Shown piece by piece: positions 1-64,000 of a stretch of DNA of 64,000 nt. A model generated the notes under the pieces. It had not been told where the DNA came from. It was given only the letters and a program-made list of their open reading frames with translations, and searched no databases. Numbering within the stretch: position 1 is the stretch's first letter; each line of letters opens with the position of its first letter. The DNA is from a virus (taxonomy: Duplodnaviria > Caudoviricetes): the IMG/VR virus record IMGVR_UViG_3300031992_000030. The stretch is one strand, 5' to 3'. Both the position numbers and the translations under genes were made by a program.

Positions 1-1011
1 TTTAGTTACTGTACTCTTAACCTGTGCATCATAAGAAACATTAGGAGTAGTAACATTAAATACTACATACATTCCCTCTTGAAGGTCATCGCCAGAAAGG
101 TTTTCATCTTTTTCTTTAAGCCAACCCTTTTCCCTAAAGAACTTATTAAATTCTCTTGTAAAAATTGTTTTTATTAAGGTAATATGAGTACCCTTTTCTG
201 TTAAACCTGTATTTACATATGGTATTAAAGTAAGACTATAATTAGAAGTATAAGTTAAAACCATATCTAACTTATATTTACCACTTATAAAATTCATATT
301 AAATCTATTCTGAATTAATTCAGTATCTTTAACACCAGCAGTAACTAAGTCATTAAGTCCATTTTTAGAATAATAAACTACATTTGTACCATTATCATTT
401 AAGTTAATGATTAAACCAGGACATAAACAAGCCAAAGTATTAAATAAAGATTTAATTTTACTTATTTCTACTTCAGTATGAGTAAAAAATTCTTCACTTG
501 GGAGCCAAGAAACCGTTGTTCCATGTTCACTCTTGTCACAAGTACCTTTTTCTCTTTTTTCAAATATGCCCTCTTTGAACCAAACTTTTTCTGTTTTACC
601 ATCTCTTTTGGTTTCAACAATAAGCCAATGTGAAAGAAACGTAGTAATTTTACTTCCAATACCAAAACTACCAAGAGACGTGCCCTCATAGGTGCCATCC
701 TCTCTATATTTTCCCGAGGTGTTTAATACACTAAAAGCAGCTTCAAGAATTGACTTTCTATCTTCTCTAAATTCATTGGGAATAAAACCTTGACCAAAAT
801 CTTGTACTGTTATTTCAGAATTATTAATAGAAACATTAATTTTATCACCGTGACCCAATCTAAACTCATCAATAGAGTTAGAAATTATCTCTACCAAAAG
901 TTGTGTACTATAATTTGTGTCACCACAATATACACCAGGCTTTAATCTCGTAAAAGACAATGGATCAAGTGACTCAATAGAATCTTTATTATATAAATTC
1001 TTATCAGTCAT
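1..1011 (-). CDS. gyrB: Type II DNA topoisomerase/gyrase subunit B, N-terminal GHKL ATPase part (runs off window edge; absent from ORF track)
   Basis: Manual translation MTDKNLYNKDSIESLDPLSFTRLKPGVYCG...EIISNSIDE...VQDFGQGF...LNTSGKY...GSFGIGSK shows GHKL motifs; RBS AAGGAG upstream. Confidence 0.85.
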   Translation of the reverse strand, partial: MTDKNLYNKDSIESLDPLSFTRLKPGVYCGDTNYSTQLLVEIISNSIDEFRLGHGDKINVSINNSEITVQDFGQGFIPNEFREDRKSILEAAFSVLNTSGKYREDGTYEGTSLGSFGIGSKITTFLSHWLIVETKRDGKTEKVWFKEGIFEKREKGTCDKSEHGTTVSWLPSEEFFTHTEVEISKIKSLFNTLACLCPGLIINLNDNGTNVVYYSKNGLNDLVTAGVKDTELIQNRFNMNFISGKYKLDMVLTYTSNYSLTLIPYVNTGLTEKGTHITLIKTIFTREFNKFFREKGWLKEKDENLSGDDLQEGMYVVFNVTTPNVSYDAQVKSTVTK

Positions 1012-1135
1012 TCTTTTTCTCCTTTTTATAGTTTTCAATAATATTATAACATAAAATTTCAAAATTGTCAAATTAGAATTTTATGACCAAGAATTTTGGA
1101 ATTTTTCAAAAAAATTGTATAATATTTTTAGGCAT

Positions 1136-1183
1136 AAAAAAATCCCTCGATAGATAAAGACAAACATCTAAATCTATCGAGGG
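1136..1183 (-). terminator. Intrinsic terminator after endolysin
   Basis: CCCTCGATAGAT/ATCTATCGAGGG inverted repeat followed by T-run on - strand. Confidence 0.7.
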
Positions 1184-1226
1184 TAGTAATAATAATTAAA
1201 TTAAATGTATATAATATTTATCTTTA

Positions 1227-2207
1227 TCAAATTTTAGTAGTATATTTAAGTGAAATATATTGTTCTGTTTCAATTTTTCCCCAACCATTTATTTCTTCAA
1301 GAATAGTTACAACATAACCAAAAGGAAGTGGACTTCTTACAGTAGGATAATTTGTACCTGGGCCTTTTCTTACATTAAGACCTGACTTTGAATTTACTTT
1401 TGCTTTGTAACCTATTGTAGTCTTTGCGGCAATTGCTGCTGCGAGAGCAGCTTCTGACTTAGGTCCCCATAATCCGTCTGGATCCATTCCAGCCTTTTTC
1501 TGGAAATCAAGTACAGCAGCTTGAGTATTCTTACCCCAATCACCATCTTCTGTAAGTTTATATCCTACCTGATTTAATCCATGCTGAATCTTCTTAACTT
1601 CCTCTCCCTTTGAACCAAGGTGTGGATAAGGAATTGGGTCAGAAGTAGGCACTGGTGAAACTTCTGCTTTGGAGCCGTTCTCAATAGCAATTGCAACGTG
1701 GTGCTTTTCATTAAGAATAATATCTCCTTCAAGTAAGTAATCACCTGATGTAAGGTACTTCTTCTCGGTCAGAATCGTGAACTCGCCACTGGCCGCACAC
1801 AAACTCTTCAAATCGCCAGTATATGCCAATTTATTTTCTCTATTTTTATTTCTCATTTTCTCTTCTGGTGTACCGGTAGCAACAATAACGGCAGCAACGA
1901 GAGCGCTACAATCTGTTTCTGTTGGTTTTGTAATTTTAGAAAAATCATTACCAACTTTTTTAACTTCTGTTAAAAGTTTTTCTCTCTCCCACTGGTCATA
2001 TCCAATATTGTCATTTGCACAAGCGGCTTTCATTGCTTCAGCCATTCTATGTGCCTTTTTTCTATCTTTTGGTCGTATAACTACGTCCCAACCAGTTTTA
2101 CCATAACTATACCAATTAGTAATTTTTACCTCTTTTCCATTTTGGTCTCCGGCCTTGCCGCCGTGAGCCTGTCCCTTTTCATCTATTGAGGCTTGTGCTA
2201 TTCTCAT
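1227..2207 (-). CDS. Endolysin / peptidoglycan hydrolase (NlpC/P60-CHAP-like + PG_binding_1 + SH3b)
   Basis: IGYDQ...TDCSAL...HHVAI catalytic Cys/His; DGDWGKNTQAAVLDFQKKAG..DGLWG PG-binding; LNVRKGPGTNY SH3b. Confidence 0.85.
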   Translation of the reverse strand: MRIAQASIDEKGQAHGGKAGDQNGKEVKITNWYSYGKTGWDVVIRPKDRKKAHRMAEAMKAACANDNIGYDQWEREKLLTEVKKVGNDFSKITKPTETDCSALVAAVIVATGTPEEKMRNKNRENKLAYTGDLKSLCAASGEFTILTEKKYLTSGDYLLEGDIILNEKHHVAIAIENGSKAEVSPVPTSDPIPYPHLGSKGEEVKKIQHGLNQVGYKLTEDGDWGKNTQAAVLDFQKKAGMDPDGLWGPKSEAALAAAIAAKTTIGYKAKVNSKSGLNVRKGPGTNYPTVRSPLPFGYVVTILEEINGWGKIETEQYISLKYTTKI

Positions 2208-2222
2208 TTTTCATTTCCTCCT

Positions 2223-2387
2223 TTACCAATATGTTTTTTGTAAACCCAATGTACAAAGACATATACCTGAACCACCATTTTTAGGATTATTAGAACAGGT
2301 ATCACAAGGACTTATAGTTTTATCTTCTTGTGTTATGTAATTATAAAAATTTAAATCTTTAAATTCAAAATCTTCATACTTGTCCAT
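2223..2387 (-). CDS. Small Cys-rich hypothetical protein
   Basis: CDTCSNNPKNGGSGICLC motif; start adjusted to MDKYE. Confidence 0.55.
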   Translation of the reverse strand: MDKYEDFEFKDLNFYNYITQEDKTISPCDTCSNNPKNGGSGICLCTLGLQKTYW

Positions 2388-2388
2388 A

Positions 2389-3621
2389 TTACATCTCCTC
2401 CGCCTTTTGGGCAATCTTACTTCTGTGACAATTCTTCAAATAAGCAGTACCAAAATATGGCTCATTTTTAAAGACCTGACACAATCTTTTTAATCCATTA
2501 TTTGCACCTTCATAATCTACCATATCAACTTGTGTGAAATCATCGCCGCAGATAACACAAACTGAATCTTCTCCGATTCTCTGTAACATTAATTTCATCA
2601 TTTCAACAGTTGAGTTTTGTGCTTCATCTATATAAATTCCACAATTCATACCCGTACTATCAAAACCTCTAATATCAGATACGGGTAGTAATAGTAATTT
2701 ATCTTCTGCAATAAGTTTTTCTACCGCAATCATATCTCCAAGTTTACTAGCTAATAAGTTACCAACCTGCGAGTCCAGAAGTTTTTCGTCTCTGGTGCCA
2801 GGATAGAAACCGAGCTTAGCACTTCCCTTCGTAGCGACCGTGTTGCAGAAAACAATGATTTTGTCAATTTTTCCATTATCCAACAGGGCAAAAAGATATC
2901 CAAGACCTAGGTAGCTCTTACCTGTACCAGCAGGGCCGCGCAAAACAGTTAACTTATTTCTAACTAAACTATCACACGCCATTTTCTGATATATATCATC
3001 TTTTAAAGGTTTTACTTCACCAAAATAATTAGAGAAAAAAGCATTAGTTTTAATTCTTTTATGCTCTTCTCCATTCCACATATATAAGTCTAATATGTTT
3101 CCCACAATATCTTTGATAACTACATATTCATTAACAAAGAGATTGAACATATTATCTCCCAAATTAGAATAAAAATCACACATTTGAGTATCAGTAAGCA
3201 TAACTTCTCTGTATCCAAAATATTCTTCTTCCTTGACTTCTTCTACTGGTGTTACGTGTTTTAGTACCAGTTGCGCAATATTGCGGCAAGCCCTATCTCC
3301 GGTTACAAACTCTATATCCTTACTCTTGGAGTAAAAATATGGTTTGTTTAAGTAACACGCACAAGCAACGATTTTAGCATCATCGTTGATTTCCAAATCA
3401 AGTTTCTTTAATGGTTTAAGCATTTTGTTTTGAAAAGTTACTACTTCGTGATCGACTATATCTAAATCACGTAGTGCTCTTCTTGCCTTGTATTTCACTT
3501 CGTCACTTTTTCTTTCAGAGTTCTTTATATTCTCCAATTCTTTTAAAGTAATTGAAGATATTGCAAAGTTCTCTGCAGGCAGATTTCCAGATAACAAAGC
3601 GTTAGTATCTAAGAATTTCAT
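2389..3621 (-). CDS. phoH: PIN-domain + PhoH-like ATPase
   Basis: N-terminal FLDTNALL...ELE...NDDAKI...FVTGD (PIN); GPAGTGKS, LGFYPG, IRG, IDEAQN, GDDFTQVD, HRS (PhoH). Confidence 0.92.
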   Translation of the reverse strand: MKFLDTNALLSGNLPAENFAISSITLKELENIKNSERKSDEVKYKARRALRDLDIVDHEVVTFQNKMLKPLKKLDLEINDDAKIVACACYLNKPYFYSKSKDIEFVTGDRACRNIAQLVLKHVTPVEEVKEEEYFGYREVMLTDTQMCDFYSNLGDNMFNLFVNEYVVIKDIVGNILDLYMWNGEEHKRIKTNAFFSNYFGEVKPLKDDIYQKMACDSLVRNKLTVLRGPAGTGKSYLGLGYLFALLDNGKIDKIIVFCNTVATKGSAKLGFYPGTRDEKLLDSQVGNLLASKLGDMIAVEKLIAEDKLLLLPVSDIRGFDSTGMNCGIYIDEAQNSTVEMMKLMLQRIGEDSVCVICGDDFTQVDMVDYEGANNGLKRLCQVFKNEPYFGTAYLKNCHRSKIAQKAEEM

Positions 3622-3872
3622 TCTTCTTCTTCCTCCGGTTCTTCTTCTTCATCATCTTCTTTACAAATATAACAACCTGTATCAAAGCCAATAGCTGGAG
3701 CGCGCTCCACTTCGTCATTGTCTATTTCTTGTTGTATTTTCATCATTTGTAATTGAATTTTTCCTTTTGATAATTCAAATTTCATACAAATAAATGATAT
3801 AAAAGATTCAACAACCGGTAATGCAATTTCAGCAAATGCTATACCAAGGATAAAATATAACAATTCTGTCAT
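3618..3872 (-). CDS. Hypothetical membrane-anchored protein with acidic tail
   Basis: N-terminal hydrophobic segment, RBS present, coupled to phoH. Confidence 0.6.
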   Translation of the reverse strand: MTELLYFILGIAFAEIALPVVESFISFICMKFELSKGKIQLQMMKIQQEIDNDEVERAPAIGFDTGCYICKEDDEEEEPEEEEE

Positions 3873-3942
3873 ATTATGTCCTCCTTTTTTCTCTTACTTC
3901 TGGGAATATTCCCTAATATATATAAAAAATAAGGAGGGTTTT

Positions 3943-4383
3943 TTAACCCCCCTTGACCAATCCTCTATGTTTACGAGCTTTTTGATAAAATTCTTCTTTT
4001 AACTTAATATATTCAGCAGTTTCTTGTAACTTAAAATTCTTAAATTCGTTAAGTTCGGCTATATCGGATTTGATTTCGTGCATCTTTTTACGCATACGTC
4101 TTGCTTCGAAAGACTTAGAATTGAATTTTTTACATTGAGTCATTTCATTATATAGAGATTCGATTGCTTTAAGTTGGGGTTTAAGTTCTTTATTTATAAT
4201 ATAAGTTAAATGCTTAACCTGAGCCCTGTTGAGTGCTATAAAAGTTCCAACTTTTTCGCTTTTCATATCTTGATCCTGTTCGTGACATTTAGCAGTACCT
4301 ACAAAAGTCATTCCATTTTCGTGAATTGTAACAATGGCCAAGCCTAACTCCTCTTCCCAACTATATATATATTTTACTGACAT
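3943..4383 (-). CDS. Hypothetical phage protein
   Basis: 146-aa ORF with RBS. Confidence 0.65.
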   Translation of the reverse strand: MSVKYIYSWEEELGLAIVTIHENGMTFVGTAKCHEQDQDMKSEKVGTFIALNRAQVKHLTYIINKELKPQLKAIESLYNEMTQCKKFNSKSFEARRMRKKMHEIKSDIAELNEFKNFKLQETAEYIKLKEEFYQKARKHRGLVKGG

Positions 4384-4507
4384 AGAAAACTCCTTTTATC
4401 ATTTTCTAATATTTTAACATTTTTTTTGACTTTTCCAAAGAAAAATTTATATAGGTGCGGGCGTTGGTCAGGACGATCGCGGGGGTCAGTTAAAACCCCC
4501 GCATTAG

Positions 4508-4696
4508 TCAGTTCTTTAATCCCATAGATGTTACAAATCGTTCATAACAACTTGCACAAATATCCAATTCTGGCTCGACTATACCACCATAAAGATCAAT
4601 TTTCTTTCTTATAATATATTTCTGCTTACTATAATTATCTCTTTTATTGTCCAATTCTTTATTGCAAATATCGCAATAATAAACTTCCTTTTTCAT
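4508..4696 (-). CDS. Small zinc-ribbon protein
   Basis: CDIC...CASC. Confidence 0.6.
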   Translation of the reverse strand: MKKEVYYCDICNKELDNKRDNYSKQKYIIRKKIDLYGGIVEPELDICASCYERFVTSMGLKN

Positions 4697-4699
4697 TAA

Positions 4700-4966
4700 T
4701 TACCTCCAACTTGATCTAACTATCCAGTGCTTTCTTCCTCGTTCAAGATACAAAATACCGTGATCATCAAGGTCATACTCTACCATACTATCAAGCGTAG
4801 CCATAGCCTCTTCCTTTGTGTCGCAAACTATATCACTATGCAAAGTCAAGTTGCCGTGATATCCATTACTAAGACCAGGGGTATACGCAAACGCGTTCAA
4901 GTGTCTAAGTATCTTAGATTCAGAAGTATTAAAATCATATGTAGTATATCTGTAATTAAGTAACAT
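4700..4966 (-). CDS. Hypothetical protein
   Basis: Tightly packed ORF in operon. Confidence 0.55.
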   Translation of the reverse strand: MLLNYRYTTYDFNTSESKILRHLNAFAYTPGLSNGYHGNLTLHSDIVCDTKEEAMATLDSMVEYDLDDHGILYLERGRKHWIVRSSWR

Positions 4967-4968
4967 AT

Positions 4969-5286
4969 TCAGTTCACCCCCATTATCTTGTTCTCGTTCT
5001 TGAGTGTCGCATCGACCCTCGCCGCAAGCTCTCCATAAGTTAAAACCCTATTTTGATGCTCGTCAAAATTACCATTTTTAAACTCGAATAAAAAATCTTC
5101 GTAAGTGTAATTATCATCACACTCACAAAAATTAACTTCTTGTTTACAATGGATACAATAAAGTCTTTTTAAATGTCCTCGTTCTCGATACTGATTTCGT
5201 TTCCGAGCGACACTTATACCCTTATTCCCGCACTTGCAACAATAAAATTCGTGCGAGAAATCAAAGCCTCTGTTTTGTTTTCCCAT
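4969..5286 (-). CDS. Zinc-binding hypothetical protein
   Basis: FYCCKCG...GHLKRLYCIHCK; consensus promoter just upstream. Confidence 0.65.
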   Translation of the reverse strand: MGKQNRGFDFSHEFYCCKCGNKGISVARKRNQYRERGHLKRLYCIHCKQEVNFCECDDNYTYEDFLFEFKNGNFDEHQNRVLTYGELAARVDATLKNENKIMGVN

Positions 5287-5320
5287 TTATTATCACTTCC
5301 TTTATTTTTTCTATACATAT

Positions 5321-5349
5321 ATTATATCATAAAAAAATAAGTCTGTCAA
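5321..5349 (-). promoter_or_regulatory. Consensus sigma-70/sigma-A promoter (representative of 30 or more similar - strand promoters in the window)
   Basis: TTGACA-17 nt (with extended TG)-TATAAT followed by ATGTATAGAAAA. Confidence 0.8.
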
Positions 5350-5398
5350 GGTAAATTTTTATAATAAAAAAAGGGACTCATTACTGAGTCCCTACTGT

Positions 5399-6634
5399 TT
5401 AACTTTGTGGATAATAACTATTTATTAATTCTTGAGCATAATTATACTCTTCTTTTGTACTTCTTATAAGAGAGAAAATCTTGTTTCCTGTCTCTTCATC
5501 TGGTGTAACTAAATATACTTGTTTAATTAATGTCATACAATCTTGCAAGTCCTGTTTCAAATTAGCGACTGTAGCATCAAATTCTTCTTGTATAGCATAA
5601 TTTCCAAAATTATTATGTGTTTGAGGCTCAAGAGTGCAGAAAGTAAAATATGTATTATAGCCTACGATACCATCATGTTCGTATACATAATCTATGAGAG
5701 TTTTCATTTGTCCATTTGTATCATTTGCTACCGGTTTTGCCTCTTTAACTCTTTGTACTAAAGCGGTTAATAAACTCTCTGTCTGCCATTTGGTTCCAGA
5801 TGGTTCACCAGAGATAGTAGTACCTTGAATATAAGCGTTTTGTGCGTCGATAGCATTAGCTAAAAGTATATTTGATACATAATTCTGTAAATAATTTGTT
5901 TGAAGACCGCTCTTAAGGTCGGCTACATCCTCTAAAGATTCATAAGTAAAATCAATATACACAGGAATTTCGGTAGCACTTGTAATTAAATTATTATATA
6001 CACCATATGTAGTATTAAAAGAGTCAATCAAGTTCTTTTGAGCCTGATATTCTGTATCCCAAGAGTGGACACTATCTATACCAAATCTAACTGTTTTAAA
6101 TTTATAGTCAAAGTTATACTTTTTGGTATTCCAAGTGCTTTTTTGGGTAATATCAGGGTTATCTATATTATTAGAATAAATAGCAACCAATTCATCGCCT
6201 AAACTTTTCATTTGGGTTCTGTATTCAGAATTTGAGTTTTCATATACAGTAGTATAGTTATGTTGATTATCTTGAGCATACATATATTCCATATACTCAG
6301 CCATTTCTTGCAACCATGCGGCAGCTTCTTGGGTTCTCCACATAATACCTTTTGTACTATTTGCCCAGATATACCACTCTGCACCGGTTTCATCAACAAG
6401 AATTATTTTATCAAATTTGTTATTTTCTTTTGCTTCTTCAATTTCTTGTTTTATAGTTTTGTTATTATCAGAAACACCAAATTTGGAAAAAATTGCTTTT
6501 CCTATATCTCTTAAAGAAATTTTTCTTGAAGCCTTTGCTCTATTTGAATTTAATGTGCAAATTTCAAGAGTATCACTTGAATTTACAACATCTGAACTTA
6601 CAGAAGTAAGTTGTGATATTTTCTTTTGTGGCAT
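5399..6634 (-). CDS. Putative virion fibre/accessory structural protein
   Basis: N-terminal KKISQL motif shared with neighbouring fibre genes; hairpin terminator at 5370-5394. Confidence 0.55.
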   Translation of the reverse strand: MPQKKISQLTSVSSDVVNSSDTLEICTLNSNRAKASRKISLRDIGKAIFSKFGVSDNNKTIKQEIEEAKENNKFDKIILVDETGAEWYIWANSTKGIMWRTQEAAAWLQEMAEYMEYMYAQDNQHNYTTVYENSNSEYRTQMKSLGDELVAIYSNNIDNPDITQKSTWNTKKYNFDYKFKTVRFGIDSVHSWDTEYQAQKNLIDSFNTTYGVYNNLITSATEIPVYIDFTYESLEDVADLKSGLQTNYLQNYVSNILLANAIDAQNAYIQGTTISGEPSGTKWQTESLLTALVQRVKEAKPVANDTNGQMKTLIDYVYEHDGIVGYNTYFTFCTLEPQTHNNFGNYAIQEEFDATVANLKQDLQDCMTLIKQVYLVTPDEETGNKIFSLIRSTKEEYNYAQELINSYYPQS

Positions 6635-6649
6635 TTACTTACTCCTTTC

Positions 6650-7867
6650 TTAAGTCCAACTATAAGTCGGAATTCCATTAGTTACTGTGCAAGTTAAAGT
6701 ATATGTTCCATCTGTTGTAGGGGGGTCTGGAAGCATTGTATTAAGACTTTTACTTCCCATAAAAGTTAAATCACCAGCAATCATCTCATTACCAGACCAA
6801 TCAAGAGTGCGGGCATTACTACGAGTGGTAACAGCGGGTGTTACAGAAGAATCATAAGTTCCATTTCCAATAATTTCAGCATATACATCTTGATTATCTT
6901 CTATATTATATCTACCACCAGCGTGTTGATTTTCACTAGCTGCTATGGTACCATAACCTTCTGCGTGAGAATTTTGTGCCGTTGCTTTACAACCTGCACC
7001 TTCCGCATGTGCTTGTGCAGCCGTAGCTTGAGTACCTCCACCTTCTGCGTGAGATTGCATACCAGAAGCAAGTGTACCTGCACCTTCTGCGTGAGAATCA
7101 TCGCCAGTTGCTCTACAACCTGCACCTTCTGAGTGTGACTGTGCTCCACTTGCAATGCTACCAGCACCTTCGGCATGGGCACTAGTATTTGAAGCTTGTG
7201 TAAAAGTACCTTCAGCATGGGATGAATTACCAGAAGCTGTAGTACTAGTACCCTCAGAATGAGCATTTGCACCAGAAGCTGTAGTACTAGTACCCTCAGA
7301 ATGAGTATTTGCAGCAGAAGCGGAAGTACTTGAACCTTCAGCATGTGCATTTGTAGCAGAAGCAGTACAACCATTTCCTTCAGCATGTGCTCTTTGCGCT
7401 GAAACAGTATTATTTTGTCCTTCTACATGTGAAACTGCTCCATTAGCAGTTATAGTATTACTATAACCTTCTGCATGAATGTTAGCAGATAAAACAGTAG
7501 GGTCTATTGTGTGATTAGCACCTTCTATATATTGCTTATTTTCCCATTTTTCAGTTGTAGAATTATATTGTAAAAGCTGATTTGCGGCGGGGTTAGTTAT
7601 CGTCACGTCGGTTAGGTCACTGAGTACCTCACGACCGCCGGCCGCAAGTTCGTCAATTGCTCCTTGTACATTGGTTGCGGTTAATCCAGATTCAGAATTA
7701 TCATATTCCATATCTTCTGTTGGTAATGCTCCCGCAAGTGCTTCAATATTTATTCTTCTATCTTCATATGTTTCTGGGTTATCACTAACTTTGTGAGCCA
7801 AATATAAGCCATCTTGTGAACCAACTTCACTTGAACTAATAGTTTCTAAACTACTCAATTTTGCCAT
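6650..7867 (-). CDS. Fibre/adhesin with YadA-head-like (S/A)HAEG 14-aa repeats
   Basis: About 14 repeats of xHAEGxxTxASG; LSDLTDVTI motif; RSNARTLDWSGN; start adjusted to MAKLSSL. Confidence 0.75.
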   Translation of the reverse strand: MAKLSSLETISSSEVGSQDGLYLAHKVSDNPETYEDRRINIEALAGALPTEDMEYDNSESGLTATNVQGAIDELAAGGREVLSDLTDVTITNPAANQLLQYNSTTEKWENKQYIEGANHTIDPTVLSANIHAEGYSNTITANGAVSHVEGQNNTVSAQRAHAEGNGCTASATNAHAEGSSTSASAANTHSEGTSTTASGANAHSEGTSTTASGNSSHAEGTFTQASNTSAHAEGAGSIASGAQSHSEGAGCRATGDDSHAEGAGTLASGMQSHAEGGGTQATAAQAHAEGAGCKATAQNSHAEGYGTIAASENQHAGGRYNIEDNQDVYAEIIGNGTYDSSVTPAVTTRSNARTLDWSGNEMIAGDLTFMGSKSLNTMLPDPPTTDGTYTLTCTVTNGIPTYSWT

Positions 7868-7955
7868 TTTGTATTTTACCTCCTTCTTCTCTATTTTATT
7901 ATTCAATAATTATGAAAAAAAATAAGGGTAGATTATAATAATCTACCCTTTTAAA

Positions 7956-9314
7956 TTATGTACCTTTATAAAGACAAAAATAAGGTCTGAAATATTCACT
8001 TGAGTTAGAATCATATATATAAAGTGAACTATATAATTGACATATATGTAATTTGTTTTTACCGGTTTCAACATCGTTAACACTATCTGACCAATTTATT
8101 TCTTCTTCATGATACTGATCCCTTAACCAAACCGGTGTATTTAAATTATCAGCATTAATAAAAAAGGGATTAAGCTTAAATAAAGGAAATTGAATTGAAT
8201 CTGCTGTTGTTTCAAACCTTTTTCTATTATAATGAAAATGTCCATCGGTATATACAATATCTGTTTCAAAATTGTTATCTACCCCTGCAGTTCTAACTCC
8301 ATAGCATTGTTGTTCCGTCATGACCTCTACTCGCCCATTCATCCATCTAGTAGTTATTAAACCTGGTTGATTTGTAGAATCTATTGTTGCTAATAAAGGA
8401 AAATCTAAAATATTATTTTTTGAAGTAAATGTTTGTTCAATAATATCCTCACTATGAATTAGTCCTTCTCCTCCTGAAGTAACAGAAAAATCGTTACCTA
8501 AGTAATAAACAAACACAGCGGTATTCTTTGGTATCCCATTTGAATTAAAAGTAGAATTAGGGTTAGAAGGATGAAAATTTTTTCCTCCCTTAATTTTTAC
8601 TGTATAGTCGTTACCTGTTGGTTCTTCGGCTATATCCCAATAAATTACTCCATCATCAACAGTTGGATCTGATATATATACACAACAGATGAAACTTACT
8701 TTTATTTTTGATATGTTAGAATAAAAAACCGTTTCATTTTCTTTTAAAGTAGTAGTAGAAAAACGCCAATTGAGATACCCTTTCCAAGTTGAAAAGGTAT
8801 ATCTTCCACGAGTATTACTATATGGAACACCTGCGTTTAAAGTTTGATCAGGTACTATAACCGCATGATGTTTATTACAAGGTTTTTTACCTACTCCATA
8901 ATAATAATCAAAGGCTGCAATTCGATAGTTTATGCCAGAATTACCAGACCAATAATCACCTATAAATAAATCTTTAAAAGTTCCATTTTCTATTGCCTCT
9001 AACTGTTTTTCAGTGGGAGATTCACCTAACCATTTTCCACGATAAATGGAATTGTGGAAGCCGGCTCCAGCAGGCTCTTTGTCCTTGTTAAAAATTTCAT
9101 TTATAGCACCTATTATTGTTTTTATTTTTGTTTGTAATTGTGTTGAAAAATTAAAAATAGAACATAACCAATTACTAAAATTTTCAATAGAAGAATGTTG
9201 AGATAAATAATTGAAATAAATAGCAGAAGCAGGAGAGGTTATTTCCATTAAATCTGAATTATAAATATGAGTTGATTCTTCTAATTCTGAAATTCTTTTT
9301 GTTTCTTGTGCCAT
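7956..9314 (-). CDS. Putative receptor-binding/fibre protein (DUF6273-like, C-terminal RPxF)
   Basis: KRISEL, IIGAINE, HNSIYRG, LFIGDYW, YRIAAFDYY, WLRD, FRPYFCL; paralog of next gene; start adjusted to MAQETK. Confidence 0.6.
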   Translation of the reverse strand: MAQETKRISELEESTHIYNSDLMEITSPASAIYFNYLSQHSSIENFSNWLCSIFNFSTQLQTKIKTIIGAINEIFNKDKEPAGAGFHNSIYRGKWLGESPTEKQLEAIENGTFKDLFIGDYWSGNSGINYRIAAFDYYYGVGKKPCNKHHAVIVPDQTLNAGVPYSNTRGRYTFSTWKGYLNWRFSTTTLKENETVFYSNISKIKVSFICCVYISDPTVDDGVIYWDIAEEPTGNDYTVKIKGGKNFHPSNPNSTFNSNGIPKNTAVFVYYLGNDFSVTSGGEGLIHSEDIIEQTFTSKNNILDFPLLATIDSTNQPGLITTRWMNGRVEVMTEQQCYGVRTAGVDNNFETDIVYTDGHFHYNRKRFETTADSIQFPLFKLNPFFINADNLNTPVWLRDQYHEEEINWSDSVNDVETGKNKLHICQLYSSLYIYDSNSSEYFRPYFCLYKGT

Positions 9315-9327
9315 TTTAACAACCTCC

Positions 9328-10977
9328 TCAATTAGAAACCATTGGAGGGATAAAAGGGTTTTGAGTATAAGCGAGATTAAAAATAGGTCTAATCCCAAAA
9401 GAGCTCAATCCTCCAGTACCAGATTGTGCGGTGACTTCACCTGTGGCATTAACCCCCAAAAATAAGGTATTAAAGGCATTTAATTCAGATATTACATAAG
9501 GGTCTTGACTCAGCGGAGTTGCATGACATCTGTCTCTTAACCAATATCCTTTTCCACAACAACGTAAATCAGGACGTAATGTAAAAAGCGGTAATTGAGA
9601 ACATTCTCCATTTGGTTCAAAATTACCATCACTAACGGTATTTGATGTTTGAATAGTAAAATTATCTTCAACTCCAATAGTTCTATTTCCTGTAATTTGC
9701 TGTTCTGTTGGTATTTCTACATCTGAAGTACAATATCGATAACCAAATTGTCCTAAATGTATCCATTTCCCTGCACTAAAAATACGACTGGTTTGCATAA
9801 TATGACTATTTAAACCAAATGCTCTTTCAATAATTCTTTTTGCTTGGTTAAGTCCTCCATAATTATTACCATATTTATAAGTAACTTTTATAGTTTGTGC
9901 ATTTTTAAATGACGTACTAGCTAATTGATAACCATTAAGTCCTAACTGCCAATATAGAATTTGCTGTCCATCTACTAATATTTCTACTATAGAAGGAACA
10001 CGATTACCTCCAGTGTCAGCATTATAGGTAGGAAGTAAAGCTTGATGTGATAAAACTACATAACTTGAGTCAAATTCTCCGTAAGATGTTTGTACGTCAG
10101 AACTTGAAAATGTTTCTTCAACTGTTTGAATATCAGAATCATTCATATAAGCATACATGAGAATAATTTCATTAAAAGTTGGGGTAATAGGACTAGTTCG
10201 TGGAAAACCATAAACTAATTTATTTCCATAATTTATGTGCCAAGTATTAGAAGAATAACTTATTACATTATTATCCACTATTAAAAATCCATTAACTGGA
10301 TAATGGTCTAAATCAATAGCAAAAATTTTCGTTCCATTACCTACATCGAATAAATATCCATCACTATTTGAATGAGTTTCTGAAACAGATTTATATCCTC
10401 GCATATCGCTCCAAGTATATCCACTCATAGCTCCAATACCAGTGGAAGTAAAGATTTGAGTTGGGCCAGGAACTATAACTTCATCAGGGATGACAGTAAT
10501 ATGAGGTGCAGCATTTCCTTCATAACCAACCCCTCTAAAATAATCAAAGGCGGCTATACGCCAAGTGATCCATTGGTCGGTTTCTTGGTCATAAGTTTTC
10601 CAGAAATCTCCAATGAACATATTGTGGAACTTGTCTTGAGCGATAGTATTCCAGTCTATGTTAGCAGGGTCACCCAAGTCCGCGCCTCTAAAAAAGGAAT
10701 TGTGAGCACCTGGGCCGTCGGGGACTGAATTCCAAAATCCTCCATCTGAATTCAATTCATTAATAGCACCAATTATATTTTTTGCATTAGTTTGAAGTGA
10801 ATCAAAATTTAATACAGAACCTATCCAATTACCCAAGCGCGATAAGGTTAATTTTTTAGATTTATATGGATGTTCAGAACCTTCTGGTTGAGGCGAAGAT
10901 ATTTCTATTACTTCATTTCCATTTAGATTATCAGTTCCTAAAGGTAATTCAGAAATTTTAACATTCTCTTTAGACAT
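9328..10977 (-). CDS. Putative receptor-binding/fibre protein (DUF6273-like), paralog of 7956-9314
   Basis: KISELP, IIGAINE, HNSFFRG, MFIGDFW, WRIAAFDYF, YWLRD, GIRPIFNL. Confidence 0.6.
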   Translation of the reverse strand: MSKENVKISELPLGTDNLNGNEVIEISSPQPEGSEHPYKSKKLTLSRLGNWIGSVLNFDSLQTNAKNIIGAINELNSDGGFWNSVPDGPGAHNSFFRGADLGDPANIDWNTIAQDKFHNMFIGDFWKTYDQETDQWITWRIAAFDYFRGVGYEGNAAPHITVIPDEVIVPGPTQIFTSTGIGAMSGYTWSDMRGYKSVSETHSNSDGYLFDVGNGTKIFAIDLDHYPVNGFLIVDNNVISYSSNTWHINYGNKLVYGFPRTSPITPTFNEIILMYAYMNDSDIQTVEETFSSSDVQTSYGEFDSSYVVLSHQALLPTYNADTGGNRVPSIVEILVDGQQILYWQLGLNGYQLASTSFKNAQTIKVTYKYGNNYGGLNQAKRIIERAFGLNSHIMQTSRIFSAGKWIHLGQFGYRYCTSDVEIPTEQQITGNRTIGVEDNFTIQTSNTVSDGNFEPNGECSQLPLFTLRPDLRCCGKGYWLRDRCHATPLSQDPYVISELNAFNTLFLGVNATGEVTAQSGTGGLSSFGIRPIFNLAYTQNPFIPPMVSN

Positions 10978-11040
10978 AAAAGAGACCTCCTTTTCTCTTA
11001 TTTTTGTTCTTTATAAAATATAAAAAAAATAAGGGGTAGA

Positions 11041-11772
11041 TTACAATAATCTACCCCTATTAAATTTTATAATAGATTTTAATAAGTTTCCATCTTGTGC
11101 TATATAAGTTACATCTTTATTCAAACAATGAGAATTCCAATAGGGAGTATCTCTATAAACATAAGTATGTGATGGATTAACTCGTGGGTCTAAAATGAAT
11201 AATTCTCGTAATTCTTCATAGTCCAGTCCATATTTGTTGCATATATCAAAAAACTCATTACAAAAACTGACCTTTGCGGCCAGCCATGAGTTCTCCATGA
11301 ACTTGACCATTTCCGCGTATTGACTGTCTACGATTCTAAATTTGTGCGACCCATCGTAACAATGTTGCAGGATTTGTTGTACATCAATACAATCTTTTCT
11401 ATCGCCGCCAAGTATTGTAAAATTAAAATCACAATTATTACAATGTTGTGTATTGCCATAATATTCTGGACTAACAACAATATGTTTACCGTATTTCTCT
11501 CTCAATCTATCACAAGTACCGATTGGACACGTAGATTTAATTACATAGATTTTACTATTATTTTCTTGTATAGCATTTTCTACCTCTGTCGTATCCAAAG
11601 TAGTACCCTTCAACGGGGTGTCAACACAGATAAACGCCAGGTCATATTGTTCGCAGGACCTATGGCCGCACCGGTAACCCTCATACTTATCATATACTTC
11701 TGGTTTTAATCTTTCTAACTCTTTATAAAGATTTCGACCGACAACGCCATATCCTACAATTAGAACATTCAT
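11041..11772 (-). CDS. UDP-glucose/GDP-mannose dehydrogenase family protein (short, lacks C-terminal domain)
   Basis: GYGVVG Rossmann, FICVDTP, IKST, SPEY, EMVKFMENSWLAAKVSFCNE, DPRV, HCLNKD. Confidence 0.85.
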   Translation of the reverse strand: MNVLIVGYGVVGRNLYKELERLKPEVYDKYEGYRCGHRSCEQYDLAFICVDTPLKGTTLDTTEVENAIQENNSKIYVIKSTCPIGTCDRLREKYGKHIVVSPEYYGNTQHCNNCDFNFTILGGDRKDCIDVQQILQHCYDGSHKFRIVDSQYAEMVKFMENSWLAAKVSFCNEFFDICNKYGLDYEELRELFILDPRVNPSHTYVYRDTPYWNSHCLNKDVTYIAQDGNLLKSIIKFNRGRLL

Positions 11773-12344
11773 TTTATTTCGCCTCTCTTTTTTCTCCAAG
11801 TTATACTACCTTCTCTATTGGAATTATAGAAATAAAGCAATCTTCTTAAATAGCCTCTACTATGAGGAATTTTACTTAAATCTTTTTGAAATTGAGCATC
11901 TGTATTACACTCAAGTTTTTCATCAAATTTAGGTACTATTTCTCTACGATAAATAGCTTTCCAAATTGCTCTGTTTATTGGACGTTCCATAATTTGCATT
12001 GTTCTGGGGTCTGCCCAACTAAAAAGAATTTCATCTTTCCCAATTTCATCAATAGCTTTTAATAATTGTTCTACATAGTCCATAGAAATCATATCGTCAC
12101 TATCTATAAAGGCAATATAATCTCCAGTAGCTTGTGCGATCCCAGCATTCCAGGCCGCACAAGCACCGAGATGTTCTTTATGTTCTATTATAAATTCGGA
12201 GAAAACATCAAAACGAATTTCATTACAACCATCATCAATAAGAATTACCTCAACCTCTTCTGTCTTTTGGATTTGTAATTCTTTAAGAAGTTTAATTGTA
12301 TATTCATATGTGTTGTAATAAGGAATTATAATAGAAAGTTTCAT
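11769..12344 (-). CDS. Glycosyltransferase family 2
   Basis: LSIIIPYYN, LIDDG, AWNAGI, ATGDYIAFIDSDD. Confidence 0.9.
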   Translation of the reverse strand: MKLSIIIPYYNTYEYTIKLLKELQIQKTEEVEVILIDDGCNEIRFDVFSEFIIEHKEHLGACAAWNAGIAQATGDYIAFIDSDDMISMDYVEQLLKAIDEIGKDEILFSWADPRTMQIMERPINRAIWKAIYRREIVPKFDEKLECNTDAQFQKDLSKIPHSRGYLRRLLYFYNSNREGSITWRKKRGEIK

Positions 12345-12347
12345 TTA

Positions 12348-14408
12348 TTATTCTCCTTCGGGGTTGTAACCATAAACTACAAATGAAGGTGGGATTCCAG
12401 CATTTACTTCTGGCCCTTCTCCCTCTTCCCATGGAACTAGTATCATATTATATCCAGAATCATCAAAAGCTGTAGAACTAACACTATTTGGCGTTCCTAA
12501 AAACTGTAATTTATTTATTTTGTTGTAAGGTAATGTAGAAGATTCCATTAAACCTCTCCAAACATCTGAATTATATTCTCCTGTTACTGGAATAGGACTA
12601 ATACATACCATCCACTGAGGGTCATAACCTTCTTCACTTTCAACTACAACTACATCACCAGCTAAATAAGTTCTAGTTGAATCGTAAACTCCTAAGGAAT
12701 CTGGGAGCCAACCTGATATCAATACAATCTGTTCACCACCGCCATTGAGAATGGTTTTAAAGTTATCATCTTCATAAACTATGTCTCCCAAATTGTAAGT
12801 GGCAGAATCGTCAAATATTCCAACTACATCTGGGTCGTATTGATCATATGAAGACCAGTAAGAAGTATGAGTGTAGGAATCTGGTTCATTACCTGTGGTT
12901 GGTGCTATACAAGTATGTATGTTACCATTATAAACTACTGTATCTCCTATATTATAAGAAACAGAATTACTATAAACAGAAATTTCTGGATAATAACCAT
13001 CTTTCCATTTATTATAATCAAATTCTTCTGGAGCTGTAACAGGAACAATACAAGTACATGCTTTTGCTGCCACACCTCCATTATTAACAATTACTACATC
13101 GCCAATATCATAAGTCCTTGTTGAATCATACAATCCTTCATTTAATGGACAATAACCCTCTGCCCAATAATTACTGATTATACCAGAACCAATAGGTGGT
13201 GTAGCATAACAAGTATAATCACTATGATAATCATGACTAAAAATATAATCTCCAATTTGATATTGGGTTTCAGAATTATAACTTCCTTCAATATATGGAT
13301 AGCTGTTAGACACCCACTCGAATTCGCCCTGATCTTCAGGAGGTGACATAGAGGGATTATCAACTAAACAAGTATAAATTTGACTGTTGTTACTAGAGCG
13401 ATCCATTACCACTTCACCGCTGCTATAAGAATTATTTGAATTATAATATCCTTTAAAATTTTTATAATAACTTGTTGTTTGAGGTTTTACAAACATTTCA
13501 ACACAAGTATAACTTTCATAGACATCATAGAGTTCATTATAAACAATAACTCCATCTCCCTCGACATAAGTGTTATCAGGGTTATATAATCCTACAACAC
13601 CCGGAGCATAAATATTTACCCAATGATCAGAATTAAACTCTTCAGGTGTCTCAATATTATAAATACATGTATAATAATTCACTTCTGAATCACTATTATT
13701 AATAATTACATCTCCTATTGAATAGGTTGAATTTGGATCATAATTCTTTGCTCCCGCTTGAGGGTTATTAGAATTTACAAAAGCATTTATACCAACTTCT
13801 TGCACGCTTGCAGGAATGTAAGAAAACTTTAAATTAGAACAACCATAAAATGCTTCTTCTTGTATCTGTTCAACTCCCTCTGGCAATTCATCAATTTGCA
13901 ACAATTTTTGATTATAAAAAGCTTTTTCTCCTATTATTGTTGGGGTAGTTTTAAAAGTTAATTTATTGATAAAACTCGTAGATACTTCACCATGTGGAGG
14001 AAAGTTGTCGTCCCACCAAGTTTCAGAAACATCTATACTTTCTGGTATATTTGTTTCTAATATTAAATCTTTATATTCTCCACATTCATAATCTAAACTA
14101 CTGTATAAAGCATAAGGCATTATGTCGCCATAACTATCAGCTGAAAGGACAAAACCGTTATCAGCAAATTCAGTAGGAACAATGCCACACCCGGGCACTG
14201 TTCCACCTCCTTCCTGTTTTCCCATTGACTTTTCTTCCCACTTTCCTTCAGTGGTAAAAACATATGTTTTTGAATTTTCAATACAAAATATTTCACTACC
14301 CGGCACGATTCCTACAACTGGAGCCGATTCTATATCGGAGGCATTGTCCGCGCAGAACTTCTTGATGCCGTGCGCAATATGATTTCCATTTTGTGTAACT
14401 GAATACAT
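12348..14408 (-). CDS. Fibre/adhesin with BspA-type LRRs and CBM5/12-like (YxxGDxV...YTC) repeats
   Basis: IGEKAFY, LPEGVEQIQEEAFYGCSNL; about 8 repeats YD/N-x-x-x-TYxIGDVV...YTC...W. Confidence 0.7.
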   Translation of the reverse strand: MYSVTQNGNHIAHGIKKFCADNASDIESAPVVGIVPGSEIFCIENSKTYVFTTEGKWEEKSMGKQEGGGTVPGCGIVPTEFADNGFVLSADSYGDIMPYALYSSLDYECGEYKDLILETNIPESIDVSETWWDDNFPPHGEVSTSFINKLTFKTTPTIIGEKAFYNQKLLQIDELPEGVEQIQEEAFYGCSNLKFSYIPASVQEVGINAFVNSNNPQAGAKNYDPNSTYSIGDVIINNSDSEVNYYTCIYNIETPEEFNSDHWVNIYAPGVVGLYNPDNTYVEGDGVIVYNELYDVYESYTCVEMFVKPQTTSYYKNFKGYYNSNNSYSSGEVVMDRSSNNSQIYTCLVDNPSMSPPEDQGEFEWVSNSYPYIEGSYNSETQYQIGDYIFSHDYHSDYTCYATPPIGSGIISNYWAEGYCPLNEGLYDSTRTYDIGDVVIVNNGGVAAKACTCIVPVTAPEEFDYNKWKDGYYPEISVYSNSVSYNIGDTVVYNGNIHTCIAPTTGNEPDSYTHTSYWSSYDQYDPDVVGIFDDSATYNLGDIVYEDDNFKTILNGGGEQIVLISGWLPDSLGVYDSTRTYLAGDVVVVESEEGYDPQWMVCISPIPVTGEYNSDVWRGLMESSTLPYNKINKLQFLGTPNSVSSTAFDDSGYNMILVPWEEGEGPEVNAGIPPSFVVYGYNPEGE

Positions 14409-14481
14409 TTATTATTCCTCCTTTTGGTTAGATTTTACTTTAATATTAACACTTCTATTTTTTCTACACAGCCTTTTGGAA

Positions 14482-15099
14482 TTATACCGGGACAAAAACC
14501 TTCATACTATTAATACGGGCTGTAGTTTCTGATATACGAATATAACTTGTTCCTTCCGGTATAGTAATAGCAAACCCGTTTATTGTGAGCCGTACACGTG
14601 TAGGTTCTTTATTTGCATTATAAGCACAACAATATTGACTATCCATTCCAGAACCCCAACTCGTTGATGGAGATACATATACCGTATCTACTCCTTCAAC
14701 ATCGATAAAGTCCGTAAGAGACCAACCATTGTAGTTGGATATAGTCCCATTGTTGTCGACATACTTATTTTCTGTGTTATTATCCGGGTCGTATCTATCG
14801 TCCGTAAAGTTTCCACCAATTGGTGCTGGACTGCTTGAAGTAGATGAAAAAGTGGCTTTAACCCATACATCCTCTGTTTGAACAGGAAATACGAATGTTA
14901 AACTATGATTTCCTTCTATTTTGTCTGTCGGCACCAATCCAAATTTAGAAACTTCCCAATCTACTGTCACACTATTAGTTATACATTTATCAGCAAATGT
15001 TACAGAGGTTTCTCCGGCAAAAAGTTTTTCTTTAAGAGTCTTTGTATATCCAGCATATGGTGCTGAATATGAAACTCCATTTTTCATTAAAATTCCCAT
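14482..15099 (-). CDS. Putative fibre-associated protein
   Basis: KNGVSY N-terminus, AGETSVTF module, C-terminal TDFIDV...IPEGTSYIRIS beta-sandwich. Confidence 0.55.
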   Translation of the reverse strand: MGILMKNGVSYSAPYAGYTKTLKEKLFAGETSVTFADKCITNSVTVDWEVSKFGLVPTDKIEGNHSLTFVFPVQTEDVWVKATFSSTSSSPAPIGGNFTDDRYDPDNNTENKYVDNNGTISNYNGWSLTDFIDVEGVDTVYVSPSTSWGSGMDSQYCCAYNANKEPTRVRLTINGFAITIPEGTSYIRISETTARINSMKVFVPV

Positions 15100-15117
15100 T
15101 TATTACCTCCTTTCATT

Positions 15118-16644
15118 TTATGGTACACAATTAAGATAAACTCTAATTACATTCTTGGTCCAAGGTTTTGTTTGAGTGGAAAAAAGACCTGCTTGTTCTG
15201 GCCATTTTGTACTCCACGCTCCAAGTCCAAGTATAAAACCATCAGTTATTTCAGGTTTATCTATATCACAATTGTCTCCAGCATATCTTCCATTTGTTAC
15301 ATAATCTATCGCAGTTGGAAAAAAAGCATATTTTGTATAAGTTACTTCAATAACATTTTTACCCCAATTACTGCTTCGTGGATAAGCTGGGCCTTGTAAA
15401 TAATTTGCTGAATCTTCATAATTATAATCGTTATAACCAGAACTATCAACATTACTACGAGTTAATTTATAGCGATATGTACTGTTTCTATTATATTCAC
15501 CTATCCAACCCATTTTATCGCCTTGTGCGATAAAATGTTCCATACCAAACATTTTTACTCCATCAGTAGTATAATTATTAATTCCATAAAACATTCCCTT
15601 TTTATTTAAATCTCCCGTTATTTGAGATCTGCTTTCACGTCCTGTTCCAATCTTATCTTGAATATTATTTGATTTTAACATTAGTACGGAAAGTAAAGTA
15701 ATAAGAATATAATTATTGAATTGAAATAAATACCATTTGTCTGCTCCACAAATATTATTTAATTGACTTCCTTCTATGTGCTCTTGCATTGTATATTGTT
15801 CAGTAGGCTCTTCGGATTGGTAAAAATCTTTATAGAAATAGCTTTGTTGATTTAAACCGCTTAAACTTCTTACTCTACCAGTTGTATCACGGGTGGGAGA
15901 ATAAATACCCGTATAAAAATGATCTTTTAATTCGCCTTTTGCATCATAAAATGACCAGGCTTCATAATCTTCATCAGCTTTATAATTTGCTATATAAATA
16001 TTAGCTGAAGTAGAACTTGTACCATTATCAGGAACAATTTTATACCAGATTTTTTGACCATTTTGTCCCCATTCCATCATAGCATTACCCGGAAAGTCAA
16101 CATTATCAACATCAGAAGGTGTACCATCTTCTTTCTTGGTATAGTCATTAGGATCTAAGTAATAAGCTACTTTACCACTATATTTTAACATACAAGGTCT
16201 TGGCATAAAAAAAGCATTTTCCCAAGAACCATAGTTAAATTCTCCAGTTGAAAAATTCATTGCGGCAGGGGCCATTCCTACTGCATCTGCCAAGTATGTT
16301 ATACAGTTATCTGGATGATTTATTGAGTTATCTATGCGGTAACCGTAGATGATGGGCTCGACAACTGATTCAGATCCAATATTTGGATTAGTTACTACAA
16401 TTTTAACGTTGTGTTCAAGTTCTCTTGAGAACAAGACCGCATTTAAAGTACGATCATTTATTTTTTTACTAACCAATATCATATTCTTATCAGACGAATA
16501 AAATTTAACAATTGAATCTGAATTTATAAATTTATCAGTAATAGTAATGGTAGATGAGCCGCCAAGAAGAGTTCTTTCAAAAATTTTACTCTTTACATTA
16601 CTACTTCTGGTATATTCTATACCGTTTTTAGTAATAGTTGCCAT
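15118..16644 (-). CDS. Putative tail/fibre receptor-binding protein
   Basis: KNGIEY N-terminus; ITYLADAVGMAPA...RPCML...YYLDPND...NAMME...KMFGMEHF motifs of Firmicutes phage tail proteins. Confidence 0.6.
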   Translation of the reverse strand: MATITKNGIEYTRSSNVKSKIFERTLLGGSSTITITDKFINSDSIVKFYSSDKNMILVSKKINDRTLNAVLFSRELEHNVKIVVTNPNIGSESVVEPIIYGYRIDNSINHPDNCITYLADAVGMAPAAMNFSTGEFNYGSWENAFFMPRPCMLKYSGKVAYYLDPNDYTKKEDGTPSDVDNVDFPGNAMMEWGQNGQKIWYKIVPDNGTSSTSANIYIANYKADEDYEAWSFYDAKGELKDHFYTGIYSPTRDTTGRVRSLSGLNQQSYFYKDFYQSEEPTEQYTMQEHIEGSQLNNICGADKWYLFQFNNYILITLLSVLMLKSNNIQDKIGTGRESRSQITGDLNKKGMFYGINNYTTDGVKMFGMEHFIAQGDKMGWIGEYNRNSTYRYKLTRSNVDSSGYNDYNYEDSANYLQGPAYPRSSNWGKNVIEVTYTKYAFFPTAIDYVTNGRYAGDNCDIDKPEITDGFILGLGAWSTKWPEQAGLFSTQTKPWTKNVIRVYLNCVP

Positions 16645-16645
16645 T

Positions 16646-17353
16646 TTATCCCTCCTTTGTTGGTATGAATTTCAAACCAGTTACATAGTACCACAAGTGC
16701 GAAGAAATAGAATGATTAGTTAAATCAACGAATGTACTATTGTTATAATATAACACTCTCCAAGTATTTAACTGATTATTTATGTCTGAACTTCCATAAT
16801 AACTACTACAAGGTTTCATAAAAATTGAATTGTTTATTTCACATTCATCGTTTGTGGGGCTCGTACAGGTTAAACTAAGAATCATATTAAAATCAAATAA
16901 ATTCAATTCTGTATTTATTTCGGTCCAGCTATCACTTTTTTGTCTGCTAAAGATTTTTGTTTCTACAATAGCACCATTAGTACATTTAAGTCCAATAATC
17001 TGCGTTATATAAACGTAATTGCCCCTTATACGACTTAATGAAGTATCTGAATCTATCCGAAATACTACATGATGTCTAGTATTTATCATATTACAATTTA
17101 CGTATGTACTATTTTCATTTGCTACAAAATCCAATATACCAGGTGTAGCATAAGAATGGAAAATAGCATTGTCTGAACCTGTATCACAACATACTATTTT
17201 AATTATATCATAGTTATGAAAATTATCAGATAAAGTAATTTTTTGTTCTCCTGCAGTACTTTGGTTTTGATATATTACTGTTTCAGAAAATTGTGGTTCG
17301 ATATCAACCACAGATGAGGGATTTACCTCATTTATACATCTATAAAATTTCAT
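16646..17353 (-). CDS. Putative fibre-associated protein
   Basis: ITLSDNFHNYDIIKI motif with internal duplication; N-terminal KFYRC similar to AWFKC of next gene. Confidence 0.55.
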   Translation of the reverse strand: MKFYRCINEVNPSSVVDIEPQFSETVIYQNQSTAGEQKITLSDNFHNYDIIKIVCCDTGSDNAIFHSYATPGILDFVANENSTYVNCNMINTRHHVVFRIDSDTSLSRIRGNYVYITQIIGLKCTNGAIVETKIFSRQKSDSWTEINTELNLFDFNMILSLTCTSPTNDECEINNSIFMKPCSSYYGSSDINNQLNTWRVLYYNNSTFVDLTNHSISSHLWYYVTGLKFIPTKEG

Positions 17354-17498
17354 CTTCTCTCCTTTCTTGCGACAAGCCGGTCCTGAGAACTTTTTGATTA
17401 ATTCTTGAGTGTCTCAGGACCACCGGCCGCACATATCTACCTCCTGTTATGTCAAAGATTTGGTGTATCAAATGGTCACCTTGTATTTTATACCTCCA

Positions 17499-17987
17499 TC
17501 AGTGAACTATTAGATTACCTCTATAAGCTAATGTATTTCTTGCTGTTGTTATCTCTACATCATTCTCTTGATTAAGCAAGTAAGCATTTATAAAAGATGA
17601 ATCATTGGAACCATATACTTTCCACGATATAGGATCTCTACCGGGATAATCATTTGCTGTGAACCAAGCAAACTTTTTGTAAATAGATATATCAAGTCCA
17701 CCTTGACCAACATCAATGATTACATCTGATCCTGAACTTGGATTCCATACGATAGCAACCTTTGATTTTACACCTCCATCAATAAGGGCTGCTCCACTAT
17801 TTCCATCAAAAGTACACGATGCGGAATAATTGAAAGGATATCTATTATCATTCTCGTCTTGAAACTGAATATCACTCATTTGAATATATCCATCAGAATT
17901 ACCTAATTTAGAGATGTGCCATTTAAAATAGCGAAAAACAGTTCCGGATCCTCCGCCATTTCCACCCATACACTTAAACCACGCCAT
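17499..17987 (-). CDS. F5/8 type C (discoidin)-like carbohydrate-binding protein
   Basis: FRYFKWHI, QMSDIQF, TANDYPGRDPISWKVYGSND. Confidence 0.6.
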   Translation of the reverse strand: MAWFKCMGGNGGGSGTVFRYFKWHISKLGNSDGYIQMSDIQFQDENDNRYPFNYSASCTFDGNSGAALIDGGVKSKVAIVWNPSSGSDVIIDVGQGGLDISIYKKFAWFTANDYPGRDPISWKVYGSNDSSFINAYLLNQENDVEITTARNTLAYRGNLIVH

Positions 17988-20007
17988 CGTCCCAAACCCT
18001 CACTTTCACTCCTAAATCTGACGACCTTTCCTCAAAAGTTAATGTGATTTGCCCTGTTCCAACTACCGCTCCAATAGGATTAACACCGAAAACATCGGTG
18101 TAAAAATCAATCGTGCTGTCAGTAGTTATCGAACTGTCAGTTATTGTGATAGACGTTTCCCCTGCTTTGAGAGTATCTACCAAGTCGGTGTAGTTTGCAC
18201 CACTAAGATTTGACATATTATAATTTAATTCGTCAATAGCGTTCTGTACATCAGAAGCAACTAAACCAGAATCTTCATTGTCGTAGAGTATGCTTGCAGC
18301 TTCGACTGGAGGATTTGTCCCATCTGTAATAAAATATTCTGTTCCATTTAATTTCTCTTCTGGTGTTAATGCATTATATTCTGCTTGAGTTAATTCAATT
18401 ACAGCTAAATCATTAAGAGCATTCCCAACTGAGCGATTACCATTGATTATAAGGTCACCAGCGAGTACCTCATTACCTTGCCAATCGAGTGTACGAGCAT
18501 TAGAACGAGCATCATCAGCAGTACCATTACCTATGATTTCAGCATAAGTATCGTTATTATCACCAACATTATATTTACCACCAGCATGTTGGCTTTGACC
18601 TGCGGCTATTGTTCCATGGCCCTCTGAGTGAGAATAATCACCTACTGCTAGTGAACCATTACCTTCAGCATGAGATTGTGCACCAGTTGCTCGGCTTCCA
18701 GCACCTTCAGCATGTGACTGTAAGCCACTGGCTACAGAACCAGCACCTTCAGCATGGGATTGATTACCTACTGCTTGTGAGCCTGCTCCCTCTGCGTGGG
18801 AATCAGTTCCAGTTGCAGTTGTACCACTACCTTCTGTATGTGAATTATTTCCTCTTGCATTTGTGTAATTTCCTTCAGCGTGACTATAATCTCCTATGGC
18901 ATTAGTACCATTACCTTCCTTGTGTGAAGAAACCCCAGAGGCATTTCCTCCTGAACCTTCGGCGTGAGAATTTTCACCAGAAGCGGTAGTTCCACTGCCC
19001 TCTGCATGAGAATCTATTCCTGAAGCAGTAGTTACTCCGCCCTCAGAGTGTGCAGCGGAAGCTGTTGCTTTGGTATCAAGTCCTTCAGCGTGACTATATT
19101 GTCCTGTTGTGGCTGAACTTCCTTCAGAATGAGAATATTGACCCTCTGCTATACTGTTATTTTCAGCGTGAGAAGCTCCTCCTTTTGCTTGTGAACCGTA
19201 TCCTTCAGCGTGTGATCCATTGTTACCAGAAGCAATTGAACTATATCCTTCTGCATGTCCTGCGTTGGCACCTTCTGTAGTTTTGCTCTGGTGACCTTCT
19301 GCGTGGGAATCAGACCCTTTGGCTTCTGTTTCATTATTTTCAGTATGAGTATGATGGCCTAAGGCTTTTGTGTGCATTCCCTCACTGTGAGAATTTGGGC
19401 CAGAAGCAATAGTAGTTTCTCCTTCTGCGTGAGAATAAATTGCTGAAGCAGTAGTAGTGCTACCTTCAGCGTGTGCATATAACCCAGTTGCTTTTGTAGC
19501 GCATCCTTCTGCATGAGAATAATCACCCGAAGCTATTGTACCAGATCCCTCTGCATGGGCATAGCTACCCGATGCTGTTGTGCTAAGACCTTCTGCAAAA
19601 GAATAAGAACCAATAGCAGTATCGGCTTTTCTATTTAAACTAAAACTACCACTACCTGTTGGATTTACCTTATCCATTTTGTCATTAGCACTATTCTCTA
19701 CATTGACCCAAGTGCCAGTGGTTTCATCATATGCTAAAATTTGACCCTCTTGCGGGCTTGCTATTGTGACGTCACTGAGCTGGTCAATGCTAGAAGCACC
19801 ACCGCCTCCGCTGCCCTCGGTAATCTCAACCCATTGGCCAACAGTATTAAGCATATATGTTTTCTTTTCATCAGTTACATATATCTTACTACCTGGAGCT
19901 ATTTCTTCTCCATTTACTTCAACAGGAATGTCTTCCATGGTTTTGCAAATGTATCTTTTTATACCATAGCCGACTTTCCCGCTATTTTCAACTATAAATA
20001 TAGCCAT
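17974..20007 (-). CDS. Long fibre/adhesin with YadA-head-like SHAEG repeats
   Basis: About 25 xHAEG repeats; LTQAEYNAL, YFITD; shares modules with 6650, 12348, 14482 and 15118 genes; start adjusted to MAIFIVE. Confidence 0.75.
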   Translation of the reverse strand: MAIFIVENSGKVGYGIKRYICKTMEDIPVEVNGEEIAPGSKIYVTDEKKTYMLNTVGQWVEITEGSGGGGASSIDQLSDVTIASPQEGQILAYDETTGTWVNVENSANDKMDKVNPTGSGSFSLNRKADTAIGSYSFAEGLSTTASGSYAHAEGSGTIASGDYSHAEGCATKATGLYAHAEGSTTTASAIYSHAEGETTIASGPNSHSEGMHTKALGHHTHTENNETEAKGSDSHAEGHQSKTTEGANAGHAEGYSSIASGNNGSHAEGYGSQAKGGASHAENNSIAEGQYSHSEGSSATTGQYSHAEGLDTKATASAAHSEGGVTTASGIDSHAEGSGTTASGENSHAEGSGGNASGVSSHKEGNGTNAIGDYSHAEGNYTNARGNNSHTEGSGTTATGTDSHAEGAGSQAVGNQSHAEGAGSVASGLQSHAEGAGSRATGAQSHAEGNGSLAVGDYSHSEGHGTIAAGQSQHAGGKYNVGDNNDTYAEIIGNGTADDARSNARTLDWQGNEVLAGDLIINGNRSVGNALNDLAVIELTQAEYNALTPEEKLNGTEYFITDGTNPPVEAASILYDNEDSGLVASDVQNAIDELNYNMSNLSGANYTDLVDTLKAGETSITITDSSITTDSTIDFYTDVFGVNPIGAVVGTGQITLTFEERSSDLGVKVRVWDDGVV

Positions 20008-20172
20008 TTCGGTTTTCCTCCTTTTCAAATTTTTACCTTCATTGAATTTGAAATTTTATAGATATAAGTTTGTATTTTTTGTCCAAATAAAAAAAGGACA
20101 GAAGATTTAAACTCTTCTGTCCAATTTATTACCAATATCTTGTTCCACAAAATTCACAGTAATTGTTTTTTC

Positions 20173-20619
20173 CTATCCTTCCTCCACAATAAGAAACCTA
20201 CCTGTTTTCTGTTCTATTCTATCTGTTTTATACAACCCTTCTGGTTCTATTATATAAACGTGAACATAATCAGGATTGAGAGTAGAGAAATTAAGACCAT
20301 ATTCATTCACTATCTTCTCTCTCTTGGGTGATAAAATATTAGTTCTATCAGAAACTTGCCAGAAACCCTCGGTATCTCTCCAAACAAGAACACATTTTAG
20401 ACTCATATACGGGACTTCCCAACATACAGGGACTAGTCCATTCAGATCTATAGTCAGGCCGCACGCTTCTGCAACAAGAGGAATTTTGGTATCTGAATTT
20501 TCAGTATAATCGAATTTGACAAAATGACTTGTTCTTGTAATTGCCAAACAATAGGGAGAAGCAGTTAATTCTTGTAACCAATTAGGATTAACTCTTACAT
20601 AATCACATATTAAACTCAT
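20173..20619 (-). CDS. Possible degenerate RNA ligase 1 (T4 Rnl1-like) N-terminal remnant
   Basis: NWLQELTASPYCL...FDY...SD...LVAEACGLTID...VCW resembles Rnl1 N-terminus; no KxDG motif. Confidence 0.4.
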   Translation of the reverse strand: MSLICDYVRVNPNWLQELTASPYCLAITRTSHFVKFDYTENSDTKIPLVAEACGLTIDLNGLVPVCWEVPYMSLKCVLVWRDTEGFWQVSDRTNILSPKREKIVNEYGLNFSTLNPDYVHVYIIEPEGLYKTDRIEQKTGRFLIVEEG

Positions 20620-20685
20620 TTTTTACTCCTTAATTTTTCCTTGCTTTATCAACTTTAATTCTGAATTTACACTTACTTTCGGACA

Positions 20686-20949
20686 TTATACATCTCCTCC
20701 CATATCAGCTCCACAATTTGGACAAAAATTATCAGGAATTACTAAGCTATGCTCCCAGCTGCAATTTGAACATTTTCTTATCTTATATATTATTCCAAAT
20801 GCCCCTTGTTCTTCTCCTACTATTATCCAATATCCTTTTGATCTTTCTGATATTCTTATACCTTGATTAACTCCATCTTTAAAACCCTCATTATAGGCTT
20901 TATGTTCCGCTTTGGTTAATTCGCTTCTATTGATTAAATCATCATTCAT
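20686..20949 (-). CDS. Zinc-ribbon phage protein
   Basis: KGYW...CSNC...NFCPNCGADM. Confidence 0.65.
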   Translation of the reverse strand: MNDDLINRSELTKAEHKAYNEGFKDGVNQGIRISERSKGYWIIVGEEQGAFGIIYKIRKCSNCSWEHSLVIPDNFCPNCGADMGGDV

Positions 20950-21208
20950 TTTCTGCCTCTTTCGTTGCTATATAGATTAACCCCTCAGTATAATCCATAT
21001 CTTTTATTTCTTCCTCATACTCCTCATATATTTCTGGTATATTATCATAACCAAAGCCGCACTCAATCGCCCATTCAACCAAAAGTTTTAATCCTTTGAT
21101 TTCCTTGATAGCCTTGTCAAGCACTTCATTACTCATATGTAAGTTTAGTAAGATGTTTGTTTCTTTTATAAATTTTAAATCATCTATTACTTCTTTATCA
21201 GTCATCAT
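20942..21208 (-). CDS. Hypothetical protein
   Basis: Coupled ORF with RBS. Confidence 0.55.
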   Translation of the reverse strand: MMTDKEVIDDLKFIKETNILLNLHMSNEVLDKAIKEIKGLKLLVEWAIECGFGYDNIPEIYEEYEEEIKDMDYTEGLIYIATKEAENE

Positions 21209-21221
21209 TATTTACTTCCTC

Positions 21222-21422
21222 TTACTCATCTGTGTCATACTCAAAAAATAACCAAAGTACCAGAAGAGCAAACTCAAGACCTGCTATACACAGAAGTATT
21301 GTAGCAAAAAACCCATACTCTTGTGTTTTTCCAAATGCAAATATTAGGGTAAGACAAATAGGACACGCAAATAATAAACAAGCGAGTACAAAACTTCCAA
21401 TGCCTCTAATTAGTTTATTCAT
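21222..21422 (-). CDS. Small two-TM membrane protein
   Basis: Two hydrophobic segments; RBS GGAGG. Confidence 0.55.
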   Translation of the reverse strand: MNKLIRGIGSFVLACLLFACPICLTLIFAFGKTQEYGFFATILLCIAGLEFALLVLWLFFEYDTDE

Positions 21423-21743
21423 TTTTAACCTCCATCAGAAAAAGGACTTGACAAATCTTCCTTAAGATAGATGGATTTATCATTATATGTCATTGTTAAA
21501 TTTGCCCATCCATCACCGCAGTCAAGAAGAATCATCTTGTCTCTGTCTTTCTCTATATCTACTCTTTTCAAAAAATCACCTAATGTCATTTTTTATTACC
21601 TCTCATATCTGCACCACAAGTAAGACAAAAGTCTAATATTTTATTGGGATCTGAATATGATCCACAATTAGAACATATTAAACATTCAGATTGATTAGAA
21701 TTAATTTTATATCTTATCCAATGTCCTGTCGGTCTCTTATGTT

Positions 21744-21959
21744 TTAACATATTGATTCTTCTCTTTTACTTTTCAATTTAGTTTGAAGATATATTATAAA
21801 TTCATATATACAATCTTCGCAAATATGATGTGTTCTATTATCAGAGCAACTACCCGCATAGCCAATAAGATAATTTTTACTTTTAATTATGTAATAACGC
21901 TTATTTACTCCAACACGTTCTCCGCAAATATCACATATTTTATGCTTTGGTATAATCAT
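21744..21959 (-). CDS. Zinc-ribbon protein
   Basis: CDICG...HICEDC. Confidence 0.55.
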   Translation of the reverse strand: MIIPKHKICDICGERVGVNKRYYIIKSKNYLIGYAGSCSDNRTHHICEDCIYEFIIYLQTKLKSKREESIC

Positions 21960-22260
21960 TCTTCTCCTCCAATCATAAGATATAACAGATTTCCTTCAAA
22001 TTTTGAATGGTTATTAGATAAACAATCGTGAAACTCTTCGTCTGATAAGATACAGACTGCTTCAGGAACACAATTGGAATTCTTTGGCGTGATAATTTTT
22101 GAATAAATACATTCTTTACAATTTTTCATTTTTATTCTTCCTCTGAAACTTTTTGTAAAATTTACAATTCTCATCGTCTGGGAGTCGTTCAAACCGGTGG
22201 CAACGACAACAAACCCAATCTTCATAGTCAAAATCTCCGAGATTTTCTCCTTCTTCACAA

Positions 22261-22686
22261 CTATAACAAAGACTTTTCATTTTTTTCCTCCCTATTGTCA
22301 TTTAAGTTTATATGACTTACTACCCGACCTTCAAAATTAATAATATCTCCATTACTTGTAACAAAAAGTTTATCTGTCCATCGAATTTCATTATTGCCTT
22401 TTTTATATCTCATGTCTGCTCCGCAAGTCGGACAAAAGCTGTAATGAGGTTTTTGATTATAACCACCGCCATAATCAATATATCTACATTCTGAACAATG
22501 CCAATTACCAATGTTTGGATTTCCATCATATTGATTATATTCCCATTTACCTTTTGGTCTTTCTTCGTAAAGTTTACCATTACGAACTGCTTGGTCAATT
22601 GCTTTTCTATCTTCCAAACTTGTGTTTACCCCATTATCAAATAGTCGAGTAAATACATTCTCATCAATATCAATTACAATTTTCAT
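22261..22686 (-). CDS. Zinc-ribbon phage protein
   Basis: ERPKGKW...CSEC...FCPTCGADMR. Confidence 0.65.
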   Translation of the reverse strand: MKIVIDIDENVFTRLFDNGVNTSLEDRKAIDQAVRNGKLYEERPKGKWEYNQYDGNPNIGNWHCSECRYIDYGGGYNQKPHYSFCPTCGADMRYKKGNNEIRWTDKLFVTSNGDIINFEGRVVSHINLNDNREEKNEKSLL

Positions 22687-22974
22687 TTTTCATTCTCTTC
22701 TCCTTCTATTGGTTCTCCGTATTACATACTCACTTGTTATTCTTATTCTATTCTATCTTCATATATATATTATAACATATTTTTATTTATTTGTCAAGAT
22801 GAATTTTTACAAAAATTTATAAAACCATTTTTATTTGGACAATTTGGTCTCAAAATTTTGAAGAGTGGTTTTTTAGCTGCGAGACGATTTGTGCGCTTGG
22901 GCGCGGTGCGAGCAACCCATGTAAACTTTTTTACCAAATAAAAAAAGGGAGATTTCAATTAAGAAATCTCCCAT

Positions 22975-23047
22975 TGGAGTGCCCCGTGGGAGTTGAACCC
23001 ACCCCAACGGTTTTGCAGACCGCTTGCCCTCCGCGAACATGAGGCAC
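22975..23047 (-). tRNA. tRNA-Cys(GCA), short D-arm
   Basis: Anticodon loop with GCA, GGTTCAACTCC T-arm, U73-CCA, terminator downstream. Confidence 0.85.
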
Positions 23048-23048
23048 A

Positions 23049-23258
23049 TTACTCTAACTTATCATCATAATCATCAACATAAAATCTATCATCATCGTAA
23101 TAAGTGCTTAACATATATCTTAAATCAAAAGCTAAATCTTGGATATGAGATTCCTGACTTTCGTTTTCTATTTTAGTCAAACCACTCCAACATCTCTCTA
23201 TAAGAGCATCACGATTATCAGCACCTAATTTATTGTTTAATTGATATTTAGTTTTCAT
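23049..23258 (-). CDS. Hypothetical protein
   Basis: Coupled ORF. Confidence 0.5.
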   Translation of the reverse strand: MKTKYQLNNKLGADNRDALIERCWSGLTKIENESQESHIQDLAFDLRYMLSTYYDDDRFYVDDYDDKLE

Positions 23259-23788
23259 TATAAATGTCCTCCAGTAACCGTATCAAACCAAAAGTTCCAG
23301 TTAATTAATTCGCATATAATTAGATTGTGATACTCACCGTACTTATCTCTCATATATCCTGTCAACTGGAACAGATTTTTATTATACCCACCGGCCGCAC
23401 TTTCAACTATCTTCTGGTAGCCTTTTCCAGCCTTGTTATCAGCAACATATCTAAACTCAACTCTACGAGGTTTCATAGATAAAATTTCCTCAATAACTTT
23501 TGCTATTCCAAGAGCCATAGTCATCTTATACTTTGGATTTTGATTAAGACAAATCAAACCAAAATTACAAACTTGATGTGCATAAAAATCAACTCTATAA
23601 CTGATATATCCTACTACTACATTGTACTCTTGATTTACAATGGCATACTGATAACATCCATTTTCTTCTTTAATAGTCCATTCATAATTCTCAATACATC
23701 CATTATAAAAGAGCATTGCTTCAGAATATTGATTCATCTTGAACAAAGTTTCAAGTTCGTTTTTACGAGCCATAGCTGGGACTAACAT
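23258..23788 (-). CDS. GNAT-family (RimJ/RimL-like) acetyltransferase
   Basis: YAIV...VVGYISY...NFGLI...RRVEF..VADN.A...Y...GG pattern. Confidence 0.55.
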   Translation of the reverse strand: MLVPAMARKNELETLFKMNQYSEAMLFYNGCIENYEWTIKEENGCYQYAIVNQEYNVVVGYISYRVDFYAHQVCNFGLICLNQNPKYKMTMALGIAKVIEEILSMKPRRVEFRYVADNKAGKGYQKIVESAAGGYNKNLFQLTGYMRDKYGEYHNLIICELINWNFWFDTVTGGHL

Positions 23789-23958
23789 AAATATCTATTC
23801 TCTCCTCGACTATCATTATCTTACTAACATAATAATCTATATATTCATAAGGAACATCTTTTACAAAACCTTTGTACACCAATTCACCTAAAAGATGAAT
23901 TCCAATTTTATCTCCAAGTTTTGGAATTAAATTGAGTAAATCACCAAGTTGAATTGCT

Positions 23959-24207
23959 TTATACTCCATGACCGAATACCTCATTAAGTACATCATATAC
24001 TTCTTCTGGAGTATTGCAGATATTATATGCTTTTTGGATAGTGTATAACTGTTTCAGCCAGTCTGCCATATGTCTATCGTGGTCAGCATATCTTAATTCT
24101 TGACCCGCAGAACTATCAAAACCATCTCTTGCGAATCTATGGGCTTGTTCTACGTGCTTTGTAGCAGAATTGTAAAAATTTTCTATTTCTTTTTCAATAT
24201 CATTCAT
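23959..24207 (-). CDS. Hypothetical protein
   Basis: Coupled ORF with RBS. Confidence 0.5.
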   Translation of the reverse strand: MNDIEKEIENFYNSATKHVEQAHRFARDGFDSSAGQELRYADHDRHMADWLKQLYTIQKAYNICNTPEEVYDVLNEVFGHGV

Positions 24208-24475
24208 TTTTTATTTCCTCCATTTTAGTAAAATAAACATTTACTTGTTCTTCACTTATATATTCAAAATTAGCACGAAAACCACAATCTTCAGCAATAT
24301 TGTTAAGTTCTTTTACAAGTTTTTTAAAGCCTTCGATAGGAGCGAAGTGTGGACAAGTTAGTTCATCAGGGTCGGTTGAAAATTTAAATGTATTACAATG
24401 CTTTTGAGAGTAATGAGCGCAATCTTCACAAAATTTAATTCCAAGTTCTTTTGTGGTTCCTACAATTTTCTTCAT
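24200..24475 (-). CDS. Hypothetical Cys-containing protein
   Basis: FCEDCAHY...C...CPHF. Confidence 0.5.
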   Translation of the reverse strand: MKKIVGTTKELGIKFCEDCAHYSQKHCNTFKFSTDPDELTCPHFAPIEGFKKLVKELNNIAEDCGFRANFEYISEEQVNVYFTKMEEIKNE

Positions 24476-24978
24476 ATAAATTGAGCCCTTTCTTTAAATT
24501 TCTTTTTGGCAAATTCTTCTGCTTCTGTATCACCGACTTTTACTATTAAACCCCTATCGAGTCCACTTTTAATCCAATAATAAAACTTACCCGCATAGGC
24601 TTTTTCATCTATAATAACCTTACATTCATATTCTCCATCTGTTTCTGGTAAATGAGTGATATAGCATCCATCAAAACCATTTTCTTTTTCTAATTCGCCG
24701 TGAAGATAAATATATGGAGTTGCTTTGAAGGTATAATCTTTAACCCCTATAACTTTTACATCTTCTTCCACAGTAACCAAGTGTACAGACCAAGAGCCGA
24801 AATCACAGTAAGTTTCTCCTTTATCTCCTAACCAACCACGAGTAAAACGAGGATTAGGAAAACCCCATTTTGCCATTTCTTCTAAACAGGCTTGATGATA
24901 TTCTTCATAGGAGAAATACTCACCTATTTTAGTACGGTCTTTGTTTGGGTACTCAAGATATAATATATATTTTTTCAT
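24472..24978 (-). CDS. Hypothetical protein
   Basis: ORF with RBS and consensus promoter. Confidence 0.6.
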   Translation of the reverse strand: MKKYILYLEYPNKDRTKIGEYFSYEEYHQACLEEMAKWGFPNPRFTRGWLGDKGETYCDFGSWSVHLVTVEEDVKVIGVKDYTFKATPYIYLHGELEKENGFDGCYITHLPETDGEYECKVIIDEKAYAGKFYYWIKSGLDRGLIVKVGDTEAEEFAKKKFKERAQFI

Positions 24979-25097
24979 AAAGCATATTTCTCCTTTATTT
25001 TATATATATATTATATCATAATTTTTTATTTTTGTCAATAAAGTTTTTATTGTTTGCGGCGGGGCGTTCCTGAGATCCTCATGACCAAGGACCGCAC

Positions 25098-25889
25098 TTA
25101 CTCATAAAGATAAAAAATCTTTTCATCTTCAAGTCTGATGCAAGCCAAGTTTCCGTTACGGCCATCCTCATCGTCTGGATAATTCTTTCCGTACACCAGG
25201 CCGCAATCTATATTTATAAAACGACGATTTCTTTCGTTATATAAAGTACAAACTTTACCTTTATTATAAAACATTTCGGTCGGTATAATGGTTGGTGTAT
25301 GACCAAAAATTATTGTTGCATTTGGTTTTCCGCCATATTTAATTCCCTCTTCTCTTGCCCAAATATAAAAATCTTCTATATCTTCAGCAAGATAATCAAA
25401 AGGTTTTTCTTCTGTAAAAGCAGTAAAGTCTTCTGGTGAGATAAAACCGCCATGAATAACAATAAATTCTTTACCATTTATTTCTAAATCAAAATAATAG
25501 GGCATATCAGTAATCATCTTGTTCCAACGCTGGAAATCAGTAGCACTTAAATTATGTTCATTTACAAGTTTTTCTACTGTACCATAATAATCATATACGC
25601 CACTATTCCATACATCTTCAAATTGTATCACTTCACTTTTATTATGAGCATTATTAAAAATCTTACTACAATATCTTGCAAAATCTATATCATGATTGCC
25701 CTTGATAAACTTAACTCCTTTTGGTTTACTATGAGCATATTCAAGCATTTCGTATGACTGAGGTCCACGATCCACAATATCACCCGCAATAATAAGTTCA
25801 TCTACTTCTGGGTTAAAATTAATTTTATTTAACATTTGTTGAAATTCATTATAACAGCCGTGAATATCAGCCATAACATAAGTAGACAT
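25098..25889 (-). CDS. Calcineurin-like metallophosphoesterase (PPP Ser/Thr phosphatase family)
   Basis: DIHG, GDIVDRG, KGNHD, HGG, FGHTP, IDCG motifs. Confidence 0.92.
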   Translation of the reverse strand: MSTYVMADIHGCYNEFQQMLNKINFNPEVDELIIAGDIVDRGPQSYEMLEYAHSKPKGVKFIKGNHDIDFARYCSKIFNNAHNKSEVIQFEDVWNSGVYDYYGTVEKLVNEHNLSATDFQRWNKMITDMPYYFDLEINGKEFIVIHGGFISPEDFTAFTEEKPFDYLAEDIEDFYIWAREEGIKYGGKPNATIIFGHTPTIIPTEMFYNKGKVCTLYNERNRRFINIDCGLVYGKNYPDDEDGRNGNLACIRLEDEKIFYLYE

Positions 25890-26031
25890 AATTATTTCCT
25901 CACTTTATTTTTTTCTATATATATTGTACTATAATTTTTAATCATTGTCAATAAAGAATTTTGAATCTTGTCCATGATTAATCAAATCATATTTTTTAGT
26001 TAGACATACACATAGTTCCTTAAATACAAAA

Positions 26032-26208
26032 ATGGGGAGGCACAACCCTCCCCCGCAGCAGTATATCCACTGGAGTTCCCTCTGTTCAATTTATATACCG
26101 CAGATATGAGGTGGGTGGACCCGTACCAAAGGGTAACACGACCTTTTTAGGAGTTGGTCCTCCAGTGTCCCTATTTTATTCTCTTCGTGATACAGGCCCA
26201 ATGCGGTT
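26032..26208 (-). ncRNA. Candidate structured ncRNA plus terminator ending the tRNA transcript
   Basis: CACTGGAG/CTCCAGTG stem, H-type pseudoknot GGAG-GACC-CTCC-TAAAAA-GGTC, terminator GGGGAGG/CCTCCCC + T-run. Confidence 0.45.
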
Positions 26209-26212
26209 ACAA

Positions 26213-26364
26213 TCTTGAAGATGAGGATTTGCACCTCATATAGCAATACTATTTCAACTATGGATTCGTGTTGTCGTTTCACCAACATCAGTTTAGTTTC
26301 TTGTCTTTTCAACAATCAATAATTGCCTTACCTTTAAGCGTCTACCTATTCCGCCACCTCAAGA
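26213..26364 (-). ncRNA. tRNA-like RNA with ~95-nt insert replacing the anticodon arm
   Basis: 8-bp acceptor TCTTGAGG/CTTCAAGA, Leu-type D-arm GCGGAATAGGTAGACGC, T-arm TGAGG-TGCAAAT-CCTCA, no CCA. Confidence 0.6.
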
Positions 26365-26368
26365 TATT

Positions 26369-26444
26369 TGGGTGATATAATCAGATTTGAACTGATATCT
26401 TCAAGAGCCACGGTCTTGCGTTTTACCATTAAACTATATACCAC
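26369..26444 (-). tRNA. tRNA-His(GTG), G-1:C73, C33
   Basis: CAAGA-CCGTGGC-TCTTG; CCA encoded. Confidence 0.9.
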
Positions 26445-26449
26445 ATATT

Positions 26450-26541
26450 TGGCGATGGTACTCAGATTCGAACTGAGACGTCGCTTACACGACTACTCAT
26501 GGTTTAGCAAACCACTGCCTTACCATTAGGCTTATACCATC
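26450..26541 (-). tRNA. tRNA-Ser(GCT)
   Basis: GTGGT-TTGCTAA-ACCAT, long variable arm, G73-CCA. Confidence 0.9.
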
Positions 26542-26661
26542 ATTAATGACAGCGTGTGCACCTTGTACTTTGGCATTGAAACTGTTAATTCGGATTGCTG
26601 CACATCTGGCCTTCCATCCTATAAAACCTATGTTTTTCTGCATACTTTAATTCTCACTTCT

Positions 26662-26737
26662 TGGCAGCCGCGAAAGGAATCGAACCTTTATCTTCTGGTT
26701 CAGAGCCAGATATACTAAGCCTTTATACGACACGGCC
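26662..26737 (-). tRNA. tRNA-Gln(CTG)
   Basis: TCTGG-CTCTGAA-CCAGA; CCA. Confidence 0.9.
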
Positions 26738-26761
26738 ATTTTAGAAAGGGTAAAGCCCTTT

Positions 26762-27253
26762 CTACTTACTATACTTATTAGCAATACCACTTGCGGTATA
26801 ACTATAAGGCTTAATCAAACAAGTGTAACCGCAAGCAGTTACCCACTTTGTGATTTCATTTATTAACATAGAAGTCTTTCCATCTTGTCCAATATCACAA
26901 TGAATTTGGAAAGTTAAGTCGAGATTATTTATATCAATATCATATTCATATAAAGCCAACTCTAACTTATCAACCAAACCATTGGCAATCTCAAGACTTC
27001 TTGATGTTTCGGTACTGATTTTTTGCTTCAAATTAGAAATCTTATGCATATACTCTATGTTATAGAAATATATACCACCATTTCCTTGTCTATGTACCGC
27101 TATTACCTCAACCATTTTTGTTTGTCTATGGTTTTGGCTATCAGTACCAACAGTGAACTCATAAGTTGCATTAGGTTGGTCAGCGATGTACTTAGCTATC
27201 TTGTTAATAATTTGATCTTCGGTCATTTCTTGACCAGATGCTGACCTAAACAC
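26762..27253 (-). CDS. RNase H-like YkuK/DUF458 family nuclease
   Basis: VGTDSQ...HRQGNGGIYFY...ETSRSL...IHCDIG..GKT...IKPYSYTAS.IANKYSK. Confidence 0.8.
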   Translation of the reverse strand: MFRSASGQEMTEDQIINKIAKYIADQPNATYEFTVGTDSQNHRQTKMVEVIAVHRQGNGGIYFYNIEYMHKISNLKQKISTETSRSLEIANGLVDKLELALYEYDIDINNLDLTFQIHCDIGQDGKTSMLINEITKWVTACGYTCLIKPYSYTASGIANKYSK

Positions 27254-27298
27254 GACAACTTATCTCCTTTCATTTTTGTTTTGTATGTCCTTGCGGAC

Positions 27299-27375
27299 TG
27301 GCACACCGGGAGGGATTTGAACCCAGTCATCGTGCGGTTTTGGAGACCGCTGTTTTACCGTTAAACTACCGGTGC
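27299..27375 (-). tRNA. tRNA-Trp(CCA)
   Basis: GCGGT-CTCCAAA-ACCGC; CCA. Confidence 0.9.
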
Positions 27376-27381
27376 ATATTT

Positions 27382-27457
27382 TGGTTGGAAGTGTGAGAGT
27401 CGAACTCACCGCAACCGCTTTATAAGAACGGCCCCATAACCGCTTGGGTAACTTCCA
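27382..27457 (-). tRNA. tRNA-Ile(TAT)
   Basis: CCGTT-CTTATAA-AGCGG; A73-CCA. Confidence 0.85.
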
Positions 27458-27466
27458 GTAAATAAA

Positions 27467-27577
27467 TGGTGCACGAGGTAGGACTCGAACCTACACACTA
27501 TCCATAGTATCTAACATATACCGCGAATCTAATATTAGACTTGTGGATTAGCCGTCTTCCTATTGCGGCACTCGTCC
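27467..27577 (-). ncRNA. tRNA-like RNA with expanded, anticodon-less arm
   Basis: Acceptor GGACGAG/CTCGTGC + ACCA, D-arm, variable hairpin, GTAGG-TTCGAGT-CCTAC; ~40-nt irregular stem instead of 7-nt loop. Confidence 0.6.
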
Positions 27578-27584
27578 ATGAATT

Positions 27585-27669
27585 TGGTGGGCAGGGTGAG
27601 TGTCGATCTCACTATTCCCGAAGGAGTCGGATTTACGGTCCGATGCAGTTGCCGATTTGCTACCTACCC
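27585..27669 (-). tRNA. tRNA-Tyr(GTA), C33, T-loop ATCGACA
   Basis: TCGGA-CCGTAAA-TCCGA, long variable arm, CCA. Confidence 0.88.
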
Positions 27670-27673
27670 ATGT

Positions 27674-27747
27674 TGGAGCCGTATACGAGGTTTGAACTCG
27701 TACTATCTGCTTGGAGGGCAGAGGTGCTACCATTACACCAATACGAC
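27674..27747 (-). tRNA. tRNA-Gly(TCC), C33
   Basis: TCTGC-CCTCCAA-GCAGA; U73-CCA. Confidence 0.88.
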
Positions 27748-27753
27748 ATTTGA

Positions 27754-27827
27754 TGGTGGCTTTACCGGGAGTCGAACCCGAATAGACAACCTTATGAGAG
27801 TTGTTTGGGAACCAGACCCATAAAGCC
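27754..27827 (-). tRNA. tRNA-Met/Ile2(CAT), atypical short D-arm
   Basis: ACAACT-CTCATAA-GGTTGT, D-arm GGG-TCTGGTT-CCC, CCA. Confidence 0.7.
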
Positions 27828-27918
27828 ATATCTCTTATTTTCTATATATATTATAACATAAAAAATTAGAGTTGTCAAGAAAAATTTTTGGGGCCAACAC
27901 TAATTGTGCGGCCCCCGT

Positions 27919-27993
27919 TGGAGCAAGTAGTGGGAGTTGGACCCACATCTCAACCTTGGCAAGGTCGAATAATAACCGTTATACTATACCTGC
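27919..27993 (-). tRNA. tRNA-Gly(GCC)
   Basis: CGACC-TTGCCAA-GGTTG; U73-CCA. Confidence 0.88.
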
Positions 27994-28000
27994 ATTTAAT

Positions 28001-28078
28001 TGGTGCTCGCACAAGGATTCGAACCTTGGACCCCTTGCTTGTAAGGCAAATGCTCTCGACCAGCTGAGCTATGCGAGC
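28001..28078 (-). tRNA. tRNA-Val(TAC)
   Basis: TTTGC-CTTACAA-GCAAG; CCA. Confidence 0.92.
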
Positions 28079-28084
28079 ATATAA

Positions 28085-28186
28085 ATGACGCTTTAAAGAG
28101 CCTCCCATAGGCGATTACAAAATTGAATGGCTTGTAATATAAGAATCGAACTTATTGTTATTATTTTGTATTGCTGTAAGCGTCAT
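28085..28186 (-). ncRNA. CAGCAA-family Y-RNA-like ncRNA 1 (circularly permuted tRNA module, YrlA-like)
   Basis: ATGACGC/GCGTCAT terminal stem, CAGCAA, T-arm ATAAG-TTCGATT-CTTAT, acceptor ATTACAA(GCCA..)TTGTAAT, D-arm GCCT-ATGGG-AGGC. Confidence 0.7.
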
Positions 28187-28201
28187 ATAAAATTTAATTA
28201 A

Positions 28202-28293
28202 ATGACCCGACCTACGGAATCGAACCGATATATTTGATTTGCAGTCAAATTGTTTACCATAAACGAGCGTTTTGATTTGCTGATAAGGGTCAC
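28202..28293 (-). ncRNA. CAGCAA-family ncRNA 2 (D, anticodon GCA and T arms; acceptor replaced by CAGCAA stem)
   Basis: GTGACCC/GGGTCAT stem, CAGCAA, GTTT-ATGGT-AAAC, TTTGA-CTGCAAA-TCAAA, CGG-TTCGATT-CCG. Confidence 0.7.
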
Positions 28294-28304
28294 AAAAAAA
28301 TAAA

Positions 28305-28557
28305 TTGGGGGAGAGGGAAGATAGGCGTTCCCCAACGCAATAGTTCCCTCAGGTGGGCTCTTTGGCACCCGGTCACCCAAATCCGGGGCGGTACATTGAC
28401 GGCTGTCCGCAAGCCTCTGGTGGGGATTTTGAAGTGTCCCTAAACTTTAGAATGAGAAAAGTTAAGTTCAAATTTGATATTGCGATACTGCCCCGCACCT
28501 CTTGAATAAGTATTCTTCTCTATTAAACTATCACAAATTTGATACTTAAAGTCCTCG
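28305..28557 (-). ncRNA. Candidate ~250-nt structured RNA with tandem H-type pseudoknots
   Basis: Long hairpin followed by up to four consecutive stem-loop/complement pairs (GGGA/TCCC, GCGG/CCGC, TGGGT/GCCCA, GGGG/CCCC). Confidence 0.5.
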
Positions 28558-28558
28558 T

Positions 28559-28638
28559 TGGTGGAGAATACGGGCACCGACCCCGTCTGAATTTCCTGCT
28601 TGCAAGGCAGGCGACCACTCCGAGCAGTCCCATTCCCC
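28559..28638 (-). tRNA. tRNA-Ala(TGC), atypical T-loop
   Basis: CCTGC-CTTGCAA-GCAGG, G3:U70, T-loop GTCGGTG, CCA. Confidence 0.8.
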
Positions 28639-28645
28639 ATAATGA

Positions 28646-28704
28646 ATGACGCACATAAAAGAGAATTCAGGTCTTTTTTGTTTTTGCTTTGCTGTTGGCG
28701 TCAT
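28646..28704 (-). ncRNA. CAGCAA-family ncRNA 3 (minimal)
   Basis: ATGACGC/GCGTCAT stem, CAGCAA, internal AAAAGACCTGA shared with ncRNA 5. Confidence 0.6.
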
Positions 28705-28711
28705 ATAAAAG

Positions 28712-28787
28712 TGGTGTCTAGAGTAGGGATCGAACCTACCACGCAGGGATTTTCAGTCCCTCGCTCTTCCAACTGAGCTATCCAGAC
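28712..28787 (-). tRNA. tRNA-Phe(GAA)
   Basis: AGGGA-CTGAAAA-TCCCT; CCA. Confidence 0.92.
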
Positions 28788-28792
28788 ATAAT

Positions 28793-28868
28793 TGGTGGGT
28801 GTGAGAGGACTCGAACCTCCACTCCCTTGATTAAGAGTCAAGTGCATTAGCCATTTTGCTACACACCC
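28793..28868 (-). tRNA. tRNA-Lys(CTT)
   Basis: CTTGA-CTCTTAA-TCAAG; CCA. Confidence 0.92.
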
Positions 28869-28871
28869 ATT

Positions 28872-28948
28872 TGGTGCTTGACAAGGGAATCGAACCCTCA
28901 AAAAACTGATTTTGAGTCAGTCATGTCTGCCAGTTGCATCAATCAAGC
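28872..28948 (-). tRNA. tRNA-Leu(CAA), short variable loop
   Basis: ACTGA-CTCAAAA-TCAGT; CCA. Confidence 0.85.
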
Positions 28949-28952
28949 ATAT

Positions 28953-29028
28953 TGGTACCCCGACAGCGACTCGAACGCTGAACCTACACTTTAGAAGAGT
29001 GTTGCACTTCCAGTTGTGCTACCGGGGC
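28953..29028 (-). tRNA. tRNA-Arg(TCT)
   Basis: ACACT-CTTCTAA-AGTGT; CCA. Confidence 0.9.
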
Positions 29029-29033
29029 ATAAT

Positions 29034-29110
29034 TGGTGTCTCCGGAGGGAGTTGAACCCTCAAAACCTGCGTCCTTAGCGCAGTACCTATGCCAATTCGG
29101 TTACGAAGAC
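29034..29110 (-). tRNA. tRNA-Leu(AAG), short variable loop
   Basis: CTGCG-CTAAGGA-CGCAG; CCA. Confidence 0.85.
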
Positions 29111-29221
29111 ATATAATGTCATTTGCTTTCTCACTCGCAAGTGGTTTAATGCTAACTGCCAATGACTTGACGGGGAGTAGGTTTTCATCTCCCGTGAACT
29201 CCTCGAAGTCCACCCGCTATT

Positions 29222-29297
29222 TGGTGACGCGTGCCGGACTCGAACCGACATCTCCAGCTTGAGAGGCTAGCCACCTATTCCATTAGTAGAACGCGCC
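29222..29297 (-). tRNA. tRNA-Glu(CTC)
   Basis: CTAGC-CTCTCAA-GCTGG; CCA. Confidence 0.88.
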
Positions 29298-29301
29298 ATA
29301 T

Positions 29302-29377
29302 TGGTGCGGGTGACAGGGATCGAACCTGCGGCTTTCTGCTCCCAAAGCAGACACTCTTCCACCTGAGCTACACCCAC
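29302..29377 (-). tRNA. tRNA-Pro(TGG)
   Basis: TCTGC-TTTGGGA-GCAGA; CCA. Confidence 0.9.
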
Positions 29378-29419
29378 AAATAATTCCCGTCGTTTATTAC
29401 GCTCTGACGGGTTGAGCCG

Positions 29420-29496
29420 TGGCTCCCGGAGTGGGACTTGAACCCACAAACCACCTGATTAACAGTCAGTTGCGCTACCGATTGCGCCACCCGGGA
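29420..29496 (-). tRNA. tRNA-Asn(GTT)
   Basis: CTGA-CTGTTAA-TCAG; G73-CCA. Confidence 0.9.
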
Positions 29497-29534
29497 ATAT
29501 TCGGAGCCGTTTAACGTCATTGCTCAGGACACGC

Positions 29535-29609
29535 TGGTTGCAGAGGTGGGAGTCGAACCCACTACCTCAAGGTTATGAGCCTTGTGAACAACCGTTGCTC
29601 TTCTCTGCT
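29535..29609 (-). tRNA. tRNA-fMet(CAT) (initiator-type)
   Basis: A1:A72 mismatch, A11-U24, CAAGG-CTCATAA-CCTTG; CCA. Confidence 0.85.
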
Positions 29610-29845
29610 ATATTTCTTATCTTTTTTACATATATATTATAACAAATTTTTTCAAGTTTGTCAATAATGATTTTTTTAATAGGCTGTTTATCAAATCCAT
29701 TTAACGTTTCGCATCGATGGGGGCCCAAATGTAGCTCAAATACAAGTCCGCCTAATCCATCAACCAAAAGCACCTTAATTTATTATAATAAAATAGGTTA
29801 TTGTTCCATTATCAACTACTTACAGGGTCCTCTTACCCAAGCCTG

Positions 29846-29924
29846 TGGTTGGGGTGGTGAGATTCGAACTCACGAAAATACATGGGTCAAAGCCATGCGC
29901 CATTAACCACTAGGCGACACCCCA
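29846..29924 (-). tRNA. tRNA-Gln(TTG)
   Basis: CATGG-CTTTGAC-CCATG; U1-A72; CCA. Confidence 0.9.
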
Positions 29925-29938
29925 ATATTTTTAACAAT

Positions 29939-30016
29939 TGGTGGGTTTGAGGAGGCTCGAACTCCCGGCCCTCTGATTAAAAGTCAGATGCTCTAACCAA
30001 TCTGAGCTACAAACCC
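29939..30016 (-). tRNA. tRNA-Lys(TTT)
   Basis: TCTGA-CTTTTAA-TCAGA; CCA. Confidence 0.92.
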
Positions 30017-30113
30017 ATAAGATATGTTTACAAACGAAGAAGAAAAGTTTCAAAAAGAACTATCGTTTGTTGAGTTACTTTTTATGAAAAATAAGTGAGG
30101 TACGAGATATTGT

Positions 30114-30198
30114 TGGTGCGAGTAACGGGAGTTGAACCCGTATGAATTTCTTCGATGAATTTTAAGTCCATTGTGTATGCCAATTCCACCATACTCGC
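30114..30198 (-). tRNA. tRNA-Leu(TAA)
   Basis: ATGGA-CTTAAAA-TTCAT, variable arm, CCA. Confidence 0.9.
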
Positions 30199-30222
30199 AT
30201 ATTGGAGAGGGCACGAGCCCTC

Positions 30223-30627
30223 TCAAACTTCATTTATTATTACTGTACCTGAGCCAAAGCAAATTATGTGTCTTTGTCCATCCTCATCATCAAAAAGTAT
30301 CTGATTTGAATTGTATTCAACATCAAACTTACCTTGATATTCTTCAATTATATCACCATTAGCATCATATACAATAACTTGTCTTTCAATGCCACCATTG
30401 AAATTGCTATCCTGTGTTTTAAGTGCTCTTGCACCATCTTCAGTATTACCATAATACCAAAAACCACCGGCCCATATGGCAACAGTTATCGCCAAGGTAA
30501 CAACAATAGAAATTATTGTTCCAATTATACTAGCGCCCATATCATAGGCTCCATATGCAATAAGACCACCGATAATCACAATTACAACCGTAAATACGAG
30601 ACAGGTAATAATTGCTCCAATTGTCAT
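30223..30627 (-). CDS. Membrane protein (two N-terminal TM helices)
   Basis: Hydrophobic N-terminus, soluble C-terminal domain. Confidence 0.65.
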   Translation of the reverse strand: MTIGAIITCLVFTVVIVIIGGLIAYGAYDMGASIIGTIISIVVTLAITVAIWAGGFWYYGNTEDGARALKTQDSNFNGGIERQVIVYDANGDIIEEYQGKFDVEYNSNQILFDDEDGQRHIICFGSGTVIINEV

Positions 30628-30866
30628 AGCAATCCATTCTCCTCTTCTTCCGCAACTTCTTTAGAGACAGCAGAACTCATCATATTAAAGAAAGTGATTG
30701 GGTCTACGTTATGGTCATCGCACCAAGTATGCACAACTGCACAAATGGCTGCGGCCAATCCGGTTTCAGAATTATACTTACTAATGGCCCGAGTCAATTC
30801 GTCAAAATTCTCAAAATCAGGAATAAGTATGCTTTTAAGAAAGGTGTCAAAATCCATTTCATTCAT
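30624..30866 (-). CDS. Hypothetical protein
   Basis: Coupled ORF behind consensus promoter. Confidence 0.55.
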   Translation of the reverse strand: MNEMDFDTFLKSILIPDFENFDELTRAISKYNSETGLAAAICAVVHTWCDDHNVDPITFFNMMSSAVSKEVAEEEENGLL

Positions 30867-30950
30867 AGGTATATACTCTCTTTCATTTTTCTTACATATA
30901 TATTATATCATTTTTTTCTTTGTTTGTCAAGAAAGATTTTTCTGTGGAGA

Positions 30951-32447
30951 TTATTTCTCCACAAAAATCTGTGCATATCTGTCACTTAAGATAGTAGCAA
31001 GCATAGCCTCATAAGGTGTCTTATCAAGGTTAGCAAGTAAAGTCTTAAATGTAGTTGCAGAATGACCTGACAAAAGTTGGACGCCCTTTCTGTTAGCATC
31101 TGCGTGGAATGTATTAGACTGACTATTTACATTCCAGAAGATAACGTTAGGGATTTCATAGCCATATACAGCAAACTTTCTTTTCCAATCATCATAGAAT
31201 GTACCGGAAGTGCGAACCGCTCCGTTAATCTGCATATCAGAGATAATTACGAGTGCCTTAGGAAGTTCCTTAGCATTTACTCTATTTCTTACCGCAGTAT
31301 CGAGAATTACCTCAAAAGCAGCGTCGAGGTTTGTAGACATATTCCAGTCTGCGCTAACCATATTACGAATTCTATCACACACAGTTGCTCCTGCAATAGA
31401 AACCAACTTAGGTGAAGAAGAGAATGTCATAAACTTGTTATGGAAAGGGCCGGCCGCACGCTCTGCAAAATACATAGCCAAGCCTACTGAAGAAGCCAAA
31501 GGCAACTTATTGCAACAAGTCATTGAACCAGATACATCTGCCATAACAAGTACATTAGTACCATCTTCAACATAGTTAGGGAGAGCCTTCCACTGAGCCT
31601 CAAGTACTGAATCAGCAGGTATGTCGTTATAACCCCATATACTGCGGTTAAGATTCAAATACTTCTGAACAATATCATAAGGGAAAAGGGTATTAGCCTT
31701 AATCTCCTTTTTACCAGAAGTCACGTCATTAAGATACTCAACAAATCTTTCGCCGTCCTTGTGGGAGAACAAGACACGATACTTTGTCATAGCATTAGAA
31801 GGAACCTTATCATATGCAATAGTGCTAAACTCATTTGCAGAGATAGCGATCTCAACAATATTAAGGTACTTACGAAGTGCCTTAAGAGGTATCTTAAATG
31901 AACGAACATTCTTATATCCCAACTTCTGGGAAGTCAAAATGCCTAACTTACGAGTTGTAGGTGAAGATGCATCAGGTGTCTTGATCCACTTTGCAAGAAG
32001 TGAAACAGGCTTACCCGCGAGCATTGCCGCTCTATCCTTTTCAAACTGTGCCTTCATAACTTTCCACATATCATCTTCACACTTGGTTCCAATAAGGAAA
32101 TACAAGTCATCAAAACGACCATAAAAGCCGATAAGGGCAATATTAGGTCTTACAATCTCAGGGTATCTATCTGCTGCATATCTGAGCAAAGTACGGAAAG
32201 TATCTCTCTCTCCAAGTCCCTCACGAATATCTCTTCCATAGAAGAGAATCTTTGCGGCGAGCTCCTTGTCTTCTGCGCAGGCCTTGTCGAAAAGCTCGTA
32301 TCTACGAGCATCGGAAGTATTACGAAGTGCTCCAATAGTTGCAAAAAGGTCTACAAGACCTTCTCCTGAAGATGATAAGCACTTTCTGCCATTAGCAGTA
32401 TAAGTCCAAGAAGTTTCTCTGCCGAGTAAATCTGCAAAATTTGCCAT
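30951..32447 (-). CDS. DUF2828-type protein: helical (TROVE/Ro60-like) domain + vWA domain
   Basis: TANG, LFYGRDIREGLGER, GRFDDL, SLLAKW, YDKVPSNAM, LFPYDIV, EAQW, MIDAS DVSGSM, FMTFSSSP, ISDMQ, IFWNV, LSG. Confidence 0.85.
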   Translation of the reverse strand: MANFADLLGRETSWTYTANGRKCLSSSGEGLVDLFATIGALRNTSDARRYELFDKACAEDKELAAKILFYGRDIREGLGERDTFRTLLRYAADRYPEIVRPNIALIGFYGRFDDLYFLIGTKCEDDMWKVMKAQFEKDRAAMLAGKPVSLLAKWIKTPDASSPTTRKLGILTSQKLGYKNVRSFKIPLKALRKYLNIVEIAISANEFSTIAYDKVPSNAMTKYRVLFSHKDGERFVEYLNDVTSGKKEIKANTLFPYDIVQKYLNLNRSIWGYNDIPADSVLEAQWKALPNYVEDGTNVLVMADVSGSMTCCNKLPLASSVGLAMYFAERAAGPFHNKFMTFSSSPKLVSIAGATVCDRIRNMVSADWNMSTNLDAAFEVILDTAVRNRVNAKELPKALVIISDMQINGAVRTSGTFYDDWKRKFAVYGYEIPNVIFWNVNSQSNTFHADANRKGVQLLSGHSATTFKTLLANLDKTPYEAMLATILSDRYAQIFVEK

Positions 32448-32474
32448 TGTTTTTTCTCCTTTTCACTTTTCTGT

Positions 32475-32567
32475 TGGCGCCGCCTCTGGGACTCGAACCC
32501 AGACACCGTTTGACCAGCTACTACATGTTTTCAAGACACGTTCCTTACCAATTAGGATTAAAGCGGC
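32475..32567 (-). tRNA. tRNA-Ser(TGA)
   Basis: CGTGT-CTTGAAA-ACATG, long variable arm, G73-CCA; directly upstream of DUF2828 gene. Confidence 0.9.
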
Positions 32568-32627
32568 ATATTCTTAACTTTTGTATATATATTATATCAA
32601 AATTTTTAATCTTTGTCAATTAGAATT

Positions 32628-32786
32628 TTAATCAACGAGAGCATTTTTCTCCCTTATCTCTTTCTTGGCTTCATCAAGCCATTCACAATATTGAGTGAAA
32701 GAACACTCTGAATAAAAACAATTTGGTGAGTGTCTATGAGGACACAAACAACAATGTCTTATATAAACTATATCTTGAGCTTCCAT
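32628..32786 (-). CDS. Small Cys/His-rich protein (52 aa; below ORF-track cutoff)
   Basis: RBS AAGGAG; MEAQDIVYIRHCCLCPHRHSPNCFYSECSFTQYCEWLDEAKKEIREKNALVD. Confidence 0.5.
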   Translation of the reverse strand: MEAQDIVYIRHCCLCPHRHSPNCFYSECSFTQYCEWLDEAKKEIREKNALVD

Positions 32787-32815
32787 AGACACTCTCCTTT
32801 TTGTTTAGTTCTAAA

Positions 32816-32891
32816 TGGTACCTCCGACAGGACTCGAACCTGCAACTGACCGGTTCGTAGCCGGGTAGTCTTCCAATTGGCTTACGGAGGC
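32816..32891 (-). tRNA. tRNA-Arg(ACG)
   Basis: CCGG-CTACGAA-CCGG; CCA. Confidence 0.88.
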
Positions 32892-32897
32892 ATATTA

Positions 32898-33021
32898 TGA
32901 TGGAAACTGTTGGACTCGAACCAACACTACTGCGTCCCAAACTGCATAGAAAAATAGGTTGCTGTCTTAATCACAAAATATGATTGTGTCATTAAGCGTG
33001 CTACCCTTACACCAAGTTCCC
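32898..33021 (-). ncRNA. CAGCAA-family ncRNA 6: tRNA scaffold with the CAGCAA stem inserted in the anticodon arm
   Basis: Acceptor GGGAACT/AGTTTCC, D-arm, AATCAT-ATTTT-GTGATT-AAGA-CAGCAA, GTTGG-TTCGAGT-CCAAC; ends ATCA not ACCA. Confidence 0.65.
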
Positions 33022-33022
33022 A

Positions 33023-33100
33023 TGGTGCGTACACCCGGACTTGAACCGGGGACCTCTCGCTTATCAGACGAAAACTCTATACCAACTGAGCTATGTACGC
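33023..33100 (-). tRNA. tRNA-Ile(GAT)
   Basis: TTCGT-CTGATAA-GCGAG; CCA. Confidence 0.9.
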
Positions 33101-33147
33101 ATAAAATGCTGGTTTGGTTTAACCTCCTGAAACCAGCAAATGGGAGG

Positions 33148-33223
33148 TGGAGCTTCCGGTGGGGCACGATCCCACGACCTAGTGATTACTAATCACTCGC
33201 TCTGCCAACTGAGCTACGGAAGC
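33148..33223 (-). tRNA. tRNA-Thr(AGT), T-loop ATCGTGC
   Basis: AGTGA-TTAGTAA-TCACT; CCA. Confidence 0.85.
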
Positions 33224-33229
33224 ATTAGA

Positions 33230-33306
33230 TGGGGCCAGCGAAGGGACTTGAACCCTTACTTTCTTGATTACAAGTCAAGCACATTAGCCAATTATGTTAC
33301 GCTGGC
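33230..33306 (-). tRNA. tRNA-Thr(TGT)
   Basis: CTTGA-CTTGTAA-TCAAG; CCA. Confidence 0.9.
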
Positions 33307-33311
33307 ATTTG

Positions 33312-33394
33312 ATGACCCCAAGAGCGGCTTCTTCAAAACCGCTTAAAAAACAATGGCGAAGAAAAAATCTAAATTGTTTTGCGGTTGAGGTCAT
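33312..33394 (-). ncRNA. CAGCAA-family ncRNA 4 (CCGCAA variant)
   Basis: ATGACCTC/GGGGTCAT stem, AA-CCGCAA, internal AGCGG/CCGCT hairpin. Confidence 0.55.
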
Positions 33395-33402
33395 AAAAAA
33401 AT

Positions 33403-33560
33403 ATGATTGGTAGGGACTACTTAATCAGGTCTTTTGGCGAGTCTACCCCAGTAAGCCATTTCTGGACAAAAGTTTCGTAGGAACGATTTTAGCACTTTTG
33501 TCAACTTGCATTTCCCTATAAATCATCTGTAATAATAGGATTTGCTGTACAACCAATCAC
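33403..33560 (-). ncRNA. CAGCAA-family ncRNA 5 (multi-hairpin)
   Basis: GTGATTGGT/ACCAATCAT stem, CAGCAA, internal CCTAT/ATAGG and GACAAAAGT/ACTTTTGTC hairpins, AAAAGACCTGA. Confidence 0.6.
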
Positions 33561-33564
33561 TAAA

Positions 33565-33639
33565 TGGCGGTGATACGGGGAGTTGAACCCCGATCTACCG
33601 GCTGACAACCGGTTATAATGTCCGCTATACGATACCACC
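33565..33639 (-). tRNA. tRNA-Asp(GTC)
   Basis: ACCGG-TTGTCAG-CCGGT; G73-CCA. Confidence 0.9.
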
Positions 33640-33693
33640 ATATAAAATACTCCTTTTTTCCAATTTTGGCTGGAGGGTAAGGAGCCAACCAGA

Positions 33694-33771
33694 TGGTGAC
33701 GCGTGCGGGATTTGAACCCAGCGAATACTGCCTTGAAAGGGCAGCGAGTTTGACCACTTCTCCAACGCGCC
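33694..33771 (-). tRNA. tRNA-Glu(TTC)
   Basis: CTGCC-CTTTCAA-GGCAG; CCA. Confidence 0.9.
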
Positions 33772-33779
33772 ATAAACGA

Positions 33780-33925
33780 TGGTCGGGTGGTTTTAAGTCA
33801 TTATTCAACTCTACCTGTCCCGACTTACAGACCACCCAAAGTGTTAGCCGTTGAATAATGACTGTATAAGTTACTGGCTTATTTAACGTCCACGACCTTT
33901 AGAAACTTATTAGAAGGACAAACGC
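33780..33925 (-). ncRNA. Structured pseudoknotted leader of the tRNA transcript
   Basis: 14-bp AGTCATTATTCAAC/GTTGAATAATGACT stem with GGGTGGT/ACCACCC pseudoknot; TCGTGGACGTTAAA motif also near 49660. Confidence 0.5.
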
Positions 33926-34010
33926 TTTATCATATCTCTTAACTTTCTTACATATATATTATATCATATTTTTTGAAAGTTGTCAATTACGATTTTTTGG
34001 TTAAGAATTT

Positions 34011-34143
34011 TTATCGGCTCACACGAGGCCAGGGGGATTTGAACCCCAGTTCTCTCTCTTTTGTAACGAGTATACGGCTAATCACTTTCGTTTACCTGCC
34101 ACAGCTACCCCGATGCTGCATTCTGGCTTCCTATCAGCCGATA
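34011..34143 (-). ncRNA. tRNA-like ncRNA with its own promoter
   Basis: TTATCGGCT/AGCCGATAA outer stem, GCCAG/CTGGC, GGGG-TTCAAAT-CCCC T-arm, no canonical anticodon loop; consensus promoter at ~34167-34195. Confidence 0.5.
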
Positions 34144-34342
34144 ACTTTCTTAACTTTTATATATATATTATATCATAAATTTTTCAATTTGTCAATTAAA
34201 AGTTTTTTGTCTTACTTTTCCATCAGCATCTACTACAAAATAGTAGGTAGGTTTTATATTAAAAGGTAAGGCTTTAATCTTTGCACAAACAGTATCAATT
34301 TGCTTTAAAGACAATTTACTAATTGAGCCAAAACTCATTAAC

Positions 34343-34732
34343 TCATTCCTCCTCTGACTTACCATACTTTTTAATAGTTTCATCCGGGTCTTGACAGAAC
34401 ATAAGGTCGAGTTCATCAGTAGAAATATCAGAAGCTTTTTCTTCATTTACTTCAGTTACTTTCCAACAAGTGGATTCACTCTCTAAATCACAAAGAATTT
34501 CATCAAAATCGTCCCAATAATCTCCCTCATTATCATAATCACAAATATCAATTCTTTCTTCTGCCATTCTTCTATATTCTTCTTCACAGTAAGAGTCAAT
34601 GACATCAAAAGATAATTCAAGAGCATAATTACAAGCATCTTCATACGAAGAGCATTCTTTAACTCTATAAGTTTCTATACCGTGAAGGCCTTCATACAAT
34701 TGTTCAGCTGCCCAAATGAAATATCTTGCCAT
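34343..34732 (-). CDS. Acidic hypothetical protein
   Basis: Start adjusted to MARYF; own promoter. Confidence 0.6.
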   Translation of the reverse strand: MARYFIWAAEQLYEGLHGIETYRVKECSSYEDACNYALELSFDVIDSYCEEEYRRMAEERIDICDYDNEGDYWDDFDEILCDLESESTCWKVTEVNEEKASDISTDELDLMFCQDPDETIKKYGKSEEE

Positions 34733-34828
34733 TTTTCTTACCTTCTTTCTTATCTTTTGTATATATATTATAACATAAAAATTTTTCTTTGTCAAAGAAG
34801 ATTTTTTGATGGTGTATAAATATATAAA

Positions 34829-35623
34829 TTATTCCAATATCTCTTTTAACATCTTTGCCCTAAGAGGATTACGTAATTTTCTATATGCTCTCATTTCTAT
34901 CTGTCTAATACGCTCCTCACTTCTCTGAAATGTCTTAGCTATCTCTGCAATAGACTTTTCCTCAAAAAAGTGCATTGTAAGAATCTGTGCTTCTCTATCT
35001 GAGAGAGATCCAAATATCTTCTTGATCCTGTCCATACGATCCGCTTCTTCAGCCGCCGCAACCGGAGATTCAATAGAAGTATCCTCAATCAATACATCAA
35101 AACCATCATCTTCATCATCACTAATTTGAGCATTTAAACTTGTAGGCTCATGCATCAAAACCATCAATTCTTTTACTTTATCAAGTTCGAACTTAGTCTT
35201 GTCTGCTATTTCTTCATCTCTTGGTTCTCTCTGTAAAGTCGCATATAACTCTCTCTTAGCATCTTTAATTTTCTTCAAATCAGCACTTACATTTTCAGGT
35301 CTTGTAATCATATGTCCCTGTTCATATAATGCTCTTGTTATTCTCTGTCTTATCCACCAAGTGGCGTGTGTACTAAACCTACATCCTCTTTCGGGATTAT
35401 ATCTCTTTGCCGCTTCAATGAGGCCTACATTTCCCTCTTGGATTAAATCCAAAAGGGAAAGACCTCTATTCATAAACTTCTTTGCAATAGAAACGACCAA
35501 TCTCAAGTTACTATTTATTAACTTTTCTGTATCTCCTGATTTCGCAGCCTCTACTTCTTCACCAAAAGTAAGAAGAGGAAACTGAGAAATTTCTTTCAGA
35601 TACATCTGAATAGATTCGTCCAT
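34829..35623 (-). CDS. Phage-encoded sigma-70 family (RpoD-like) sigma factor
   Basis: DESIQMYLKEI, NLRLVVSIAKK, DLIQEGNVGL, FSTHATWWIRQ, ERIRQIE..A.RKLR. Confidence 0.95.
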   Translation of the reverse strand: MDESIQMYLKEISQFPLLTFGEEVEAAKSGDTEKLINSNLRLVVSIAKKFMNRGLSLLDLIQEGNVGLIEAAKRYNPERGCRFSTHATWWIRQRITRALYEQGHMITRPENVSADLKKIKDAKRELYATLQREPRDEEIADKTKFELDKVKELMVLMHEPTSLNAQISDDEDDGFDVLIEDTSIESPVAAAEEADRMDRIKKIFGSLSDREAQILTMHFFEEKSIAEIAKTFQRSEERIRQIEMRAYRKLRNPLRAKMLKEILE

Positions 35624-35698
35624 TCAATTTCTCCTTTATCTCATTCTATATTTATATTATATCATAAATAATAATACTTGTCAAGAGAAATTTTTCCA

Positions 35699-36025
35699 TC
35701 AAAGACCAAACTTTGCCAACATATTTGCCAAGTTATCCATTTCCTCCTGAGAAGGCTCTGTTGGAGTGGGCGCGGCCGTTGGTGTGGGGGTCTCCTCCCA
35801 CGGGGGCGTTGCGTCCGAAGTAACAAGATTAGATGTCGCCGGTGCGGCCGGGGTCGCCCCAACCATGTTCTTGACTCCGGTGAGTGAGATCGCGATCTGG
35901 ACCTTTTCGCCTCCATCGTCTGCCCACACATAAATCTTCTTATCTTGGGTCGTGATGTACGCATCACCGAACGCCGCAATAATCTGCTTTTCTACTGCCT
36001 CTTTCGCTGTACTGAATTTAGCCAT
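35699..36025 (-). CDS. Hypothetical protein with Pro/Thr/Ala linker
   Basis: Coupled ORF; GC-rich linker. Confidence 0.65.
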   Translation of the reverse strand: MAKFSTAKEAVEKQIIAAFGDAYITTQDKKIYVWADDGGEKVQIAISLTGVKNMVGATPAAPATSNLVTSDATPPWEETPTPTAAPTPTEPSQEEMDNLANMLAKFGL

Positions 36026-37389
36026 TATTCTTCTTCTCCTCTCTCTCGCATGGTTTCATCATAACAACTAGAACACAACCACAAACCATTTATTTCTTGC
36101 ATTGGCTCTGAATCGTCGGCAAACCATTGATTACAACCTTCGCAATATGTATGATGTTCCATCCAACAATATTCACACCAGTCATTACCATCATCATCAG
36201 TCCATCTCTCATCTATATCGGTACGCTCACCGCAGTTACAACAATAGAAGATATGACTATCATAGTCTGCACAATCCTCACAGAACATATATTCTGGGTC
36301 TGTTATATATTCATTATTACAACTTAAACACTTAACCTCACTACCAACTACAAATTTGGTATTAGGGCTAACCCACAAGTATTCATTAAAAGTATAAACC
36401 GGGTCATAACAGGTTGATTTTAACAAATCGTTATAATGTAAGCAACAACCATCGTGACAAGTATCTACAACCAACTTCTTAATAGACTTCAATTTGTGTC
36501 CTACCGGGATATAGGGGGCATCAAGGTAAACTTCTCCTGTTTCGGTCTCAACACTAGTTACCTTCTTTGAACGCCACAAGTTTTCCCATCTTCTAAATGG
36601 ACATACCTTTCTCGCAATATCAAGCCCAACTGATGATGCAAACGGATACTGGCGGCCCGCAAACATCATATCTTCTTTGTCGGAAAAGAAGAGTAATACT
36701 CTCCACTTCTTATTATTCCAAGGTACATCACTTGGAAAACGAGGAAGTTTTGTATTTTCATCTGACCTTAAATAGCAAACAATCGTACAAGCGTCACCCA
36801 TGTATGACAGATTTCCAGCCTTATATTCTCCATCAAGAGCGTGGCAAGAACGCCAGCCATGGTCATTTTCACTTGTACTTAAAAAGTCAAGAGGGTGAAC
36901 TGAAAAACAGAGAGTACCCTCAACTTTATTCAACTGAATAATTCTACTTGCTTCGTTTATAAAACTTTCTCTTATTTCCTTATCTTTAACGAAGAACTTA
37001 AAGCACTTCATAAGTTTTGTGCCTACCTGTATCTTCTGGTCGCCTTTTTCGGTTTTCACTATCAGATTAGGCTTAGTGATTCTATTCTCAAAAAAACCTT
37101 GTACACCATTTGCAACAAGAAAATCGTGCAAATCTAAAAATCTATAATCTATTACCCTATGTAAAAAATCATTAAAATACTTTTCCTGTGCTTTGTCATT
37201 AAGAGTAATTGCTACTTTCTCAGGATAAGTCCAAATTAATCCATCAAAAGCTTTAATATATTTCTGTTTATTTTCCTGCCATTTTTCAAATAAATCATCA
37301 GAATTTATTTTCTCAATTGGATAATCTTGAGAATAAGCAATTACCTTATTAAATTGTTTTTGAATTTCTTTATATTCTTCTTTAACCAT
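36025..37389 (-). CDS. Uncharacterised W-x-S-C family protein with C-terminal CxxC repeats (paralog 1)
   Basis: GTLCFSVHPLDFLSTSEN..GWRSCH...G.Y...WNNKKWR. Confidence 0.75.
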   Translation of the reverse strand: MVKEEYKEIQKQFNKVIAYSQDYPIEKINSDDLFEKWQENKQKYIKAFDGLIWTYPEKVAITLNDKAQEKYFNDFLHRVIDYRFLDLHDFLVANGVQGFFENRITKPNLIVKTEKGDQKIQVGTKLMKCFKFFVKDKEIRESFINEASRIIQLNKVEGTLCFSVHPLDFLSTSENDHGWRSCHALDGEYKAGNLSYMGDACTIVCYLRSDENTKLPRFPSDVPWNNKKWRVLLFFSDKEDMMFAGRQYPFASSVGLDIARKVCPFRRWENLWRSKKVTSVETETGEVYLDAPYIPVGHKLKSIKKLVVDTCHDGCCLHYNDLLKSTCYDPVYTFNEYLWVSPNTKFVVGSEVKCLSCNNEYITDPEYMFCEDCADYDSHIFYCCNCGERTDIDERWTDDDGNDWCEYCWMEHHTYCEGCNQWFADDSEPMQEINGLWLCSSCYDETMRERGEEE

Positions 37390-38431
37390 TTATACTCCCT
37401 GAAAATTTGTAACCACATATTGGGCATTCATTATGTTCTTTTGCTTTAAACGCTATATCACACTTAGGACACCAAACAACATTATCTATGCAACATTCTG
37501 CACAAACTATCTTGGGTTCTTTTTCTCCATAGATATCAAGAGGGACTATTTCATTTTCATAAAACTTTCCATTACAGAAATAACACTTATAAGTTGCTGG
37601 TGTTAACTTATGACCACCCATTTTCCCATATGTATCATACCAATCCTCTTCATCATCCCAACCGGGATAAGAATATGGTATACTTGGCTTGTACCATCTG
37701 TTCATCATTGTAATATTTTCAACATAAATGAACTTCTTTAAGTCTTTAGTCTTTAAGATATTCTCAACCTTATTAATCGTATCATACATATGGTCAACGT
37801 GGAGGACTTCTGCAACACTATGTTCTCTTACATAACCAATAGAGAGATTAACTCCCGCAATTCCCCATATTGGACACAAAACACTAATATCAGTAAAACT
37901 ACCAAAGTTTTCCTTGAAACCATAACTTTCAATAAAATCTACAAAATCCCTATTATCACAATCATAGAATACACAATCTTCACTACCTCTGCGGTCAAGC
38001 TGAATAAGAAACTTTAAATCAGACAAAGGCTTATCAATTTCATCTGCTAATTGAAATGCTCCTACACCACCTATTTCTTCATCAGTAGTAAAAATAATTG
38101 AAGGAAGCAACTTAGTTTGCTGAAGGATTTTCAAAATTGCAAAAACTCCGGCTCTATCGTCAGCTCCCAATCCTTGCGGACTCCATATTACATTTTGTCT
38201 TGTATCATAATAAATTTCTTCTGGAGGTGCCTTAAATACTGTATCCATATGAGCTAATAAACCAACAGGAACATCACCTACTGCATAGATATAATCTTCT
38301 GTTGCTATTATCTTTTTGTACTTTCTTTTAAGATGTGCAAACAAAAGATTTCTCAACTGTTCTTGTGTTAATTCTGCCAATGCTCTAAATAATTGATAAT
38401 CGTTTTCACTCATTACTTTCTTTTTTTCCAC
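37382..38431 (-). CDS. M28/M20-family zinc peptidase with C-terminal zinc ribbons
   Basis: AHMDTV, GLGADDRAG, TDEEIG, QLDRRG, GSFTDIS, NLSIGY..EHS..E. Confidence 0.85.
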   Translation of the reverse strand: MEKKKVMSENDYQLFRALAELTQEQLRNLLFAHLKRKYKKIIATEDYIYAVGDVPVGLLAHMDTVFKAPPEEIYYDTRQNVIWSPQGLGADDRAGVFAILKILQQTKLLPSIIFTTDEEIGGVGAFQLADEIDKPLSDLKFLIQLDRRGSEDCVFYDCDNRDFVDFIESYGFKENFGSFTDISVLCPIWGIAGVNLSIGYVREHSVAEVLHVDHMYDTINKVENILKTKDLKKFIYVENITMMNRWYKPSIPYSYPGWDDEEDWYDTYGKMGGHKLTPATYKCYFCNGKFYENEIVPLDIYGEKEPKIVCAECCIDNVVWCPKCDIAFKAKEHNECPICGYKFSGSING

Positions 38432-38435
38432 AACG

Positions 38436-38861
38436 TCACCACCAATCTGTATACATTACCACTTCTGTATCCCAGTTAACCGTCTGTAAAGCGTTTTCAC
38501 ATATTTTTATTGTTTCCTCAAGAGTTTCAAAATACAAATCGTCATAATCAGTATTACCGAAGAAGAAACCAGAAGAAGTAGGGAGAAGTTCCGGAGCCTT
38601 ATCACGATATTTAAGAACAAATTCACAAGTTTCCTTCAAGCGTTCCAATTCTCTTTTAGAAACCTCAACATATTCACAATTTCCATTTTCTGAATAACCG
38701 CAAACATCTACAAACCAACGTCTAATAGCATTAGCTTTTCTCCAATAACCAATCTCTTTAAGAGGAAAATCACACTCTTTCTGTTCGTCTTGTGTAAGTT
38801 CTTCAAAATAGGTTTTCACCATTTTACAATTACCATATTTCAAGTACATATCAAGTCCCAT
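38436..38861 (-). CDS. Conserved phage hypothetical protein
   Basis: MGLDMYL...YWRKANAI..WF...LPTSSGFFFG..DYD..Y. Confidence 0.7.
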   Translation of the reverse strand: MGLDMYLKYGNCKMVKTYFEELTQDEQKECDFPLKEIGYWRKANAIRRWFVDVCGYSENGNCEYVEVSKRELERLKETCEFVLKYRDKAPELLPTSSGFFFGNTDYDDLYFETLEETIKICENALQTVNWDTEVVMYTDWW

Positions 38862-38931
38862 AAATATATCTCCATTTTTATTTTTCTATATATATTATAT
38901 CATAAAATAAGTATCTTGTCAATTAAGATTT

Positions 38932-39741
38932 TTATGGTTGAGTATCTAAAGGGTATTTTTCAAAATATTTCTTTGCTTTCTCTGGATCTGCCATGCGGAA
39001 CGCCAGATCACACATGTGACATGTACCAGTCTTAGTACATTTTTGACCGCAGAACATACGGGTTCTTGTAAATTCTGGAATTATCATTCGATTTGCGGCG
39101 TCCTTGTCCCCGAGATTGTTGATGATCTGGGACAAGTTTCCCGGCCACTCGTGTTCTTCTGCGTAAATTCTATACAATGCCCTTTCCTTTTTGAGCCAAT
39201 TATTTAAATCCTTGTCAATTGAGGGAAAGAACTCAACAACAGAAACATATTCTTCATAGAGGGCCAGATCCTCCGGTCTTATCCACGGGCCGCACAGTCC
39301 ATTTGCTCTTGGTAATCCATCTACGTTTGCTTCATTTGCATATACCCTAACTTCTGGTATATCTGGTAAATGTTCTAAATCAAAAAAGAGGGGCGCCGCA
39401 ATATACACATACTCCACTCCGAGTTCACGTAGGGCCTGGAGGTCGTAATAATTAGAAACTGGTCGTGCGTGATAGAAGTCAATTCCTTCTTCTTTTGCTC
39501 TTAAACAATCTTGAATATTATCAAGACAAAGTACAAAACCCTTTTTCTTAACACTATTCAAGGCTTTAATTTCTTTCCAATCAATTTTATCATTATTTCT
39601 ATCGTGTCTTAAAATAATAGTTGCTTCTGGGTAATCATCAAAATAAGACTTGATACCCTTTCTATCATTATACATAAACATAATTTCATCTGCTTTAGCC
39701 AGATATTCTTTTGTTTGCTTTGCTGATAAACAAAACTTCAT
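38932..39741 (-). CDS. Possible U32-peptidase-like (TIM-barrel) protein
   Basis: VRVYAN, PWIRPEDL..Y, C-terminal CGQKC...CHMC; family call tentative. Confidence 0.45.
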   Translation of the reverse strand: MKFCLSAKQTKEYLAKADEIMFMYNDRKGIKSYFDDYPEATIILRHDRNNDKIDWKEIKALNSVKKKGFVLCLDNIQDCLRAKEEGIDFYHARPVSNYYDLQALRELGVEYVYIAAPLFFDLEHLPDIPEVRVYANEANVDGLPRANGLCGPWIRPEDLALYEEYVSVVEFFPSIDKDLNNWLKKERALYRIYAEEHEWPGNLSQIINNLGDKDAANRMIIPEFTRTRMFCGQKCTKTGTCHMCDLAFRMADPEKAKKYFEKYPLDTQP

Positions 39742-39756
39742 TCCTTTACCTCCCCT

Positions 39757-39960
39757 TTATTTTAAGTCTAAATTACTTTTAATACGGTTCTTTACATCTT
39801 CTATCCCTTTCATACGCCCATCAAAATAGCCTTGGTCATATGCGGCTTTTCTTACAGCCTCAATATACTTTATAGCTTCTTCCGATAAAATTTCTGTGCA
39901 TACGGGGGTGTTTTTTTCGGCGGTTGCGGTACTACTTTCTAACAAATCCTTAAATTTCAT
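39757..39960 (-). CDS. Hypothetical protein
   Basis: AYDQGYFDG motif; RBS. Confidence 0.55.
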   Translation of the reverse strand: MKFKDLLESSTATAEKNTPVCTEILSEEAIKYIEAVRKAAYDQGYFDGRMKGIEDVKNRIKSNLDLK

Positions 39961-40030
39961 ATTTGTTCCTCCTTATACTCGAAAAGGGGTCTCAGGTGAG
40001 ACCCCTCATTAATTTGATATTTAAGACTTA

Positions 40031-40453
40031 TTAAGCAATCTTATAAGCCTTAACAGTTCTTGCTCTCTTACCCTCGCCACCGGGGATCTTTACGTCAGTC
40101 TTTTCAGCATTACCAGCCTCAACAAGTGCGTTCAATCTGTATGTGACCTTGGCTATTGTAGCCTCAGGGTCCTCGATCTTAGCGGCGATGTCAGCGATTG
40201 TAGCAAAGTTATCTGTAAGAGCTGCAACTACTGCATCTGTAAGAGCATCGGGTTCAGCAGCCTTCTTAGCCTTTCTCTCCTTGGCCTTGACTGCCGCATT
40301 GTCAAGCAACTCAATCTCGTGCTTAGCGAATGTAGCAAGAGCCTCAGCAGGAACCTCTACCTTGGCACCCTCTGCATCTGTGTAGGCGAATTCGCCATTC
40401 TCAACATAGTTTACGATTGCTGCGAATACATTTCTCTTTGTGAACTTCTCCAT
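40031..40453 (-). CDS. Small winged-helix DNA-binding protein (distant family member 1)
   Basis: TIADIA...TIAKVTYRLNALV..G.AEK; start adjusted to MEKFTK. Confidence 0.6.
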   Translation of the reverse strand: MEKFTKRNVFAAIVNYVENGEFAYTDAEGAKVEVPAEALATFAKHEIELLDNAAVKAKERKAKKAAEPDALTDAVVAALTDNFATIADIAAKIEDPEATIAKVTYRLNALVEAGNAEKTDVKIPGGEGKRARTVKAYKIA

Positions 40454-40652
40454 AATGTTACCTTTTTTAACCTTTCTGTTTTTCATTTTCTTTTATATAT
40501 ATATTATATCATTTTTTTACTTCTTTGTCAACGACTTTTTTATTATCTTGTCAAAGAAGTTCACTCTTTATAAAAAGTATATCTTTCTTACTTTTTACAC
40601 TTATATTATAACATTTTTTTGTTTCTTTGTCAAGAAGAATTTTTCAAACCAC

Positions 40653-42386
40653 TTATAAATTTGTTTTTATGACAACGTCAAGGTGTTTAGTGGTTGAAGT
40701 AGGATGACATTCATATCTACGGGCATAACTTGTAGCCTCATTTGGATTATCAAAAGTATTATCTGCTTTAATAATTCTATATGTCAAGTTAGAGGTAAGT
40801 GTTGTAATAAGTTCTTGAGACAAAAGGCCCCATAACTTAATATCACATTCTTCCCCATATTTATCCACAAGTTCACATCCACGCTCAGTAAGGTCTTCAT
40901 AATAAATTATAAATCCCTCTGAATAACTATATCTGTTCGGAATATAGGTGTGGAAATGATGAATTGTTGAAGTAAAATCTTTGAGGTATTCATTGAAGTT
41001 ATGGTAGAAATTATCAAAATCTACAAAAAACTTGTAATACTTTTTATTTTTTCTATCAACAATGTTCAAACTTATTGGGTCTGCCAACTTCACTTCGCCA
41101 TCATCAAAGGGGTTATCATGTAATTCATCATAACAACTATCGCAATAATAGCAATCACCTATTCTATGTAATTCATTAAGATCATACTCCCACTCTCCGC
41201 AATTATCACAGTAATACTTGGTAGGAGCACAATCTTCACAAACAAGGCTGCCCTCATTACCTTCATCAAGATAACCAACTTCGCCACAATACATACAAAC
41301 AAAGTTGCCGGAATATGTACAGTACAAACTATCATCTTTGTGGTCACCATTGGTTATATAGTAAAAATGACGAGTATATGACTCGTTAATGTCATTATAC
41401 ATATAACCAGTGTCAAAAGTTACGTAATCATAACCACCAAAAGTCCAATTATCATAGTCGGGGATCCATTTGTCGTACTCAGTCTGGAAATCATTCCAAC
41501 CAAGATTCTTCTCAACAAGCTCTCTAATCCAAGTAAGACAAGCCAAAGTAAGTTCATCACTCTCGTAAGGATAGGCCTTAATATCCATAATGAGTTCAGG
41601 CTTAACAATAAACAACTCACGCCATTTCTTGCTATTCCACTCACTACCACCGGGCATAGTCATAGTCTTATTATCAGACTTAAAATATCCAACAACAACC
41701 ATTTCAGAATTCATCATTTCAACTGTGCCACTTCTGTAACAACCCTTTTTCTTCCAAGACATACAGGAATCCCAATTTGACTCATTATCACTCATTGTCA
41801 TATAGTCGAGGGGGTGAATTGAAAGACAAAGTGTCCCCTCAAGCTTTGCGGTATTCAGAGCCATAGAATGGTCTATTCTAAACTCCTCATATCCCTCATC
41901 TATTCCAATCCACTTTGCTATCTTACCAATGAGAGGTACAACCTTTGAGTTCTTCTGTGCAGAAAACTTCTTGATTTCTCCATTGGGGTTAATAGCCTCA
42001 AGAATAAACTCATTTTCAATTCTATTCTTTGCAAGAGTTTCAACTCTTGTTACCTGCTCAAGTACCCAGTTGGGAGAATCAGATCTTACCTTAGAATAAT
42101 CATATAAGGCACTCATAAATCTTGAAATGAACTTTTTATGCTTTGTTGCAACTTCATACATTCTATCTCTAACAGCTTTAAACGGTTCACGAATTGCAAA
42201 AGGCTTCTCGATAATGAAATTATTGCCGAGCATCCTATAAAGATAGGAGTCCTTATACTCATTCCAATAACGCATAATTTTCTCAAGTGAGGCTCGTCTC
42301 TGATAACCCTCCGGGAGAGCATATTCATCAATATAATCTTCCATCATTGTCTTCTCATTAGCAGGAATCAAATCAAATAAATTCAT
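40653..42386 (-). CDS. Uncharacterised W-x-S-C family protein (paralog 2)
   Basis: GTLCLSIHPLDYMTMSDNESNWDSCMSW...GCYR.GTVEMMNS...WNSKKWRELF; CxxC repeats. Confidence 0.8.
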   Translation of the reverse strand: MNLFDLIPANEKTMMEDYIDEYALPEGYQRRASLEKIMRYWNEYKDSYLYRMLGNNFIIEKPFAIREPFKAVRDRMYEVATKHKKFISRFMSALYDYSKVRSDSPNWVLEQVTRVETLAKNRIENEFILEAINPNGEIKKFSAQKNSKVVPLIGKIAKWIGIDEGYEEFRIDHSMALNTAKLEGTLCLSIHPLDYMTMSDNESNWDSCMSWKKKGCYRSGTVEMMNSEMVVVGYFKSDNKTMTMPGGSEWNSKKWRELFIVKPELIMDIKAYPYESDELTLACLTWIRELVEKNLGWNDFQTEYDKWIPDYDNWTFGGYDYVTFDTGYMYNDINESYTRHFYYITNGDHKDDSLYCTYSGNFVCMYCGEVGYLDEGNEGSLVCEDCAPTKYYCDNCGEWEYDLNELHRIGDCYYCDSCYDELHDNPFDDGEVKLADPISLNIVDRKNKKYYKFFVDFDNFYHNFNEYLKDFTSTIHHFHTYIPNRYSYSEGFIIYYEDLTERGCELVDKYGEECDIKLWGLLSQELITTLTSNLTYRIIKADNTFDNPNEATSYARRYECHPTSTTKHLDVVIKTNL

Positions 42387-42461
42387 ATTAAATATACCTC
42401 TTTATCATTTTTCATATATATATTATATCATATTTTTATAAAGTTGTCAATATTGCTTTTT

Positions 42462-44189
42462 TTAAAGCGATATATTAAATATATGAACTCCTTTTGTTGC
42501 TATCTCTTTTATACGAATACAGATAGCTCTTTCCCACTTGTCGATTTCTTTTGCCGATTCAATGCTTTTTGTTTCAACAGAAGAGTTAATATCAATAGGA
42601 AAATCATATCTACGACCTTCCATCTTTTCACCATATTCCTCGCACTTATTTTTTCCTGCTTCGGTCAACTCATCTTCGTAAACAAAATAACTTTTTGCAG
42701 CCTCATATATTCCAAATCCATCAGATTCTATTCTGGAATAAAGATGTATCGCTTTAAGATAGTCACTCATTTCTTTCTGATTATTACGTAAAGTGCTATA
42801 AGTTGTAAACATTGTTGTCCTAAGTTCTTTAGTTTCTCTATCTAATACATAAAGAAGTGAATTGTCATAAATAGGCAATTTTTCACCCGTTACAAAATCG
42901 GTATGAAGTTCATTATAACATACTTCACAATATGGTACTTCATTCTCTCCAACAAAACAAATACTGTCAATATCAGGAATTAAAGAACAACCACAACACG
43001 AACACTCTGTGGGCCTACATCCATCACAAATGATAGTACCACCATTATCATTACAATCGTCATAATTATTACCTACGTTACCACAAGCCATACAAACAAA
43101 AGGGCCCGAGTAGATAATATAACTTCTCTCACCTACTTTATGATTTACACCTTCATAAATGAAGTGTCTATAATGTTCATCTTGTGCTATATCGTTATAC
43201 ATATAATTGGTCTGAAAACAATATCCCTCATTTATAAGGAAATCATTATCACCACTCTTGCAATCATTCTGATATTTCCAACCAATATTCTCGGTTACAA
43301 GTTCTTTTAACCAATTCATACAAAACATAGTTAAGTCATCACTCATAAAAGGGTAAGACTTTACATTAACAATACAATCTTCATTTACAATAAAAAGTTC
43401 TCTCCACTTTTTATTATTCCACTTTTCATAGTTAGCACCATTCCAGCATAAATTCATATCATTCTTGCTCTTAAGATAAGCAACAACTACATAGGGAGAA
43501 TTCATCATTTCGATAGTGCCCTGTCTATAACACCCCTCTTCCTTCCAAGACATACAAGAGCTCCAATCACTATCATTATCACTCATAGTCATATAATCCA
43601 AAGGGTGGATAGAAAGACACATAGTACCCTTTAAAGTTTTTGTATTCATCGCCATAGACTGAGCAAGTCTTACCTGCTCAAATAAGTTCTTGTCTATATC
43701 ATAGTAATCTACAATTTTAGAAAGAATACGAATTACTTTTGCGCCCTTCTGAAGATGTATTTTTATAGGGGGTTTTGTTGCACTCTCAAGCGTAAGAATA
43801 TCTCCGTGGTCAGCCAAGTAGTCTTGATCCAAACGACCTAAAGACAGCAAATATGCTCCTGAAAATGAAGCAATCAGATTTCTTATCCAAATATACTCTA
43901 CTGTTTCACTTACAGCATCATAAATTAAATCGTGTAATGTATTCACGACCTGCTCTTTCCTGAGTTTTCTCTCAATATCGAGTTGTGTCTCTGTATAACA
44001 AACCTCACGCTGAAGGATAAACTTATCCTTAAATATCTGAGCCAATAAAGATTCGCTCTTACAATAATCCCACTCTTTTAAAACCTTTTCAACAGAAGCT
44101 GTTCTCTTTACATTTATTTCAAGATTTTCATCAATATATTTACCAATCTTCTTCTTATCTTCAAGTGTAAGTCTATCAATCAAACTCAT
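42462..44189 (-). CDS. Uncharacterised W-x-S-C family protein (paralog 3)
   Basis: GTMCLSIHPLDYMTMSDNDSDWSSCMSW...GCYR.GTIEMMNS...WNNKKWRELF; CxxC repeats. Confidence 0.8.
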   Translation of the reverse strand: MSLIDRLTLEDKKKIGKYIDENLEINVKRTASVEKVLKEWDYCKSESLLAQIFKDKFILQREVCYTETQLDIERKLRKEQVVNTLHDLIYDAVSETVEYIWIRNLIASFSGAYLLSLGRLDQDYLADHGDILTLESATKPPIKIHLQKGAKVIRILSKIVDYYDIDKNLFEQVRLAQSMAMNTKTLKGTMCLSIHPLDYMTMSDNDSDWSSCMSWKEEGCYRQGTIEMMNSPYVVVAYLKSKNDMNLCWNGANYEKWNNKKWRELFIVNEDCIVNVKSYPFMSDDLTMFCMNWLKELVTENIGWKYQNDCKSGDNDFLINEGYCFQTNYMYNDIAQDEHYRHFIYEGVNHKVGERSYIIYSGPFVCMACGNVGNNYDDCNDNGGTIICDGCRPTECSCCGCSLIPDIDSICFVGENEVPYCEVCYNELHTDFVTGEKLPIYDNSLLYVLDRETKELRTTMFTTYSTLRNNQKEMSDYLKAIHLYSRIESDGFGIYEAAKSYFVYEDELTEAGKNKCEEYGEKMEGRRYDFPIDINSSVETKSIESAKEIDKWERAICIRIKEIATKGVHIFNISL

Positions 44190-44411
44190 ATCAATTTACC
44201 TCTCTTATTTTTCTATATATATTATAGCATAAAAATAAGGTTTTGTCAATATAATTTTAAGCCACCAGAAAAACCGGTGGCTTAAAATTAGAAAGCAGGA
44301 ATCCAATGACCGCAAGCCGGACATACGAAGTGCGGCCATGGTTCTACCCAGATTTCGTAATCCTCAAATTCCCAAAGTCTTCCACAAGTACACTGCTTTA
44401 CATAACGCATC

Positions 44412-45125
44412 TTACTTCACCTCCGAGCATCTCGTGAGCACGGTCTGGCGCACGTTTCTATAAGTCTTATGTTCTTTTACAGTTCCCTTTATATTCTTTT
44501 TGGAACCTACCGCCCAATCTTTAGCCGTTGTTGACCAAACAAATACATTTCCGTCATCAGACCGCATAACGTGCATGTGCTGGATTCCGTAGTAACCCTC
44601 GAGTGTGATATTCTTCTCTACTGTTACTTCAACGACAATTCTCTCTCCAACTGTTCCAACGAACTGAGATTCATCTTCAGGATAAATAAGAGATTCAAGA
44701 TAAGCCTTAATCTCACTTTCCTTCTTGAGAGTTTCATCATTGACGGCTACCTTTTCCCATTCAACCTTTTTAGTTGTAAGTCCCTCGGGAAGTTCCAAGT
44801 CCTCAACATTGATGTCACTTACAAAATACCAATTAAAAAGGTTGTTAAATCTACCGCCGTGCTCCTTGATCCAGTCCTTGTGCTCATAGGACTCGCCGCA
44901 CACTATGTTTATATAACCCTTATCAAAACCGAGGATGTTCTTTAGAGGCTTTAACTTCTTAGTCATTGCTTCTTCTGGGTACATCTTAGCATACTGAGCA
45001 TCAGAATACCATCTTACTTTCTTTTTTGTATCTACATTTGTATAAATGTATACATAAGACTTTCCATTTTCTACAAAAGGCTCACCTATAATTGTATACT
45101 TCTGATAAGATTTCGCAACAGGCAT
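44412..45125 (-). CDS. Hypothetical protein with C-terminal OB-fold-like domain
   Basis: FVGTVGERI...YYG...DGNVFVWST...IKGTVKEH..Y..VRQTVLTRC; start adjusted to MPVAK. Confidence 0.6.
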   Translation of the reverse strand: MPVAKSYQKYTIIGEPFVENGKSYVYIYTNVDTKKKVRWYSDAQYAKMYPEEAMTKKLKPLKNILGFDKGYINIVCGESYEHKDWIKEHGGRFNNLFNWYFVSDINVEDLELPEGLTTKKVEWEKVAVNDETLKKESEIKAYLESLIYPEDESQFVGTVGERIVVEVTVEKNITLEGYYGIQHMHVMRSDDGNVFVWSTTAKDWAVGSKKNIKGTVKEHKTYRNVRQTVLTRCSEVK

Positions 45126-45319
45126 ATTAAAAACCTCACTTTCATTTTCTATATATATTATAGCATAAAAAGTGAGGTTTGTCAATATAAATTTATTTAA
45201 TACGACATTTTCGTTGTCGTAAATAGTCCTTGAGATGATACTTTGCCCAAATCAAAAACTCTATTAACCCATAAAAAACAAAACTACCGATAAGGGTTAA
45301 AATTAAAAATACAAGTAAA

Positions 45320-46696
45320 TCATTTATTATCATAACTATATCTATATAAATCTATACAAGTAATAAAAAACCATAATCCAGCAGCTACAAACCACCCAAT
45401 ACCGCCTTGTCCGCTAATCATATACTGCAAAGCATTATAGAGGTTTAACATAAATAATAAGCTATCAAATCCTAACTTTAAGCATATGAGTAAACAAGTT
45501 TTAATATCATTCACCGTCTTTTACCTCCACTACAAGGGCTCCAAATGTTACCCCATGTTCATTAACATATTTAGCAGTACACAGATCTCCAACTATTGTC
45601 ATATCTAAAAGCCAATAAGGCATATCACAAAGAAAACCCCTGTAAGCTGGTTCTTCCTCATCATCTTCTGGTTTCCACACTATGATATTAGTGTCGAACA
45701 TATCAAAAAGTTTAAGTAATTTTCTTAATTTCATATTTAAATCTCCTCCTCACATACCGGACACTCATGTCCATTCTCCATAAATACCTCGGGGTAGTCT
45801 GCAAACAGAATCGGCTCGCCGCACTCTGGACACTCGAACCAGAGATCTTCTTGTGCTACTTCATCCTCATCACAATAGCAAGACCGCACTCCATATGTAT
45901 CAACCATATACTTTACATACTCTTCTGGTGTCATCATGTTCTTTTTCTCCTTTAAGCCAAGTCCTTTATAAGAATTGTATAAGCGTGTCCTTCCTCGTCT
46001 TCATGTCCTTCCTTTTTATACAGAAAATATACATTAATATATTTCCCATTTTTAGACATTTCCGTTCTCAAAAACTCTATACTATCCCAATATGTACCTT
46101 TTCTTTTGTTACAATAGCAGTCAATGGCATGTTCTGTCGCTTTTTCCGCTGAAGCAAATACGCCACAATATTCATCATTACTATCTATCAAAACATAAGC
46201 CTTCATATATATCACCTATTATGCTGCAACCAAGTCCTTAAAATTGCAAAATCACTATATGACAAATCAAATTTTTTGTTAATAGCAATAACTTCTGTTA
46301 TATCTTCGTTAATTTCATTAAATTTTATTTCCAGATACTCATTATTTAAACGCTCTTTGTAAAGTTTAAAAGCATCAGCTACGGCATCTTCTTTTGAGGC
46401 ATATGTACCGAAACATTCGTTGTCATTATCTGTTATGGTATAATAATAAAATCCCATAAAATCTACTCCATTTCATCTATCTCTCTTATAAAGATTGTAA
46501 AAGGATTCACTTCCCTTTCTTCATCAAACGGATTTGTAACTGTAAAATAAACTTCAATTTTTCTTCCATCTTCAGACTTTTCCGTTCTTGAAAACTTTGT
46601 TTTTGAATATTGCTCAATAGCGGCCAGTGCCTTTTCTACAGAGGAGTATACACCATTATAACCGTTATTCCAATCCATCAAGACATAAACTTTCAT
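45320..46696 (-). CDS. Cluster of six small hypothetical genes (45320-45514, 45507-45734, 45737-45937, 45952-46215, 46212-46457, 46463-46696)
   Basis: Tightly coupled ORFs; the last three share a YxLxD...GVY/FxSxEKA motif. Confidence 0.55.
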
Positions 46697-46711
46697 ATAT
46701 ATCGTCCTTTC

Positions 46712-46852
46712 TTAAACTAAATCCTTAAAATCACACCACTCCATATCCTTAAGGAATTCAACTGCGGGGGATCTGAATGTTCCCTCAACAAGTTGCTTTG
46801 TTCCCTGTGTATCTCTCGTATAAAGTGTCTCAATCTTTGTGTACTTGTGCAT
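46712..46852 (-). pseudogene. Truncated RNA ligase (Rnl2-like) N-terminal fragment
   Basis: MHKYTKIETLYTRDTQGTKQLVEGTFRSPAVEFLKDMEW then stop, just before where a TEKxDG motif would be expected. Confidence 0.5.
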
Positions 46853-47252
46853 ATTTTCCTCCATTATTGATGAACATATTCTTCGCAAGCTCTTGGATAC
46901 CGAGTACCTACATATTCTTCTCCATAACGACAATTACCTCTATCGTTATAATGACATCTAATACAAAATTGTTTTACTTTTTCGTTAGTTTCCATATTTT
47001 ATTCTCCCTTAAGTGCATCTACTATATCTTTCGCCTTAGCCGGAAATAAATGTTCTTTTCCATCAGAAGTGCATATTACAGAATATTTATTAGGGTTATT
47101 CTCATAAGGTTGAATTGAAGTTATTTGTTTGATATTTATATATTTTTGATTCCACGAAAGAAATACCATTTTTATTCATACCTCAATCTTTATTTTTCTT
47201 ACATATATATTATATCATAAAAAATGATTTTTGTCAACAAAAATCTCTGGGT

Positions 47253-47684
47253 TTAGTCCCAGAGATCTCTGTATGCGTTTTCTAACATTTTAAAACCAAG
47301 AGCAAGTTCAACATCTTCTTTATCTGAAGCGTCTTTGTAATCCTGTAAATTTCCTTCTTCATTATAGTAATCTTCATACTCCATAGCGTTTTTGAAATGA
47401 TTCACTATTTCATTAAGATAGTCTATCCACTGCCCATCAGTTTTTATTTCAGTACCATCTTTGAGACTCATTGGGACGCCACAGTGATTATTTGCTAAAG
47501 AAGTGAGTGACTGTACAATCAATTCAGAATGATATGTAAAATAATCCCATAAATCCGCATCACAATATCCACGTGTTATTCTCTGATAACACCACTTGAT
47601 ACATCTGAAGAACATTTTAATATTTCTCAACCAAAACCGGGGAGACTTATAAAAACAACCAGAAAACACATTGAGTTTATTCAT
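47253..47684 (-). CDS. Conserved phage hypothetical protein
   Basis: YQRITRGYCDADLWD...HCGVP...LWD. Confidence 0.65.
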   Translation of the reverse strand: MNKLNVFSGCFYKSPRFWLRNIKMFFRCIKWCYQRITRGYCDADLWDYFTYHSELIVQSLTSLANNHCGVPMSLKDGTEIKTDGQWIDYLNEIVNHFKNAMEYEDYYNEEGNLQDYKDASDKEDVELALGFKMLENAYRDLWD

Positions 47685-48090
47685 TCTTAAAATACTCCTC
47701 TTTCAGAAAATAGTTCTCTTCTGCATTAAGTAAGTTGTGCGGCACGGCGGTCTTGCGATAGTCACGTACTCGATCACGCGGATTTTCTGAACGCCAAGCC
47801 GCACAATCAACAGTTATAAACTTGTTTACTATCTCCCACAGCTTCCAATCCCAATATTGACCGGCATATTCAAAGCGATAGTCCTTGTAATACCCGGTTG
47901 CCTTATCAAATACTCTCATTCTGCAATACAGAACACCGCCAGAATTGTCGTCCCACTTCAAAAAGTGAGTTGCACCCTGTCTGATTTCAAATCTACCAAG
48001 CCAGAGTTCATCGTTTCTTATTGCTCTATTGACTATCTTAAGGGCAGAAGTTAAATTCTTCTGATACTTCTTTCTCATCTTATTCTTCAT
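47677..48090 (-). CDS. Hypothetical protein
   Basis: NRAIRNDELWLGRF; own promoter. Confidence 0.6.
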   Translation of the reverse strand: MKNKMRKKYQKNLTSALKIVNRAIRNDELWLGRFEIRQGATHFLKWDDNSGGVLYCRMRVFDKATGYYKDYRFEYAGQYWDWKLWEIVNKFITVDCAAWRSENPRDRVRDYRKTAVPHNLLNAEENYFLKEEYFKNE

Positions 48091-48215
48091 ATTAAATCAC
48101 CTCATTTATCTTTCTTATCTTTTCTATATATATTATAACATAAAATGCGGTCTTTGTCAACGAAGATTTTTTGTGCCAAAACGAGGGATCCCGTGGACCC
48201 CTCGCCGCACTTTCC

Positions 48216-48686
48216 TTATTTATTCTGTTCTTCTGGTTCTTCCCCAACTTCTATTCCACAATAGAGATATTTGTTTTCATCATATCTATTATCCCATGCT
48301 ACAGAATCAATAATCTCTTCAAGAGAAGCAATATAACCTTCACTTGATTGTAATTCTGCTTTAATATTAAGCCACTCTTCAATATCTGAATTGAGATTAT
48401 GAATTTCTTCCAACTTGTCCTCAATTGAATTGTTGCAACCAGCAATTATAGTGATTGTTTTTTCAACCTCAACTACCTTTTGGTCTACTTCTTTAATTTT
48501 GGATTCAAGGCCATTTTTAACATAAGTCAAGTCCATAATAGTTACAGGTGCAACATTACCATAAGGGACAACAAAAGGACAAAAATCATCAAATGCAGTA
48601 AAAATACTACAAATTTTACTAAAGTTGCCAATAGGGAGAAATTCACCATTTAAGCCCTTTATAAAAAACTGAATATACTGTGACAT
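48216..48686 (-). CDS. Hypothetical coiled-coil protein
   Basis: RBS GGAGG; heptad region. Confidence 0.6.
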   Translation of the reverse strand: MSQYIQFFIKGLNGEFLPIGNFSKICSIFTAFDDFCPFVVPYGNVAPVTIMDLTYVKNGLESKIKEVDQKVVEVEKTITIIAGCNNSIEDKLEEIHNLNSDIEEWLNIKAELQSSEGYIASLEEIIDSVAWDNRYDENKYLYCGIEVGEEPEEQNK

Positions 48687-48713
48687 AATTACCTCCTTAA
48701 GAACCGCAGGTTC

Positions 48714-49211
48714 TTACCAATTCTGCTTAACCTTTAGACCCCAAGTACCGCACTTTTTGCAACCACAATATTGAGGCTCTCTGACTGTTCTACACATTCT
48801 ACTATAACCCCCGATGACGCCGCAGTTAGGGCAGATGAGATCGTACTTGTTCTTGACCTCGGTGTGTCTTTCAACTTCACCTGCTGCCTTGGTAAGGGGG
48901 CAACCCAGCTTGCCACACATTCTCTTGAAAACTGCGTCGTGGCCGTGAGACTCTTTTGTAAGTTCTGTTACTATTGCGTGGGCAGCCTCGTGAAGAATAA
49001 CATCGTGGATTGACTCATCAGTAGCAGTTTCAATAAGCTGCTTGGAAAATTCTGCTCTATTGGGAATAAGGTCGCTACCCTTCCAATCACTTATTACTCT
49101 TGCGTGAGTACGAGTAAGTCTACCATTAAGAGAAACAGGAATTTCTCTTGTCATTCCACCTTTGCGGCAAGCCTCATAAAACTCATTCTTAATTCTATCA
49201 ATATCATACAT
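48714..49211 (-). CDS. SprT-like zinc metalloprotease
   Basis: NGRLTRT, ILHEAAHA, HGHDAVFK, CPNCG...CKKCG. Confidence 0.85.
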   Translation of the reverse strand: MYDIDRIKNEFYEACRKGGMTREIPVSLNGRLTRTHARVISDWKGSDLIPNRAEFSKQLIETATDESIHDVILHEAAHAIVTELTKESHGHDAVFKRMCGKLGCPLTKAAGEVERHTEVKNKYDLICPNCGVIGGYSRMCRTVREPQYCGCKKCGTWGLKVKQNW

Positions 49212-49304
49212 ACTTAAATTTACCTCTTTTATTTTTCTTACATATATATTATATCATAAATTTAGGTTATCGTCAATATAGATTTTTAGAAATACAAAAA
49301 GAGA

Positions 49305-49745
49305 GGTTTGCAACCCTCTCTTAACGAACATATTGGTTTACCAGACCTTATATTTTCACACATATGTCAGATGCTATTGGTTTCTTTCACCCAGAATCCA
49401 AGCAAGGGGGCAGCACCTTTTTCATTAACGCACCGGCTGCAGGTCGACTGTGCTATATGCCGCTTTCAGTAAGGCACTCTTGTGGTAATAGGTGAGCGTA
49501 CCTAAATAGGTTTTTTCCCGTTTCCGCGGATGGACGAACCTATAAGAACCAAGTGGGTTAGGAGTTTTATGGAGAAACTCCTACAAAAACCTCAAGTTTA
49601 TTTTAACCTCTCTGACCCACTTGTAAAGATTGAGGGTTCCGCCTCATTTGTAAGGGTTTAACGTCCACGAGCCTTGGGGCGTGCGGATTAGGATCGACGG
49701 GTCGGTCTGCTTGGGGGCCGCCACCCTTTTGATAGAGCTTACGCT
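49305..49745 (-). ncRNA. Candidate ~430-nt structured ncRNA / long 3' UTR ending in an intrinsic terminator
   Basis: No ORF of 60 aa or more; CAAGTGGGT/ACCCACTTG, TAGGAGTTT/AAACTCCTA, ATAGGTT/AACCTAT stems; terminator GAGAGG/CCTCTC-TTTTT. Confidence 0.45.
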
Positions 49746-49748
49746 CTA

Positions 49749-50105
49749 TCAAACTCGAGTGAACAGAGTCTTTCTGTCCTTACCAGAAGTCTTAGACTTC
49801 TCGATACCCTCAATAGTACGGATCAGACCGGAGAGCTTCTGAGTGGAGAAGTTCTCGCCGATAAGCTCGTTGATGTCAGAGAGGGTGTAAGCCTTGCCGG
49901 GCTCCATAGCCTCATAAATCTTTGCACGGAGTGCATCGTTAGCAACCTGCTCCTTAGAGGGCTTACGCTCTCCAGATGCTCTACGCTCAAGGGAAGCCTT
50001 GAGAGCCTCAAGCTTTGCGATCTCGTCAGGGGAGAAACCCTCAACGCCCTTAAGGGACTCGATACCAGAAGTAAGTGCAGAAATGTAAGTAATCTTCTCA
50101 GCCAT
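49749..50105 (-). CDS. Small winged-helix DNA-binding protein (family member 2)
   Basis: EQVANDALRAKIYEAMEPGKAYTLSDI...STQKLSGL; start adjusted to MAEKIT. Confidence 0.7.
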   Translation of the reverse strand: MAEKITYISALTSGIESLKGVEGFSPDEIAKLEALKASLERRASGERKPSKEQVANDALRAKIYEAMEPGKAYTLSDINELIGENFSTQKLSGLIRTIEGIEKSKTSGKDRKTLFTRV

Positions 50106-50395
50106 AATTTTCACCTCATTTTTTTTCTTTCTTTTTTATTTTTCTTACATCTATATTATACCACAAATTTTTAAGTTTGTAAAGTATAATTTTTTGAACC
50201 TCTTTGTAAGATTTCCGACTTTGGAATTAGGGTTCTTACTAACGCCTTCTCGAACTTGTACTTAACCAACTTGATAGGAACGCATTCCTCTAACGACAAG
50301 TAGGTTTTCAGAACCTTTATTTTCTTCTTTCTTTATCTTACATATATATTATATCATAAATTTGGCTTTTTGTAAAGACAAATTTTTTGAACTAC

Positions 50396-50647
50396 TTAAT
50401 CCTCTTCCTTTACGAAAATAGCAACGTGCTGTCTAATTCCATCCTCAAGAGTATAACCACAAGCCTTATAGCGGAGTTCAAAGTAAGTTCCTTCTTCGCC
50501 TTTAACAAGTTCGCGGTTAGCAAGATACATAGGAGCATCTTCAATATATCCCTCAAAGAGAGGAGAATTTTCATCATCTCCCCATATTCTTACCCAAGTA
50601 CCAAGAGGGAGGAAGTTGAGTACATCTATTAACTTCATATTTATCAT
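50396..50647 (-). CDS. Hypothetical protein (similar to 45507-45734)
   Basis: MKLxDxL...IW..D.E.P.F.G....P.YL. Confidence 0.55.
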   Translation of the reverse strand: MINMKLIDVLNFLPLGTWVRIWGDDENSPLFEGYIEDAPMYLANRELVKGEEGTYFELRYKACGYTLEDGIRQHVAIFVKEED

Positions 50648-50719
50648 TACCTTCCTTATCTTTCTTACATATATATTATATCATAAAAATAAGTATTTGT
50701 AAAGTTAGATTTTTTGATT

Positions 50720-50941
50720 TTAATACTTAATACTATCGTGTGCTATAATTCTTGCAGCATTATCAACTTCTGTAATAGAAACAATTTTTTCGGTAGAAAC
50801 TGTGAATTTTGCTTCTGCTAGCATCTGTGCTTCTTCTTTATTATGAGCCAATATAAGCATTTTATAATAATCAGAATAAGGGTTAGATGTATAAACTTCA
50901 AATAACAACATAATATTTTCTCTTTTCTTATCTTTATACAT
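50720..50941 (-). CDS. Hypothetical protein
   Basis: ILAHNKEEA motif; true start probably MLLFE. Confidence 0.5.
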   Translation of the reverse strand: MYKDKKRENIMLLFEVYTSNPYSDYYKMLILAHNKEEAQMLAEAKFTVSTEKIVSITEVDNAARIIAHDSIKY

Positions 50942-51260
50942 ATATTATAGCATAAATTTAGATTATCGTCAATATAGATTTTTCAATCTACTTGACATTT
51001 GCGGGAGCCCGTCCATGTAGATCCGCAGGAGCAACCGCCGCAAGGTTTTTCTAAATCCACTTTTGGTTTGGTGAGACGAGTGTTGCGTGTGCCAGCGGGG
51101 CGACGCCCGCAAGGTTTGAATTCTTAAAAATTTATGTTATAATATATATAGGTAATTTTATAGGAGGTTTAAGGAGACGGAGTTAATAGACGGAGCATTA
51201 GTTTTATAAGGGGAGAGTATAGAATTAGTGTGTGTTCTATTGGTTATGTCTTAATGGAAT

Positions 51261-51452
51261 ATGGAAGAAAAAAATAACAGAATTCAATGCGAAATTGTAT
51301 GTATGTTATGCGAAGATGTAATAAAAACAGTAAGTTATGAGGAGTTTTGTTGCAAATATTCCAACAACCCGTTCATTGTGTGTCCCAGCTGCAAGGCCGC
51401 ATGGAAAATCGTGAAAAAAGAAAAGTCGGCTCGGGAAGAAAAGAAGGAGTAA
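51261..51452 (+). CDS. Small zinc-finger protein
   Basis: CMLC...VCPSCK; + strand. Confidence 0.5.
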   Translation: MEEKNNRIQCEIVCMLCEDVIKTVSYEEFCCKYSNNPFIVCPSCKAAWKIVKKEKSAREEKKE

Positions 51453-51470
51453 GGAAAAAGGCTCGGAGTC

Positions 51471-51680
51471 GTGTTAAAATTTTGCGTTGTAGTGTTAAAA
51501 ATTTAGGTTGTAAATAAGGTGTTAAAAATTTGGTTTGTAGTGTTAAAAAAAAGGTTTGTTCTGTTAAAATTTTGGTTTGTAGTGTTAAAAAAATGTGTTA
51601 AAAAAATAGATAGGGTTTGTTAAAATTTTGCGTTGTAGTGTTAAAAATTTGGGTTGTTCTGTTAAAATTTTGGTTTGTTG
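51471..51680 (+). repeat. Iteron-like direct repeat array (about 10 copies, ~21-bp period, GTGTTAAAAWTTTGGKTTGT)
   Basis: Tandem copies immediately upstream of the wHTH gene. Confidence 0.85.
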
Positions 51681-52265
51681 AAAGGAGGTGAGAAATTAAA
51701 AGTGGGTAGAAAAAGACAAATACCTAAGATAAAAGAAATTTGTGCAAGTAAATTGTATAATGATTTGGTTTATAGTTATTTGCAGACTATTTCTGATGAA
51801 GAAGGAAGAATATTTCGGTTTAATATGAATAATAAGGAAATAGGAGATAAAGTGGGGTTATCAAGACAAACAGTTGCTACAAAAATTAAGAATTTGGAAG
51901 AATTAGATTTATTAAAATTTATTGAAGAAACTGACGAATATGAGTTGATTATATTAGAGCCTAATATTGCAGCACTTATACCAGAAGAAACTTTGAAGTT
52001 GTTAATTGATACAATGAATGAGAAAACTATTTCTATTTATGTCTATTTGTTTAAGAGATTTTATGCGAATAAAAATAAGCCGTATACAGTTACTTACACA
52101 CAATTGAAGGACTGGATAGGAGTTTCTACCAAGTCTACCTCTAACAACCGGGTAGTATCGAATATATTAACCGTGTTGGAAAAATTGGGGTTATTGGAGT
52201 ATGAAATGTCAGAGGCTGGTCGCAAAGTGTTCTGTGTGGTGAAGAATGTAAAGTTAAAAATTTGA
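51675..52265 (+). CDS. Double winged-helix protein, probable replication initiator
   Basis: NKEIGDKVGLSRQTVATKIKNLEELDLL and second wHTH TQLKDWIGVS...LTVLEKLGLL; flanked by iterons; true start may be GTG at 51702. Confidence 0.7.
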   Translation: MLKGGEKLKVGRKRQIPKIKEICASKLYNDLVYSYLQTISDEEGRIFRFNMNNKEIGDKVGLSRQTVATKIKNLEELDLLKFIEETDEYELIILEPNIAALIPEETLKLLIDTMNEKTISIYVYLFKRFYANKNKPYTVTYTQLKDWIGVSTKSTSNNRVVSNILTVLEKLGLLEYEMSEAGRKVFCVVKNVKLKI

Positions 52266-52352
52266 GTTGTTGTGTTAAAATTTTGGTTTGTATTGCGTGT
52301 TAAAAATTTGGGTTGTTGTGTTAAAATTTTGTATTGTTGTGTTAAAATTTAA
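52252..52352 (+). repeat. Second iteron-like array (about 5 copies)
   Basis: Same GTGTTAAAAWTTTGGKTTGT unit overlapping and following the stop codon. Confidence 0.85.
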
Positions 52353-52825
52353 GATAGTATATTTAATATAGGGGAGCTTTCCCCTCCCCTAGAACCCTTT
52401 CCCTGGGTCGAGTTTTGTAGTTCGCTTCGCTCACTACAAAACTCTCCCGGGCGGGGAAACTCGCTTTTATTGGGGGGCGGGGGCCAGAGAAAACTGAGGG
52501 GATTATAGGGAGGAATATTTAGAGAAGTGAAACGAAAATTGATTTTTGAATTAGAAGGAAATTCTCTGGTTTTGAAACTTATGGATGGGGAAATAGAAGT
52601 AAAAGAAGAGGTTATGAAAAAGGATATGAGATAGAAGCTTATGTGGCAATTTAGATTTAGGACTTTATGCAAAGGTAGAATTAGATAGAATAGAAGATGA
52701 AATGAGAAGAATAAAAAGTTGTGGAGTGTGAGGAAAAGAGGGAAGTTGCCAGGGCGACACGCCCCTGCGATATGCCATCACTGGCCGCAAAGACGAATTC
52801 GGGCATAAAAAAAAAGGACTCTTAT

Positions 52826-53149
52826 TCAGAGTCCAAAATAATATCCACCATCCATCATCTTCACTATGATCTTAGCCACCCCCTGGGCCGCACTCTTACT
52901 CACAGGTTCGTACTTATCTAACTTGTCTTCGTAGTACTTTCCTACCCACTCGTCAAATGCCATTATAAGCCCAACCATCTCTTCTTCCTTTTGGTTGCTG
53001 CGCTCCTGCTCTTGTTCTTGCTTCTTCTTGGCCTCGGCTCGATTAGCGGCGTCTGCAATCTTGTCTAATATTGCTTCTGCATCCTCTTGGTCTTGCTGTA
53101 TAAGCAACTCAAACATTCTATCATACCAATCATCAGTTAATCTTCCCAT
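52826..53149 (-). CDS. Hypothetical helical protein
   Basis: RBS GAGGTG; promoter upstream. Confidence 0.6.
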   Translation of the reverse strand: MGRLTDDWYDRMFELLIQQDQEDAEAILDKIADAANRAEAKKKQEQEQERSNQKEEEMVGLIMAFDEWVGKYYEDKLDKYEPVSKSAAQGVAKIIVKMMDGGYYFGL

Positions 53150-54180
53150 AGTAATAATTCACCTCTTTTTATTGTTATACTTATATTATAACATAATATT
53201 TTTTAATTTCCAAACCGTAGCTCGAAAAATTGAGAGCAAAATGAAGTCGTAGACTTAAAAATGGAGAATGATTCATCCGCCTTATAGAAGGTTATGTTTC
53301 TGAGGACAAAAATAAGTCTGGAGCGCGAATCGAGTGGAAAGGGTATGAGCAATTTTTCGCCTTTCCCGGAAATATATATTTCTTGCGGCGACCCGTCCAA
53401 AAAATCGCACTTGACAAGGGCCGCGAGTTATGCTATATATTTATATTTATATTTCCCCTTTTATTATATCATATTTTTTAAGTGCTGTCAATAGAGATTT
53501 TTTCTTCTTACTCTTGGTTTTATTTTGGGGCTTGTTAAAGCCCCAATTTTCCAAAATTTGCTTATCTTCTTTTGGTTTCCTTGCAACTTTTCATACGACT
53601 ATTTTTGTCTTTACTAGACTTCACTCTAGCTCTCTGATGAAATGGAAAAGTGGAAGGTCTGTGGGCTAAATTTAATATGCGGTTTTCCCGTTGGCGAGAT
53701 CGTAGGGTTACGTTGAAAAAATCTCACTTGACAAGGCGCGCAAAATATGATATAATATATAGGGGGAAGATTTTTGCTCTTGTCTTACTTCTGGTCTTGT
53801 TAAATAAATCTTACTTGACAAGGAGGTGTCAATAGGGATTTTTTGGACTGGCCGGTGGAAGATCAAGTGCGGGGAAAAATTGTGTTTTTTTATTATATGA
53901 AAAATATAAGGTAGTAATTGAGGAGTGTTGTCCAAAGAATTTTTTGAACGGGGCAGCGCATATTGGGAAGATTAAGTCACGGGTGGTCAGAGGCCCGGCC
54001 ATATGGGAAATTGTGCATGTTGCGGGGGTAAAAAATGTCGGAGACGGATTTCGGGATTTGGGAGGTGTGAGGCACGTGTGAGCATATGCTCGGCCATATG
54101 TGCTGAGGGGTCGCGTTGGTGGGAAACGGGCCAGACTCGCTCGCTCACGGCCCGCCGAGCAGGCCCTGTCAATAGGTATT

Positions 54181-55445
54181 TTGCACAAAATTTCAAAAAA
54201 TTTTTTGTGCAGTATGCACAAAACTCGATCTTGTCAAGAGGCAAATTGCACAAAATCTCGATAAATTTTTTGTGCAATTTATAGAATTTTTGTGTACCAA
54301 AAAAGGGACTATCCGAAGATAGTCCCTTTAATAGGTCGGTTAGGGGTTGACCTTACACCTTGCGGAACCAAGCAACACGCTTGATTTCAACACGCTCAAC
54401 CAAGCCGTCACGCTTCAGCGGAGTAAGCAAGGCAGATACCTTGTGGGTCGATGCGGTTTCAAGCCCAGGCACAACCGCAATAAGGTCGTTAATGCGGTAG
54501 AGTTTGCCCTGCTCCATAGTGGCAAGGATAGCGTCACGCAGTTTTGCGTTTTCCTTTACTTCAGCGGATACCGCACGGGGTGCGTTAGCCTTCTTTTCGA
54601 GCGACTTGATAAGGCTCTCAACCTTATCTTTTACCTCAACGGGCAACTGCTCACCATAAGTAGCAACAACAAATTCGAGTGCGGACTTCTGAGTCATCTT
54701 TTCAGCCATAATTATCACCTCATAAAATTATATTTGTAATAGACTTGTACTTGTTGGTGTAGCCAAACTGTTCTTACTTGAAAGGTCGCAACCTCTAAAG
54801 GCTTCTTAACTTTCCTTATCTTTTTTACACTTATATTATATACCAAAAATCTTGTTTTGTCAACAATGATTTTATTGTCAAGATTCAAGTGTCTATTTGA
54901 CTTGGCGTCCCTCGTCTTTCGACACTACCATTATAGCATACCCACAACTGATTGCAACCCCCAGATTTTTGTGCAAAAAGCACAAATTATAGTAGATTTT
55001 ACATAAAAAATTCTACATTTTGCACAATTTACTTCGCAAATTTAAAAAATTTTGAAATTTGCGAAATGATTTTCACTTTATTGCACTAAAGTAAAACCTT
55101 TTGTGCATTATGTAGAATTTTTTAGCATAAATTTATGCAACTTGTAGAAAATTTTCTACATTCTGCACAAAAAATGCACAATTTTGGGATAAAAATTTGT
55201 GCAAAATGCACAAAAAAAGTGCTTGACAAAATTGGTGGGGCGTGGTATAATGGAATTTCGGGCCGCGCTCAACCGTTAGCGGCCCGCTCTATTATACCAT
55301 ATCCAGGGCCTCCTGTCAATAGGCAAGTTGCACAAATTTTTAAAAAATTTTTTGTGCAATATACACAAATCCCCAAAAGTCAATAGGCAAATTGCACAAA
55401 TTTTCAGAAAAATTTTTGTGCAAAATGTAGAATTTTTTCACTTGA
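54181..55445. repeat. Dense clusters of TGCACAAA...TTTGTGCA inverted repeats
   Basis: More than 10 half-sites at 54181-54280 and 54960-55445, flanking the gene at 54353. Confidence 0.8.
54353..54709 (-). CDS. Small winged-helix DNA-binding protein (family member 3)
   Basis: YRINDLIA.VP.L.TASTHKVSALLTP.KRDGLV; close paralog of 55573 gene. Confidence 0.75.
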   Translation of the reverse strand: MAEKMTQKSALEFVVATYGEQLPVEVKDKVESLIKSLEKKANAPRAVSAEVKENAKLRDAILATMEQGKLYRINDLIAVVPGLETASTHKVSALLTPLKRDGLVERVEIKRVAWFRKV

Positions 55446-55572
55446 CAAATAACCCCCTATGTGTTATCATAGGGGGTTAAGTGTATAAAGAAAAGGAGGA
55501 CAAAAAACCGTCAATTAGTGGGATAGGGTTTTTGTGGGGAACCCTGTCAAAACCCCCCGTAGGGCGTAAGCC

Positions 55573-55932
55573 TTACGCCTTACGGAAGTAGGCGACACGC
55601 TTGATTTCCTCACGGATTACAAGCCCGTCACGCTTCATAGGTGTGAGGAGTGCGGACACCTTATGAGTGGAAGCCGTGGCAAGTTCGGGAACCGCAGCGA
55701 TGAGGTCGTTGATACGGTATGCCTTACCCTCTACCATATTGTCGAGGATAGCCTTGCGGAGCTTGGCGTTTTCCTTAACCTCTGCGGACTGTGCACGAGG
55801 GGCGTTAGCCTTCTTCTCGAGGGACTTAGCAATATCCTCAATCTTACCCTTTACATCTGCGGGGAGAGCCTCGCCGTATGTAGCAAGTACGAACTCAATT
55901 GCCTTTGCCTGTGTCATCTTTGTTTCTGCCAT
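55573..55932 (-). CDS. Small winged-helix DNA-binding protein (family member 4)
   Basis: Near-duplicate of 54353 gene. Confidence 0.75.
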   Translation of the reverse strand: MAETKMTQAKAIEFVLATYGEALPADVKGKIEDIAKSLEKKANAPRAQSAEVKENAKLRKAILDNMVEGKAYRINDLIAAVPELATASTHKVSALLTPMKRDGLVIREEIKRVAYFRKA

Positions 55933-56337
55933 AATTAGCACCTCTTTCTTTTGTTTTTCTATGTTTTTATTATAACATTTTCTAAAAGGTTTGTCAAGTG
56001 TTTTTTTTCTTACTTGTTTAACTTTTTTTCTTTAAGTTACTTTTGACTTTCCTTACCTTTTGTACTTTTATTATAACATTTTTTATAAGGCTTGTCAAGT
56101 ACTTTTTTTTGACTTCTTTTTTTTCGTCTTTCCTTTCCTTACCTTACATACTTATTATAATGGATAAAATCGTTTTTGCATAGTAGGCACAATGCACAAA
56201 TTTTAGGAAAATTTTTGTGCAATCTGTCAACAAGATCTCTCTTGACAAATTGCCTTGGGTGTGGTAAAATTTCCGGTCGGAGACGATTTTCCCCATTATT
56301 ATTATAGCACAAAGAAAAAAGGCTGTCAAGCCTTTTC

Positions 56338-57015
56338 TCAATAAATTTTTGTATTCATTTTTTTATGTCTTTTAAAGCAAGTTTTCAAAATTTCCGCTTC
56401 AATCAGTACATCTTCTAAACCTGTATGACTTTCAACAAAGTCATTGTTTTGTGTAATGTATCTGTAAACAGTTTCAGCCTTGCAATTAGGTCTATTGTTT
56501 TTTGTCAAGTAGTTATTATCTTCACAAAACTTTTTATAATTTCTTGACTTTGCAAGTATTTGCCTTGCGGATTTCATTATGTCGTGGATTTCTATTCCGT
56601 AAGGATAAAAATAACGTACTTTTGATTTTGTTACCCATCTGATAGTTCTATTCAAAACCGCTACATCAAAGGGATGATTAAAAGCGTAAATTCTTTTTAC
56701 ATTGTATTCTTTAATGTCGGAGTTTAACGCTTGACGAATGGAGTACAAAGAAGTCAAAATTCTTGAACCATTCTTTATATCATTCCAATAGTTAGGAATT
56801 TTTGACTTGTAATAAGCCGAAGTCATTAAAGTTTTCTCAAAGAAAATGTCTGAATTTACAAAACTTGCGGTCTTGTAAATGTTACCATTTCTATCTACAA
56901 CCGCCCAACCGCAATCATAGACAAAACCATTGTTTTTGTCGCAACCCTTAATGGTCCTATCAATAGGACAGGTCTCTGTATCAATAACAATGTAATAATC
57001 TTTTGCTCTACTCAT
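56338..57015 (-). CDS. DEDDh (DnaQ-like) 3'-5' exonuclease
   Basis: IVIDTET, AFNHPFD, HDIM, ESHTGLEDVLIE. Confidence 0.85.
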   Translation of the reverse strand: MSRAKDYYIVIDTETCPIDRTIKGCDKNNGFVYDCGWAVVDRNGNIYKTASFVNSDIFFEKTLMTSAYYKSKIPNYWNDIKNGSRILTSLYSIRQALNSDIKEYNVKRIYAFNHPFDVAVLNRTIRWVTKSKVRYFYPYGIEIHDIMKSARQILAKSRNYKKFCEDNNYLTKNNRPNCKAETVYRYITQNNDFVESHTGLEDVLIEAEILKTCFKRHKKMNTKIY

Positions 57016-57083
57016 TTTTTTGTACTTCCTTTTATTTATTTTGTAAGTTTATTATAGCATAGTTGAAAAAGGTTGTCAACCTT

Positions 57084-57272
57084 TTATTCAACATAACTAT
57101 CATAAATTTTTACAATGTACTTACAATCAAGATAATTTTTCTTGTTATAATTTTTTGATACAATAACACGACGGTTTGTATCAACAAATTTAAAAAAATC
57201 ATCAAGTGTTTCAAAAGTTACAAACTTTTCATAATCATCATCAGATGCTTTCCAAACTACAACCTTAATCAT
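57084..57272 (-). CDS. Hypothetical protein
   Basis: KASD...IYDSYVE small phage family. Confidence 0.55.
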   Translation of the reverse strand: MIKVVVWKASDDDYEKFVTFETLDDFFKFVDTNRRVIVSKNYNKKNYLDCKYIVKIYDSYVE

Positions 57273-57496
57273 TTTTGTTACCTCGTTCTTTATTTAATTT
57301 ATGTGTTCATTATACAGTATAGAACAGCAAAATCACATTGACAGGTTGCACAAATTTTAGGAATTTATTTTGTGTAAAATTTTTTAAAAAACCTCTTGAC
57401 AAAAATGATCTCAGGTGGTAAAATCTTCCGGCCGGAGCCGGAGCCCCCTTTTATTATACACCCATCCGCAAATTTTGTCAATAAAAAAAAGTACCA

Positions 57497-57970
57497 TTAA
57501 AGGTACTTAGTTTCTGTTACAAAATACTTGACATTGTAGTTAGATAAAATATCTTTTACAATCTTGCTTTCTTTCTGATTTTCACAATAAATGTTGTAAA
57601 TGTCATAATTTTTATTTGCATTTACTTTTGAATAACTCAAGATTGAACATTCGAGCAATTCTTCAATTAGTGGACTTTCCATTTTGTTAGCGGTGACTTC
57701 GACTTTCCACAACTTGTCTTTTCTTGTTTTCTTTTCGATAGATTTAACGATAAATACTCCGATTAAGTTACAAAAAGCAGTGACCGCAACTTTCTCCCAC
57801 AAAGGAAAATCGGCATTTGTGTAAACTAACACTACTGTATACAATCCATACGCAAGGGCGTTAACAGTTGCCGCACCAACAGGCCCGTACTTTATTGTTG
57901 CCAAAGACTTAAAAGTCTGAAGAATAACATTTACTACACTCAATACGATAAATAAAACCAACAACTTCAT
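57497..57970 (-). CDS. Membrane protein (DUF5698/DUF2179-like)
   Basis: Three TM helices (VVNVILQTFKSL...NALAYG) plus soluble C-terminus. Confidence 0.6.
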   Translation of the reverse strand: MKLLVLFIVLSVVNVILQTFKSLATIKYGPVGAATVNALAYGLYTVVLVYTNADFPLWEKVAVTAFCNLIGVFIVKSIEKKTRKDKLWKVEVTANKMESPLIEELLECSILSYSKVNANKNYDIYNIYCENQKESKIVKDILSNYNVKYFVTETKYL

Positions 57971-58160
57971 TTTTGTAACCTCTTTTCTCTTTTCTTCCCT
58001 TTAATGATACTCTTATTTTTACGTTTTTAATACTAACAGATTGTACAATTTTTAGGAATTTATTTTGTGTAGTTTTTTTGAAAAAAGTGCTTGACTTTTT
58101 TGTGATTATGTGGTATAATTTTCCGGGCGGAGAGGGCAGTTGCCCTCTCTTGTTTATGTT

Positions 58161-58379
58161 TTAATTTGTATTTACATTAATACTAATTCTATCGGTAGGA
58201 ATAGGAAAAACTGAATCTTTTGTATAAAAATCTACAAATTCTTCATCTTCAAAACAATAAGCATTTATTTCATCACTTTCATTAACCCTCAAAAAGAGAT
58301 TGCCCTCATAGAAGAAAAAAGTACCTGTGGTTATTTCTCCAAAGAAAACCGCTTCTTTATTATTTGTTGTAACTTTCAT
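58161..58379 (-). CDS. Small beta-rich early protein (family with 60037 and 62939 genes)
   Basis: F.EI..GTFF.YEG.LFL. Confidence 0.6.
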   Translation of the reverse strand: MKVTTNNKEAVFFGEITTGTFFFYEGNLFLRVNESDEINAYCFEDEEFVDFYTKDSVFPIPTDRISINVNTN

Positions 58380-58704
58380 TTTTTTGTACCTCGCTTTTTT
58401 CTTTTATTGTATCATACTATTTTTGTTTTGTCAAGTGTGCGGCGGCTCGTTCGTGAGAGTCGCGTGGACGACTTACCGCCGTCCACCCTTAACAAGATTT
58501 ACATCTCTGATTTCAACATTGTTACCATCTTCATCTTGTATCAGTACAATAGTTTCCTTGTTTGGTAATGACTGATAAAATTCTTTTATCTCGTTGTCAT
58601 TCTCGAAAGTCTTGAAGTCAATCTTGCCTTTTCTTGTAAAGAATACTGTTAACATTTTTATTACCTCTTTTTTTCTTTTATTATACCATTGAATTGAATA
58701 GAAG

Positions 58705-58953
58705 TCAAGTTTTTTCTGTAAAATTCTTTGGCTTTTTAACTTCAATAACCAACTTGTCTTTTGCTTTTGGTATTACTAAAACAATTTCATAATTGCCGTG
58801 ATACACAACATTGAATTTCTGAAATGTGGGTGTATAGAAGAAATTGTCAAGCATTTCTTTTGAATAGGTTTCCACAATAGTTACTGTGGTATTAAAAGGA
58901 ACAAAAAAGTCTACAAAGTCCTGTACTGAAATCTTGGGAGTAATTACTTTCAT
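58705..58953 (-). CDS. Hypothetical protein
   Basis: RBS GAGG; ORF. Confidence 0.5.
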   Translation of the reverse strand: MKVITPKISVQDFVDFFVPFNTTVTIVETYSKEMLDNFFYTPTFQKFNVVYHGNYEIVLVIPKAKDKLVIEVKKPKNFTEKT

Positions 58954-59126
58954 TTTGTTAACCTCTCTTCTCTTTTCTTCTCTTAAATGATACTACTTTT
59001 CAGCGTCTTTTGGTATTAACAGATTGCACAAATTTTAGGATACAAATTTGTATAAAATTTTTTCAAAAACCTCTTGACTTTTTTGCTCAGGTATGTTAAA
59101 ATTTTCGCCCCGGAGGGCGGAGGAGG

Positions 59127-59456
59127 TCAGTCCTCTTTCCCCTCGTCATAGTCATTGGTAGTAAGCTTCGGGGCACCCGCGTCCTTTTCGAGCGGTGTGG
59201 GTGCAACACAGTAAGTCCACCATTCCGAGCCGTCGTACTCGTCGCGTTCAAGCCACCAACCATTACCTATAATAACCAAGTCCTCACGGATTTCAGCCGC
59301 ACCATAACCGCTGTCGTAGTTGGTAGCCATAGCCATCATCTTAAAAACTTCCTTGTTAATGTAACCCTCGTAAGTCTGAACCTGAATAACATCCTTATCA
59401 AAATCAAGGTTGTGAGTAGCAAGCTTTCTAACTGTTTCATCCCAAAGATTTGTCAT
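59127..59456 (-). CDS. Conserved phage hypothetical protein
   Basis: YDSGYG..EI..DL.I.G..WWLER.EYDGSEWW. Confidence 0.7.
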   Translation of the reverse strand: MTNLWDETVRKLATHNLDFDKDVIQVQTYEGYINKEVFKMMAMATNYDSGYGAAEIREDLVIIGNGWWLERDEYDGSEWWTYCVAPTPLEKDAGAPKLTTNDYDEGKED

Positions 59457-60036
59457 TTTTATTTACCCCTTTTATTTTTATTTACAAGTTAATTATAGCA
59501 TAGGATAGATACCTTGTCAATAGGTATCGTATCCTAAAATTTCAGCCTCTTCATCCGAAACTTCACCGCAGTTGTGAGGTTCCTCAAACCAAATACAAGC
59601 AATTTTGTTTGCTTTGGTTCTATCTTCTGCTTCTACGAAAAATTCTTCACCGCTTACTCTGTCTACAAAAAGGAAAGTCTTCATTTTGTGTACCTCTCTT
59701 ATCTTTTTACACTTATAGTATAACAGATAATTTAAGCCTTGTCAATAGAAATTTTTTTTGTTTACAATTTGTTCACATTTGAGAGGTCAAGCACATTTTG
59801 GGATCTGTGTCAACTGTGCACCTTGCACAAATTTGAGCCAGAATTTTTGTGCAGTTTGCACAATTGACAAAAACGGCCCTGCAGCACTCGCAAACGGGCC
59901 GACCTATTATAACATACCAGGGCAGCCTTGTCAAGCATTTTTTGAAAAAATTTTTCCAAAGCACAAAAATTTTTTTTGTCAATAGACAAGTTGCACAAAT
60001 TTTCATTTCTGTTTTTGTGCAACTTGTCAATAGACT

Positions 60037-60270
60037 TTAGTCAACTTTTATGGTAACTCTATTAGAAGCAATAGGCAGAACCTTTATGTCTGCGTCAAAT
60101 TCATCGCACCACTTGAAACTTGATTCATCTTCAAAATCATAGACAATGCCTCTGTATTCATCCACGAGTAGATAGAGTGAACCCTCATAATCAAAATAAG
60201 TACCCTCATCAAGTTCGTCAAAAGCCTTAGTTGCATTGTTTGAATTGTAAATTACTTTAGCCATTTTCAT
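60037..60270 (-). CDS. Small beta-rich early protein
   Basis: FDELDEGTYFDYEGSLYL. Confidence 0.6.
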   Translation of the reverse strand: MKMAKVIYNSNNATKAFDELDEGTYFDYEGSLYLLVDEYRGIVYDFEDESSFKWCDEFDADIKVLPIASNRVTIKVD

Positions 60271-60298
60271 TACCTCTCTTTTTTTTTCTTTTATTATA

Positions 60299-60775
60299 TC
60301 ACTTTATAACAATTTTGTCAACTATATTGCGAATTTTTTCATTTAATTTTGTTACTTCTGTTATATGGTCATTGATATATGCAACACCCCATTCAGTTGC
60401 GGCTCTCTCAATAGGGAGATTGAAATAAGTGTAAAGGTCATAGTCGTTAAGTTCTTCTTTATCGGCAAGATAAGCCTTTACCATTCGACCATATTCATAA
60501 TCCCTATCACTTATATCTTCATAGGTTTCGTGGTGTCCTAATTCGTGAAAGAAAGAATTAAGAAAACCCCAATTACTATATCCGCCCAAATCTTCTACAA
60601 AATTGCCAAAACATTCATCATTTCTTTCAGTTGTCAACAGACCAAAAGCAATAACATTTTCAGTATGGTAATAACCGAAGTCCTGTTCAAATCTTGTTGT
60701 AAGGTCAAAACCATTATTCGCAAGCCAATTATCAAGAATATTTGTGATTTCTGTAATTGCCTTATTAAGTTCCAT
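60299..60775 (-). CDS. HExxH zincin-like protein
   Basis: FFHELGH...Y..P.ERAATEW; paralog of 62357 gene. Confidence 0.65.
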   Translation of the reverse strand: MELNKAITEITNILDNWLANNGFDLTTRFEQDFGYYHTENVIAFGLLTTERNDECFGNFVEDLGGYSNWGFLNSFFHELGHHETYEDISDRDYEYGRMVKAYLADKEELNDYDLYTYFNLPIERAATEWGVAYINDHITEVTKLNEKIRNIVDKIVIK

Positions 60776-61280
60776 TTTATTTACCTCACTTTTATTTTCT
60801 ATACTTATTATACTACCTTTTTACTTCTTTGTCAAGTCCTTAAAGTAAAAAAATTCTTTTTGTTTTCCTTTTGGTTGACTTGAAATATACTTTTTACATT
60901 CTTTCTCATTATGGAAAATCTCATAAACCTCATAATCGCCGTCTAAATGTTCTTTTGCAACTACCCATTTTGCCATTTTGTTTACCTCTTTTCTTATCTT
61001 CTATATTTATTATACAAGATTTTCAGTTCTTTGTCAATAGCAGGTTGCATAAAATTTTTATAAATTATTTTTTACTTTTTTCAAATGTTTGTAATTATTT
61101 GGTAAACAATCACTTGCGAAAAAACAACCACCTAACCACTCGTGATTAAAAACACACTTTTTGCACTTTTCGCTATTGTTAAGAAATTCACAAAGGAATT
61201 TATGATATTCTTTATTAAAATCTTGAGTCATTTTTATTTACCTCTTTTTTCTTTTATTATACACTTTTTGCAAGAGGTTG

Positions 61281-61541
61281 TCAACCCCCTGCGAAAAGAA
61301 GTGTTAAAAAGTAAACATTAAGTGCTATGCTTGCAAAGTGCATTAAAATTCCGTTAATGTGTCTATCGGTTGCGAAGTCCTTAACAAGTCCGATAACCGC
61401 AACGGCAAGACCAAACCAAGAAATTGACAAACCGTAAACCATAATTAAACCAACATTGAGAATTGTAATGAGGCAACGAAGGTCATTATACTCAAACTTG
61501 TAAGGGGTTTCAATGTTGAAAAACTTCTTAATCTTTGTCAT
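61281..61541 (-). CDS. Small membrane protein
   Basis: Hydrophobic helices; start adjusted to MTKIKK. Confidence 0.55.
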   Translation of the reverse strand: MTKIKKFFNIETPYKFEYNDLRCLITILNVGLIMVYGLSISWFGLAVAVIGLVKDFATDRHINGILMHFASIALNVYFLTLLFAGG

Positions 61542-61720
61542 TGTTTTGTTCTCTCTTTCCTTTTCTTGATTATAGTATAGCACCAAGAGTAAGGAATTAG
61601 TATTGACAGATTGCACAAATTTTGGGAGAATTTTTTGTGCGGCCTGCCGGTGAAGTTCCCCTTGACAAAGTGGCTTGTATGTGGTAAAATTTTTCGGTCG
61701 GAGTCGGAGTTTCCTCCGAC

Positions 61721-62116
61721 TCAATCCTTTTTGATTTCTTCAAGAACCTTGTCATTTTCTTTCATTCGTTCTTCAATTCTTTTTATCGCCTCTTCGTCGG
61801 CTTTTAAGTTTGATTTAAGTTCTGCAATTTCCTTTTTGTATTCTGCAACATTTCTTTTAAGTATTTTATACCTTTCCATTTCTTCTGTACTATAATGATA
61901 AACCACTTCGGGAGTAGTTTCACAAGTTTCATCATTAAAAGTTCTTTTTGTTACAAACCAAGTCCCAAGATACAGGGCATTTTCTTTCTCAAAATCAGTA
62001 TTTAACGCAACTTCCATAGCCTCTTTAAGTGTATCAAAAGGAGTGCCAAACCAAGCATAACCATCATCAGTAAGACTTTCTTCCTTTATTCCAATCTGAT
62101 ACTTTACAATTTCCAT
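61721..62116 (-). CDS. Hypothetical protein with C-terminal coiled coil
   Basis: RBS GAGG; promoter. Confidence 0.6.
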   Translation of the reverse strand: MEIVKYQIGIKEESLTDDGYAWFGTPFDTLKEAMEVALNTDFEKENALYLGTWFVTKRTFNDETCETTPEVVYHYSTEEMERYKILKRNVAEYKKEIAELKSNLKADEEAIKRIEERMKENDKVLEEIKKD

Positions 62117-62356
62117 TTTTCTTACCTCACTTTTTTTCTTTTATTATACCATTCTCGAAAAGAGTTGTCAACCCTTTTTCTTTGTTTTTTTGGTAATTTT
62201 TGGAATGTATAACTCAAAACAATCATAACGACTGACATCACATTTTGAACAAACTACATCTTTACCTTCTTTGTAATTTTTACAAAAAGAACATTTGCAC
62301 AACATTTTTGATACCTTACTTTTTTTCTTTTATTATAACATACAAGAAAAGGGTTG

Positions 62357-62764
62357 TCAACCCTCTTCGAGAAGTTTTGCTAACTTTTTTTCAAACTTTG
62401 CGATTTTCTTCGGATGAGTGATAATGTATTCAGCCGCCCACGCCGTTGCCACTCTTTCATCAAATCTGTCATAATAATTGACAGGTTCTTCTGTATCGCA
62501 CTTTGCGTTAGGGTGTACCATACAATGACCAACTTCGTGAAGAATTGAGATTGTTATCTCGTGAGCCTTTACGTTAGGAAAACGATTATTAAAATCTTTC
62601 ATAAAATCTTCACAATAGTAATTTTCTTCATTACGAGGAATGATGATGAGGTTTTTCCAATAGTAAGCATAGAAACCATCTTCGCCATCTCTTTCTTCTT
62701 TTGCATACTTAACGTCAATGTCGAGGTCTTTCAAGAACTTCTTTGTAATCTTCTTAAGTGTCAT
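62357..62764 (-). CDS. HExxH zincin-like protein
   Basis: ILHEVGH...YY...DERVATAWA. Confidence 0.65.
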   Translation of the reverse strand: MTLKKITKKFLKDLDIDVKYAKEERDGEDGFYAYYWKNLIIIPRNEENYYCEDFMKDFNNRFPNVKAHEITISILHEVGHCMVHPNAKCDTEEPVNYYDRFDERVATAWAAEYIITHPKKIAKFEKKLAKLLEEG

Positions 62765-62938
62765 TGTTTTGTCCTCTTTTCTCTTTTCTTGATTTAAGTA
62801 TAACAGATAGTATCACAAAATGCAAGTACAAAACGCACAAATTTTGGGAGAATTTTTTGTGCAATTTTTTTGAAATTAGGTATTGACTTTTTTGCCTTGC
62901 GGGTGTAAAATTTTCCGGGCGGAGAGGGGACTTGCCCC

Positions 62939-63184
62939 TCAACCCCTTTTTAATACTCTGATTTCAATGTCCTCATAACGTATCCAAAGAACTTCTGTAT
63001 TTCTTTCAATTGCTCCATCTTCGTTGTCATTGAAATTCCAAACCGCACGATAATCTTCATCATCTGCGTAATCGGAGGAAGAAATTGTCATAAATAACTT
63101 ATCGTTCCAAAAGAAGAAAGTATTGTCAGGAAGTTCGCCAACCTTGTACCTATTTGACAGATTTTCAACAAATACTTTACTCAT
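62939..63184 (-). CDS. Small beta-rich early protein
   Basis: VGELPDNTFFFWNDKLFM. Confidence 0.55.
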   Translation of the reverse strand: MSKVFVENLSNRYKVGELPDNTFFFWNDKLFMTISSSDYADDEDYRAVWNFNDNEDGAIERNTEVLWIRYEDIEIRVLKRG

Positions 63185-63250
63185 TTTTTTTGTACCTCGC
63201 TTTTTTTCTTTTATTATAATAGATTAGAAAGGGGTTGTCAACCCCTTTTT

Positions 63251-63517
63251 TTAATTTTTCATCTGCTTTATTTTTCTTGTAGTATGAACAAAACAATAGT
63301 TATAAGTAAAGTAAACTACAAAAGTCTGCCAATAGGTTAGAATAGGAATAATGTCAAAATAATTTTTAAGTATCTTACAAGTTGCAATAATGAGCAAGGG
63401 AGCGATAAAATAAATAGACAACTTACCAATAGTATAACCAACCTTTTCGGCAATAGCCTTCTTTCTTTCCATTTCCTTTTCTTCAGCCTTTCTGATTTCT
63501 TCTAAAATGTTTTCCAT
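63251..63517 (-). CDS. Small membrane protein
   Basis: Start adjusted to MENILEE; two hydrophobic segments. Confidence 0.55.
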   Translation of the reverse strand: MENILEEIRKAEEKEMERKKAIAEKVGYTIGKLSIYFIAPLLIIATCKILKNYFDIIPILTYWQTFVVYFTYNYCFVHTTRKIKQMKN

Positions 63518-63700
63518 TTTTTGTACCTCACTTTTATTTTTATTTACAAGTAAATTATAACACCCGTGCGGACAGCCGTCCATGTACAGATTGCACAAAA
63601 AACAGGAACAGAATTTGTGCAGGCTGCCCGCAAATTTTCTCTTGACTTTTTGCTTCAGATGTGATACAATTTTGCGGCCGGAGAGGGAAGTTACCTTCCC

Positions 63701-63988
63701 TCAACTTCTCGGACAACTCAAGACTATTTTGTACTTCTTGCCGTTCACAAAGAAAGTGAAACTTGCTTGGTCATTGATTATCTCGATGTTCTCGGCGTTG
63801 TGTTCTTCAACGACTGCCCGCAAGAAACTATCAATCATTGCTTTTTGCTCGGGCTTTTCTTTTCTTCTACTCTTGGTTTCCTTACCCCAAGATGACAAAT
63901 TCGGCTTTCTTTCTGACCTTCTTGCGCCCTTGCTCACTTCCTTTTGGTCTTTAGACAAATCGCTTTCAACTTCCGCATTTGAGGTCAT
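63701..63988 (-). CDS. Hypothetical protein (may extend beyond window)
   Basis: Basic N-region, C-terminal F.VNGKKYKIVL. Confidence 0.5.
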   Translation of the reverse strand: MTSNAEVESDLSKDQKEVSKGARRSERKPNLSSWGKETKSRRKEKPEQKAMIDSFLRAVVEEHNAENIEIINDQASFTFFVNGKKYKIVLSCPRS

Positions 63989-64000
63989 TTTGTCGATTTA

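What the first reader, a model, noticed from the sequence alone, without database searches (positions are those of the whole stretch)
32898..33021. Third topology: normal tRNA scaffold with the CAGCAA stem inserted in the anticodon arm
Acceptor (GGGAACT/AGTTTCC), D-arm and T-arm are in normal order. The anticodon region holds the family's 3' strand (AATCAT), a 5-nt loop, then the 5' strand and motif (GTGATT-AAGA-CAGCAA). This is the circular permutation of the 28085 element. It ends ATCA, not ACCA. Three geometries of one handle argue for a modular, selected RNA family.
Basis: partly seen in the sequence, partly recalled or inferred. Interest (0 to 1): 0.78.

Follow-up and report, generated by a model that had tools for sequence, protein, structure and literature searches.

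The report
tRNA-shaped partner RNA of phage Ro60-like protein
This 124-base gene in a gut phage's tRNA cluster is built like a complete tRNA but carries an extra hairpin-plus-ACAGCAA "handle", and it is most likely not a decoding tRNA but a partner RNA of the Ro60-like (DUF2828) protein encoded just downstream.

Summary
On the minus strand, 33021-32898 has a 7-bp acceptor stem, D arm, T arm, the hairpin AAUCAU-AUUUU-GUGAUU, then AAG-ACAGCAA, and ends A-UCA. ARAGORN misses it. Rfam's tRNA model scores it 40.3 bits (cut-off 29).

It is not a one-off. RNA-only pattern scans gave 51 distinct elements of this build in phage contigs, rumen and gut metagenomes and Lachnospiraceae MAGs. The acceptor, D and T stems covary. 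The hairpin core and ACAGCAA are nearly invariant.

In 23 of about 41 loci a DUF2828 gene starts 50-500 nt downstream on the same strand; here the gap is 451 nt. The predicted fold of that protein matches Ro60 over its full length. Open-ended versions of the same handle flank DUF2828 genes in Listeria P100, Bacillus Tsamsa, mycobacteriophage Loadrie and E. coli Felix O1-type phages.

Two corrections. Between ACAGCAA and the T arm lies an anticodon-arm-like hairpin (loop UUUGGGA), so the handle is better read as an extra arm. Two of three orthologues end ACCA.

My reading is a Y-RNA-like tRNA mimic in ordinary tRNA order, matured like a tRNA. Binding to the protein is inferred, not shown.

This scan had already found the same topology in other genomes.

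The parts
32898..33021 (-). Whole tRNA-order handle RNA (124 nt). It starts 1 nt after the CCA of tRNA-Ile(gat) and ends 6 nt before tRNA-Arg(acg).
   Evidence: Rfam tRNA 40.3 bits; 51 homologues.
33015..33021 (-). Acceptor 5' strand GGGAACU.
   Evidence: Pairs with 32902-32908. All 7 pairs covary across 25 sequences.
32998..33012 (-). D arm GUGU-AAGGGUA-GCAC.
   Evidence: All 4 D-stem pairs show double changes.
32969..32985 (-). Family-conserved handle hairpin AAUCAU-AUUUU-GUGAUU.
   Evidence: Consensus hairpin of A1 and A3. The core is invariant and the 7th pair covaries.
32959..32965 (-). ACAGCAA motif, 9 nt after the first G of GUGAU.
   Evidence: 48 of 51 homologues read ACAGCAA.
32966..32996 (-). 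Alternative long hairpin (CUUAAU/AUUAAG outer stem). Rfam aligns its outer stem as the anticodon stem.
   Evidence: It is seen only in the window's subgroup. One compensatory change occurs in L077 (ACA/UGU to ACG/CGU).
32927..32949 (-). Anticodon-arm-like hairpin CUAUGCAG-UUUGGGA-CGCAGUAG, with two bulges.
   Evidence: The loop is kept in orthologues L053, L056 and L077 while the stem is rearranged.
32909..32925 (-). T arm GUUGG-UUCGAGU-CCAAC.
32898..32908 (-). Acceptor 3' strand AGUUUCC, discriminator A, then UCA.
   Evidence: Orthologues L056 and L077 read ACCA. All 31 tRNAs of the window encode CCA.
30951..32447 (-). DUF2828 + DUF7788 (vWA) protein of 498 aa, Ro60-like by predicted fold; the presumed protein partner.
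   Evidence: (PHROG 850 'RNA-binding protein').
28085..28186 (-). Open-ended handle RNA with a permuted tRNA-like body (YrlA topology).
28202..28293 (-). Open-ended handle RNA in which the handle takes the place of the acceptor stem of a tRNA-Cys-like body.
28646..28704 (-). Short open-ended handle RNA.
33312..33394 (-). Open-ended handle RNA with the variant motif ACCGCAA.
33403..33560 (-). Open-ended handle RNA, 158 nt.
33958..33986 (-). Consensus sigma-70-type promoter (12 of 12, TG-extended) upstream of the tRNA and handle stretch that contains the element.
32591..32619 (-). Consensus promoter upstream of tRNA-Ser and the DUF2828 gene.

Best explanation
The element is a non-decoding, tRNA-shaped small RNA of the CAGCAA-handle family. 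This is the RNA family that travels with Ro60-like DUF2828 proteins in phages.

It is transcribed as part of the polycistronic tRNA array. I infer that its ends are cut like those of a tRNA: RNase P at G1, then 3' trimming and CCA completion. The acceptor, D and T arms give it the stable L-shaped body and the processing signals. The 6-7 bp hairpin followed by ACAGCAA is the shared handle. I infer that this handle is the docking site of the Ro60-like protein encoded 451 nt downstream.

The result would be a Y-RNA-like particle wired in ordinary tRNA order. Cutting a permuted, YrlA-type member at its closed acceptor hairpin would give the same arrangement of parts.

Shown here: the structure, its conservation, the genomic linkage and the Ro60-like fold. 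Inferred: processing, binding and biological role. The role is probably RNA surveillance or counter-defence.
For: 1. tRNA scaffold. Rfam tRNA scores 40.3 bits. The element sits 1 nt after the CCA of tRNA-Ile and 6 nt before tRNA-Arg.

2. Conservation. 51 distinct elements were found by RNA pattern alone. On 25 diverse sequences 96% of cells pair, against 71% in shuffles and 38-48% when partners are slid. Double changes occur in 7/7 acceptor, 4/4 D, 3/5 T and 3/7 hairpin pairs. ACAGCAA is kept in 48 of 51, with a constant 4-nt spacer after GUGAU.

3. The hairpin is structural. L004:2533-2651 has a different stem sequence in the same place, followed by CAGCAA.

4. Linkage. A DUF2828 gene lies in about 30 of about 41 RNA-found loci, and 23 have its start 50-500 nt downstream on the same strand.

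5. Protein fold. The model (pLDDT 88.6) has Ro60 structures as its ten best PDB matches (9kop, 9l5y, 2i91, 1yvr, 2nvo), with E from 1e-6 to 1e-4 and TM 0.46-0.61 over about 500-570 columns. The residues DxSxS, T and D expected of a MIDAS site are invariant in A2.

6. Breadth. The same stem-plus-CAGCAA handles flank DUF2828 genes in Listeria P100, Bacillus Tsamsa, Mycobacterium Loadrie and E. coli phage dune, and in distant IMG/VR loci.

7. 3' end tracks the genome's tRNA habit. In the window's clade tRNAs encode CCA in 31/31, 8/8 and 6/6 cases, and the elements end ACCA or AUCA. In other clades tRNAs encode CCA in 0-10% of cases and the elements have none.

8. Precedent. M. smegmatis YrlA is cut by RNase P and receives CCA while bound to Rsr (PMC4201824).
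Against: Expression, ends and binding are therefore untested.

The handle differs from the known Ro60 site: ACAGCAA here, against GNCGAA(N0-1)G or CGAA in YrlA and Yrl RNAs.

One complete 332-kb phage (G006) keeps three such RNAs but has only a 35-residue remnant of the DUF2828 gene.

In this particular element thermodynamics favours a different hairpin from the family consensus.

The acceptor stem and the hairpin core were used to pick the homologues, so their pairing statistics are partly circular. The D stem was not used for selection.
Confidence: 0.6

Rival explanations
1. It is a working tRNA, Pro-like with anticodon UGG, that tolerates a large extra arm and decodes on the ribosome.
For: All tRNA arms are present. 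The loop UUUGGGA is identical to that of the phage's tRNA-Pro(UGG) at 29302-29377. Orthologues end ACCA. In L013b-type members the anticodon arm and 5-nt variable loop are canonical.
Against: The anticodon-like stem here has two bulges and only 1 nt before the T stem. The phage already has tRNA-Pro(UGG). Within one orthologous group (acceptor UGUGCCU) the 'anticodon' reads GUG, GGG or UGG. In the AGUGAGG group it reads UUG, UAA, UUU or UAU. Some members have no such arm (L030, L052:753-848). ARAGORN does not call the element.
Confidence: 0.08
2. The handle is an intron-like insert that is excised, leaving a normal tRNA.
For: In several members, removing the insert in silico would leave a canonical cloverleaf (L013a, L013b, L001b). 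With its intron option ARAGORN finds a solution in 46 of 51.
Against: ARAGORN's intron solutions disagree between close orthologues: Cys for the window and L077, Ser for L053 and L056. The insert lies at position 26/27, not 37/38. No group I intron or bulge-helix-bulge features were seen, and Rfam reports only tRNA. The same handle exists as free-standing RNAs with no tRNA to restore. The handle sequence is far more conserved than the tRNA parts.
Confidence: 0.05
3. It acts in cis as a leader or processing signal for the DUF2828 transcript. For example, it could be an autoregulatory binding site or an RNase P cut site that frees the mRNA, with no lasting partner RNA.
For: In 23 loci the element ends 50-500 nt upstream of the DUF2828 start on the same strand. 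Here tRNA-Ser lies in the gene's leader.
Against: In the window a perfect consensus promoter (32619-32591) lies between the element and the gene. In L009 and L037 the element is about 1.3 kb downstream of the gene, and in L001 it is 8.6 kb away. G006 keeps the RNAs without the gene.
Confidence: 0.12
4. The handle is recognised by some other factor, such as a host or phage nuclease, a ligase or a modification enzyme. On this reading DUF2828 is only a neighbour.
For: G006 lacks DUF2828 but keeps the RNAs. Listeria P100 has RtcB ('tRNA splicing ligase') and a phosphohydrolase nearby. The handle does not look like the known Ro60 site.
Against: The handle and DUF2828 pairing persists from 35% to 100% protein identity and across phages of Firmicutes, Actinobacteria and Proteobacteria. 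No other gene was seen to be constant. G006 still carries a remnant of the gene, which indicates recent loss.
Confidence: 0.12
5. It is a decaying tRNA pseudogene disrupted by an inserted repeat.
For: The anticodon stem is imperfect, CCA is mutated to UCA, and ARAGORN does not call it.
Against: The scaffold covaries and is preserved in 51 distinct sequences from many samples. Elbow nucleotides are intact (U8, A14, G18G19, UUCGA). Orthologues keep the loop UUUGGGA with a re-paired stem.
Confidence: 0.03

Closest known systems
YrlA-type bacterial and phage Y RNAs bound by Ro60/Rsr (Chen et al. 2014, PMC4201824; Rfam RF02553; Thermus phage phiLo Yrl1/2, PMC12135203)
   Same: A small RNA is encoded next to a Ro60-fold protein. 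It combines a protein-docking helix with an adjacent conserved unpaired motif and a tRNA-like module (T arm, D arm, 7-bp acceptor stem). M. smegmatis YrlA is cut by RNase P and gains CCA, which gives the same free acceptor end that this element has by design.
   Different: Here the RNA ends are at the acceptor stem (ordinary tRNA order) and the docking helix is capped by a loop. In YrlA the ends are in the docking helix and the acceptor is capped. The motif is ACAGCAA, not GNCGAA(N0-1)G. The Rfam YrlA model does not match the element. The protein is DUF2828, not Pfam TROVE.
Bas63 gp130, the Ro60-like protein of Felix O1-type coliphages (PhageMaP preprint, 10.1101/2024.10.10.617714)
   Same: The related coliphage dune carries a DUF2828 homologue (34.7% identity to the window's protein) placed, like gp130, directly upstream of a tRNA array. 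Equivalence to gp130 itself was inferred from that position, not tested. The preprint's authors speculated that some annotated tRNA genes are Y RNAs. They showed that deleting the gene sensitises the phage to the Ppl defence.
   Different: The preprint defined no partner RNA. In phage dune the handle RNAs lie in the spacers between the tRNA genes, and I saw no tRNA-order member there.
Class I RNAs of dictyostelid amoebae (Kjellin et al. 2021, PMC7919456)
   Same: A short stem joins the 5' and 3' ends. It starts with a conserved G and is followed at once by a conserved unpaired 11-nt motif whose near-invariant positions are T3, C6, C9, A10 and A11. From my memory of the earlier papers the motif reads CCUUACAGCAA. 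That fits the phage handles (UUA/UAA-CAGCAA).
   Different: Class I RNAs are 42-65 nt, eukaryotic, reported as unique to Dictyostelia, and have no tRNA body. I did not test this element with a Class I model, and the motif letters are not in the text I could read.
Class II (long-variable-arm) tRNAs, and archaeal or algal split and permuted tRNA genes
   Same: It is a five-arm cloverleaf with a second hairpin before the T arm. Within one family the same parts occur in permuted gene order.
   Different: There is no fixed anticodon, and no bulge-helix-bulge splice signals or joining step are evident. In permuted and split tRNA genes the pieces are rejoined into a normal decoding tRNA.

Membership tests
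tRNA (Rfam RF00005) | Cloverleaf with acceptor, D and T arms that scores above the gathering cut-off. | tested here: met
   40.3 bits against a cut-off of 29, but only with relaxed filters. It was missed in the default gathering run.
tRNA (Rfam RF00005) | A 5-bp anticodon stem with a 7-nt loop directly after the D arm, and a fixed anticodon among orthologues. | tested here: not met
   Rfam aligns a 21-nt 'loop' and a 38-nt variable region. ARAGORN makes no call. Anticodon-like triplets vary within orthologous groups.
tRNA (Rfam RF00005) | A 3' CCA end, encoded or added. | tested here: inconclusive
   The window reads A-UCA and orthologues L056 and L077 read A-CCA. All 31 tRNAs of the window encode CCA. 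Addition or repair of CCA cannot be tested here.
YrlA (Rfam RF02553) | Match to the covariance model at 69 bits or more. | tested here: not met
   There is no match on the element. The best YrlA scores in the region are 18-19 bits and lie over ordinary tRNAs.
YrlA (Rfam RF02553) | GNCGAA(N0-1)G motif in the Ro60-binding stem. | tested here: not met
   The motif is absent. The conserved motif here is ACAGCAA.
YrlA (Rfam RF02553) | Encoded beside a Ro60 (TROVE + vWA) gene. | tested here: inconclusive
   The neighbour is Ro60-like by predicted fold but has no Pfam TROVE match.
YrlA (Rfam RF02553) | RNA ends lie in the protein-binding stem and the acceptor-like stem is closed by a loop. | tested here: not met
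   The order is reversed here: open acceptor, capped handle.
CAGCAA-handle RNAs linked to DUF2828 (unnamed; not in Rfam 15) | A helix of 6-9 bp followed within 0-4 nt by unpaired (A)CAGCAA. | tested here: met
   AAUCAU/GUGAUU plus AAG plus ACAGCAA. The same layout is in 51 homologues and in the open-ended members.
CAGCAA-handle RNAs linked to DUF2828 (unnamed; not in Rfam 15) | Located near a DUF2828 gene. | tested here: met
   It lies 451 nt upstream on the same strand. The pattern is general.
Ro60 / TROVE proteins (for the neighbouring gene) | Helical-repeat ring plus a C-terminal vWA domain with MIDAS residues. | tested here: met
   The ten best Foldseek matches are Ro60 structures over the full length. 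DUF7788 is the vWA part, and VWA_2 is found on homologues. D304, S306, S308, T372 and D404 are invariant. This rests on a predicted model only.
Ro60 / TROVE proteins (for the neighbouring gene) | Match to Pfam TROVE (PF05731). | tested here: not met
   There is no TROVE match on the protein or in four related phage genomes. phmmer against PDB sequences finds nothing.
Dictyostelid Class I RNA | A 6-bp stem joining the RNA ends plus an 11-nt motif next to its 5' strand. | not tested
   Only the paper's description was compared. This element has a capped hairpin, not a terminal stem. No Class I model was run specifically; the permissive scan of all Rfam families over the region listed no such match.

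The most novel reading that the evidence does not exclude
The tRNA-order handle RNAs are CCA-ended baits that can switch between two folds. The tRNA body, with real anticodon-type loops such as Pro, Asp and His, would draw in host tRNA-directed enzymes or defence nucleases. The handle would tether them to the Ro60-like ring for sequestration or for repair of damaged tRNA. In the window's subgroup the competing long hairpin would gate exposure of the handle. This would be a phage counter-defence particle built from a tRNA gene, related to the effect of Bas63 gp130 against the Ppl defence.
Probability: 0.15. Interest if true: 0.88.

Novelty: new variant of a known kind. Interest (0 to 1): 0.7.

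Why it matters
Ro60 and its Y RNAs form a conserved but poorly understood RNA-surveillance particle. Their bacterial tRNA-like Y RNAs have so far been described with the RNA ends in the protein-binding stem.

This element shows that a large, undescribed branch of the system exists: DUF2828 proteins with CAGCAA-handle RNAs, present in hundreds of cultured phages. That branch builds the same parts into a complete tRNA gene that needs nothing beyond the cell's tRNA-processing enzymes.

This has three practical consequences:
- It explains a class of 'missing' or odd tRNA-like genes in phage tRNA arrays.
- It gives a concrete RNA candidate for a protein family one member of which has been shown to counter a bacterial defence.
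- It makes binding, processing and function directly testable in tractable phages: Felix O1-type coliphages, Listeria P100 and mycobacteriophages.

Tried and rejected
- **Megablast to cultured phages.** A search of the region found nothing.
- **Own genome.** No whole genome is held for this window.
- **First viral-contig pattern.** It returned 35 loci, of which about 21 were chance matches inside coding sequence. I discarded them because they had no T arm.
- **Rfam's anticodon stem (CUUAA/UUAAG).** I rejected it as a family feature because it is absent from L062 and L075 and weak elsewhere. I kept it as an alternative fold for this subgroup.
- **First constrained-folding run.** It used wrong D-stem pairs, so I discarded it and redid it.
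- **Canonical anticodon arm.** A test for one before the T arm showed it only in some subgroups (the script stopped early).
- **Kissing loops.** I considered pairing between the CUGUCCC and UUNGGGA loops of neighbouring elements. I dropped the idea because L036 and L080 have CUGUCAC.
- **ARAGORN intron mode.** It gave inconsistent solutions.
- **Literature.** Searches for DUF2828, and for Ro60 or TROVE with phage, found no description of the RNA family. Burroughs & Aravind 2016 was not held.

Full report
**Setting.** The window looks like part of a large phage genome of about 136-140 kb, judging by the contigs that hold identical or 87%-identical copies of its DUF2828 protein. It carries 31 tRNA genes on the minus strand between 22975 and 33771. 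The finding lies between tRNA-Ile(gat) (33100-33023) and tRNA-Arg(acg) (32891-32816). It starts one base after the CCA of tRNA-Ile and ends six bases before tRNA-Arg.

**The observation.** Read on the minus strand, the 124 nt hold:
- GGGAACU paired with AGUUUCC, a 7-bp acceptor stem;
- U8;
- a D arm, GUGU-AAGGGUA-GCAC;
- AAUCAU-AUUUU-GUGAUU, then AAG-ACAGCAA;
- a second hairpin, CUAUGCAG-UUUGGGA-CGCAGUAG;
- a T arm, GUUGG-UUCGAGU-CCAAC;
- the tail A-UCA.

ARAGORN does not call the element. Rfam's default filters also miss it. With permissive filters the Rfam tRNA model scores 40.3 bits (cut-off 29, E = 1e-7). That alignment treats CUUAA/UUAAG as an anticodon stem around a 21-nt loop and the next 38 nt as a variable region. 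The composite hairpin-plus-CAGCAA pattern occurs once in the window against 0.01 expected. CAGCAA alone is not enriched.

**The family in the window.** Five open-ended RNAs share a terminal stem that begins RUGAY and ends RUCAU, followed by (A/U)C(A/C)GCAA. They lie at 28085-28186, 28202-28293, 28646-28704, 33312-33394 and 33403-33560. In 28085-28186 the body runs T arm, closed 7-bp acceptor-like hairpin with G-CCA, then D arm.

**Conservation.** A relative of the DUF2828 protein in a 394-kb IMG/VR contig (L001, 65% identity) is surrounded by at least six open handles with covarying stems. It also has three elements in tRNA order.

Scans with RNA patterns alone gave 51 distinct tRNA-order elements. 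I ran them on viral contigs, one genome per species, and metagenomes. Genome hits are mostly Lachnospiraceae MAG contigs. Metagenome hits are largely from rumen and gut samples.

On 25 diverse sequences (A3), 96% of cells form pairs, against 71% in shuffles and 38-48% when the partners are slid. Double changes occur in all 7 acceptor pairs, all 4 D-stem pairs, 3 of 5 T-stem pairs and the outer 3 of 7 hairpin pairs. The inner four hairpin pairs never vary.

The hairpin is 7 bp, usually with a tetraloop. GUGAU is always followed by 4 nt and then ACAGCAA (48/51). In most open handles the distance from the first stem base to ACAGCAA is likewise 9 nt.

The acceptor stem and hairpin core were selection criteria, so those figures are partly circular. 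The D stem was not a criterion.

An element from a distant clade (L004:2533-2651) has the same layout with an unrelated hairpin sequence (AUUGGGUA-GAAA-UAUUCAAU, GU, CAGCAA). This is good evidence that the hairpin is structural.

**Where the handle sits.** In several subgroups the stretch after ACAGCAA is a textbook anticodon arm with a variable loop. Examples are UUCUA-UUGUGGA-UAGAG plus AGGUC, and UUUCC-CUGUCCC-GGAAA plus AGGU with covarying stems. A further stem encloses the hairpin and ACAGCAA (GCAAA/UUUGC, UAUUU/AAAUA). In those members the handle is thus an added arm between position 26 and the anticodon arm.

In the window the corresponding hairpin has two bulges. Its loop UUUGGGA equals that of the phage's own tRNA-Pro(UGG), and all three orthologues (L053, L056, L077) keep it while the stem is re-paired.

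The triplet at the anticodon position is not fixed within orthologous groups (GUG, GGG, UGG; or UUG, UAA, UUU, UAU). Some members lack the arm altogether. This argues against decoding.

**Two folds.** For this element ViennaRNA prefers a long hairpin (positions 26-56, -29.0 kcal/mol with the scaffold enforced) over the family hairpin (-25.5). L077 has one compensatory change in the inner stem of the long hairpin. The outer stem is confined to this subgroup, however. Which fold forms in the cell is open.

**The 3' end.** All 31 tRNAs of the window encode CCA. So do all tRNAs in the orthologous loci L053 and L077. The element ends A-UCA here and in L053, but A-CCA in L056 and L077. In the other clades tRNAs rarely encode CCA (0-10%), and their tRNA-order elements have none. 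The elements therefore follow their genome's tRNA 3'-end habit. This, together with the tRNA-like spacing in the array, points to tRNA-type maturation.

**The protein.** The ORF at 32447-30951 matches DUF2828 and DUF7788 and PHROG 850 'RNA-binding protein'. A model from 36 homologues (pLDDT 88.6, pTM 0.88) has Ro60 structures as its ten best PDB matches over the full length. These include Thermus phage phiLo, Xenopus and Deinococcus Ro60, with E from 1e-6 to 1e-4 and TM 0.46-0.61. Pfam TROVE and sequence search of the PDB find nothing. Homologues occur in 708 cultured-phage records, some annotated 'Ro-like RNA binding protein'.

**Linkage.** Among loci found by RNA pattern alone, about 30 of about 41 contain a DUF2828 gene. 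In 23 of them the gene starts 50-500 nt downstream of a tRNA-order element on the same strand. Whole-record searches agree.

Open handles flank the gene in four cultured phages and in distant IMG/VR loci:
- Listeria P100, three in tandem upstream of gp165;
- Bacillus Tsamsa;
- Mycobacterium Loadrie;
- E. coli phage dune.

The exception is G006, a complete 332-kb phage. It keeps three tRNA-order RNAs but only a 35-residue remnant of the gene.

**Transcription.** Perfect consensus promoters lie at 33986-33958 and 32619-32591, and a terminator follows the DUF2828 gene at 30967-30939, all on the minus strand.

**Literature.**
- YrlA RNAs are tRNA mimics beside Ro60. M. smegmatis YrlA is cut by RNase P and gains CCA. 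Their motif is GNCGAA(N0-1)G (PMC4201824).
- Phage phiLo Ro60 binds Yrl RNAs that carry a CGAA motif (PMC12135203).
- The PhageMaP preprint found Bas63 gp130 to be Ro60-like and located upstream of tRNA genes. The phage needs it against the Ppl defence. The authors guessed that some tRNA genes are Y RNAs.
- Dictyostelid Class I RNAs share the layout of a terminal stem followed by a conserved motif (PMC7919456).
- I found no paper that defines the CAGCAA-handle family or its tRNA-order form. Rfam 15 has no matching family.

**Earlier scan notes.** Earlier notes of this scan report the same system and the same topology in other genomes. My tests here were made independently of them.

**Verdict.** This is a real, conserved, tRNA-shaped non-coding RNA. 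It is a new variant of the Ro60/Y-RNA theme, in ordinary tRNA order and with a different handle. Binding to the DUF2828 protein, tRNA-type processing and biological role remain inferences.

Noticed in passing
window 27466-27580 (-): An odd tRNA-like gene (Rfam tRNA 22.6 bits, below the cut-off). Its acceptor-like stem GGACGAG/CUCGUGC is followed by UG-CCGCAA, and it ends with a T arm and ACCA. It may be a further handle RNA in which the acceptor stem itself serves as the handle stem.
   Followed up: partly
L036 / G006 147427-147531 (IMGVR_UViG_3300011005_000632): A complete 332-kb phage with terminal repeats keeps three tRNA-order handle RNAs and an open handle. Of the DUF2828 gene it has only a 35-residue C-terminal remnant containing a stop codon, which looks like a recent gene loss.
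   Followed up: partly
L087 (E. coli phage dune, MN850636) about 4704-5500: Four handle RNAs lie in the tRNA spacers just downstream of the DUF2828 gene dune_109. Their stems carry a conserved AGA/G internal loop and then NUU/UUA-CAGCAA. The fourth has a permuted T arm, closed acceptor and D arm. None is annotated.
   Followed up: partly
L088 (Listeria phage P100) 3661-3927 and 6780-8063: Three tandem handle RNAs sit directly upstream of gp165 ('RNA-binding protein', DUF2828). An RtcB-type 'tRNA splicing ligase' and a metal-dependent phosphohydrolase lie 1-3 kb downstream.
   Followed up: no
L089 (Bacillus phage Tsamsa) 2961-3049: An unannotated 89-nt tRNA-like element lies between tRNA-Thr and tRNA-Ser. 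It has a 7-bp acceptor stem, an anticodon-like hairpin (loop CUUGAAA) and then UGGU-CAGCAA before the T arm. It could be a missed tRNA-Ser or a tRNA-order handle RNA.
   Followed up: no
L001 11487-12260: A class II tRNA-like gene appears to be split by about 700 nt that encode an HNH-type endonuclease ORF. This may be an intron-bearing tRNA.
   Followed up: no
window 34195-34167, 33986-33958, 32619-32591, 30930-30902 (-): Four perfect 12-of-12 sigma-70 consensus promoters with TG extension occur within 4.6 kb, all facing the tRNA and DUF2828 genes. The phage also encodes its own sigma-70-family protein at 34829-35623.
   Followed up: no
L013, L054, L059, L001 (adjacent tRNA-order elements): Neighbouring elements carry loops CUGUCCC and UUNGGGA, which are complementary over 4 nt (UCCC/GGGA). 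L036 and L080 have CUGUCAC, so a kissing interaction is not supported throughout.
   Followed up: partly
window 26762-27253 (-) and 25098-25889 (-): An RNase H-like (PF04308, YkuK-type) gene lies inside the tRNA array. Beside the array is a calcineurin-like phosphoesterase with a weak match to a PHROG named 'RNA ligase'. Both may relate to RNA processing or repair.
   Followed up: no
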